Shown here piece by piece: positions 1 to 21,998 of a stretch of 21,998 bases of DNA. Below the pieces are notes generated by a model that was given only the letters and a program-made list of their open reading frames with translations, did not search any database and was not told the origin of the DNA. The stretch is from Candidatus Helarchaeota ASGARD archaeon Hel_GB_B (GTDB lineage: Archaea > Asgardarchaeota > Lokiarchaeia > Helarchaeales > HEL-GB-B). How positions within the stretch are numbered: the stretch's first letter is position 1; each line of letters starts with the position of its first letter. A program made the position numbers and the translations under genes. The stretch spans positions 1-21,998 of the forward strand of contig SUPR01000062.1 in the NCBI GenBank assembly GCA_005191425.1. Direction: 5' to 3'.

Positions 1-124
1 CCAATCAAAATCTTTTATTTACATAGTAAAAAAGAATATAAATAAAAATTCTTCTTTTAGAGTAATAGGTTAAGCAAGATCTATCAAATATAAAAATAAT
101 CTAAATTAAAAAAGGATATTAATA

Positions 125-952
125 ATGGCGATTCTTGGACTGCTAATACAAAATAAAAATGGTTTGCCGATATTTTTTTCAGGTTGGTCTGATAAAATTA
201 AAACAATTAAAAGTCTAGATACTGGGCTGATAACCGGATTTTTTTCTGCATTATTTTCTTTTACGGATTCATTTAACAAAAAATTGAGTTATATTAGATT
301 TCTAGAGACTTCAATGGATATATATGGTATTGACACAATTTGTATCGAAATTGATGATTATTTATTTCTTTGCTTTGTTGATTCTTACCAATTCCATGAG
401 CTTGTTAAATATAAAATAAAATGGATATACAATATTGTCTTTAAAAGGTATACTTCTCAAATTGAAAAAGGATTAACAATAAAGTTGACGGAATCTGAAA
501 TAAAATTAATTGAAAATATTTTAAAAGATAATTTCCAAAAATTTGCTGTTTTATCAATTAAAAATTATTTAAATTCTGCCATTGACGAATTGATTTCTTT
601 GGGTGGAGATTCCCAAATTTGTGGTATATCTATCAATTCTTTTGATAATACAATTCTTTATTCATTTGGAATTGAATATTCAAGTCTGGAATTATTTTTA
701 AATAACCTGGGGCAAAAAGGTAGTATTATTAAGGATAATGAAATTCAATATTGTTATATTTCAGTCCCGGATTTTATGCCAATTCTCCTTGTCACAATAA
801 ATCCTGTTATTAAATTTCCAATTTCGGACATAATTCAAGAAATGGCTACAGGAGAATTACCAATTTATTTCAATATTATTATAGACACTTCCTCCAATGT
901 CGATAAAACGGTAAAATTAGTTTTAAGAAAGTTAGTACCTTTATTTGAATAG
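125..952 (+). CDS. Longin-like domain protein with a second longin/roadblock-like domain
   Basis: N-terminus MAILGLLIQNKNGLPIF...LITGFFSALFSF matches the Asgard longin pattern. The second half (ICGISINSFDNTILYS) looks like another alpha/beta sensor-type domain. Confidence 0.6.
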   Translation: MAILGLLIQNKNGLPIFFSGWSDKIKTIKSLDTGLITGFFSALFSFTDSFNKKLSYIRFLETSMDIYGIDTICIEIDDYLFLCFVDSYQFHELVKYKIKWIYNIVFKRYTSQIEKGLTIKLTESEIKLIENILKDNFQKFAVLSIKNYLNSAIDELISLGGDSQICGISINSFDNTILYSFGIEYSSLELFLNNLGQKGSIIKDNEIQYCYISVPDFMPILLVTINPVIKFPISDIIQEMATGELPIYFNIIIDTSSNVDKTVKLVLRKLVPLFE

Positions 953-1201
953 ATTTTAATTAATACATTATTTTTATAAAGTTTAAAAATTTTGTAGAAT
1001 TTTAATAAACTAATAAACACATTTTGCCAAATCTTTTTTTTAGTTTATTTTATATTATAAATTTTGAAACATTTTAGAAAAAATATTAATTTTCTCCTTA
1101 AAAATTTTAAAGATAGGAGAATTTCTGAAAAAATTATAATTAAATTTTGAAAATTAATGGTAATAAAGAAATAATAATAAATATAATAGTTAGTGTTTTA
1201 A

Positions 1202-2080
1202 ATGCCTAATGGTGGGACTGATTGTTGTGGAACGTGCCCTTTTAATGGAGTTAATAAAGGCGAAATAAAATATCCATCTATTGATGAAAAAGATTTTTTC
1301 TGCGAAATTCGTGGTTTTAAAATTCAATCGCCATTTTGGACTTATTGTAACAACCATCCGAAGAGAAATCCATTAAGGATAAAAGAGCCTCGAGGGCCGA
1401 TATGGGCTGCAATTTTATCCACATATAATACAACACCTCTTAGAAATGACTTGAATATCCCCTTTGAACTTTTACCTCCTGAAGGAGACTCAATGTATAT
1501 TAGAATTCCTTATTTTGATAAAATAAGACCATATGAGGGGTCATCGAGGACTTGTGAAATCTGTGGAAAAAAATCTGCCAATACTATTTCTATTAAGATT
1601 AATGACAAATCAGAACGAATATATCATTTTTGTAGTTCATCACATTATTTTGAATGGTGGTTAAATAATGACCCATTAGCAATCTCACTCAAAAAAGAGA
1701 GAATTTTAAATGAACGAGATATAATTCTAAAATTAAGAAATGTAGATAAATTATTGCCTTTTGCCATTGAAACTTTTATTGAGAATAACGATATGGAATT
1801 AATTCTAAATTATTTGAAAATAATTGACGAAATTCTTTTGAAATTGGGCTTCTATAAATATGATACATATACTGAAACAATAAAGCATGAAATTAAAATG
1901 CCTAAAACCATGATACTACAATTAATAGACTTAAAAAATTATTTTAATATATTTGGAAATTTTCTGTCCACGCCAGATAAAGAAAAAGAATCAATAATTG
2001 AATTATTAGACAATATTGCAGCTCTTATTAAAGAAATTCTTAACACTAATCATAACAGTTTCGATCTTTACAATCCCTGA
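1202..2080 (+). CDS. Hypothetical protein with two Cys/His metal-binding modules
   Basis: 292-aa ORF. N-terminal C8-C9-xx-C12...C34...C49-xx-H52; central CEIC...HFCSSSH (TRASH/YHS-like finger); helical C-terminus. Confidence 0.7.
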   Translation: MPNGGTDCCGTCPFNGVNKGEIKYPSIDEKDFFCEIRGFKIQSPFWTYCNNHPKRNPLRIKEPRGPIWAAILSTYNTTPLRNDLNIPFELLPPEGDSMYIRIPYFDKIRPYEGSSRTCEICGKKSANTISIKINDKSERIYHFCSSSHYFEWWLNNDPLAISLKKERILNERDIILKLRNVDKLLPFAIETFIENNDMELILNYLKIIDEILLKLGFYKYDTYTETIKHEIKMPKTMILQLIDLKNYFNIFGNFLSTPDKEKESIIELLDNIAALIKEILNTNHNSFDLYNP

Positions 2081-2091
2081 CCATTATATTT

Positions 2092-2556
2092 TCAAACGTA
2101 ATATCTATAAATTACTTCTGCTACACAAGCAGGTTTTTCTTGGTCTTCTACTTCAAAAGTTAATAAAAATTCCACCTGATACACTTTTTCTTTAATTTCT
2201 TTTAAATCCTTTAATTCAGCTTTTAGTCTAATTCTTTTACCCACAGGTACTGGAGCAGGAAATCTTAATTTATTAAGGCCATAATTTATTCCCATTTTCT
2301 TTTTTTTGAGTTCAAAAATCTGTGCAATTAATACAGGTGCAAGACTAATTGTATAATAACCATGAGCAATAGTCCCACCATAAGGCGATTCTTTTTTAGC
2401 TTTTTCTATGTCAACATGTATCCATTGATGATCACCCGTAGCATCTGCAAACATATTGATTTCCTCTTGAGACACCAAATGCCAATCGCTATATTCTAAT
2501 AACTTTCCTTTATATTCTTTTAATTCATCAATATCATTAAAACTTAACTTTGCCAT
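2092..2556 (-). CDS. MaoC-family dehydratase (hot-dog fold, (R)-enoyl-CoA hydratase-like)
   Basis: FADATGDHQWIHVD, IAHG and NYGLNKLRFPAPV motifs. ATG at 2556 preferred over the TTG at 2577. Confidence 0.9.
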   Translation of the reverse strand: MAKLSFNDIDELKEYKGKLLEYSDWHLVSQEEINMFADATGDHQWIHVDIEKAKKESPYGGTIAHGYYTISLAPVLIAQIFELKKKKMGINYGLNKLRFPAPVPVGKRIRLKAELKDLKEIKEKVYQVEFLLTFEVEDQEKPACVAEVIYRYYV

Positions 2557-3357
2557 TATTTTATCACCAAAATTCAACTGATTAATCGAGATTTATCATT
2601 CTAAATTTATCAAAATTTTTTTACATTTCTGAACTTAAATAGCATATATATAATATTTTTTATTTATTTTAATTAATAAATTTTATTTATCAATATAAAT
2701 TTTAATATATAATCTTATATTAATTTAATTTAGCATTTCCTTGATTACAAATAATAATTAAATTTTTCTAATTTACTCATAATTTATTAATAATAACATC
2801 TTTTAAAAAGAAAAAACCATTTAACCGATCAGAGTTCATATTTAATGAATTAACTTTTTTAGTTTCTTTAAATTTAAGTTAAAAATCAGAAATAAATATA
2901 AAAAAATTATGAATTAATCTGTAAAATTAGAAAATTGTTATTTTAATAATTTATAATTTAGCACATTTAGATACTTTTTTCTAAAAAAAGAATCAGATTA
3001 TTTTTTTAATAATAATAAAAAAGAAATATTATGTTATTATTTTAAGGTCATAAGGATAAATAAAACAAAAATAAATTTATATATTTAATTACAATTATTA
3101 GAATAATAATATTTATTTAATTTCAATTTTGTTTCTAATTAACAATATTTTATGCGATTTTAAAATTATATTCGGAATTTCAATTTTGGAAAAGTTTATT
3201 TAGAAAGTATTTACAATGAATTAATGTTTATAAGAAATAATATTACTAAAATAATTAGAAACAAATTTTTAATAATTCCTTTAATCTTACAAAATATTCA
3301 TTTGAAATTAAATTTTGGAATAAAATTTATTAAAATTTAAAGGAAGATTTGAAAGAG

Positions 3358-3861
3358 ATGATTCCCAGAGAAAATTTAATAAGGGATAAAGGGTCAATCT
3401 ATTTAATTCAGATGATATATATTGAAGTATTTGCATATCTCCGAAAAAATTTAGAATCACTTGAAGTATTAGAAAACAAATTACGGGAAATGGGGAATAG
3501 AATTGGGAAAAGTATATATATCTATTATAAGCCAAGGAAATTTTCACTTATAAAAATGTTAAGAGATGTAATTCACGTTGCTACAGGTGTAAAGAATTTT
3601 AAGATAAAGACAGTGAAAAAATCAAATAAGATAGAGATAACAATTATATATAATCAATGCCCTTTATGTGTATCCGAAGTAGAAGAGAAAGGGGTACATT
3701 ATTGTATACCTACAATGGCAATTTTAGAGGAATATCTTAAATTGGCAATAAATGATGGTAAATTAAAGGGATTCAAAAGTGTTGAAGGCAAAGTAATTAA
3801 AAGTGTATCAAGTGGGGATGACCATTGTGAATATTTTTATAAATTAATAAAAAGTGATTGA
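3358..3861 (+). CDS. V4R / Bet3-like fold protein
   Basis: LREMGNRIGKSIY helix, CPLC, YCIPTMAILEEY and SSGDDHCEY. ATG at 3358 (track start is TTG 3349). Confidence 0.7.
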   Translation: MIPRENLIRDKGSIYLIQMIYIEVFAYLRKNLESLEVLENKLREMGNRIGKSIYIYYKPRKFSLIKMLRDVIHVATGVKNFKIKTVKKSNKIEITIIYNQCPLCVSEVEEKGVHYCIPTMAILEEYLKLAINDGKLKGFKSVEGKVIKSVSSGDDHCEYFYKLIKSD

Positions 3862-3862
3862 A

Positions 3863-4486
3863 ATGGTAAGAGTTATAAGAGAAAAAGTTGGTTTTAAGCA
3901 AAAATTATTATCTTCAATTGGTAAAAGATTGATGTTTAGAAAACAAAAAAAGATTAGCAAATTATTGATAAATCTATCTTATAGAGAAATTATTAGATTA
4001 CTTATCGAAGTAGACGGCAGTTTAGAGAAGGCGTTAAATACTGTTTTTGAGCTTTCATCTCATGCTGGACATGATTTTTTGATGGAATGGGTCGAAGAAG
4101 GTTCTGTTATTTTCTCAAATTTTGTAGGTGATCATGCTCTTTGGATTAAAGCAGGTTATTATTCTTTTACAGGTGATAATATAAAATATATTAAGTATTT
4201 TCCACCTGAGAAAGAGGGCGACCCCCATAGAGTAATATGGCGCATTGATAAATGCTTTTTGTGTTCTGGAATGAATTATGACGATTCTTTTAAAATAGAA
4301 AAAAAAGATCTTGAAAAATATGGTTATGGCATACCTATTGCTGGGATTTTCCAGACTACAGTTAATATGATAAATGAATATGTAGGTATTAAATTTGAAG
4401 GGAAAGTTAGAGAGACCAAATGTATGTTAAAAGGAGACCCATATGGCGAATTCGTAGCGGAATTTTATCCAAAAAAGGAAGATTAA
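3863..4486 (+). CDS. V4R-domain protein
   Basis: CFLC, PIAGIFQ and VRETKCMLKGDPYGEF V4R tail. ATG lies 1 nt after the upstream stop (track start is GTG 3854). Confidence 0.75.
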   Translation: MVRVIREKVGFKQKLLSSIGKRLMFRKQKKISKLLINLSYREIIRLLIEVDGSLEKALNTVFELSSHAGHDFLMEWVEEGSVIFSNFVGDHALWIKAGYYSFTGDNIKYIKYFPPEKEGDPHRVIWRIDKCFLCSGMNYDDSFKIEKKDLEKYGYGIPIAGIFQTTVNMINEYVGIKFEGKVRETKCMLKGDPYGEFVAEFYPKKED

Positions 4487-4488
4487 TA

Positions 4489-4496
4489 TTTTTTTT
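4489..4496 (+). terminator. Oligo-T tract, possible archaeal terminator
   Basis: T8 run just after the V4R stop, between convergent genes. Weak evidence in such an AT-rich genome. Confidence 0.3.
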
Positions 4497-4529
4497 AATA
4501 AATATTAAAAATAAAATTATATTTAAATA

Positions 4530-5405
4530 TTAAATTAAGTTTGCTATCTTTAGTCCTTTAATTATCCAATCAGAGAACATCTCGGAAACAATTTCTGCTT
4601 TTTCACTAGAAATACCTTTATTAAGCAATTCATTTCCCAACTCATTTTTAATAAAATTTGAGTCAGGGTTCTTCTTCCATTTATTTAGAAAAAAGTTTTT
4701 CCATTCAAAATATTTTGATTTGGCATAATCGGGTAAATTTTTTGCTAAATTACCTGCCAAATAACCAAAATGAGCAATGCAGATATTCTTATAATCAATA
4801 TTCTTTACTTTTTCAAAAGATTGTAATAATTTTTTTTCAGAAAATTCTGGGGGCATAATAGGGCCAAAAAAGATATTTTTAGAAATTTTATACCCTAGCG
4901 AATCGCCTATGAATAAAGTTTTATTTTTTCTATCTAAAATACAGATACTACAATTTGTATGCCCGGGTGTACTAAATATCTCAAGTTCTAAATCGCCCAA
5001 GTTAAGTATATCGCCATCATTTAATGGAATAACATCAGTAATAGGGTCTAATTCAAGGGTATAATTAGGAAACCATTTATTAAACTCATTTGGATTAGCT
5101 AGTGCTTCAAGGCCATCTTTATGAGCCATTATTTCAATATTTGAGATCTTTTTTATGATACTTGAAATTCCACCGCTGTGATCCCAATGAGAATGAGTAG
5201 TAATTAAAATATCTGGTTTCAAATCCATTCCGATTAATTTCTTAGCAACTCTTCTCCCTTCATTTTTACCAGAAGCATCTATTAATACCTTTTTTTTCTT
5301 ACCTACTATTAAAAAACAACTCATTGATTTTTCTGTTCCAAATAAAAGTGAATCTATTAAATATGTATTTTCATTTATTTTTCCTTCTTCTTGAACCCAA
5401 TCCAT
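4530..5405 (-). CDS. Metallo-beta-lactamase fold hydrolase
   Basis: THSHWDHSGG (HxHxDH), TPGHT, LFIGD and AHFG motifs. Confidence 0.9.
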   Translation of the reverse strand: MDWVQEEGKINENTYLIDSLLFGTEKSMSCFLIVGKKKKVLIDASGKNEGRRVAKKLIGMDLKPDILITTHSHWDHSGGISSIIKKISNIEIMAHKDGLEALANPNEFNKWFPNYTLELDPITDVIPLNDGDILNLGDLELEIFSTPGHTNCSICILDRKNKTLFIGDSLGYKISKNIFFGPIMPPEFSEKKLLQSFEKVKNIDYKNICIAHFGYLAGNLAKNLPDYAKSKYFEWKNFFLNKWKKNPDSNFIKNELGNELLNKGISSEKAEIVSEMFSDWIIKGLKIANLI

Positions 5406-5481
5406 TTCAGATCACTAAATTAATATCGTTCAAATAAAACTTTAAAATTTAAAAAAATATGTAAGATACTTAAATAACATA

Positions 5482-7545
5482 TTAAATAACTATTTCTTTA
5501 ACTATTTTATTAATCTCATTCATTTGTTCTTTTATAATTAAATTGTAATTATTTTTGTGTATTTTTTCCTTAATTAATTTTTCACATATTTTCGATAGCT
5601 CTACTAATTTAAGATGTTTTTCGTTTAGAGGGTCAAATATTGGAATAGGAAATTTAAATGGGCGTTTAACGTAATGTCTACTCGATTTAATTAGACTTAA
5701 CTGAAAATTTAAAAATTCTGAATTTAATATAGAACAAAGATAATAGCATTCGTCAATATTTGCAGTTTGGTAATATAATAATGTATAATCAATTATAATA
5801 TTTTTCTTAATTACCGCCGATTTTAACTTATTCCCTGCTTCATTAAATACAACTTTATATAAATCAGGATTTTGGTTAATTAATTTATTTTGGAAGTTAA
5901 TATTTTCCCAGAGGTTTAAAAATTTTGTATTTTCTTTTTTATTTTCACGATAAATCTGATCGATTTTTTTATAAAAGGACTTCATTTTTGGGGGTAAATT
6001 TTCAATTGGAATTTTTTTATAATTCTTATCGATTGGCAATATTACTTTATATAATTTCTTATATGTAAAAGGGAGTAATAGATCCGCTTTTAATACATCA
6101 AATATAAAATTATTTTCTATTTCTATATTTTCATAATATTTATCATTCCATTTAGATTTACTTTTTATTGTAGCTTCTAAATCTTTATTGATAATTGAAA
6201 ATTTGGAATTAACTTTTTTTACTGATGCATATAACAAGGCTCTTGGAAAAAGATCTGCGCCTTTAAATACTTTATCATAATAGAATGAATTTGAAATTTT
6301 TATTAACCTGTTTTTCTCATTAATAGAGATCAACTTTCGGACATTCTCACCTTCAAGATAAGCTGGAACTAATTGAGATTCGTGTATAATTTGTAATTGT
6401 TCATCAAAATATTTAATTTTTATTGGAAACGGTTTTGATGATTCATTAGAATATATTCCATAAAGACAGATGCTTTTCATTTTAAAAAATTTTTTAGAAA
6501 AACTATAAATTTCCAAATTCTTAAACCCGTAGAAATTTCTAAACTTGCTAGATTGAGAACTATTTAAAATATTTGAAGTCATTACAAAAAATATTTCACC
6601 ATTTTTTCGTAAAAAAAGTCTTGGGACTTCATAAAAAAAGACAATTGCCATTTCCAAATTGGAAATATCTTTAGCACTTGGTTTTATTTTGTTAATATCA
6701 GCAATTTTTTTAATTAATTCTTGAAAATTGATAGACTCGATATCTCGATAAACCAGCCAAGGAGGATTACCTATTATTAAATCGACTTTCCCAATTTTTT
6801 TAATAATTTTGTTAGAAGGGTCTAAAGAATTTCCTAAAAAAATATTATCTATAGATTGAATTTCAATTAGTTCACAAAGTATTAATGCCACATTAATTTT
6901 TGAAATTAAACAAGCAATTGGATTAATTTCAATCCCAAATATTTTATTTATGTAATTTTTTTTAATACTTACAGGTAATTTTGCATTTAAAATTTCCTTT
7001 ATTATTTCTATAAGGAAAATACCACTTCCACATGCAGGATCAAGGACTTTAGTTCCGTATTTATATTTTTTCTTTATCATAAAACGAGCTAGAACATCTG
7101 GAGTATAAAATTCACCCATTGAGTGCCTGATTGATTGTGAAACTAATTCTTGATAAAAATTAACTAAAATGGGAGATGATTGAATAGAATATTTACGAAT
7201 TTCATTCCTCACCCATTCGTTTAATTCTAGTACATTAATATACCAATCAAAATTTAATCCTAATATATTAAATTTATTTCCTATATTTAAACCGAATTTC
7301 TCTTCTAGAATAATTCTTGATAGAGTTATTATATAGTGATGGATTATAAATAGATCATTTGTTAAATCTTGAGAATTATATAGTAATTTAAATTTATTAC
7401 GCCATATCTCTTTATTTTTAGAAAATCGTTCGTTATCTTGATTATTTAATATAAATTCCATCAATTTTTTATTAAAATAATTAAATGTCGTAGAATTTAT
7501 TCCAAAAAATTTTATTAATTTTTTTGTATCTAGACTTTCTTTCAT
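5482..7545 (-). CDS. N6-adenine DNA methyltransferase (type IIG/Eco57I-like M and specificity regions)
   Basis: GEFYTP, VLDPACGSGIFL (motif I), IIGNPPW (motif IV), long C-terminal TRD-like region. ATG at 7545 (track start is TTG 7560). Confidence 0.85.
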   Translation of the reverse strand: MKESLDTKKLIKFFGINSTTFNYFNKKLMEFILNNQDNERFSKNKEIWRNKFKLLYNSQDLTNDLFIIHHYIITLSRIILEEKFGLNIGNKFNILGLNFDWYINVLELNEWVRNEIRKYSIQSSPILVNFYQELVSQSIRHSMGEFYTPDVLARFMIKKKYKYGTKVLDPACGSGIFLIEIIKEILNAKLPVSIKKNYINKIFGIEINPIACLISKINVALILCELIEIQSIDNIFLGNSLDPSNKIIKKIGKVDLIIGNPPWLVYRDIESINFQELIKKIADINKIKPSAKDISNLEMAIVFFYEVPRLFLRKNGEIFFVMTSNILNSSQSSKFRNFYGFKNLEIYSFSKKFFKMKSICLYGIYSNESSKPFPIKIKYFDEQLQIIHESQLVPAYLEGENVRKLISINEKNRLIKISNSFYYDKVFKGADLFPRALLYASVKKVNSKFSIINKDLEATIKSKSKWNDKYYENIEIENNFIFDVLKADLLLPFTYKKLYKVILPIDKNYKKIPIENLPPKMKSFYKKIDQIYRENKKENTKFLNLWENINFQNKLINQNPDLYKVVFNEAGNKLKSAVIKKNIIIDYTLLYYQTANIDECYYLCSILNSEFLNFQLSLIKSSRHYVKRPFKFPIPIFDPLNEKHLKLVELSKICEKLIKEKIHKNNYNLIIKEQMNEINKIVKEIVI

Positions 7546-7878
7546 GGGAATATTGCCCAAATATTTTATTTAATATAAACTAAAATAAACTAAAAAGTAG
7601 AATTATTTAAGATTTTTGAGATCTTTTTAATAATAGTATTAATTGATTCAATATTTAGAATTTAAATGTCCAATTATATTTAAATAAGTCATATTTCCGA
7701 ATTTTTTTGCTTAAATTAAGCGAAAAAGTTTTAATAAATTTAATAATTTTTTATAATTTTGTTAATTTTTTAAAATAGATATTAATTTTTTATGATTAGA
7801 CTTTAATTTAAGAAAAATAAAATTTATTTTCTATCATTAATTTAATTTTAAATATTTTTGAGAAGAATTAATTTATAT

Positions 7879-7920
7879 AATTAGTCAATAATATTATAAA
7901 TTAGTCAATAAAATATTATA
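7879..7920. repeat. Two ~20-bp imperfect direct repeats (AATTAGTCAATA...ATATTATA)
   Basis: TTAGTCAATA at 7881 and 7901; the second copy runs into the 15-bp array. Confidence 0.6.
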
Positions 7921-7985
7921 ACATTAAATATTGTAACATTAAATATTGTAACATTAAATATTATAACATCAATTATTGTATCATT
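7911..7985. repeat. Tandem repeat, 5 x 15 bp, consensus AAATATTGTAACATT
   Basis: Units start at 7911, 7926, 7941, 7956 and 7971 with 1, 0, 0, 2 and 2 mismatches to consensus. Confidence 0.9.
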
Positions 7986-7997
7986 TAATACCTATAA

Positions 7998-10016
7998 GTG
8001 GGTGTAATGAAAAAAAGTCCTTTTAAAAAATTTATTTCAATAAAAGCCAAGCATTATCCGAGAGACCGTATTTCAATTGTATATGGAGATAAAAGAATAA
8101 CTTGGAAAGAGCTCAATTCGAATATTAATAGATTAGCAAATGGTCTAAAAAGTTTTGGGATTAAAAAAGGTGATATAATAGCTTTAATTCTTTACAACTC
8201 TCCAGAATTTATTGAATCAAGCTTTGCGTGCCAATCATTGGGAGCTATACCTGCTCCAATTAATTATAGACTTACTGGAAACGAATTGTTATATATAATA
8301 GATAATTGTGATGCTAAAATACTTATTTTTGATGAAGATTTATTACAGACTATATTAAAAATTAAAGATAAATTATCGAAGATAAAGAAATATATTATAA
8401 TTGGTACTGAAGATAATATTCCCGAGAATATGGTCAATTATTATAGACTAATAAATAGGAATAAAGACAAAGAATTAAAAATAAAAATGTCATATGATGA
8501 TGTCGGTTTAATATTATATACTGGAGGTACTACGGGGATGCCAAAAGGTGTAGTTTTAACATATAACAACTTAATTACAAATATAGAAATGGTCGGAGTT
8601 TTTATGGCTACAGCATTACCGCCTGTTTCAAAACTTGGAAATAGAGATTATGAAAAGAGGTCAGTGGACAAAAAGATTCAAAATGCAATGAAAATATTGA
8701 GTGGTCTCGGAGTTTTCCAGGCAATTAGCGAAGATGAAAGGTTATTAAAGAAAATATCTGTAATCGAACTACTATCTGATAAAAAATTAAAAATTCCGCC
8801 ATTAGCGGTAACTGGAAATCCTGAAGGAGATATTGATTTATATTATGGTATACCGGACCATTGGGATATTTATACAAAAGTTTTTCTTGGTAATGAAATT
8901 AGAGACCTTGCTGAAAAGTCGCCACTATCATATTCCAAGCGTGGAAAATTGAAGAATATTTTTCCATTAATATGGCGTTATTTAATTGGTGGATCAAAAG
9001 GAATTAATATTAAGGGACCATTAAGACTTAGATTTAAATTAATTTCAGCCTCCTCCAAAACTCCATCACCAGATTCTATTATTAATTTACTACTTTTACC
9101 ACCATTATTTCATTCTGCGGGTTATATTTTCTTAGTACAATGGCTGATGTTCGGTTGTAAATTAGTAATTCCTTCCAGTAAAAGATTTAATCCAAAAGAA
9201 GTTATTGATTATTTACAAAATGAAAAAATTCATATAACTTTAATGGTACCGACTATGTGGAAACGAATAATTGAATATCCTGATATTGAAAATTATAATT
9301 TTCAAGATTTGAGGATCGCGATGTCAGGTGGAGCTTTATTAAAAGGAAAATATAAAAAACAAATGATCAAATTGTTTCCAAATGCACTTATCTTTGATGC
9401 ATTGGGACAAACTGAAATGTCTCCAATTGTGAGCGTCAAACTTGATGGCGATATCAACAGTGTTAAAGATAGAAGCGTTGGAAAAATGATAACTGGACTT
9501 GAATACAAAATAGTCGATGAAAATGGTAATGAAGTACCTGATGGAACAATAGGTGAATTATGTTATAAAAGTCCCACGATTATGAGAGAATATTATAAAG
9601 ACCCTAATAAAACTAAAGAGTCCATGACTCCAGATGGATTTTTCTATTCCGGAGATTTAGCATATCGTGATAAAGATGGCGAAGTATACATTGTAGATAG
9701 AAAGAAATCTTGTATTAATACTGGTGGTGAAAAAGTATATCCTATGGAAGTAGAAGAATGCTTAATGGAACATCCTAAAATAGAAAATGTATGTGTTATT
9801 GGAGTCCCAAATGATGAATGGGGCTCTATCGTAAGAGCTGTTATAAAGTTAAAAGAGGGCGAGACTGCTACTGAGCAAGAGATTATCGAATTTTGCAAAG
9901 GTAAAATTGCTAGCTTTAAAAAGCCGCGAAGTGTAATATTTATAGATGAATTTCCTGTTTCTCCAGTTGGAAAAATATTAAGAGGAAAGGTCCAAGAAAA
10001 ATTCGGAACACCATAA
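7998..10016 (+). CDS. Long-chain acyl-CoA synthetase (AMP-binding) with a ~150-aa internal insertion
   Basis: YTGGTTGMPKG, PPLFH, LGQTE, FFYSGDLA, DRKKSCINTGGEKVYP and GKILR motifs. Start is GTG 7998 or ATG 8007. Confidence 0.9.
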   Translation: MGVMKKSPFKKFISIKAKHYPRDRISIVYGDKRITWKELNSNINRLANGLKSFGIKKGDIIALILYNSPEFIESSFACQSLGAIPAPINYRLTGNELLYIIDNCDAKILIFDEDLLQTILKIKDKLSKIKKYIIIGTEDNIPENMVNYYRLINRNKDKELKIKMSYDDVGLILYTGGTTGMPKGVVLTYNNLITNIEMVGVFMATALPPVSKLGNRDYEKRSVDKKIQNAMKILSGLGVFQAISEDERLLKKISVIELLSDKKLKIPPLAVTGNPEGDIDLYYGIPDHWDIYTKVFLGNEIRDLAEKSPLSYSKRGKLKNIFPLIWRYLIGGSKGINIKGPLRLRFKLISASSKTPSPDSIINLLLLPPLFHSAGYIFLVQWLMFGCKLVIPSSKRFNPKEVIDYLQNEKIHITLMVPTMWKRIIEYPDIENYNFQDLRIAMSGGALLKGKYKKQMIKLFPNALIFDALGQTEMSPIVSVKLDGDINSVKDRSVGKMITGLEYKIVDENGNEVPDGTIGELCYKSPTIMREYYKDPNKTKESMTPDGFFYSGDLAYRDKDGEVYIVDRKKSCINTGGEKVYPMEVEECLMEHPKIENVCVIGVPNDEWGSIVRAVIKLKEGETATEQEIIEFCKGKIASFKKPRSVIFIDEFPVSPVGKILRGKVQEKFGTP

Positions 10017-10052
10017 ATCCTAAAAATTGATAGAAATAAAAAATTTTTTAAT

Positions 10053-10535
10053 TTAAATTTGTTTTATAATAGTTTGCGTATTAATTTTATTTATTAGACT
10101 ATTATATACTGGACAATGCATCTCTGTTTTTTGAATTAATTCTTGAATTCTTTCATTAGATTCCGAACTATTAATTTTGACTTCAATAGTAATTTTCTGA
10201 AATTGAGCAGGTATTTTTCCTTCCATATCTAATAAACCCCAAATGTCAATGATCCCACTTATATGAATTTCAGCTGAATTTACTTTTATTTTTAATATTT
10301 CGCTCCAAACTTGTAATGTGGACAATAGACACCCACCTATAGAGCTAAGAAACAACTCCGCTGGTGAAGGGCCTTCATTTTTTCCACCAATAACTTTATC
10401 TTCATCTAAAATAAATTTATGGCGTCCTGCCTTAACATCAATCCTAAATTTCTCGGTTTTCTTTAATTTGACTTTTAATTTATGCTCTGCAAGTCTTGGA
10501 TCTTTTTCAAATATTTCTAACATTTTTTCAAACAT
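10053..10535 (-). CDS. OsmC-family protein
   Basis: GGKNEGPSPAELFLSSIGGC and HCPVYNSL, with both conserved Cys present. Confidence 0.85.
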   Translation of the reverse strand: MFEKMLEIFEKDPRLAEHKLKVKLKKTEKFRIDVKAGRHKFILDEDKVIGGKNEGPSPAELFLSSIGGCLLSTLQVWSEILKIKVNSAEIHISGIIDIWGLLDMEGKIPAQFQKITIEVKINSSESNERIQELIQKTEMHCPVYNSLINKINTQTIIKQI

Positions 10536-10983
10536 TTTTTATTCACAAAAGCTTTTAATTTGAGAAAATAAAATCTTAATCAATATTTTATATTTTTTAT
10601 AAGATTGATGTGGTAAAATTAAAAATTTTTTGATGTTAAAATTCAAATTTAAACAATTTCTTTATTAAAATGCATTTTTTCTTTTTATTTTGCAAAATTT
10701 TCTCTTAAAATTTATAAAGGATTTATTTTAAAAAGAATTAAAACTATAGATGTTTTAAGCAAATCTAGAATTTATTCCAAAATATTAGATTGTAATAACT
10801 AATTTTTAATGTATAAATATTTAATCCTTAATTTAAATAAGAAATATTTTATTTTAAATAATGAAATTTGCCTTTTAAATTAAAATTAACTTGAATATGG
10901 CTTAATATCTCTTTAATTTATTTTTAAAAATATAAAATTAAAATTTTAAAATAGATTTTAAATAAATTTATTTTAATAATCTT

Positions 10984-12111
10984 ATGGACTTTGTAAAATT
11001 TGGAGTAATAGGACTTGGTGGAGCTTGGCAATTTCATAAACCATTTTTTATTAATAACTCTAAAGCTAAACTCATTTCAGTTTATGATATCGATATAAAG
11101 AAGTCAAAAAGAACTGCAAAATTTTTTAATGCAGATTATTATGGGTCGCTTCAGGACTTTTTTAATAGTGATATAGATGCTGTATTAATATTGGTACCTC
11201 ATTATTTACACAAGAAATTTGTTATATCAGCAGCTCAAGAAGGTAAACATATACTTTGTGAAAAACCAATGGCTATTTTGCTTGAAGATTGTGATGAAAT
11301 GATTAGGGCTACTAACAATGCAGGGGTTAAATTTATGGTAGCTGAGAACCACCGATTTTTACCAGCTCATAATTATATATTTGATATAATTAAAAAAGGA
11401 TTAATAGGTGATATTTTTTTAATTAGAGCCTACGAAGGAGTTTATGAGGTTCCTGCTCTAATGAAATCAGAATCTTGGAAAGGTCATCCAATTATGGCTG
11501 GAGGAGGTGCATTAATGGACATGGGAGTTCATAAATTTGCTGTACTTAATTGGATTTTAAATGATAGTATTAATAAAGCATTTGCATGGATCACAAAACA
11601 ATGTACTAATTTAAAAGAAAAAGCAGAGGATAATGCAATGATATTTCTTAAATATAATAAAGGGACTATTGCAGAAATAACCATTAGCTTTACAGTTGTT
11701 TCAGAAATTACTAATTCATTAGAAATATATGGAACAAAAGGAACAATTCTTGAAAATCATATGTGGAAAAATCCAATTAAAATACAATCATTTCATAAAG
11801 AAATGGGTAAAAATAAAGGTAAATGGTTTGAACCCTATGTAGAACATGGGCCATTTCCAAAATATTATTTAATATCGGCTAAAAATGAAGATGAACATTT
11901 CACCAATTGTATTCTTAAGAATGAAAAGCCAGACTTTGACCCCAAAGAATCAAGAGAAGCTATTGCAGATGCTTTATTATGTTATTTATCCGTAAAAAAT
12001 GGAAAATCAACAACGATGAATGAATTTTTAGAAGTTTATAATAAAGAGGGCACAATATCAATTTTAGATGGATTAGAAAAGTTTGTCCAAAATAACTACA
12101 ATCTAATCTAA
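10984..12111 (+). CDS. Gfo/Idh/MocA-family oxidoreductase
   Basis: GVIGLGG, HILCEKPMA and GGGALMDMGVH motifs. Confidence 0.9.
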   Translation: MDFVKFGVIGLGGAWQFHKPFFINNSKAKLISVYDIDIKKSKRTAKFFNADYYGSLQDFFNSDIDAVLILVPHYLHKKFVISAAQEGKHILCEKPMAILLEDCDEMIRATNNAGVKFMVAENHRFLPAHNYIFDIIKKGLIGDIFLIRAYEGVYEVPALMKSESWKGHPIMAGGGALMDMGVHKFAVLNWILNDSINKAFAWITKQCTNLKEKAEDNAMIFLKYNKGTIAEITISFTVVSEITNSLEIYGTKGTILENHMWKNPIKIQSFHKEMGKNKGKWFEPYVEHGPFPKYYLISAKNEDEHFTNCILKNEKPDFDPKESREAIADALLCYLSVKNGKSTTMNEFLEVYNKEGTISILDGLEKFVQNNYNLI

Positions 12112-12158
12112 TTTTATTTCAAATTTAAAGAAATAATAATGAAAAAAAAAATAAAAAA

Positions 12159-12899
12159 TTAATTTAATTTAATTTTTAAACTACAAATTTTTGCTTTATC
12201 GCAATTATCTGCTATTAATATTTCAATAGAGATGTTTTGGTCAATAAATTTAATTGTTTTCCTCTTTAAATTTTTACAATCAGGTGTTTCTAATTTACAA
12301 TGATAAAATTTACTTGATAAAATTGGTTCTATAGAGCCATAATTAGCTTCGAGAGTTTGAATTGCATCATTTATATTATATAGTACCATTTCATCCGTTT
12401 CTTTTTCGGAAATATTTTTTAAGACTTCAAATGAACCCAATATATTTAATTTTTTTAAAGTCCAAGCGGCATTACTCCTAACTTCAGGGTCTTTATCAAA
12501 TTTTAATAGTTCGATAATTTTTGAATAACTATCAATGTCACCGATCTTGCCAGCTGTCCATGTTGCCATAGCTCTAATTTCTGCATCCTTATCGTTTAGA
12601 AATTTTCTGATATGACCGGCAATTTCTTTTGCTTCCATTCGTCCCAGAGCTTCAATTGTAAAAAGAATTATATCTTTATTTCTATTATCGAGTAATTTAA
12701 TTAATTGATCTGGAGATGCTATCCTCGAAAGCGTCCAAATCGCGGAATCAATTATTTCGGTATTCTTAGAACTATCTATCAATGAAAAAATAGGTGTAAT
12801 AGCTTCTTTATAATTTAAATCTCCGATTTTTTCAAGAGCTTCTTTAATTTTCTTTATATTATTAGAATTTAAATTTTGGATTAATTTATTAGCAGTCAT
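12159..12899 (-). CDS. HEAT-repeat protein with a 4-Cys C-terminal tail
   Basis: Repeats such as IRAMATWTAGKIG and VRSNAAWTLKKL. ATG at 12899 avoids overlap with the upstream gene. Confidence 0.8.
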   Translation of the reverse strand: MTANKLIQNLNSNNIKKIKEALEKIGDLNYKEAITPIFSLIDSSKNTEIIDSAIWTLSRIASPDQLIKLLDNRNKDIILFTIEALGRMEAKEIAGHIRKFLNDKDAEIRAMATWTAGKIGDIDSYSKIIELLKFDKDPEVRSNAAWTLKKLNILGSFEVLKNISEKETDEMVLYNINDAIQTLEANYGSIEPILSSKFYHCKLETPDCKNLKRKTIKFIDQNISIEILIADNCDKAKICSLKIKLN

Positions 12900-12924
12900 T
12901 TTTTTAATTAAAATTGAAGAATAA

Positions 12925-14073
12925 TTATTGCGCTTCAATTTCCTGCGAAATAACTTTATTGGGTAAGTTTTTTATTATATCTTCAGCCTCGTTTACTATT
13001 GAATCAAATAATTCTTTTACAGTTGGAATTGAATGAATTCTACCAGATACAATTCCTCCAAGAATAACTGAATTATCTTCATCACCGTCAAATAATTTAG
13101 CAAGTCCTTCCATTTCTAATCGCATAATTTCGGATGTTGAGCCAACAGGAATTCCTCTATATAAATCAGATGCACCTCTAATTGTTTCATTAACAATTCT
13201 TATAGATTGTTCATTACGCAAAAACCTCATTGGTCCAAATAATCCTCGAGCGACAAGTGTATCTTCTTCAGTTCTTTTAACTATAGCTTGCTTCCACATT
13301 GGTTCAAAATCGCTTTCTTGAGTTGCAATACAACGAGTACCCATTTGGATACCCACTGCGCCCATTGATAATGCAGCAGCAAGACTTGCGCCATCACAGA
13401 ATCCACCGGCAGCAACAACTGGTTTGTTAACGTTTCTAACAACTTCAGGTATTAAAACTATTGACGACACGTCTCGCCATGCACAATGAGCGCCTCCTTC
13501 TCGCCCAGAAGCAATAATAAAATCAACATCAGCTTTTTCAGCTCTTTGAGCTGTTTTTACAGATGGTACAACATGACACCAAATAATATCTGGGATTTTT
13601 TTCTTAATAGGAATTCTAGGACGTTTTGCTCCTTTAGATAAAGCATCAACAGCAAAAGGAAGAGGATCCCCAGCAGATGTTATAATTACTTTCAATTTTT
13701 TTTGGACTTCTTCACTTTCATTATATGCCTCAATTGTACCTCTCATCAATCTTGTAGCTACAGACATAAATTCCATACTAACAGGAATATTCACACCGAA
13801 TTTTGCATCTGGGGCATCTTTTAACTCCTCTTCTACCATCCTAAAAATTGCATCTTTAATTAAATCTTTTGGCTTCCCTTTACCAAAAATTTTTTCAGCA
13901 GCTTCTGGAGTTGCAGATGATAACCCAACTCCCATCCCAATAGTGGATATATTTCCTAATCCACCAGCTTTTGCTGCCGCAGCACATAAATGAAATGTAG
14001 AATATGGCCCCATTCCTGCTTGTATAATTGGATACTTTATTCCAATCTTTTCCTGTAAAATAGTCCTTATCAA
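12925..14073 (-). CDS. Nitronate monooxygenase / FabK-like FMN-dependent oxidoreductase
   Basis: YPIIQAGMG, GREGGAH and PVVAAGGFCDG...GIQMGTR motifs. TTG start with GAGGT 8 nt upstream. Confidence 0.88.
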   Translation of the reverse strand: MIRTILQEKIGIKYPIIQAGMGPYSTFHLCAAAAKAGGLGNISTIGMGVGLSSATPEAAEKIFGKGKPKDLIKDAIFRMVEEELKDAPDAKFGVNIPVSMEFMSVATRLMRGTIEAYNESEEVQKKLKVIITSAGDPLPFAVDALSKGAKRPRIPIKKKIPDIIWCHVVPSVKTAQRAEKADVDFIIASGREGGAHCAWRDVSSIVLIPEVVRNVNKPVVAAGGFCDGASLAAALSMGAVGIQMGTRCIATQESDFEPMWKQAIVKRTEEDTLVARGLFGPMRFLRNEQSIRIVNETIRGASDLYRGIPVGSTSEIMRLEMEGLAKLFDGDEDNSVILGGIVSGRIHSIPTVKELFDSIVNEAEDIIKNLPNKVISQEIEAQ

Positions 14074-14249
14074 TCTAACAAACCTCTTATATGCTAAACA
14101 ATTTCGACAATATTTTATCTTTTTTGTATCAAATACTGTTTGGTAATATTAAATTTTCTATCTGATTTTAATATAGTCGTTAAAATATTTAATTAATTTA
14201 TTAATTCCTTAAATTATTTAAATATAAAATCACTAGTATCTATTAGATA

Positions 14250-14498
14250 ATGATGTCAGAAAAATTAGAAAAACTATACACTTTTAAGATCAGCAAAAAA
14301 ATGTTAGAAGAAATGAGGGAATATACCAATAAAGTTAAGAATTGGAGTGAATGGATTAGAAATCAGATAGCTAAGAAGATTGAAGAATTAAAATCAGAAA
14401 AACATGGCTTTACTTATAGATATTGCTCTGAATGCGGTGCAATCATAGAAGAAGGCGATGTTTATTGTATGAATTGTGGACAAAAAGTTAAAGTATAG
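14250..14498 (+). CDS. Small ribbon-helix-helix-like protein fused to a zinc ribbon
   Basis: YTFKISKKMLEEM...NWSEWIRNQI (archaeal CopG/RHH-like) followed by CSEC...CMNC. Confidence 0.7.
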   Translation: MMSEKLEKLYTFKISKKMLEEMREYTNKVKNWSEWIRNQIAKKIEELKSEKHGFTYRYCSECGAIIEEGDVYCMNCGQKVKV

Positions 14499-14506
14499 TT
14501 TTTTTT
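14499..14506 (+). terminator. Oligo-T tract, possible terminator
   Basis: T8 directly after the TAG stop. Confidence 0.3.
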
Positions 14507-14618
14507 ATCTAAAGTTTTTCGTTTTTAATAAAAGCTGATGGCATAAAATTAAAAAATTTAATAAATGTAATGATGTTAAAGTTTTAATAAATAATAAATA
14601 AAGATAGGTGTAAATAAA

Positions 14619-14888
14619 ATTCCAAGAGGTCAAGATTATTTCCATGATTATGATGAAGACAAAAGAAAATTAGGAAAATTAATTAAAAGATTACAAATGG
14701 TTAAACGTGACCTAAGACAATCTGATTGGGAACGAGCTCAAGATGTACAAGCTGCCATTGATGAGATTTATCATATTTTTCGTACTCTTGATGATAAGTT
14801 TTTCTTTCAGACAATCACAGATGTTAGAAGAGAGGTTAGAAATATTTTAAGAAATTATGGATTAACAAAATATGTCCAATATAGATAA
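14619..14888 (+). CDS. Hypothetical ~89-aa helical protein, probable ATT start (63 aa if started at ATG 14697)
   Basis: Frame is open from 14598. AGGTG at 14606-14610 lies 8 nt before ATT-CCA-AGA-GGT. Confidence 0.6.
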   Translation: MPRGQDYFHDYDEDKRKLGKLIKRLQMVKRDLRQSDWERAQDVQAAIDEIYHIFRTLDDKFFFQTITDVRREVRNILRNYGLTKYVQYR

Positions 14889-14894
14889 TTAATC

Positions 14895-16037
14895 TTATTT
14901 TTTATTATAGACCTTAATAATTTTGTATAATGTATCTCTTTGGGCCGGAGTTCTGCCAAGATCTTTAATTAAATGAATAAAGTCGGTTTCAGGCATATAT
15001 TCACCGAAAGAAACTCCTGCGCTTTTTGAGATATTTTCGTCAAATAATGTCCCACCAAAATCATTACAACCTACATTTAATGCATATTGTGCAAACTTAG
15101 GGCCAAGTTTAACCCATGATACTTGAATATTATCTATAATGTTCTGGAAATATAATCTAGATACAGCATATATTTTTAGATCTTCAATACCAGTAGCTCC
15201 CTTGATTGTAAAATTTGACATATGAAGAGGTGTATTCAAATAAATGAATGAAAGCGGCACAAATTCTGTAAAACCGCCCGTATCTTTTTGAATATTTTTT
15301 ATTATTTCAAGGTGTTCCATTCGATGTTTAATAGTATCAATATGTCCATACATCATAGTAGATGTCGTAGGAATTTTAAGTTTATGCGCTGTTTTAATAA
15401 TATCTATCCAAGTTTTGACGTCTATTTTATTGGGGCAAATTATTTTACGAATATCATCATCTAAAATTTCTGCAGCAGTTCCAGGAATAGAATCAAGCCC
15501 AGCATCTTTTAATCTTATTAAAGTTTCTTTAATTGAAAGTCTATTGAGTTTGGCACAATTGTAAATTTCCATTGGAGAAAATCCGTGAATATGTATATCT
15601 GGAACTTGCATTTTTATTGATTTTAAAATAGTTTCATAAATATCTGGACTAAATGAAGGGTTAATTCCACCTTGAATACAAACTTCAGTGCACCCATTCT
15701 TTTTGGCTTCGATAGCACGTTTTACTATTTCATTTATTGATAATTCAAACGGTGTTTCACGACTAAATGCGCAAAATTTACATTTTATTTTACATATATT
15801 AGTAAAATTAATATTCCGATTAATTACAAAAGTTACTTTATCTCCATTTATTTTTTCTCTAATATAATTAGCAATTGAGAATAATATTTCTAATTCTGGG
15901 CCTTTAACTTTTAATAATTCAAGCCCATCATTTTTTGACAATTCTTTATTATCTAAGCATTTATCAAAAATACTCCCAATAATTGGATCAATATTTTTAA
16001 ACTTATTTTCTAAAAACCCGATTAAATTAGAACTCAT
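14895..16037 (-). CDS. cofH: FO synthase subunit CofH (radical SAM)
   Basis: NRNINFTNICKIKCKFCAF (CxxxCxxC), PGTAAEIL, TMMYGH, NIQVSWVK and DFGGTL; directly downstream of cofG. Confidence 0.9.
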   Translation of the reverse strand: MSSNLIGFLENKFKNIDPIIGSIFDKCLDNKELSKNDGLELLKVKGPELEILFSIANYIREKINGDKVTFVINRNINFTNICKIKCKFCAFSRETPFELSINEIVKRAIEAKKNGCTEVCIQGGINPSFSPDIYETILKSIKMQVPDIHIHGFSPMEIYNCAKLNRLSIKETLIRLKDAGLDSIPGTAAEILDDDIRKIICPNKIDVKTWIDIIKTAHKLKIPTTSTMMYGHIDTIKHRMEHLEIIKNIQKDTGGFTEFVPLSFIYLNTPLHMSNFTIKGATGIEDLKIYAVSRLYFQNIIDNIQVSWVKLGPKFAQYALNVGCNDFGGTLFDENISKSAGVSFGEYMPETDFIHLIKDLGRTPAQRDTLYKIIKVYNKK

Positions 16038-17218
16038 TTTACATAACCATTTTCGTCGATTAAATTAAATATTTTATCTTTTAAATTATCTGAAAAATAC
16101 TTTTTAAAGATAAATTCAGGATAAATAGGAAGCCTTTGCTTTAATTTATAGCCTAATTCTTCTGTCCTTGTTTTTAAATTTGAAATTTTTGGCCATGGAA
16201 AGCCAGGATTAATATAATCTGGAGTTAACGGCGAAATACCTCCCCAGTCATCAATACCCGTTAATAAAAATATTTCATAAGTAGGAAATAAATTTGGAGG
16301 AATTTGTATTGATATATCTGTTATTAAGCGAGTAATAATTATAGTCTTAATTATTTTAGTGATAGAAGGTGTTTTATAAACTTTATTTTTATTATTATAT
16401 TTATTTATGCTGTCAGAATATCCTTGTATAATAATTTCTTGGATATTACCATATTTTTCATTTATTTTCTCAATTTCTAATATTGAATCTATTATCTCTT
16501 CATTTTTTTCACCAATACCAAGTAAAATTCCTGTAGTAAATGGTACTTTCAATTTTCCAGCGTTTCTAATTGTCTCTATTCTTAATTTCGGATCTTTTCC
16601 AGGGCTAAATTCATGTGCCTCTCCATGCTCCATTAGACGAGGAGATATATTTTCCAGCATTAACCCTAAACTTGCATTTACTTCTTTTAGTTCTTTTAAC
16701 TCATCATAACTAACAATTCCTGCATTACAATGAGGTAAAAGATTCGAATTTTCCAAAATTAATTTACAAATGTCAAGTAGATACTCAATCGTAGTTTCAT
16801 ACCCGCCTAACTCATTTAAAAACTTCTTGACCTGCGAATATTTCTCCTCAGGCTTCTCCCCCATTGTTAATAAAGCTTCTGTACAATGCCTTGTTTCAGA
16901 CTTTTTTAAAATCGATTTAATTTGCTCTGGAAGGAGAAAAGCAGATACTCCTTCATTATATTCCTTTCTAAAATTGCAGTATCTACAATTATTTCGACAA
17001 TATGGTGTTAATGGTAAAAAAACATTTAATGAATAAGAAATGATATTATTATTAAGTTTTCTTGAAATGGAATTAGAATATAACATAGCACCCATTAATT
17101 CAGGAAAATTCAGACTAAAAATTTGGTATAATTTTTCTTTATTTTTTATTTTAGTTGTTAATCGTTTTCTAAATATTTCTAGTAAGTCAGTTGATATTTT
17201 TGGAAAGTCTTTACACAT
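16034..17218 (-). CDS. cofG: FO synthase subunit CofG (radical SAM)
   Basis: FLPLTPYCRNNCRYC, GLMLE, PFTTGILLGIGE and DDWGGISP; 4-nt ATGA overlap with cofH. Confidence 0.92.
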   Translation of the reverse strand: MCKDFPKISTDLLEIFRKRLTTKIKNKEKLYQIFSLNFPELMGAMLYSNSISRKLNNNIISYSLNVFLPLTPYCRNNCRYCNFRKEYNEGVSAFLLPEQIKSILKKSETRHCTEALLTMGEKPEEKYSQVKKFLNELGGYETTIEYLLDICKLILENSNLLPHCNAGIVSYDELKELKEVNASLGLMLENISPRLMEHGEAHEFSPGKDPKLRIETIRNAGKLKVPFTTGILLGIGEKNEEIIDSILEIEKINEKYGNIQEIIIQGYSDSINKYNNKNKVYKTPSITKIIKTIIITRLITDISIQIPPNLFPTYEIFLLTGIDDWGGISPLTPDYINPGFPWPKISNLKTRTEELGYKLKQRLPIYPEFIFKKYFSDNLKDKIFNLIDENGYVK

Positions 17219-17341
17219 TATTTAATTAAGATTTATAAAAAAATAAAAATTTTATTAATAAAATTTTAAATTATTATAAAATATTAAATGATTTATTATC
17301 ATTTTGTTATAAAATTAAAGATAATAATAGTATGACCTTAA

Positions 17342-18544
17342 ATGACTGACCAAAAACAAATCTATTCATCATTAGCCCTTTTAGGAGAAGATTTGCAGAT
17401 TGCTAAAGATGTATTAATTAAAATTAATGGCAAAAAAATTGTTGATATTGAAACTTCAATTACCAAACAAAGAAAAAAAGATGTCTCTGAAAATTTTTAC
17501 TTTGACAATTGTATTATTTTACCTGGTTTTATCAATGGCCATACTCATATTGGTGATTCTTTTGCAAAAGAATTAGGTTTTAAATTAAAAATAAATGAAA
17601 TCGTTCAATATCCAAAAGGTCTAAAACATTATCTTTTAGAAAAAATTGATGAAAATATTATAATTGATGGAATGATGAATTCTATCAAAGAAATGATATA
17701 TTCTGGAACTACTACTTTTGTTGATTTTAGAGAGGGGGGAATAAATGGTATTAATTTGCTTCAAAATGCAATAAATAATATATTAAAAATTAATCCAAAT
17801 CTTAAGATTAACAGAATTATCCTAGGGCGCCCTAAAAATGGGATTGAAGATATAGATAACTTATTTAAATACTGCGATGGTATTGGACTTAGTTCTACTA
17901 ACAAGTATTCTGATGAAGAATTAATAGAAATTAGTAAAAAATGTAAGAAGCTCAATAAAATAGCATCCGTCCATGTATCTGAAACTAAAGAAGAACGATT
18001 GTATGCAGATAGAGAATTTAACAATTCCGATGTTTATAGAGCAATTTTGTTGCTGGACGCTAACCCAATAGTCCATGCAATTCATATCACAAAAAAAGAT
18101 ATGACACTCATCAAAACTAAAAAAAGAGGAATTGTCGTCTGCCCCCGTGCTAACTCGTATTTTGGAGTGGGCTTCCCACCAATACAAGAATTTATTAAAG
18201 AAAATATCCCAATATGTATTGGAACTGACAATGTAATGGCAAACAGCTTGAATTTATTTAGAGAATTTGAATATATAATTAAATATTTAAGGTGCATCTT
18301 TGGACCAAAAATTATTAACTCAATAGATATCCTTAAAATGGCTACTATTTATCCTGCAAAAATCTTCAATCTAAAAAATAAAGGGAGCTTAGATATTGGT
18401 AAAGAAGCTGATATGATTGTACTAAATTTAAATAAACCACATCTACAACCTTTTAATAAAATTTTGGAGATTTTAACATTAAGAGCATGCCCCAGTGATA
18501 TTAAAACAATATTTTTAGAAGGTAATAAAATTGTACCAGAATAG
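17342..18544 (+). CDS. Amidohydrolase-superfamily metal-dependent deaminase
   Basis: GHTH, HVSE (HxxE), VHAIH and GTDN metal/catalytic motifs. Confidence 0.88.
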   Translation: MTDQKQIYSSLALLGEDLQIAKDVLIKINGKKIVDIETSITKQRKKDVSENFYFDNCIILPGFINGHTHIGDSFAKELGFKLKINEIVQYPKGLKHYLLEKIDENIIIDGMMNSIKEMIYSGTTTFVDFREGGINGINLLQNAINNILKINPNLKINRIILGRPKNGIEDIDNLFKYCDGIGLSSTNKYSDEELIEISKKCKKLNKIASVHVSETKEERLYADREFNNSDVYRAILLLDANPIVHAIHITKKDMTLIKTKKRGIVVCPRANSYFGVGFPPIQEFIKENIPICIGTDNVMANSLNLFREFEYIIKYLRCIFGPKIINSIDILKMATIYPAKIFNLKNKGSLDIGKEADMIVLNLNKPHLQPFNKILEILTLRACPSDIKTIFLEGNKIVPE

Positions 18545-19208
18545 ACCTTATTGTATTTTAAATGCTGCAATGTCTATAGATGGAAAAATAGCATCAATTA
18601 GTGGAAATACTGAACTTTCTAGCAGCGAAGACTGGATACGCGTCCATAAATTACGGTCTGAAGTTGATGGTATCGTTGTAGGGATAAATACAATTATTAA
18701 AGATGACCCAAAATTAAGAATTAAGTATTTTGACCGGAAATTTGGTCGATTACATAGAATAATTGTTGATAGTAATCTTAAAATTCCTCTAGATTCAAAA
18801 GTACTTACATTTGAAACTAATTTGTACCCATCTATAATTGCTACTACTGAAAATGCTCCACAATCTAAAATTAAAAAAATTAAATCAATTGACCCGAATA
18901 ACATTAGAATTATCAAATGCGGAAATAACAAAAGAGTGGACTTAACAATTATGACTAATAAATTAAAAAACTTGGGAATTAATAAAATTTTACTTGAGGG
19001 GGGTGGCACTTTGAATTTTTCAATGTTAAAAAATAAACTCGTTGATGAATTAATTATTGCAATTTCGCCAGTTATTCTTGGAGGAAAAGATGCACCTACT
19101 CTTGTTGATGGAACTGGGTTTGGATCCTTAAATGAATTCATAAAATTTTTTCTGATTAAAAAGCAATTAATTGGAAACAATTTAGTCTTGTGGTACAAAA
19201 TTAAATAA
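18531..19208 (+). CDS. arfC: 2,5-diamino-6-(ribosylamino)-4(3H)-pyrimidinone 5'-phosphate reductase (RibD C-terminal domain only)
   Basis: AAMSIDGKIA, VHKLRSEVDGIVVGINTIIKDDPKL and LLEGGGTLN; no N-terminal deaminase domain. TTG start with AAGGT 7 nt upstream. Confidence 0.88.
   Translation: MYQNRPYCILNAAMSIDGKIASISGNTELSSSEDWIRVHKLRSEVDGIVVGINTIIKDDPKLRIKYFDRKFGRLHRIIVDSNLKIPLDSKVLTFETNLYPSIIATTENAPQSKIKKIKSIDPNNIRIIKCGNNKRVDLTIMTNKLKNLGINKILLEGGGTLNFSMLKNKLVDELIIAISPVILGGKDAPTLVDGTGFGSLNEFIKFFLIKKQLIGNNLVLWYKIK
19094..19208 (+). repeat. Direct repeat copy 1 (arfC 3' end)
   Basis: Aligns without gaps to 20494-20608, 101 of 115 nt identical. Confidence 0.95.
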
Positions 19209-19472
19209 TATTTAAAATCAGTTGAACGATTAATCCTGAATACTGCAATTAAAATAATTCAAGCAAGAAATGGAACTGCAACATCCAATGAATTATATAC
19301 CAACGAAGATCAGGAAGATATTGGCACTACTTATATTCTAATAAAAAGAGATCTGCTAGGTTTTGTATCAAGACACTATAAAAATTTATTTGAAATTTTT
19401 AAAAAGGAATTATATTTTGATAAAGATAACGATAGATGGTATATTCAAAAAGATCATCATAAATCTAAATAA
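19209..19472 (+). pseudogene. Headless 87-codon open frame, probable remnant of a larger protein's C-terminus
   Basis: YLKSVERLILNTAIKIIQARNGTAT...FDKDNDRWYIQK...; no ATG, GTG or TTG in frame. Confidence 0.45.
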
Positions 19473-19627
19473 ATTTAAAAAAAATAAATCATAAAATATT
19501 ATTGCATTTGAATAAGTTAATTTTTCCTTTCTTATTATTTTATTTCCATTTCTGCTCAAGAACCTTTTCATACATCAAAATTTAAGAAGATGAAATATAC
19601 TTTTTATATTTAAGATATATATAGCTA

Positions 19628-19951
19628 TTATTTTTCAGCTTGGGAGAGTTCTAATGCACTACCCCTAATGCAAAAATGACTCCAACGGAGATTCATTAAC
19701 TTGTAAATCGGGCAATCTTTACACAAACATTCCTTTTTCTCAGTAATTATAGAACTCTTCCCTTCCATACAAAAGCCCAGAGATGTTTCTCCAGTCCCCT
19801 TATATGTGGGACATTTTCCGCAATGTTCTTTACACATAAATATTACTTGTTCTCTGCTCTCTCTTTTTTGTTTCTCGGACATTTTACTATATATCATCTT
19901 CATTTTTTCTTCAAAAGATGCATCTTTAAAATATTCTTCTTCGTCTGGCAT
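19628..19951 (-). CDS. DUF2769-like Cys-rich protein
   Basis: CGKCPTY...GFCMEGKS...CLCKDCPIY...FCIRG pattern. ATG at 19951 (track start is TTG 19966). Confidence 0.75.
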   Translation of the reverse strand: MPDEEEYFKDASFEEKMKMIYSKMSEKQKRESREQVIFMCKEHCGKCPTYKGTGETSLGFCMEGKSSIITEKKECLCKDCPIYKLMNLRWSHFCIRGSALELSQAEK

Positions 19952-20095
19952 AATCAAAATCCTCAAATTCGTTAAAAGATTTCTTTTAAAATCTCAAATT
20001 TCTAATACATTTTTTTTCTTTTTTAAATTATCGATGGTATTTTTTGGTATTGGATTATTAATTTGAAAATAAATAGATCAATCGAAGTTTTTTAA

Positions 20096-20296
20096 ACAAA
20101 AGAAGATTTAGGATATGCAGAGATCGTGGAGGAAAGAAACATTGGTAAGAAGAAATTAACATTTACTAAGGGATATAAAGAACCTAAAGCGTTGCGTTTA
20201 TTGCTAAGAGCGAAAATAAAAAATATTAATTATGAATTGGTGCATAAAATTATTAATGTATTCAGTGTGTTTAAAAATACAGTAGAGAAATTATGA
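20096..20296 (+). pseudogene. Degenerate fragment of a thermosome (group II chaperonin) gene
   Basis: TKEDLGYAEIVEERNIGKKKLTFTKGYKEPKALRLLLR...VFKNTVEK resembles thermosome EDLGYAELVEERKIG...FVxGCKNPKAVTILLRG...VVKxxxED; bounded by TAA 20093 and TGA 20294. Confidence 0.75.
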
Positions 20297-20493
20297 GCAT
20301 TTTAATAAAATATCAATTCAATTGATTAGATATAGTTGAAAGAATTAATAGAAGTCTATTCTTCTTTAACTTTAATGAAAGAGAAATTAAATTTAGTAAA
20401 AAATATAATTATTAAAATTTAAAATGAAACCATAATGGAAATTAAGTTTGATGTCTCTAATAGAGAAAAAAGGTTATTTTTGGAAAAAAATAT

Positions 20494-20608
20494 ACCTACA
20501 CTTGTTGATGGAGTTGGATTTAAGTCCTTAAATGAATTCATAAAACTTTTTCTAATTAAAAAGAAATAAATTGGAAATAACTTAGTCTTGTGGTATAAAA
20601 TTAAATAA
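20494..20608 (+). pseudogene. Direct repeat copy 2: degenerate arfC 3' end with a nonsense change
   Basis: PTLVDGVGFKSLNEFIKLFLIKKK*IGNNLVLWYKIK*; TTA changed to TAA at 20567. Confidence 0.9.
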
Positions 20609-20909
20609 CATATGAATTAGTCTATTATAATAAAACTAAAATGAATTCTAAAAAAACTTAACCAAATTAATTAAAAATTAAAAAAGATAATGTCTTTTAA
20701 TCACATTATTACGCAAATTAAGATCAATATATATGAGTTATTCAATATAATTATTGTTTTATTGTTATTTTATTAAATACTCAAGGTCAATTCTTGTAAT
20801 TTATTTTAATTTTTATTCAAACTCAGGATCATTTTGCTATTTTTCTCTTTAATTAAAATTTAATGAAACATTAATAATTTATTTTAAAACAATTTTAAAT
20901 AACTTCATC

Positions 20910-21632
20910 ATGAAAGGTGTCAAACCATTACCTGCTACTACTATTATATTATTGAGAAGTATTGGCAATGATACAAAAAATATCGAAGTGTTAATGACTA
21001 AAAGGCAGAATTATCTAAAATTTTTGGGAGGATATTATGTCTTTCCTGGTGGTAAAGTCGAAGAACAAGATTATTCAGATGTAAATTTAAGTAGAGTAAA
21101 AGGTATTAGTCAAAAAGATGCTCGTAAAATATTAAAAATAAAAAATAATAATGATGATAAAATATCTTTAGAATTCAATTACCTTGGATATTGGACAGCT
21201 GGAATCCGTGAATTGTTTGAGGAAATTGGCATTTTGTTGGCTACAAATAAATTTAATGATCCAATACCATTTCAATCTGTTGAAAAATTTAAAGATTATC
21301 GATTTAAAATTATTAATAACGAGATCACTATGTATGAAATGATGGTCAAAGAAGATTTATATTATTCTGCAGAAAAGTTAACCTATTATAACCGGTTTAT
21401 TACCCCTAAATTCTCTCCAAAACGGTTTGATACCCGCTTTTTCATTTGCAAATTTCCTGGAGAACAAATTAAAATTGACCCATACGAAAAAGAAATCTCT
21501 GAATTAATCTGGATAAAACCTAATGACGCTCTCAATAGAATCCAAAAAAAAGACCCAAATTTTAAACTGATTTTTCCTCAAATTGCAAGTCTTAAAGATT
21601 TAGAATATTTTGATTTAAATCTTTTAATTTAA
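20910..21632 (+). CDS. Nudix hydrolase, NUDT19-like (probable acyl-CoA diphosphatase)
   Basis: ATTIILLR, YVFPGGKVE, GIRELFEEIGILL and FITPKFSPKRFDTRFF. Confidence 0.8.
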   Translation: MKGVKPLPATTIILLRSIGNDTKNIEVLMTKRQNYLKFLGGYYVFPGGKVEEQDYSDVNLSRVKGISQKDARKILKIKNNNDDKISLEFNYLGYWTAGIRELFEEIGILLATNKFNDPIPFQSVEKFKDYRFKIINNEITMYEMMVKEDLYYSAEKLTYYNRFITPKFSPKRFDTRFFICKFPGEQIKIDPYEKEISELIWIKPNDALNRIQKKDPNFKLIFPQIASLKDLEYFDLNLLI

Positions 21633-21654
21633 TAAACTTTTGTTTTTGTACAAA

Positions 21655-21998
21655 ATGACGCACAAAAAAGATATAACGCTATTATTAAGTTCTGCATTCA
21701 TCTGGGGGACATCATTCCCCATTATCGAATGGAATATTAAATTTTTAGGAGTAAATTTCTATTTTTTCCTGCTTTTTAGATTCTTTTTGGCGTTTCTTGT
21801 TTCAATTTTTTTAATATTAATATTCAAAAGAGGACATCATTTTATCAGTTCATTAAAACAATTTAAAATTATTTTACTTGCAATACTAAATGTATTTGCA
21901 TTTATATTCCAATTTTATGGCCAAAACTTTACTACCGCTGGAAAGTCATCTCTGTTAATTAACCTAAATATAATTTTCGTCCCACTTTTAACTATTAC
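21655..21998 (+). CDS. EamA/DMT-family transporter, partial (runs off window; not in ORF track)
   Basis: MTHKKDITLLLSSAFIWGTSFPII...FRFFLA...FQFYGQNFTTAGKSSLLINLNIIFVPLL. Confidence 0.85.
   Translation, partial: MTHKKDITLLLSSAFIWGTSFPIIEWNIKFLGVNFYFFLLFRFFLAFLVSIFLILIFKRGHHFISSLKQFKIILLAILNVFAFIFQFYGQNFTTAGKSSLLINLNIIFVPLLTI

Follow-up and report, generated by a model that had tools for sequence, protein, structure and literature searches.

A predicted archaeal acyl-CoA synthetase with a probable SCP2-type fold inserted in its adenylation domain

Few enzymes have been studied as thoroughly as the ANL acyl-CoA synthetases, and the gene described here raises the question of what a long additional segment is doing in the middle of the adenylation domain of one of them. 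The gene was found in a Helarchaeota genome, in a window (the whole stretch of DNA that was analyzed) of 21,998 nucleotides with about 25% GC. The original prediction for this DNA read the segment as an SCP2-like lipid-binding domain. SCP2 domains are attached to lipid-metabolizing enzymes, where they handle hydrophobic ligands. The ligase core of the protein is of the ordinary FadD type, and SCP2-fold accessory domains are already known as terminal fusions (MFE-2, SCPx, alkylsulfatases, Eis and CFA synthase) and from UbiJ. No SCP2-fold insertion inside an ANL adenylation domain was found in the open-access full-text literature, and we are not aware of any description of a complete lipid-carrier-fold domain placed within an adenylation domain where the acyl pocket opens. 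FadD13, for its part, is thought to accept over-long substrates by docking on the membrane. If the insert binds lipid, it would provide a natural answer to how a soluble enzyme takes substrates longer than itself, and it would offer a handle for engineering ligases for very hydrophobic acids.

The ligase core and the extent of the insertion

The ATG at position 8007 is likely to be the true start of the synthetase gene, because all close homologs begin MKKSPF, as does the protein of 669 residues read from this codon. Residue numbers nevertheless follow the longer frame, which starts at the upstream GTG, unless they are marked as ATG numbering; residues 207-361 are thus residues 204-358 in ATG numbering. 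The coordinates of the gene and its features are collected in Table 1.

Table 1. Features of the synthetase gene, in positions of the window
Feature	Position	Strand	Remarks
Acyl-CoA synthetase gene (ANL superfamily)	7998..10016	+	672 aa from GTG 7998; 669 aa from ATG 8007
A3 / P-loop TGGTTGMPKG, aa 175-184 including Pro182	8520..8549	+	Read from sequence; invariant in 110-sequence alignment
Probable SCP2-fold insert, aa 207-361 (ATG numbering 204-358)	8616..9080	+	Placed by alignment distances, FadD5 alignment and models; net charge +10
A4 motif PPLFH, aa 368-372 including His372	9099..9113	+	Canonical core resumes there
A5 motif GQTE, aa 470-473	9405..9416	+	G, T and E (nearly) invariant in two alignments
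C-terminal ANL subdomain PF13193, aa 584-659	9747..9974	+	Ends in A10 lysine
A10 catalytic lysine K659	9972-9974	+	End of PF13193 subdomain

Two Pfam models recognized the core above their cut-offs. The AMP-binding family (PF00501) scored 275.4 bits against a gathering cut-off of 29.9, with a match split in two (residues 16-199 and from about residue 365 onward), and the AMP-binding_C family (PF13193) scored 69.1 bits against a cut-off of 24.5. The top NCBIfam model was PRK06187 (NF004837), a long-chain-fatty-acid--CoA ligase, whose score of 450.4 bits, made up of two stretches split by the insert, lies below the curated cut-off of 476. The closest relative of solved structure was FadD5 of M. 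tuberculosis (8r2q, E 1e-81). Motifs A3, A4, A5, A7 (SGD), A8 (Arg) and the lysine of A10 were all present, and all were invariant in an alignment of 110 relatives, which argues for an active-type ligase rather than a degenerate paralog. As judged from these motifs and models, the gene product is a long-chain-type fatty-acyl-CoA synthetase with an intact catalytic core, nearest to PRK06187 and FadD5.

Comparison with 124 relatives showed that 194 residues lie between the start of the P-loop and the A4 motif in this protein, while 38-44 residues cover the same distance in the canonical enzymes. In the alignment with FadD5, query residues 31-199 paired with chain residues 65-230 and query residues 368-670 with chain residues 248-546, leaving about 168 residues of the query opposite about 17 of FadD5 between the P-loop and A4. 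The presence of a true insertion of about 150-155 amino acids between the P-loop and PPLFH was confirmed, and a profile of the insert family matched the window at 8616-9077. The insertion site is a surface loop of the large N-terminal domain, flanked by the helix following the P-loop on one side and by the strand preceding A4 on the other. FadD13 (PDB 3R44), FadD5 (8R2Q) and the PRK06187 ligases share the two-domain ANL core and the catalytic motifs with this protein, but they have a loop of about 15-20 residues where it has a predicted folded domain of about 155. The measurements in the original prediction held up well: the 190 residues that it counted from Pro182 to His372 were borne out in the translation, both of the sequence strings that it quoted from the insert were present, and its coordinates of 8611-9075 lie within 5 nucleotides of those in Table 1.

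Predicted fold and sequence kinship of the insert

The full-length protein was modeled by AlphaFold2 from the 110-sequence alignment with high overall confidence (pLDDT 91.6, pTM 0.91), and within this model the pLDDT of the insert was 76-96 per block of ten residues. The predicted elements of the insert are, in order, three helices (219-231, 235-242 and 244-247, all in ATG numbering), four strands (250-256, 266-270, 276-280 and 288-293), two long helices (299-309 and 311-327), one strand (333-336) and one helix (339-349). When the insert was modeled alone, from an alignment of 66 sequences, the same topology was obtained with medium confidence (pLDDT 74.5). This arrangement fits the SCP2 scheme, in which helices at the N-terminus are followed by a sheet of five strands that is covered by a helix at the C-terminus.

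The model of the insert was compared with known structures. In the Foldseek check proposed for the insert, the first 31 matches in the PDB were all SCP2 proteins, with E values from 9e-5 to 8e-3 and probabilities of 0.9-1.0. They included UbiJ-SCP2, the SCP2 proteins of yeast, insect, rabbit and human, the SCP2-like domain of MFE-2, and the archaeal protein AF1534. The next matches were alkylsulfatase chains, which carry a C-terminal SCP2-like domain. Re-ranking with VIA-align placed UbiJ-SCP2 (6h6n) first, at Z 6.6 and rmsd 3.6 with 107 of 126 residues aligned, and the other matches at Z 4-5.6. A VIA-align search of 48,161 representative chains, which was independent of Foldseek, returned SCP2-fold chains at all of ranks 1-17, again with UbiJ-SCP2 as the best (Z 6.6); the first unrelated chain scored Z 3.0, and only 65 chains reached Z 2. 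In the ESM Atlas, clusters bearing SCP2 domains were matched at TM 0.44-0.50, among them SCP2D1, the SCP2 domain of stomatin-like protein 1, HxlR-SCP2, MFE-2 and fungal SCP-2. The TM-scores, 0.4-0.6, and the Z-scores, at most 6.6, fall in a range where arrangements can coincide without homology. On the strength of these models the insert very likely has an SCP2-type fold. The possibility that it does not fold as SCP2 had been named as what would refute the original prediction, and the AlphaFold2 model matched only SCP2-fold structures.

The comparison also showed where the insert departs from its structural relatives. SCP2, the C-terminal domain of MFE-2 (1IKT), SCPx and UbiJ-SCP2 (6H6N) have the same alpha/beta fold and order of elements as the model of the insert, and a G-x-hydrophobic-K-hydrophobic-x-G strand with its following helix is common to the insert and the SCP2 domains of PF02036. 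However, the insert is about 30-40 residues longer than a classical SCP2 domain, mainly on account of the two long helices between strands 4 and 5, it is strongly basic instead of acidic, and it is internal, whereas the domains of PF02036 are fused at a terminus. The same difference in position applies to three further groups of structural matches (Z 3.5-5.3), the SdsA1/Pisa1 alkylsulfatases, the Eis-type GNAT acetyltransferases and cyclopropane fatty acid synthase, in which the SCP2-like domain is C-terminal, C-terminal and N-terminal, respectively. Their catalytic domains are of other kinds, and they are precedents for an SCP2-fold module that recruits hydrophobic substrates.

Direct sequence searches gave little sign of this relationship. 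Pfam had no match for residues 195-375, SCP2 included, at E up to 1, and when the Pfam SCP2 HMM was run on 66 inserts of the family nothing significant was found, two of the 66 reaching E of about 0.14, which is noise level. A profile search of PDB sequences with the insert returned no SCP2 protein; matches to uL13 and to a membrane fusion protein in that search were set aside as chance matches, with E above 0.07. A language-model search of the Atlas gave no usable match. When the insert was compared with 1.84 billion representatives in an exhaustive phmmer search, only four proteins were matched, all of the same architecture and with the segment at the same position; by this search there is therefore no detectable sequence kinship to domains that stand alone or are fused in other ways. 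The SCP2 identity first proposed for the insert therefore stands at the level of the fold, in Foldseek, VIA-align and the ESM Atlas, while the Pfam SCP2 HMM gave nothing significant for it.

The insert family was also compared, profile against profile, with 20 stand-alone SCP2 domains that came from this genome and from related Asgard genomes. The hhalign alignment covered 63 columns with P 4.3e-4 and a probability of 34%, and it was in topological register: it paired an E-G-K-hydrophobic-K-hydrophobic-x-x-G hairpin, a D-hydrophobic-x-hydrophobic strand, and G-I-K-I-x-G with the last helix after it. Two motifs that had earlier been singled out as echoes of SCP2, an E-G-x-x-x-L-x-x-G beta-hairpin and G-I-K-I-x-G with its helix, fall on equivalent SCP2 elements in this alignment. 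The insert is probably a very divergent SCP2 homolog. Separate SCP2 domains are also encoded in this genome, where a PF02036 scan spanning 31 genomes gave nine matches at E up to 0.001, the seven listed being on other contigs; there were 131 further matches beyond those listed.

Position on the enzyme and possible role of the insert

Comparison with FadD13 suggests where the insert lies on the enzyme. The active site of M. tuberculosis FadD13 opens into a large hydrophobic pocket that reaches the surface at a positive, arginine-rich patch, to which Arg195, Arg197 and Arg199 belong; a lid loop caps the outer end of the pocket, around which the patch lies (PMC8253482). Offsets in the phmmer alignment equate chain index 214 of FadD13 with query residue 365. 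If the 517-residue chain begins with a 14-residue N-terminal tag, this index would be native residue 200, directly after the arginines. The loop that holds the insert would then be the Arg195/197/199 loop of FadD13, and this analogy makes the outer opening of the acyl pocket the most likely place for the SCP2-fold domain, which would take over the position of the basic lid region.

The charge of the insert is distinctive. Across the family the mean net charge of the insert was +8.5 (range 0 to +17; pI 9.7), and that of the rest of the protein, the core, was -4.6. The stand-alone Asgard SCP2 domains are acidic, with a mean of -12, in contrast to the strongly basic insert. Hydrophobic character was conserved at positions in the strands of the insert and in helices 224-246 and 315-326.

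The best explanation of these observations, and a fairly probable one, is an intact ligase in which the inserted basic SCP2-fold domain is a built-in lipid carrier or an extension of the pocket. Attached to anionic membranes or lipid surfaces by the basic face of its insert, the enzyme would take up a long carboxylic acid of low solubility, whose hydrophobic tail the insert would bind or shield while the carboxylate is adenylated and thioesterified. Very-long-chain, branched, isoprenoid or alkane-derived acids would be candidate substrates. It is reasonable to suggest that the insert may handle lipid.

The insert may instead be mainly a docking module, a basic tether to anionic membranes or to a partner protein, with no internal lipid cavity from which the active site would be supplied. 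Its strong and conserved charge, so different from that of the stand-alone domains, speaks for such a tether, and the top structural match is UbiJ-SCP2; SCP2-fold domains can act as scaffolds, as UbiJ does in the Ubi metabolon. In addition, the loop of FadD13 at the insertion position is part of a membrane-binding arginine patch (PMC8253482). However, conserved hydrophobic positions in the strands and in the last helix are arranged as in SCP2, and no conserved partner gene emerged when the neighbors at 27 loci were clustered. Docking and the hand-over of lipid are also mutually compatible. A mainly docking role is considered possible but rather unlikely.

It is less likely still, and on the whole unlikely, that the resemblance to SCP2 is convergent or that of a generic two-layer alpha/beta arrangement, in which case the insert would be a lid or a regulatory subdomain that is specific to the lineage and has no relation to lipid carriers. 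The moderate Z-scores and TM-scores, the searches of Pfam and of PDB sequences without a significant match, and the medium confidence of the isolated-domain model would all be consistent with such an origin. Against it, the top matches in three independent structure libraries were all of the SCP2 fold and extended over the whole domain, the gap in Z to unrelated folds was clear (6.6 versus 3.0), and the profile-profile test, which had been specified in advance, gave P 4e-4 with the motifs in register.

Distribution and genome context of the insert-bearing family

The original prediction had asked how widely this architecture is distributed, and in a search with the whole protein the same long insert was present in about 65 clusters (at 90% identity), whose proteins have 636-687 residues. 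Most of the clusters were labeled Helarchaeota, Lokiarchaeota or Promethearchaeota; one was labeled "Halobacteria archaeon" and one "bacterium". A bacterial label, "Ca. Deferrimicrobium", on one protein (P0009) is doubtful, because its contig, with 36% GC, matches one from a Helarchaeales genome at 99.99% identity. Three paralogs with the insert were found in the present genome (3.5 Mb, 94% complete), and all seven genomes of the order had two to four insert-bearing copies each. In an even sample of the phylum the insert was present in only 5 of the 301 genomes. The insert marks a multi-copy, conserved enzyme family in Helarchaeota and Lokiarchaeia, which is presently annotated only as "AMP-binding protein".

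The genes beside the synthetase in the window encode an RM methylase, OsmC, a GFO/IDH/MocA oxidoreductase, a HEAT-repeat protein and NMO, and are uninformative. Synteny with the window was seen at the orthologous locus of a 527-kb Helarchaeota contig, the two sharing Lactamase_B, the synthetase, a convergent OsmC gene, GFO/IDH/MocA, HEAT and NMO. The probability that the insert arose from chimeric assembly or a frameshift, or that it is an intein or a mobile insertion, is negligible: it is in frame, has neither intein motifs nor Pfam matches, is kept at 15-70% identity over 66 clusters from many samples, recurs in the three paralogs of this genome and at syntenic orthologous loci, and is modeled with high confidence as folding with the core, so that it is neither a chance feature nor an artifact.

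A quick phylogeny was inferred with FastTree from the core alone, after removal of the insert columns. A branch with 99% support separated all of the insertion-bearing proteins from the canonical enzymes. The proteins with the long insert formed one clade of 59 plus a few lineages, and those few grouped with mainly bacterial proteins that carry a shorter insert of about 75 residues. Tentatively, this tree suggests that the long insert arose once and was later trimmed in one sub-lineage.

No conserved lipid operon was found by neighbor clustering at the 27 loci, where no family occurred in more than four. In two genera of Helarchaeales, genes for an aldehyde:ferredoxin oxidoreductase (AOR) and an extended SDR, the latter of the epimerase/3-beta-HSD type, lie beside the ligase genes. 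The present genome also contains a gene for the alpha subunit of MCR (a frame of 609 aa), as do six of the seven genomes of the order in all, and in the phylum sample MCR was confined to this one order.

These observations bear on the idea that the synthetases with the SCP2-type insert feed alkane-derived or otherwise very hydrophobic acids into beta-oxidation in the Helarchaeota that have an alkyl-CoM reductase. In such a pathway the ligase would catalyze the last step from alkyl-CoM to acyl-CoA, by way of the alcohol, the aldehyde, the acid (through AOR) and finally the acyl-CoA, and the SCP2 domain inside the ligase would deal with the intermediates that do not dissolve in water. The near coincidence of insert-bearing copies (seven of seven genomes) with MCR alpha (six of seven) is consistent with this idea, as is the position of the AOR and extended SDR genes next to the ligase in two genera. 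However, the family also occurs in three Lokiarchaeia genomes that lack MCR, in one haloarchaeon and in one bacterium, and the association of MCR with the insert is not phylogenetically independent, because it is confined to a single order. A strict link to alkyl-CoM reductase was rejected, three Lokiarchaeia carriers being without MCR alpha, and the broader alkane-related role is regarded as quite improbable.

Two further features of genome context were observed. Glycyl-radical enzymes are encoded near an insert-bearing ligase gene in only two independent contexts. On the haloarchaeal contig, a homologous SDR with matches to NAD_binding_4 is translationally coupled to the ligase.

Shorter-insert relatives and an apparent bacterial carrier

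Proteins P0069-P0097 in the alignment of synthetase relatives (A2), which are about 550-605 aa long and come mainly from Deltaproteobacteria and Pseudomonadota, had a shorter insert in the position of the long one, with about 75 residues and an apparently helical structure. In the core tree, these short-insert proteins nested among those with the long insert, from which they may have arisen by trimming.

One SCP2-insert ligase, P0009, is labeled 'Candidatus Deferrimicrobium sp.' at NCBI. The ENA contig that encodes it (L031, 36% GC) matched contig L040 (G002:C76), which belongs to a Helarchaeales genome, with 99.99% identity across 9.7 kb. One of these two contigs was probably binned incorrectly, and the bacterial occurrence of the SCP2-insert ligase that this label makes apparent is therefore doubtful.

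Gene neighborhoods of the SCP2-insert ligases

In two genera of Helarchaeales (loci L036, G004:C321, and L039, G002:C106), the SCP2-insert ligase genes were adjoined by genes for an aldehyde:ferredoxin oxidoreductase (AOR; ~582 aa) and an extended SDR (~383 aa). At L036, the AOR/SDR pair was flanked by a second ligase gene fragment. A homolog of this SDR was encoded on a haloarchaeal contig of 70% GC. Glycyl-radical enzymes of 807-887 aa were encoded near SCP2-insert ligase genes on one bacterial contig and one Helarchaeota contig, and an activase accompanied one of them.

Features in and around the synthetase gene, its relatives and the window's genome
Feature	Location	Remarks
SDR homologous to that of L036/L039	L027 9968-11035	haloarchaeal contig; translationally coupled to ligase
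Glycyl-radical enzyme (PFL-like + Gly_radical)	L030 10845-13508	≤3 kb from SCP2-insert ligase gene
Glycyl-radical enzyme (PFL-like + Gly_radical)	L032 3915-6338	≤3 kb from SCP2-insert ligase gene
Tandem array, 15 bp x 5.3 copies	window 7911-7990	consensus AAATATTGTAACATT, TGTAACA core
20-bp repeat	window 7869-7926	just upstream of 15-bp array
MCR-alpha-like protein gene, 609-aa frame	G000:C103:30835-31227 (L004)	36 bits vs PF02249

Upstream repeats and other genes of the window's genome

The 15-bp array ended 17 nt 5' of the ATG of the synthetase gene, and it was missing from the orthologous upstream region of a 527-kb Helarchaeota contig (L025).

These Asgard genomes are very rich in stand-alone SCP2 genes: among the window's genome and 30 relatives, there were nine matches to PF02036 in the former and up to 18 in the latter. 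Several were in tandem, for example at G000:C105, 4579-6810.

The low score of the MCR-alpha-like protein from the window's genome fits a divergent alkyl-CoM reductase like those of Helarchaeota. Elsewhere in the order, genomes had up to four MCR-alpha matches each, several of them at 70-90 bits.

Follow-up and report, generated by a model that had tools for sequence, protein, structure and literature searches.

A predicted pyrimidine deaminase of the MJ0699 family beside arfC and cofG-cofH in the Asgard archaeon Hel_GB_B

Which enzyme deaminates the diaminopyrimidine intermediate at C2 on the archaeal route to riboflavin and F420? This deamination is a precursor step without an experimentally assigned enzyme in archaea, alongside the ARPP phosphatase, which likewise has no assigned enzyme in haloarchaea (PMC8305020). 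The question is raised by a locus of the Helarchaeal genome Hel_GB_B, located in a window of 21,998 nucleotides (the whole stretch of DNA analysed, from contig SUPR01000062.1), where an amidohydrolase gene lies between arfC and the cofG-cofH pair (Table 1). The Asgard gene probably encodes the predicted archaeal riboflavin/F420 pyrimidine deaminase, with the ArfC product as the likeliest substrate.

Table 1. Coordinates of the amidohydrolase gene and its neighbours in the window.
Feature	Position	Strand	Remarks
MJ0699-family (NF005552) deaminase-type amidohydrolase	17342..18544	+	400 aa; predicted 2,5-diamino-6-ribitylamino-4(3H)-pyrimidinone 5'-phosphate deaminase
arfC, reductase-only 2,5-diamino-6-ribosylamino-4(3H)-pyrimidinone 5'-phosphate reductase	18531..19208	+	TIGR01508, RibD_C only; TTG start
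Divergent spacer	17219..17341	.	123 nt, AT-rich; between cofG and the amidohydrolase gene; sequence read
cofG, FO synthase radical-SAM subunit	16034..17218	-	NF004884 411.5 bits (cut-off 209); TIGR03550 405 bits
cofH, FO synthase subunit using 5-amino-6-(D-ribitylamino)uracil	14895..16037	-	TIGR03551 493.6 bits (cut-off 374.1); Pfam Radical_SAM and CofH_C

An initial annotation had placed an amidohydrolase of the deaminase type (HxH, HxxE, H, D) back-to-back with cofG-cofH and in a 14-nt overlap with an arfC that encodes the reductase alone, and all of these features were borne out. ArfC scores 199.2 bits against TIGR01508 (cut-off 186.45) and RibD_C is its sole Pfam domain. The TTG codon is the only canonical start before the conserved ArfC N-terminus, and the overlap extends from it to the amidohydrolase stop codon at 18542-18544. 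Two metagenome contigs (L143/L144), on which genes were called independently, show an identical overlap, and the amidohydrolase-arfC pair appears to be translationally coupled. The cofG and cofH genes overlap each other by 4 nt on the opposite strand, and the spacer that separates the two pairs is presumed to carry promoters for both directions.

The amidohydrolase reading frame is free of stops and its product contains Amidohydro_1 as the sole Pfam domain (E 1.6e-46). The product scores 319.2 bits against NCBIfam NF005552 (PRK07213, named 'chlorohydrolase'), for which the curated cut-off is 294, with residues 9-394 aligned to profile positions 6-379 of 382. The catalytic motifs are H67-x-H69, H211-x-x-E214, H245 and D296, and none of these six residues varies across 60 diverse members in the family alignment. 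They complete the set of the deaminase subgroup (COG0402 type), with HxH at strand 1, the His of HxxE at strand 5, His at strand 6, Asp at strand 8 and the catalytic Glu. A phosphatase role for the protein was dropped, the catalytic set being of the deaminase type. The MJ0699-family signature, comprising D72, K95, R130, E131, C267, R269, N297 and R381, is also found in full. All of the signature columns are altered in paralogs that score approximately 90-115 bits and that are called MtaD/DadD-like from their length and score; Asn occupies the column of C267 in these proteins. The paralogs form their own clade with full support in the family tree, in which support is limited to this clade and to tip clades and the backbone is unresolved. 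Five basic residues are conserved in the MJ0699 family (K76, K95, R130, R269 and R381) and would fit an anionic, phosphorylated substrate, possibly by binding its phosphate.

The AlphaFold model of the protein (pLDDT 96.5, pTM 0.94) displays a (β/α)8 barrel with an N/C-terminal β-sandwich. When compared with Swiss-Prot models by Foldseek, the highest rank is held by Q58110 MJ0699 (31% identity, E 6.5e-40), followed by O27075 MTH_994, and the next named neighbours are adenosine-type (MTA/SAH/5'-deoxyadenosine) deaminases. The closest solved structures are also of this adenosine type. TM-scores of 0.80-0.87 were obtained with 4dyk, 3lnp, 7ww2 and 1p1m, and the solved deaminases in the 0.8-0.87 range include isocytosine deaminase Vcz and guanine deaminase. 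The protein would act as a mononuclear-metal (β/α)8-barrel deaminase that exchanges the amino group at C2 of the diaminopyrimidine for oxygen by hydrolysis. A metal-bound hydroxide, with H67, H69, H211 and D296 as the predicted metal ligands, would attack C2 of the 2-amino-4-oxopyrimidine while E214 and H245 would serve as proton shuttles, in the chemistry used by guanine deaminase and isocytosine deaminase, which belong to the same subgroup of the superfamily. The likeliest substrate, to which gene context and chemical analogy point, is 2,5-diamino-6-ribitylamino-4(3H)-pyrimidinone 5'-phosphate, the product of ArfC; the putative products are 5-amino-6-ribitylamino-uracil 5'-phosphate and ammonia. 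After dephosphorylation the pyrimidine would be passed to CofH for FO/F420 synthesis and, in other archaea, also to lumazine synthase for riboflavin. Family membership, catalytic residues, the fold (as a model), gene linkage and phyletic pattern are the directly established elements of this assignment.

The initial annotation had also asked whether archaea in general keep the gene next to arfC, rib or cof genes, and this adjacency is kept across Asgard, Nitrososphaerota, Bathyarchaeia and Thermoproteota. The arfC gene lies directly downstream of the amidohydrolase gene in 24 of 29 Asgard loci. Contigs of named genomes were scanned with a 14-sequence alignment as query, and among the 80 named loci arfA is directly upstream in 56 and arfC downstream in 63, although many of these linked loci come from closely related Nitrosopumilaceae and are therefore non-independent. 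With X denoting the amidohydrolase gene, the orders ribH-arfA-X-arfC(-arfB-like) and X-arfC-cofG-cofH are recurrent in Nitrososphaerota, Bathyarchaeia and Asgard; the latter order was found in Promethearchaeota, Hodarchaeota and Bathyarchaeia, and a complete Freyarchaeia chromosome carries ribH-arfA-X-arfC followed by a creatininase-family gene. Because it recurs in several archaeal phyla, the linkage is far beyond chance. The named Methanobacteriaceae loci examined carry the family gene without rib or cof linkage. In Methanobacteriota the family is present in 151/151 genomes as a single copy, and the best NF005552 match there is MTH_994.

A similar association is observed in gene content. Among 151 Asgard genomes, all 59 family carriers possess ArfC, just three genomes have ArfC and lack the family, all 57 genomes with CofH contain the family or a divergent form of it, and every family carrier has CofH and/or RibH. 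Together with the gene linkage, this co-occurrence lends computational support to the earlier proposal that the gene product deaminates the ArfC product. No competing deaminase came to light either: the cytidine-deaminase fold (PF00383) was detected neither in the amidohydrolase nor anywhere in the Hel_GB_B assembly, and the genome has no other amidohydrolase of the deaminase type.

RibB, RibH/RibC, ArfA and RibA were not found in the Hel_GB_B genome, which is 93.7% complete, so that gene absences are provisional, while cofC and cofD, the F420 side-chain genes, are located elsewhere in it. Thus, the amidohydrolase-arfC pair of Hel_GB_B appears to serve FO/F420 synthesis only. Since the gene stays beside arfC and cofGH where ArfA, RibA, RibB and RibH were not found, its role is tied to a step common to all routes that supply the CofH substrate. 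ArfA and RibA were not found in the sister family either, so at least one early step, the opening of GTP, is without an assigned enzyme in both lineages. In every sister-family locus examined, the single gene for a FolE2/MptA-type GTP cyclohydrolase (PF02649) directly adjoins the module; one such gene is that at L164:8953-9912.

The linkage to cof genes, taken alone, is ambiguous because the radical-SAM enzymes CofG and CofH give off 5'-deoxyadenosine as a by-product, and a 5'-deoxyadenosine or MTA/SAH deaminase at this locus could dispose of it. The adenosine-type neighbours in both structural comparisons would agree with such a function, as would the finding that the gene encodes the only deaminase-type amidohydrolase of the Hel_GB_B genome, with no second deaminase of the subgroup. 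It is nevertheless very unlikely, since the substrate-pocket positions are unlike those of the MtaD/DadD-like paralogs and the Asgard genomes that have both the family and a paralog retain both. In Nitrososphaerota and Freyarchaeia, moreover, the gene is flanked by arfA and arfC, without a radical-SAM gene next to it, and it tracks ArfC, with approximately 84 of the 151 Asgard genomes containing neither. Activity on SAH, MTA, guanine or cytosine alone had been named at the outset as a result that would tell against the proposal, and the scores are far under the cut-offs of the SAH/MTA, 5'-deoxyadenosine and guanine deaminase models: 100.8 against 522 for NF005557 and 80.1 against 779 for NF012037, while the guanine deaminase model TIGR02967 gives 81.8 against 375.4 and NF006679 gives 68.6 against 351. 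The last two values also weigh against a deaminase of free bases or pterins (guanine, isocytosine, pterin) that would act outside the flavin/deazaflavin branch and be linked to it incidentally. The identical reaction type and the close structural resemblance to deaminases of guanine and isocytosine speak for it, but a salvage enzyme would not be expected to share operons with these genes in several phyla or to co-occur so strictly with ArfC, and the five conserved Lys/Arg residues would suit an anionic, phosphorylated substrate, which leaves this option extremely improbable.

A different hydrolytic step of the same pathway could also be envisaged, with the protein substituting for the ArfB formamide hydrolase or taking part in GTP ring opening in lineages without ArfA and RibA. 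A creatininase-type ArfB is missing beside arfA-X-arfC in most Nitrosopumilaceae operons, and the early gap of Hel_GB_B and its sister family would accommodate such an activity. The probability of this option is nonetheless very low: a creatininase-family ArfB-like gene lies alongside the amidohydrolase gene in loci L005, L034-L036, L038, L039, L041, L070 and L082, Hel_GB_B has creatininase-family genes of its own on contigs other than that of the locus, the gene is retained in a genome in which no ArfA, the enzyme that yields the formyl intermediate, was detected, and the HxxE, His and Asp residues are the signature of the deaminase subgroup. The same enzyme and chemistry could, finally, operate in the bacterial order of steps, in which deamination of the ribosyl compound 2,5-diamino-6-ribosylamino-4(3H)-pyrimidinone 5'-phosphate (compare EC 3.5.4.26) comes before reduction by ArfC, or both forms could be accepted. 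The computed results fit ribosyl and ribityl substrates alike and the amidohydrolase gene precedes arfC in nearly all operons, but reaction order is poorly predicted by gene order, and work with M. jannaschii extracts and MJ0671 shows that archaea carry out the reduction first and the deamination second (Graupner 2002; Romisch-Margl 2008; cited via PMC5397151 and PMC8305020). The bacterial order is thus unlikely, and deamination of the ArfC product, with reduction presumably preceding deamination, is the preferred reading.

If deamination of the ArfC product is correct, an amidohydrolase fold in archaea would carry out the reaction for which bacteria, plants and fungi use a cytidine-deaminase fold, a clean non-orthologous replacement within a universal vitamin pathway, and thousands of 'chlorohydrolase/amidohydrolase' annotations would be corrected. 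Hel_GB_B provides a natural experiment, with the gene retained together with arfC and FO synthase while riboflavin synthesis is seemingly missing; retention in such an organism ties the gene to the single product common to both pathways. A second gap also comes to light in this genome, at the GTP-opening step, for which no enzyme was found. A speculative and rather doubtful extension is that amidohydrolase-arfC-cofG-cofH constitutes, in the Hel_GB_B lineage and the sister family, a self-standing FO/F420 pathway uncoupled from riboflavin and without a known entry enzyme, its diaminopyrimidine possibly arising from the FolE2/MptA-type PF02649 cyclohydrolase. Were this the case, the PF02649-fed module would be a new entry route to deazaflavin synthesis and the MJ0699-family deaminase its committed downstream step.

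The initial annotation held that the enzyme lacks a firm assignment in archaea. This stands as regards experiment, no assay, knockout or complementation having been found in the literature searched for any MJ0699-family member, but not as regards prediction: PMC5397151 and PMC8305020 attribute a predicted archaeal pyrimidine deaminase, 'PyrD', to Osterman, Overbeek & Rodionov 2010 and Rodionova et al. 2017. 'PyrD' is equated here with the MJ0699 family because Pfeiffer 2021 names MJ0699/Q58110 (HVO_2483 family) as that candidate (PMC8305020) and because of the Foldseek result against Swiss-Prot; a search for homologues that started from a Methanobacterium sequence of the family yielded close Methanobacterium relatives alone and did not reach M. 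jannaschii. The deaminase role of the family has thus been in print since 2010, and the Hel_GB_B case is a well-supported rediscovery. What is new in this analysis is that the enzymes of riboflavin synthesis and GTP opening, and any cytidine-deaminase-fold enzyme, were not found in Hel_GB_B although cofC-cofD are retained, and that the FolE2/MptA-type cyclohydrolase gene adjoins the module in the sister family.

Compared with the MJ0699/MTH_994/HVO_2483 family, whose function is itself a prediction, the Hel_GB_B protein passes the cut-off of the curated HMM and shares the signature residues, the length and the predicted fold, at the modest identity to MJ0699 given above. The published prediction was motivated by linkage to arfC, arfA and ribH, and the same linkage was recovered here. 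In contrast, the Hel_GB_B partners are cofG-cofH rather than rib genes, and riboflavin synthesis and the known GTP cyclohydrolases II/III are apparently missing. Fungal Rib2 performs the same proposed reaction, C2 deamination of a diaminopyrimidine toward 5-amino-6-ribitylamino-uracil 5'-phosphate, but Rib2 and bacterial RibD have an unrelated zinc cytidine-deaminase fold with HxE and PCxxC motifs (PMC8256712) in place of the (β/α)8 amidohydrolase HxH, HxxE, H and D; the amidohydrolase would be a non-orthologous replacement of their deaminase. The ArfB/BrbF formamide hydrolases display a creatininase fold (PF02633), whereas the Hel_GB_B protein has Amidohydro_1 only. DadD (MJ1541) and the MTA/SAH deaminases (TM0936, 4f0r, 4gbd), the nearest solved structures overall, share its metal and proton-shuttle residues, but they are approximately 40-60 residues longer and differ in pocket residues and in phyletic and operon patterns. 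Guanine deaminase and isocytosine deaminase Vcz (2i9u, 6ohb, 7ww2/8is4) share the fold and the catalytic set (TM 0.78-0.85) at just 16-20% identity, and the amino group that they remove sits at C2 of a 2-amino-4-oxopyrimidine ring, exactly as in the proposed substrate. Guanine deaminases presumably bind their substrate through the Gln of HxHxxQ, three residues past the second His, where the MJ0699 family has the invariant Asp72; the family further differs from guanine deaminase and Vcz in its additional conserved residues K76, K95, R130, R269 and R381.

The window (on contig C143 of a 3.54-Mb assembly, completeness 93.7%) is AT-rich, with a G+C content of about 25%, and the nearest relatives of its proteins carry Asgard annotations, Lokiarchaeota and Helarchaeota among them. 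The amidohydrolase P0001 belongs to the deaminase type, as the initial annotation had read it, and H67-x-H69, H211-x-x-E214, H245 and D296 were all found. The sole canonical start codon preceding the conserved N-terminal strand of the reductase-only arfC is the TTG at 18531, so that the amidohydrolase and arfC genes overlap by the 14 nt first noted; the JGI and ENA gene callers place the same start on two metagenome contigs carrying an identical protein. The back-to-back arrangement with cofG-cofH was likewise borne out, both genes lying on the minus strand, divergent from the amidohydrolase across an AT-rich spacer of 123 nt. Downstream, a direct repeat of 132 nt (85% identity) has its first copy in the 3' end of arfC, including the stop codon, and its second copy 1400 nt further on; the two copies and the interval between them resemble a scar left by an insertion that hit the 3' end of arfC. 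The position of the Nudix-box gene beyond it is kept on two metagenome contigs.

Features of the window and of the loci compared with it (window coordinates unless a locus or contig is named; G000 is the window's own genome)
Feature	Location	Strand	Remarks
cofH	14895-16037	-	4-nt overlap with cofG
cofG	16034-17218	-	4-nt overlap with cofH
Amidohydrolase P0001, 400 aa	17342-18544	+	Pfam Amidohydro_1, E 1.6e-46; NF005552, 319.2 bits
arfC, reductase-only	18531-19208	+	TIGR01508, 199 bits (cut-off 186); RibD_C as sole domain
Direct repeat, copy 1	19085-19216
DUF2769 ORF	19628-19966	-	Inside interval between repeat copies
Direct repeat, copy 2	20485-20616
Nudix-box protein, 240 aa	20910-21632	+	1.7 kb 3' of arfC, past repeat-flanked insert
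F420 side-chain cluster (L147)	G000:C128:11801-15658	-	FbiB-C-terminal-like nitroreductase, cofD, cofC
Creatininase-family gene 3' of arfC	L005:3321-4034		Also L034-L036, L038, L039, L041, L070, L082
Divergent amidohydrolase branch	L152-L156		Genomes G015, G036, G054, G111, G148 (families f15, f26); NF005552, 137-150 bits

Among the NCBIfam models, P0001 exceeds the cut-off of NF005552 only (PRK07213, 'chlorohydrolase'; cut-off 294 bits), while the models for MTA/SAH, 5'-deoxyadenosine, guanine, 8-oxoguanine and aminofutalosine deaminases and for formiminoglutamate deiminase all remain below cut-off (about 35-135 bits versus cut-offs of 320-780). A full-library HMMER search gave 198 representatives at E <= 1e-30. 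In a family alignment of 60 diverse members, residues H67, H69, D72, G122, H211, E214, H245, G294, D296, N297, T335 and R381 are invariant and K76, K95, R130, E131 and R269 nearly so. Asgard genomes also encode longer paralogs (440-480 residues; NF005552 scores of just 80-120 bits or so) that retain the catalytic residues in a joint alignment but deviate at D72, K95, R130/E131, C267, R269, N297 and R381, all of which are found in P0001; in the tree they form a clade of their own (support 100/100). The AlphaFold model derived from the family alignment is of high confidence (pLDDT 96.5, pTM 0.94). Its two best matches among Swiss-Prot models are Q58110 ('Uncharacterized protein MJ0699'; E 6.5e-40 at 31% identity) and O27075 ('Putative aminohydrolase MTH_994'), and the named MTA/SAH and 5'-deoxyadenosine deaminases rank below both. 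The best matches among solved structures are adenosine-type deaminases, AtzA, the isocytosine deaminase Vcz, TM0936 and guanine deaminases (TM 0.78-0.87, 16-22% identity), and no solved structure of a family member was found. NF005552 also has strong matches (E <= 1e-70) in the control genomes of M. jannaschii, H. volcanii and M. acetivorans, which together with the Swiss-Prot ranking places P0001 within the MJ0699/HVO_2483 candidate family.

P0001 adds a member to a family that was already a published candidate, and its activity is predicted. Archaea apparently lack orthologues of the RibD deaminase domain (Rodionova et al. 2017, PMC5397151), and a candidate archaeal pyrimidine deaminase, 'PyrD', had been put forward on the strength of gene clustering on the chromosome and of co-occurrence (Osterman, Overbeek & Rodionov 2010, as cited in PMC5397151). 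Pfeiffer & Dyall-Smith (2021, PMC8305020) name HVO_2483 and MJ0699 (Q58110) as candidates and list the step as an open issue awaiting experimental confirmation. The initial annotation held that the enzyme is not firmly assigned in archaea; this stands as regards bench proof, as no assay, knockout or complementation of any family member was found in the literature searched or is mentioned in a 2026 pathway review, but the family itself had already been proposed. Only two elements are new here, the apparent restriction of the module to FO/F420 and the lack of a recognised enzyme for the entry step.

Linkage of the amidohydrolase gene (X) to arfC, rib and cof genes across archaea, on which the initial annotation had made its reading depend, is strongly conserved. 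Among the 30 best NF005552 matches from a sample of 151 Asgard genomes (the window locus and 29 others), 24 of the 29 have arfC directly downstream in the same orientation, and cofG comes next after arfC in about a dozen loci. On a complete Freyarchaeia chromosome (L005/L036) the order is ribH, arfA (GTP cyclohydrolase IIa/III model NF002587, 299 bits, slightly below the cut-off of 306), amidohydrolase (323 bits), arfC (238 bits) and a creatininase-family ArfB-like gene, with a weaker PF00885 match upstream of ribH that is presumably the archaeal riboflavin synthase. The creatininase-family gene after arfC scores 40 bits against the ArfB model NF033501 (cut-off 180) and higher against MftE and creatininase models, and probably represents a distinct ArfB/BrbF-like formamidase lineage. 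In a second set of 80 named loci from a species-representative genome collection, where the many Nitrosopumilaceae loci are close kin rather than independent, arfA is directly upstream in 56 and arfC downstream in 63. The order ribH-arfA-X-arfC occurs in Nitrosopumilaceae, Nitrososphaeraceae, Nitrosocaldaceae, Bathyarchaeia, one Thermoproteota MAG, and Jord- and Freyarchaeia. Promethearchaeota, Hodarchaeota and Bathyarchaeia have X-arfC-cofG-cofH, and in three loci X is followed directly by cofG-cofH. In Methanobacteriaceae the gene is unlinked, yet universal and single-copy (151/151 genomes above cut-off).

A strong family member (E < 1e-50) is present in 58 of the 151 Asgard genomes, and one further genome carries the gene split over two contig ends. 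All 59 carriers have a strong ArfC, and each has CofH, RibH or both; the 57 genomes with CofH all possess the family or its divergent form, and both ArfC and the family are missing from some 84 genomes. ArfC occurs without the family in three genomes only, one of them 78% complete and another with an ArfC match cut short (positions 1-178 of 210). The amidohydrolase thus tracks a single metabolite common to lumazine synthase and CofH. Five genomes of two Asgard families carry intermediate-scoring versions of both proteins. In the amidohydrolase of these genomes, His takes the place of P279, and K, H or Q that of R381. This divergent amidohydrolase adjoins ribH in three of the five, an arfC-like gene in one and lies a few kb from it in one. 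The ArfC-like reductase with which it is paired diverges just as far (71-107 bits); RibA is present in these genomes, and the amidohydrolase and the reductase may have co-diverged in substrate. An exception to the co-occurrence pattern is one genome of the window's class (G138, 99% complete), in which RibH, an archaeal riboflavin-synthase-like gene and ArfA were found and ArfC, an MJ0699-family gene and CofH were not.

Family searches of the window's genome assembly found no cytidine-deaminase-fold protein (PF00383), ArfA (PF05165), RibA (PF00925), RibB (PF00926) or RibH/archaeal riboflavin synthase (PF00885), and P0001 is its sole deaminase-type amidohydrolase. The assembly encodes cofD (TIGR01819, 332 bits), cofC (TIGR03552, 139 bits) and a stand-alone FbiB-C-terminal-like nitroreductase in one cluster, which suggests that an archaeon uses the dehydro-F420-0 (PEP) route. 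Here the amidohydrolase-arfC pair therefore appears to feed FO/F420 only. Most genomes of the sister family f2, often 98-100% complete, share this pattern: the family, ArfC and CofH each occur in 23 of 25 genomes, ArfA with RibH in five (two genera only) and RibA in none.

Retention of the gene where no ArfA formyl intermediate is expected and no riboflavin is made, and wherever CofH needs 5-amino-6-ribitylamino-uracil, strengthens the deaminase reading. The same retention without ArfA, the deaminase-type machinery and the creatininase-family genes in the same operon make it unlikely that the amidohydrolase substitutes for ArfB. Clearance of 5'-deoxyadenosine for CofG/CofH, a rival that would account for the cof linkage, leaves unexplained why the gene lies in arfA-X-arfC operons and co-occurs with ArfC, why it scores below threshold on the models for such enzymes and why its pocket residues differ, and a free-base deaminase does not fit either the operons or the conserved basic residues. 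All computational tests proposed in the initial annotation favour its interpretation of P0001 as the predicted deaminase of the ArfC product. Overall, P0001 is very probably the deaminase of the diaminopyrimidine, and the ribityl-phosphate form is its likely specific substrate.

P0001 displays the deaminase-subgroup set of four metal ligands, HxxE glutamate, strand-6 histidine and fold. Catalysis in this subgroup (guanine, cytosine, isocytosine and adenosine-type deaminases) proceeds by attack of a metal-bound hydroxide on the amidine carbon, with proton relay through Glu and His and release of ammonia. In the ArfC product the atom attacked would be C2 of the 2-amino-4-oxopyrimidine ring; as this ring is that of guanine after opening of the imidazole, the chemistry is of the kind seen in guanine and isocytosine deaminases. 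The family-specific K76, K95, R130, R269 and R381 would suit a substrate that carries a 5'-phosphate and a ribityl chain. Three residues past the second histidine is the invariant Asp72, where guanine deaminases have a substrate-binding glutamine. The ribityl form would be preferred over the ribosyl form, given published M. jannaschii data, as cited in PMC5397151, that reduction precedes deamination.

As to the opening of GTP, all 14 f2 loci examined (63-100% identity; sister-family loci concerned: L019, L021, L023, L025-L031, L042, L047, L050, L072, L164-L166) have a gene for a FolE2/MptA-type GTP cyclohydrolase (PF02649) as the immediate upstream neighbour of the amidohydrolase gene, divergent in most and co-directional in two (L028, L072). 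It is single-copy in the five f2 genomes checked; the single PF02649 gene of the window's genome is on another contig. Pterin genes (Pterin_bind + DUF4346, DHNA, DUF447) lie a few kb past cofH in f2 loci, so that the adjacency may merely reflect a cluster of GTP-derived cofactor genes. As a lead, the PF02649 enzyme is a possible supplier of the diaminopyrimidine in f2-type genomes, the other possibility being a mere cofactor supercluster. In the M. acetivorans control, PF02649 is likewise present and PF05165 and PF00925 were not found. The window's genome has a creatininase-family gene, and a bacterial precedent is provided by BrbF, a creatininase-family formamidase downstream of a still-unknown GTP-opening enzyme (PMC9478397).
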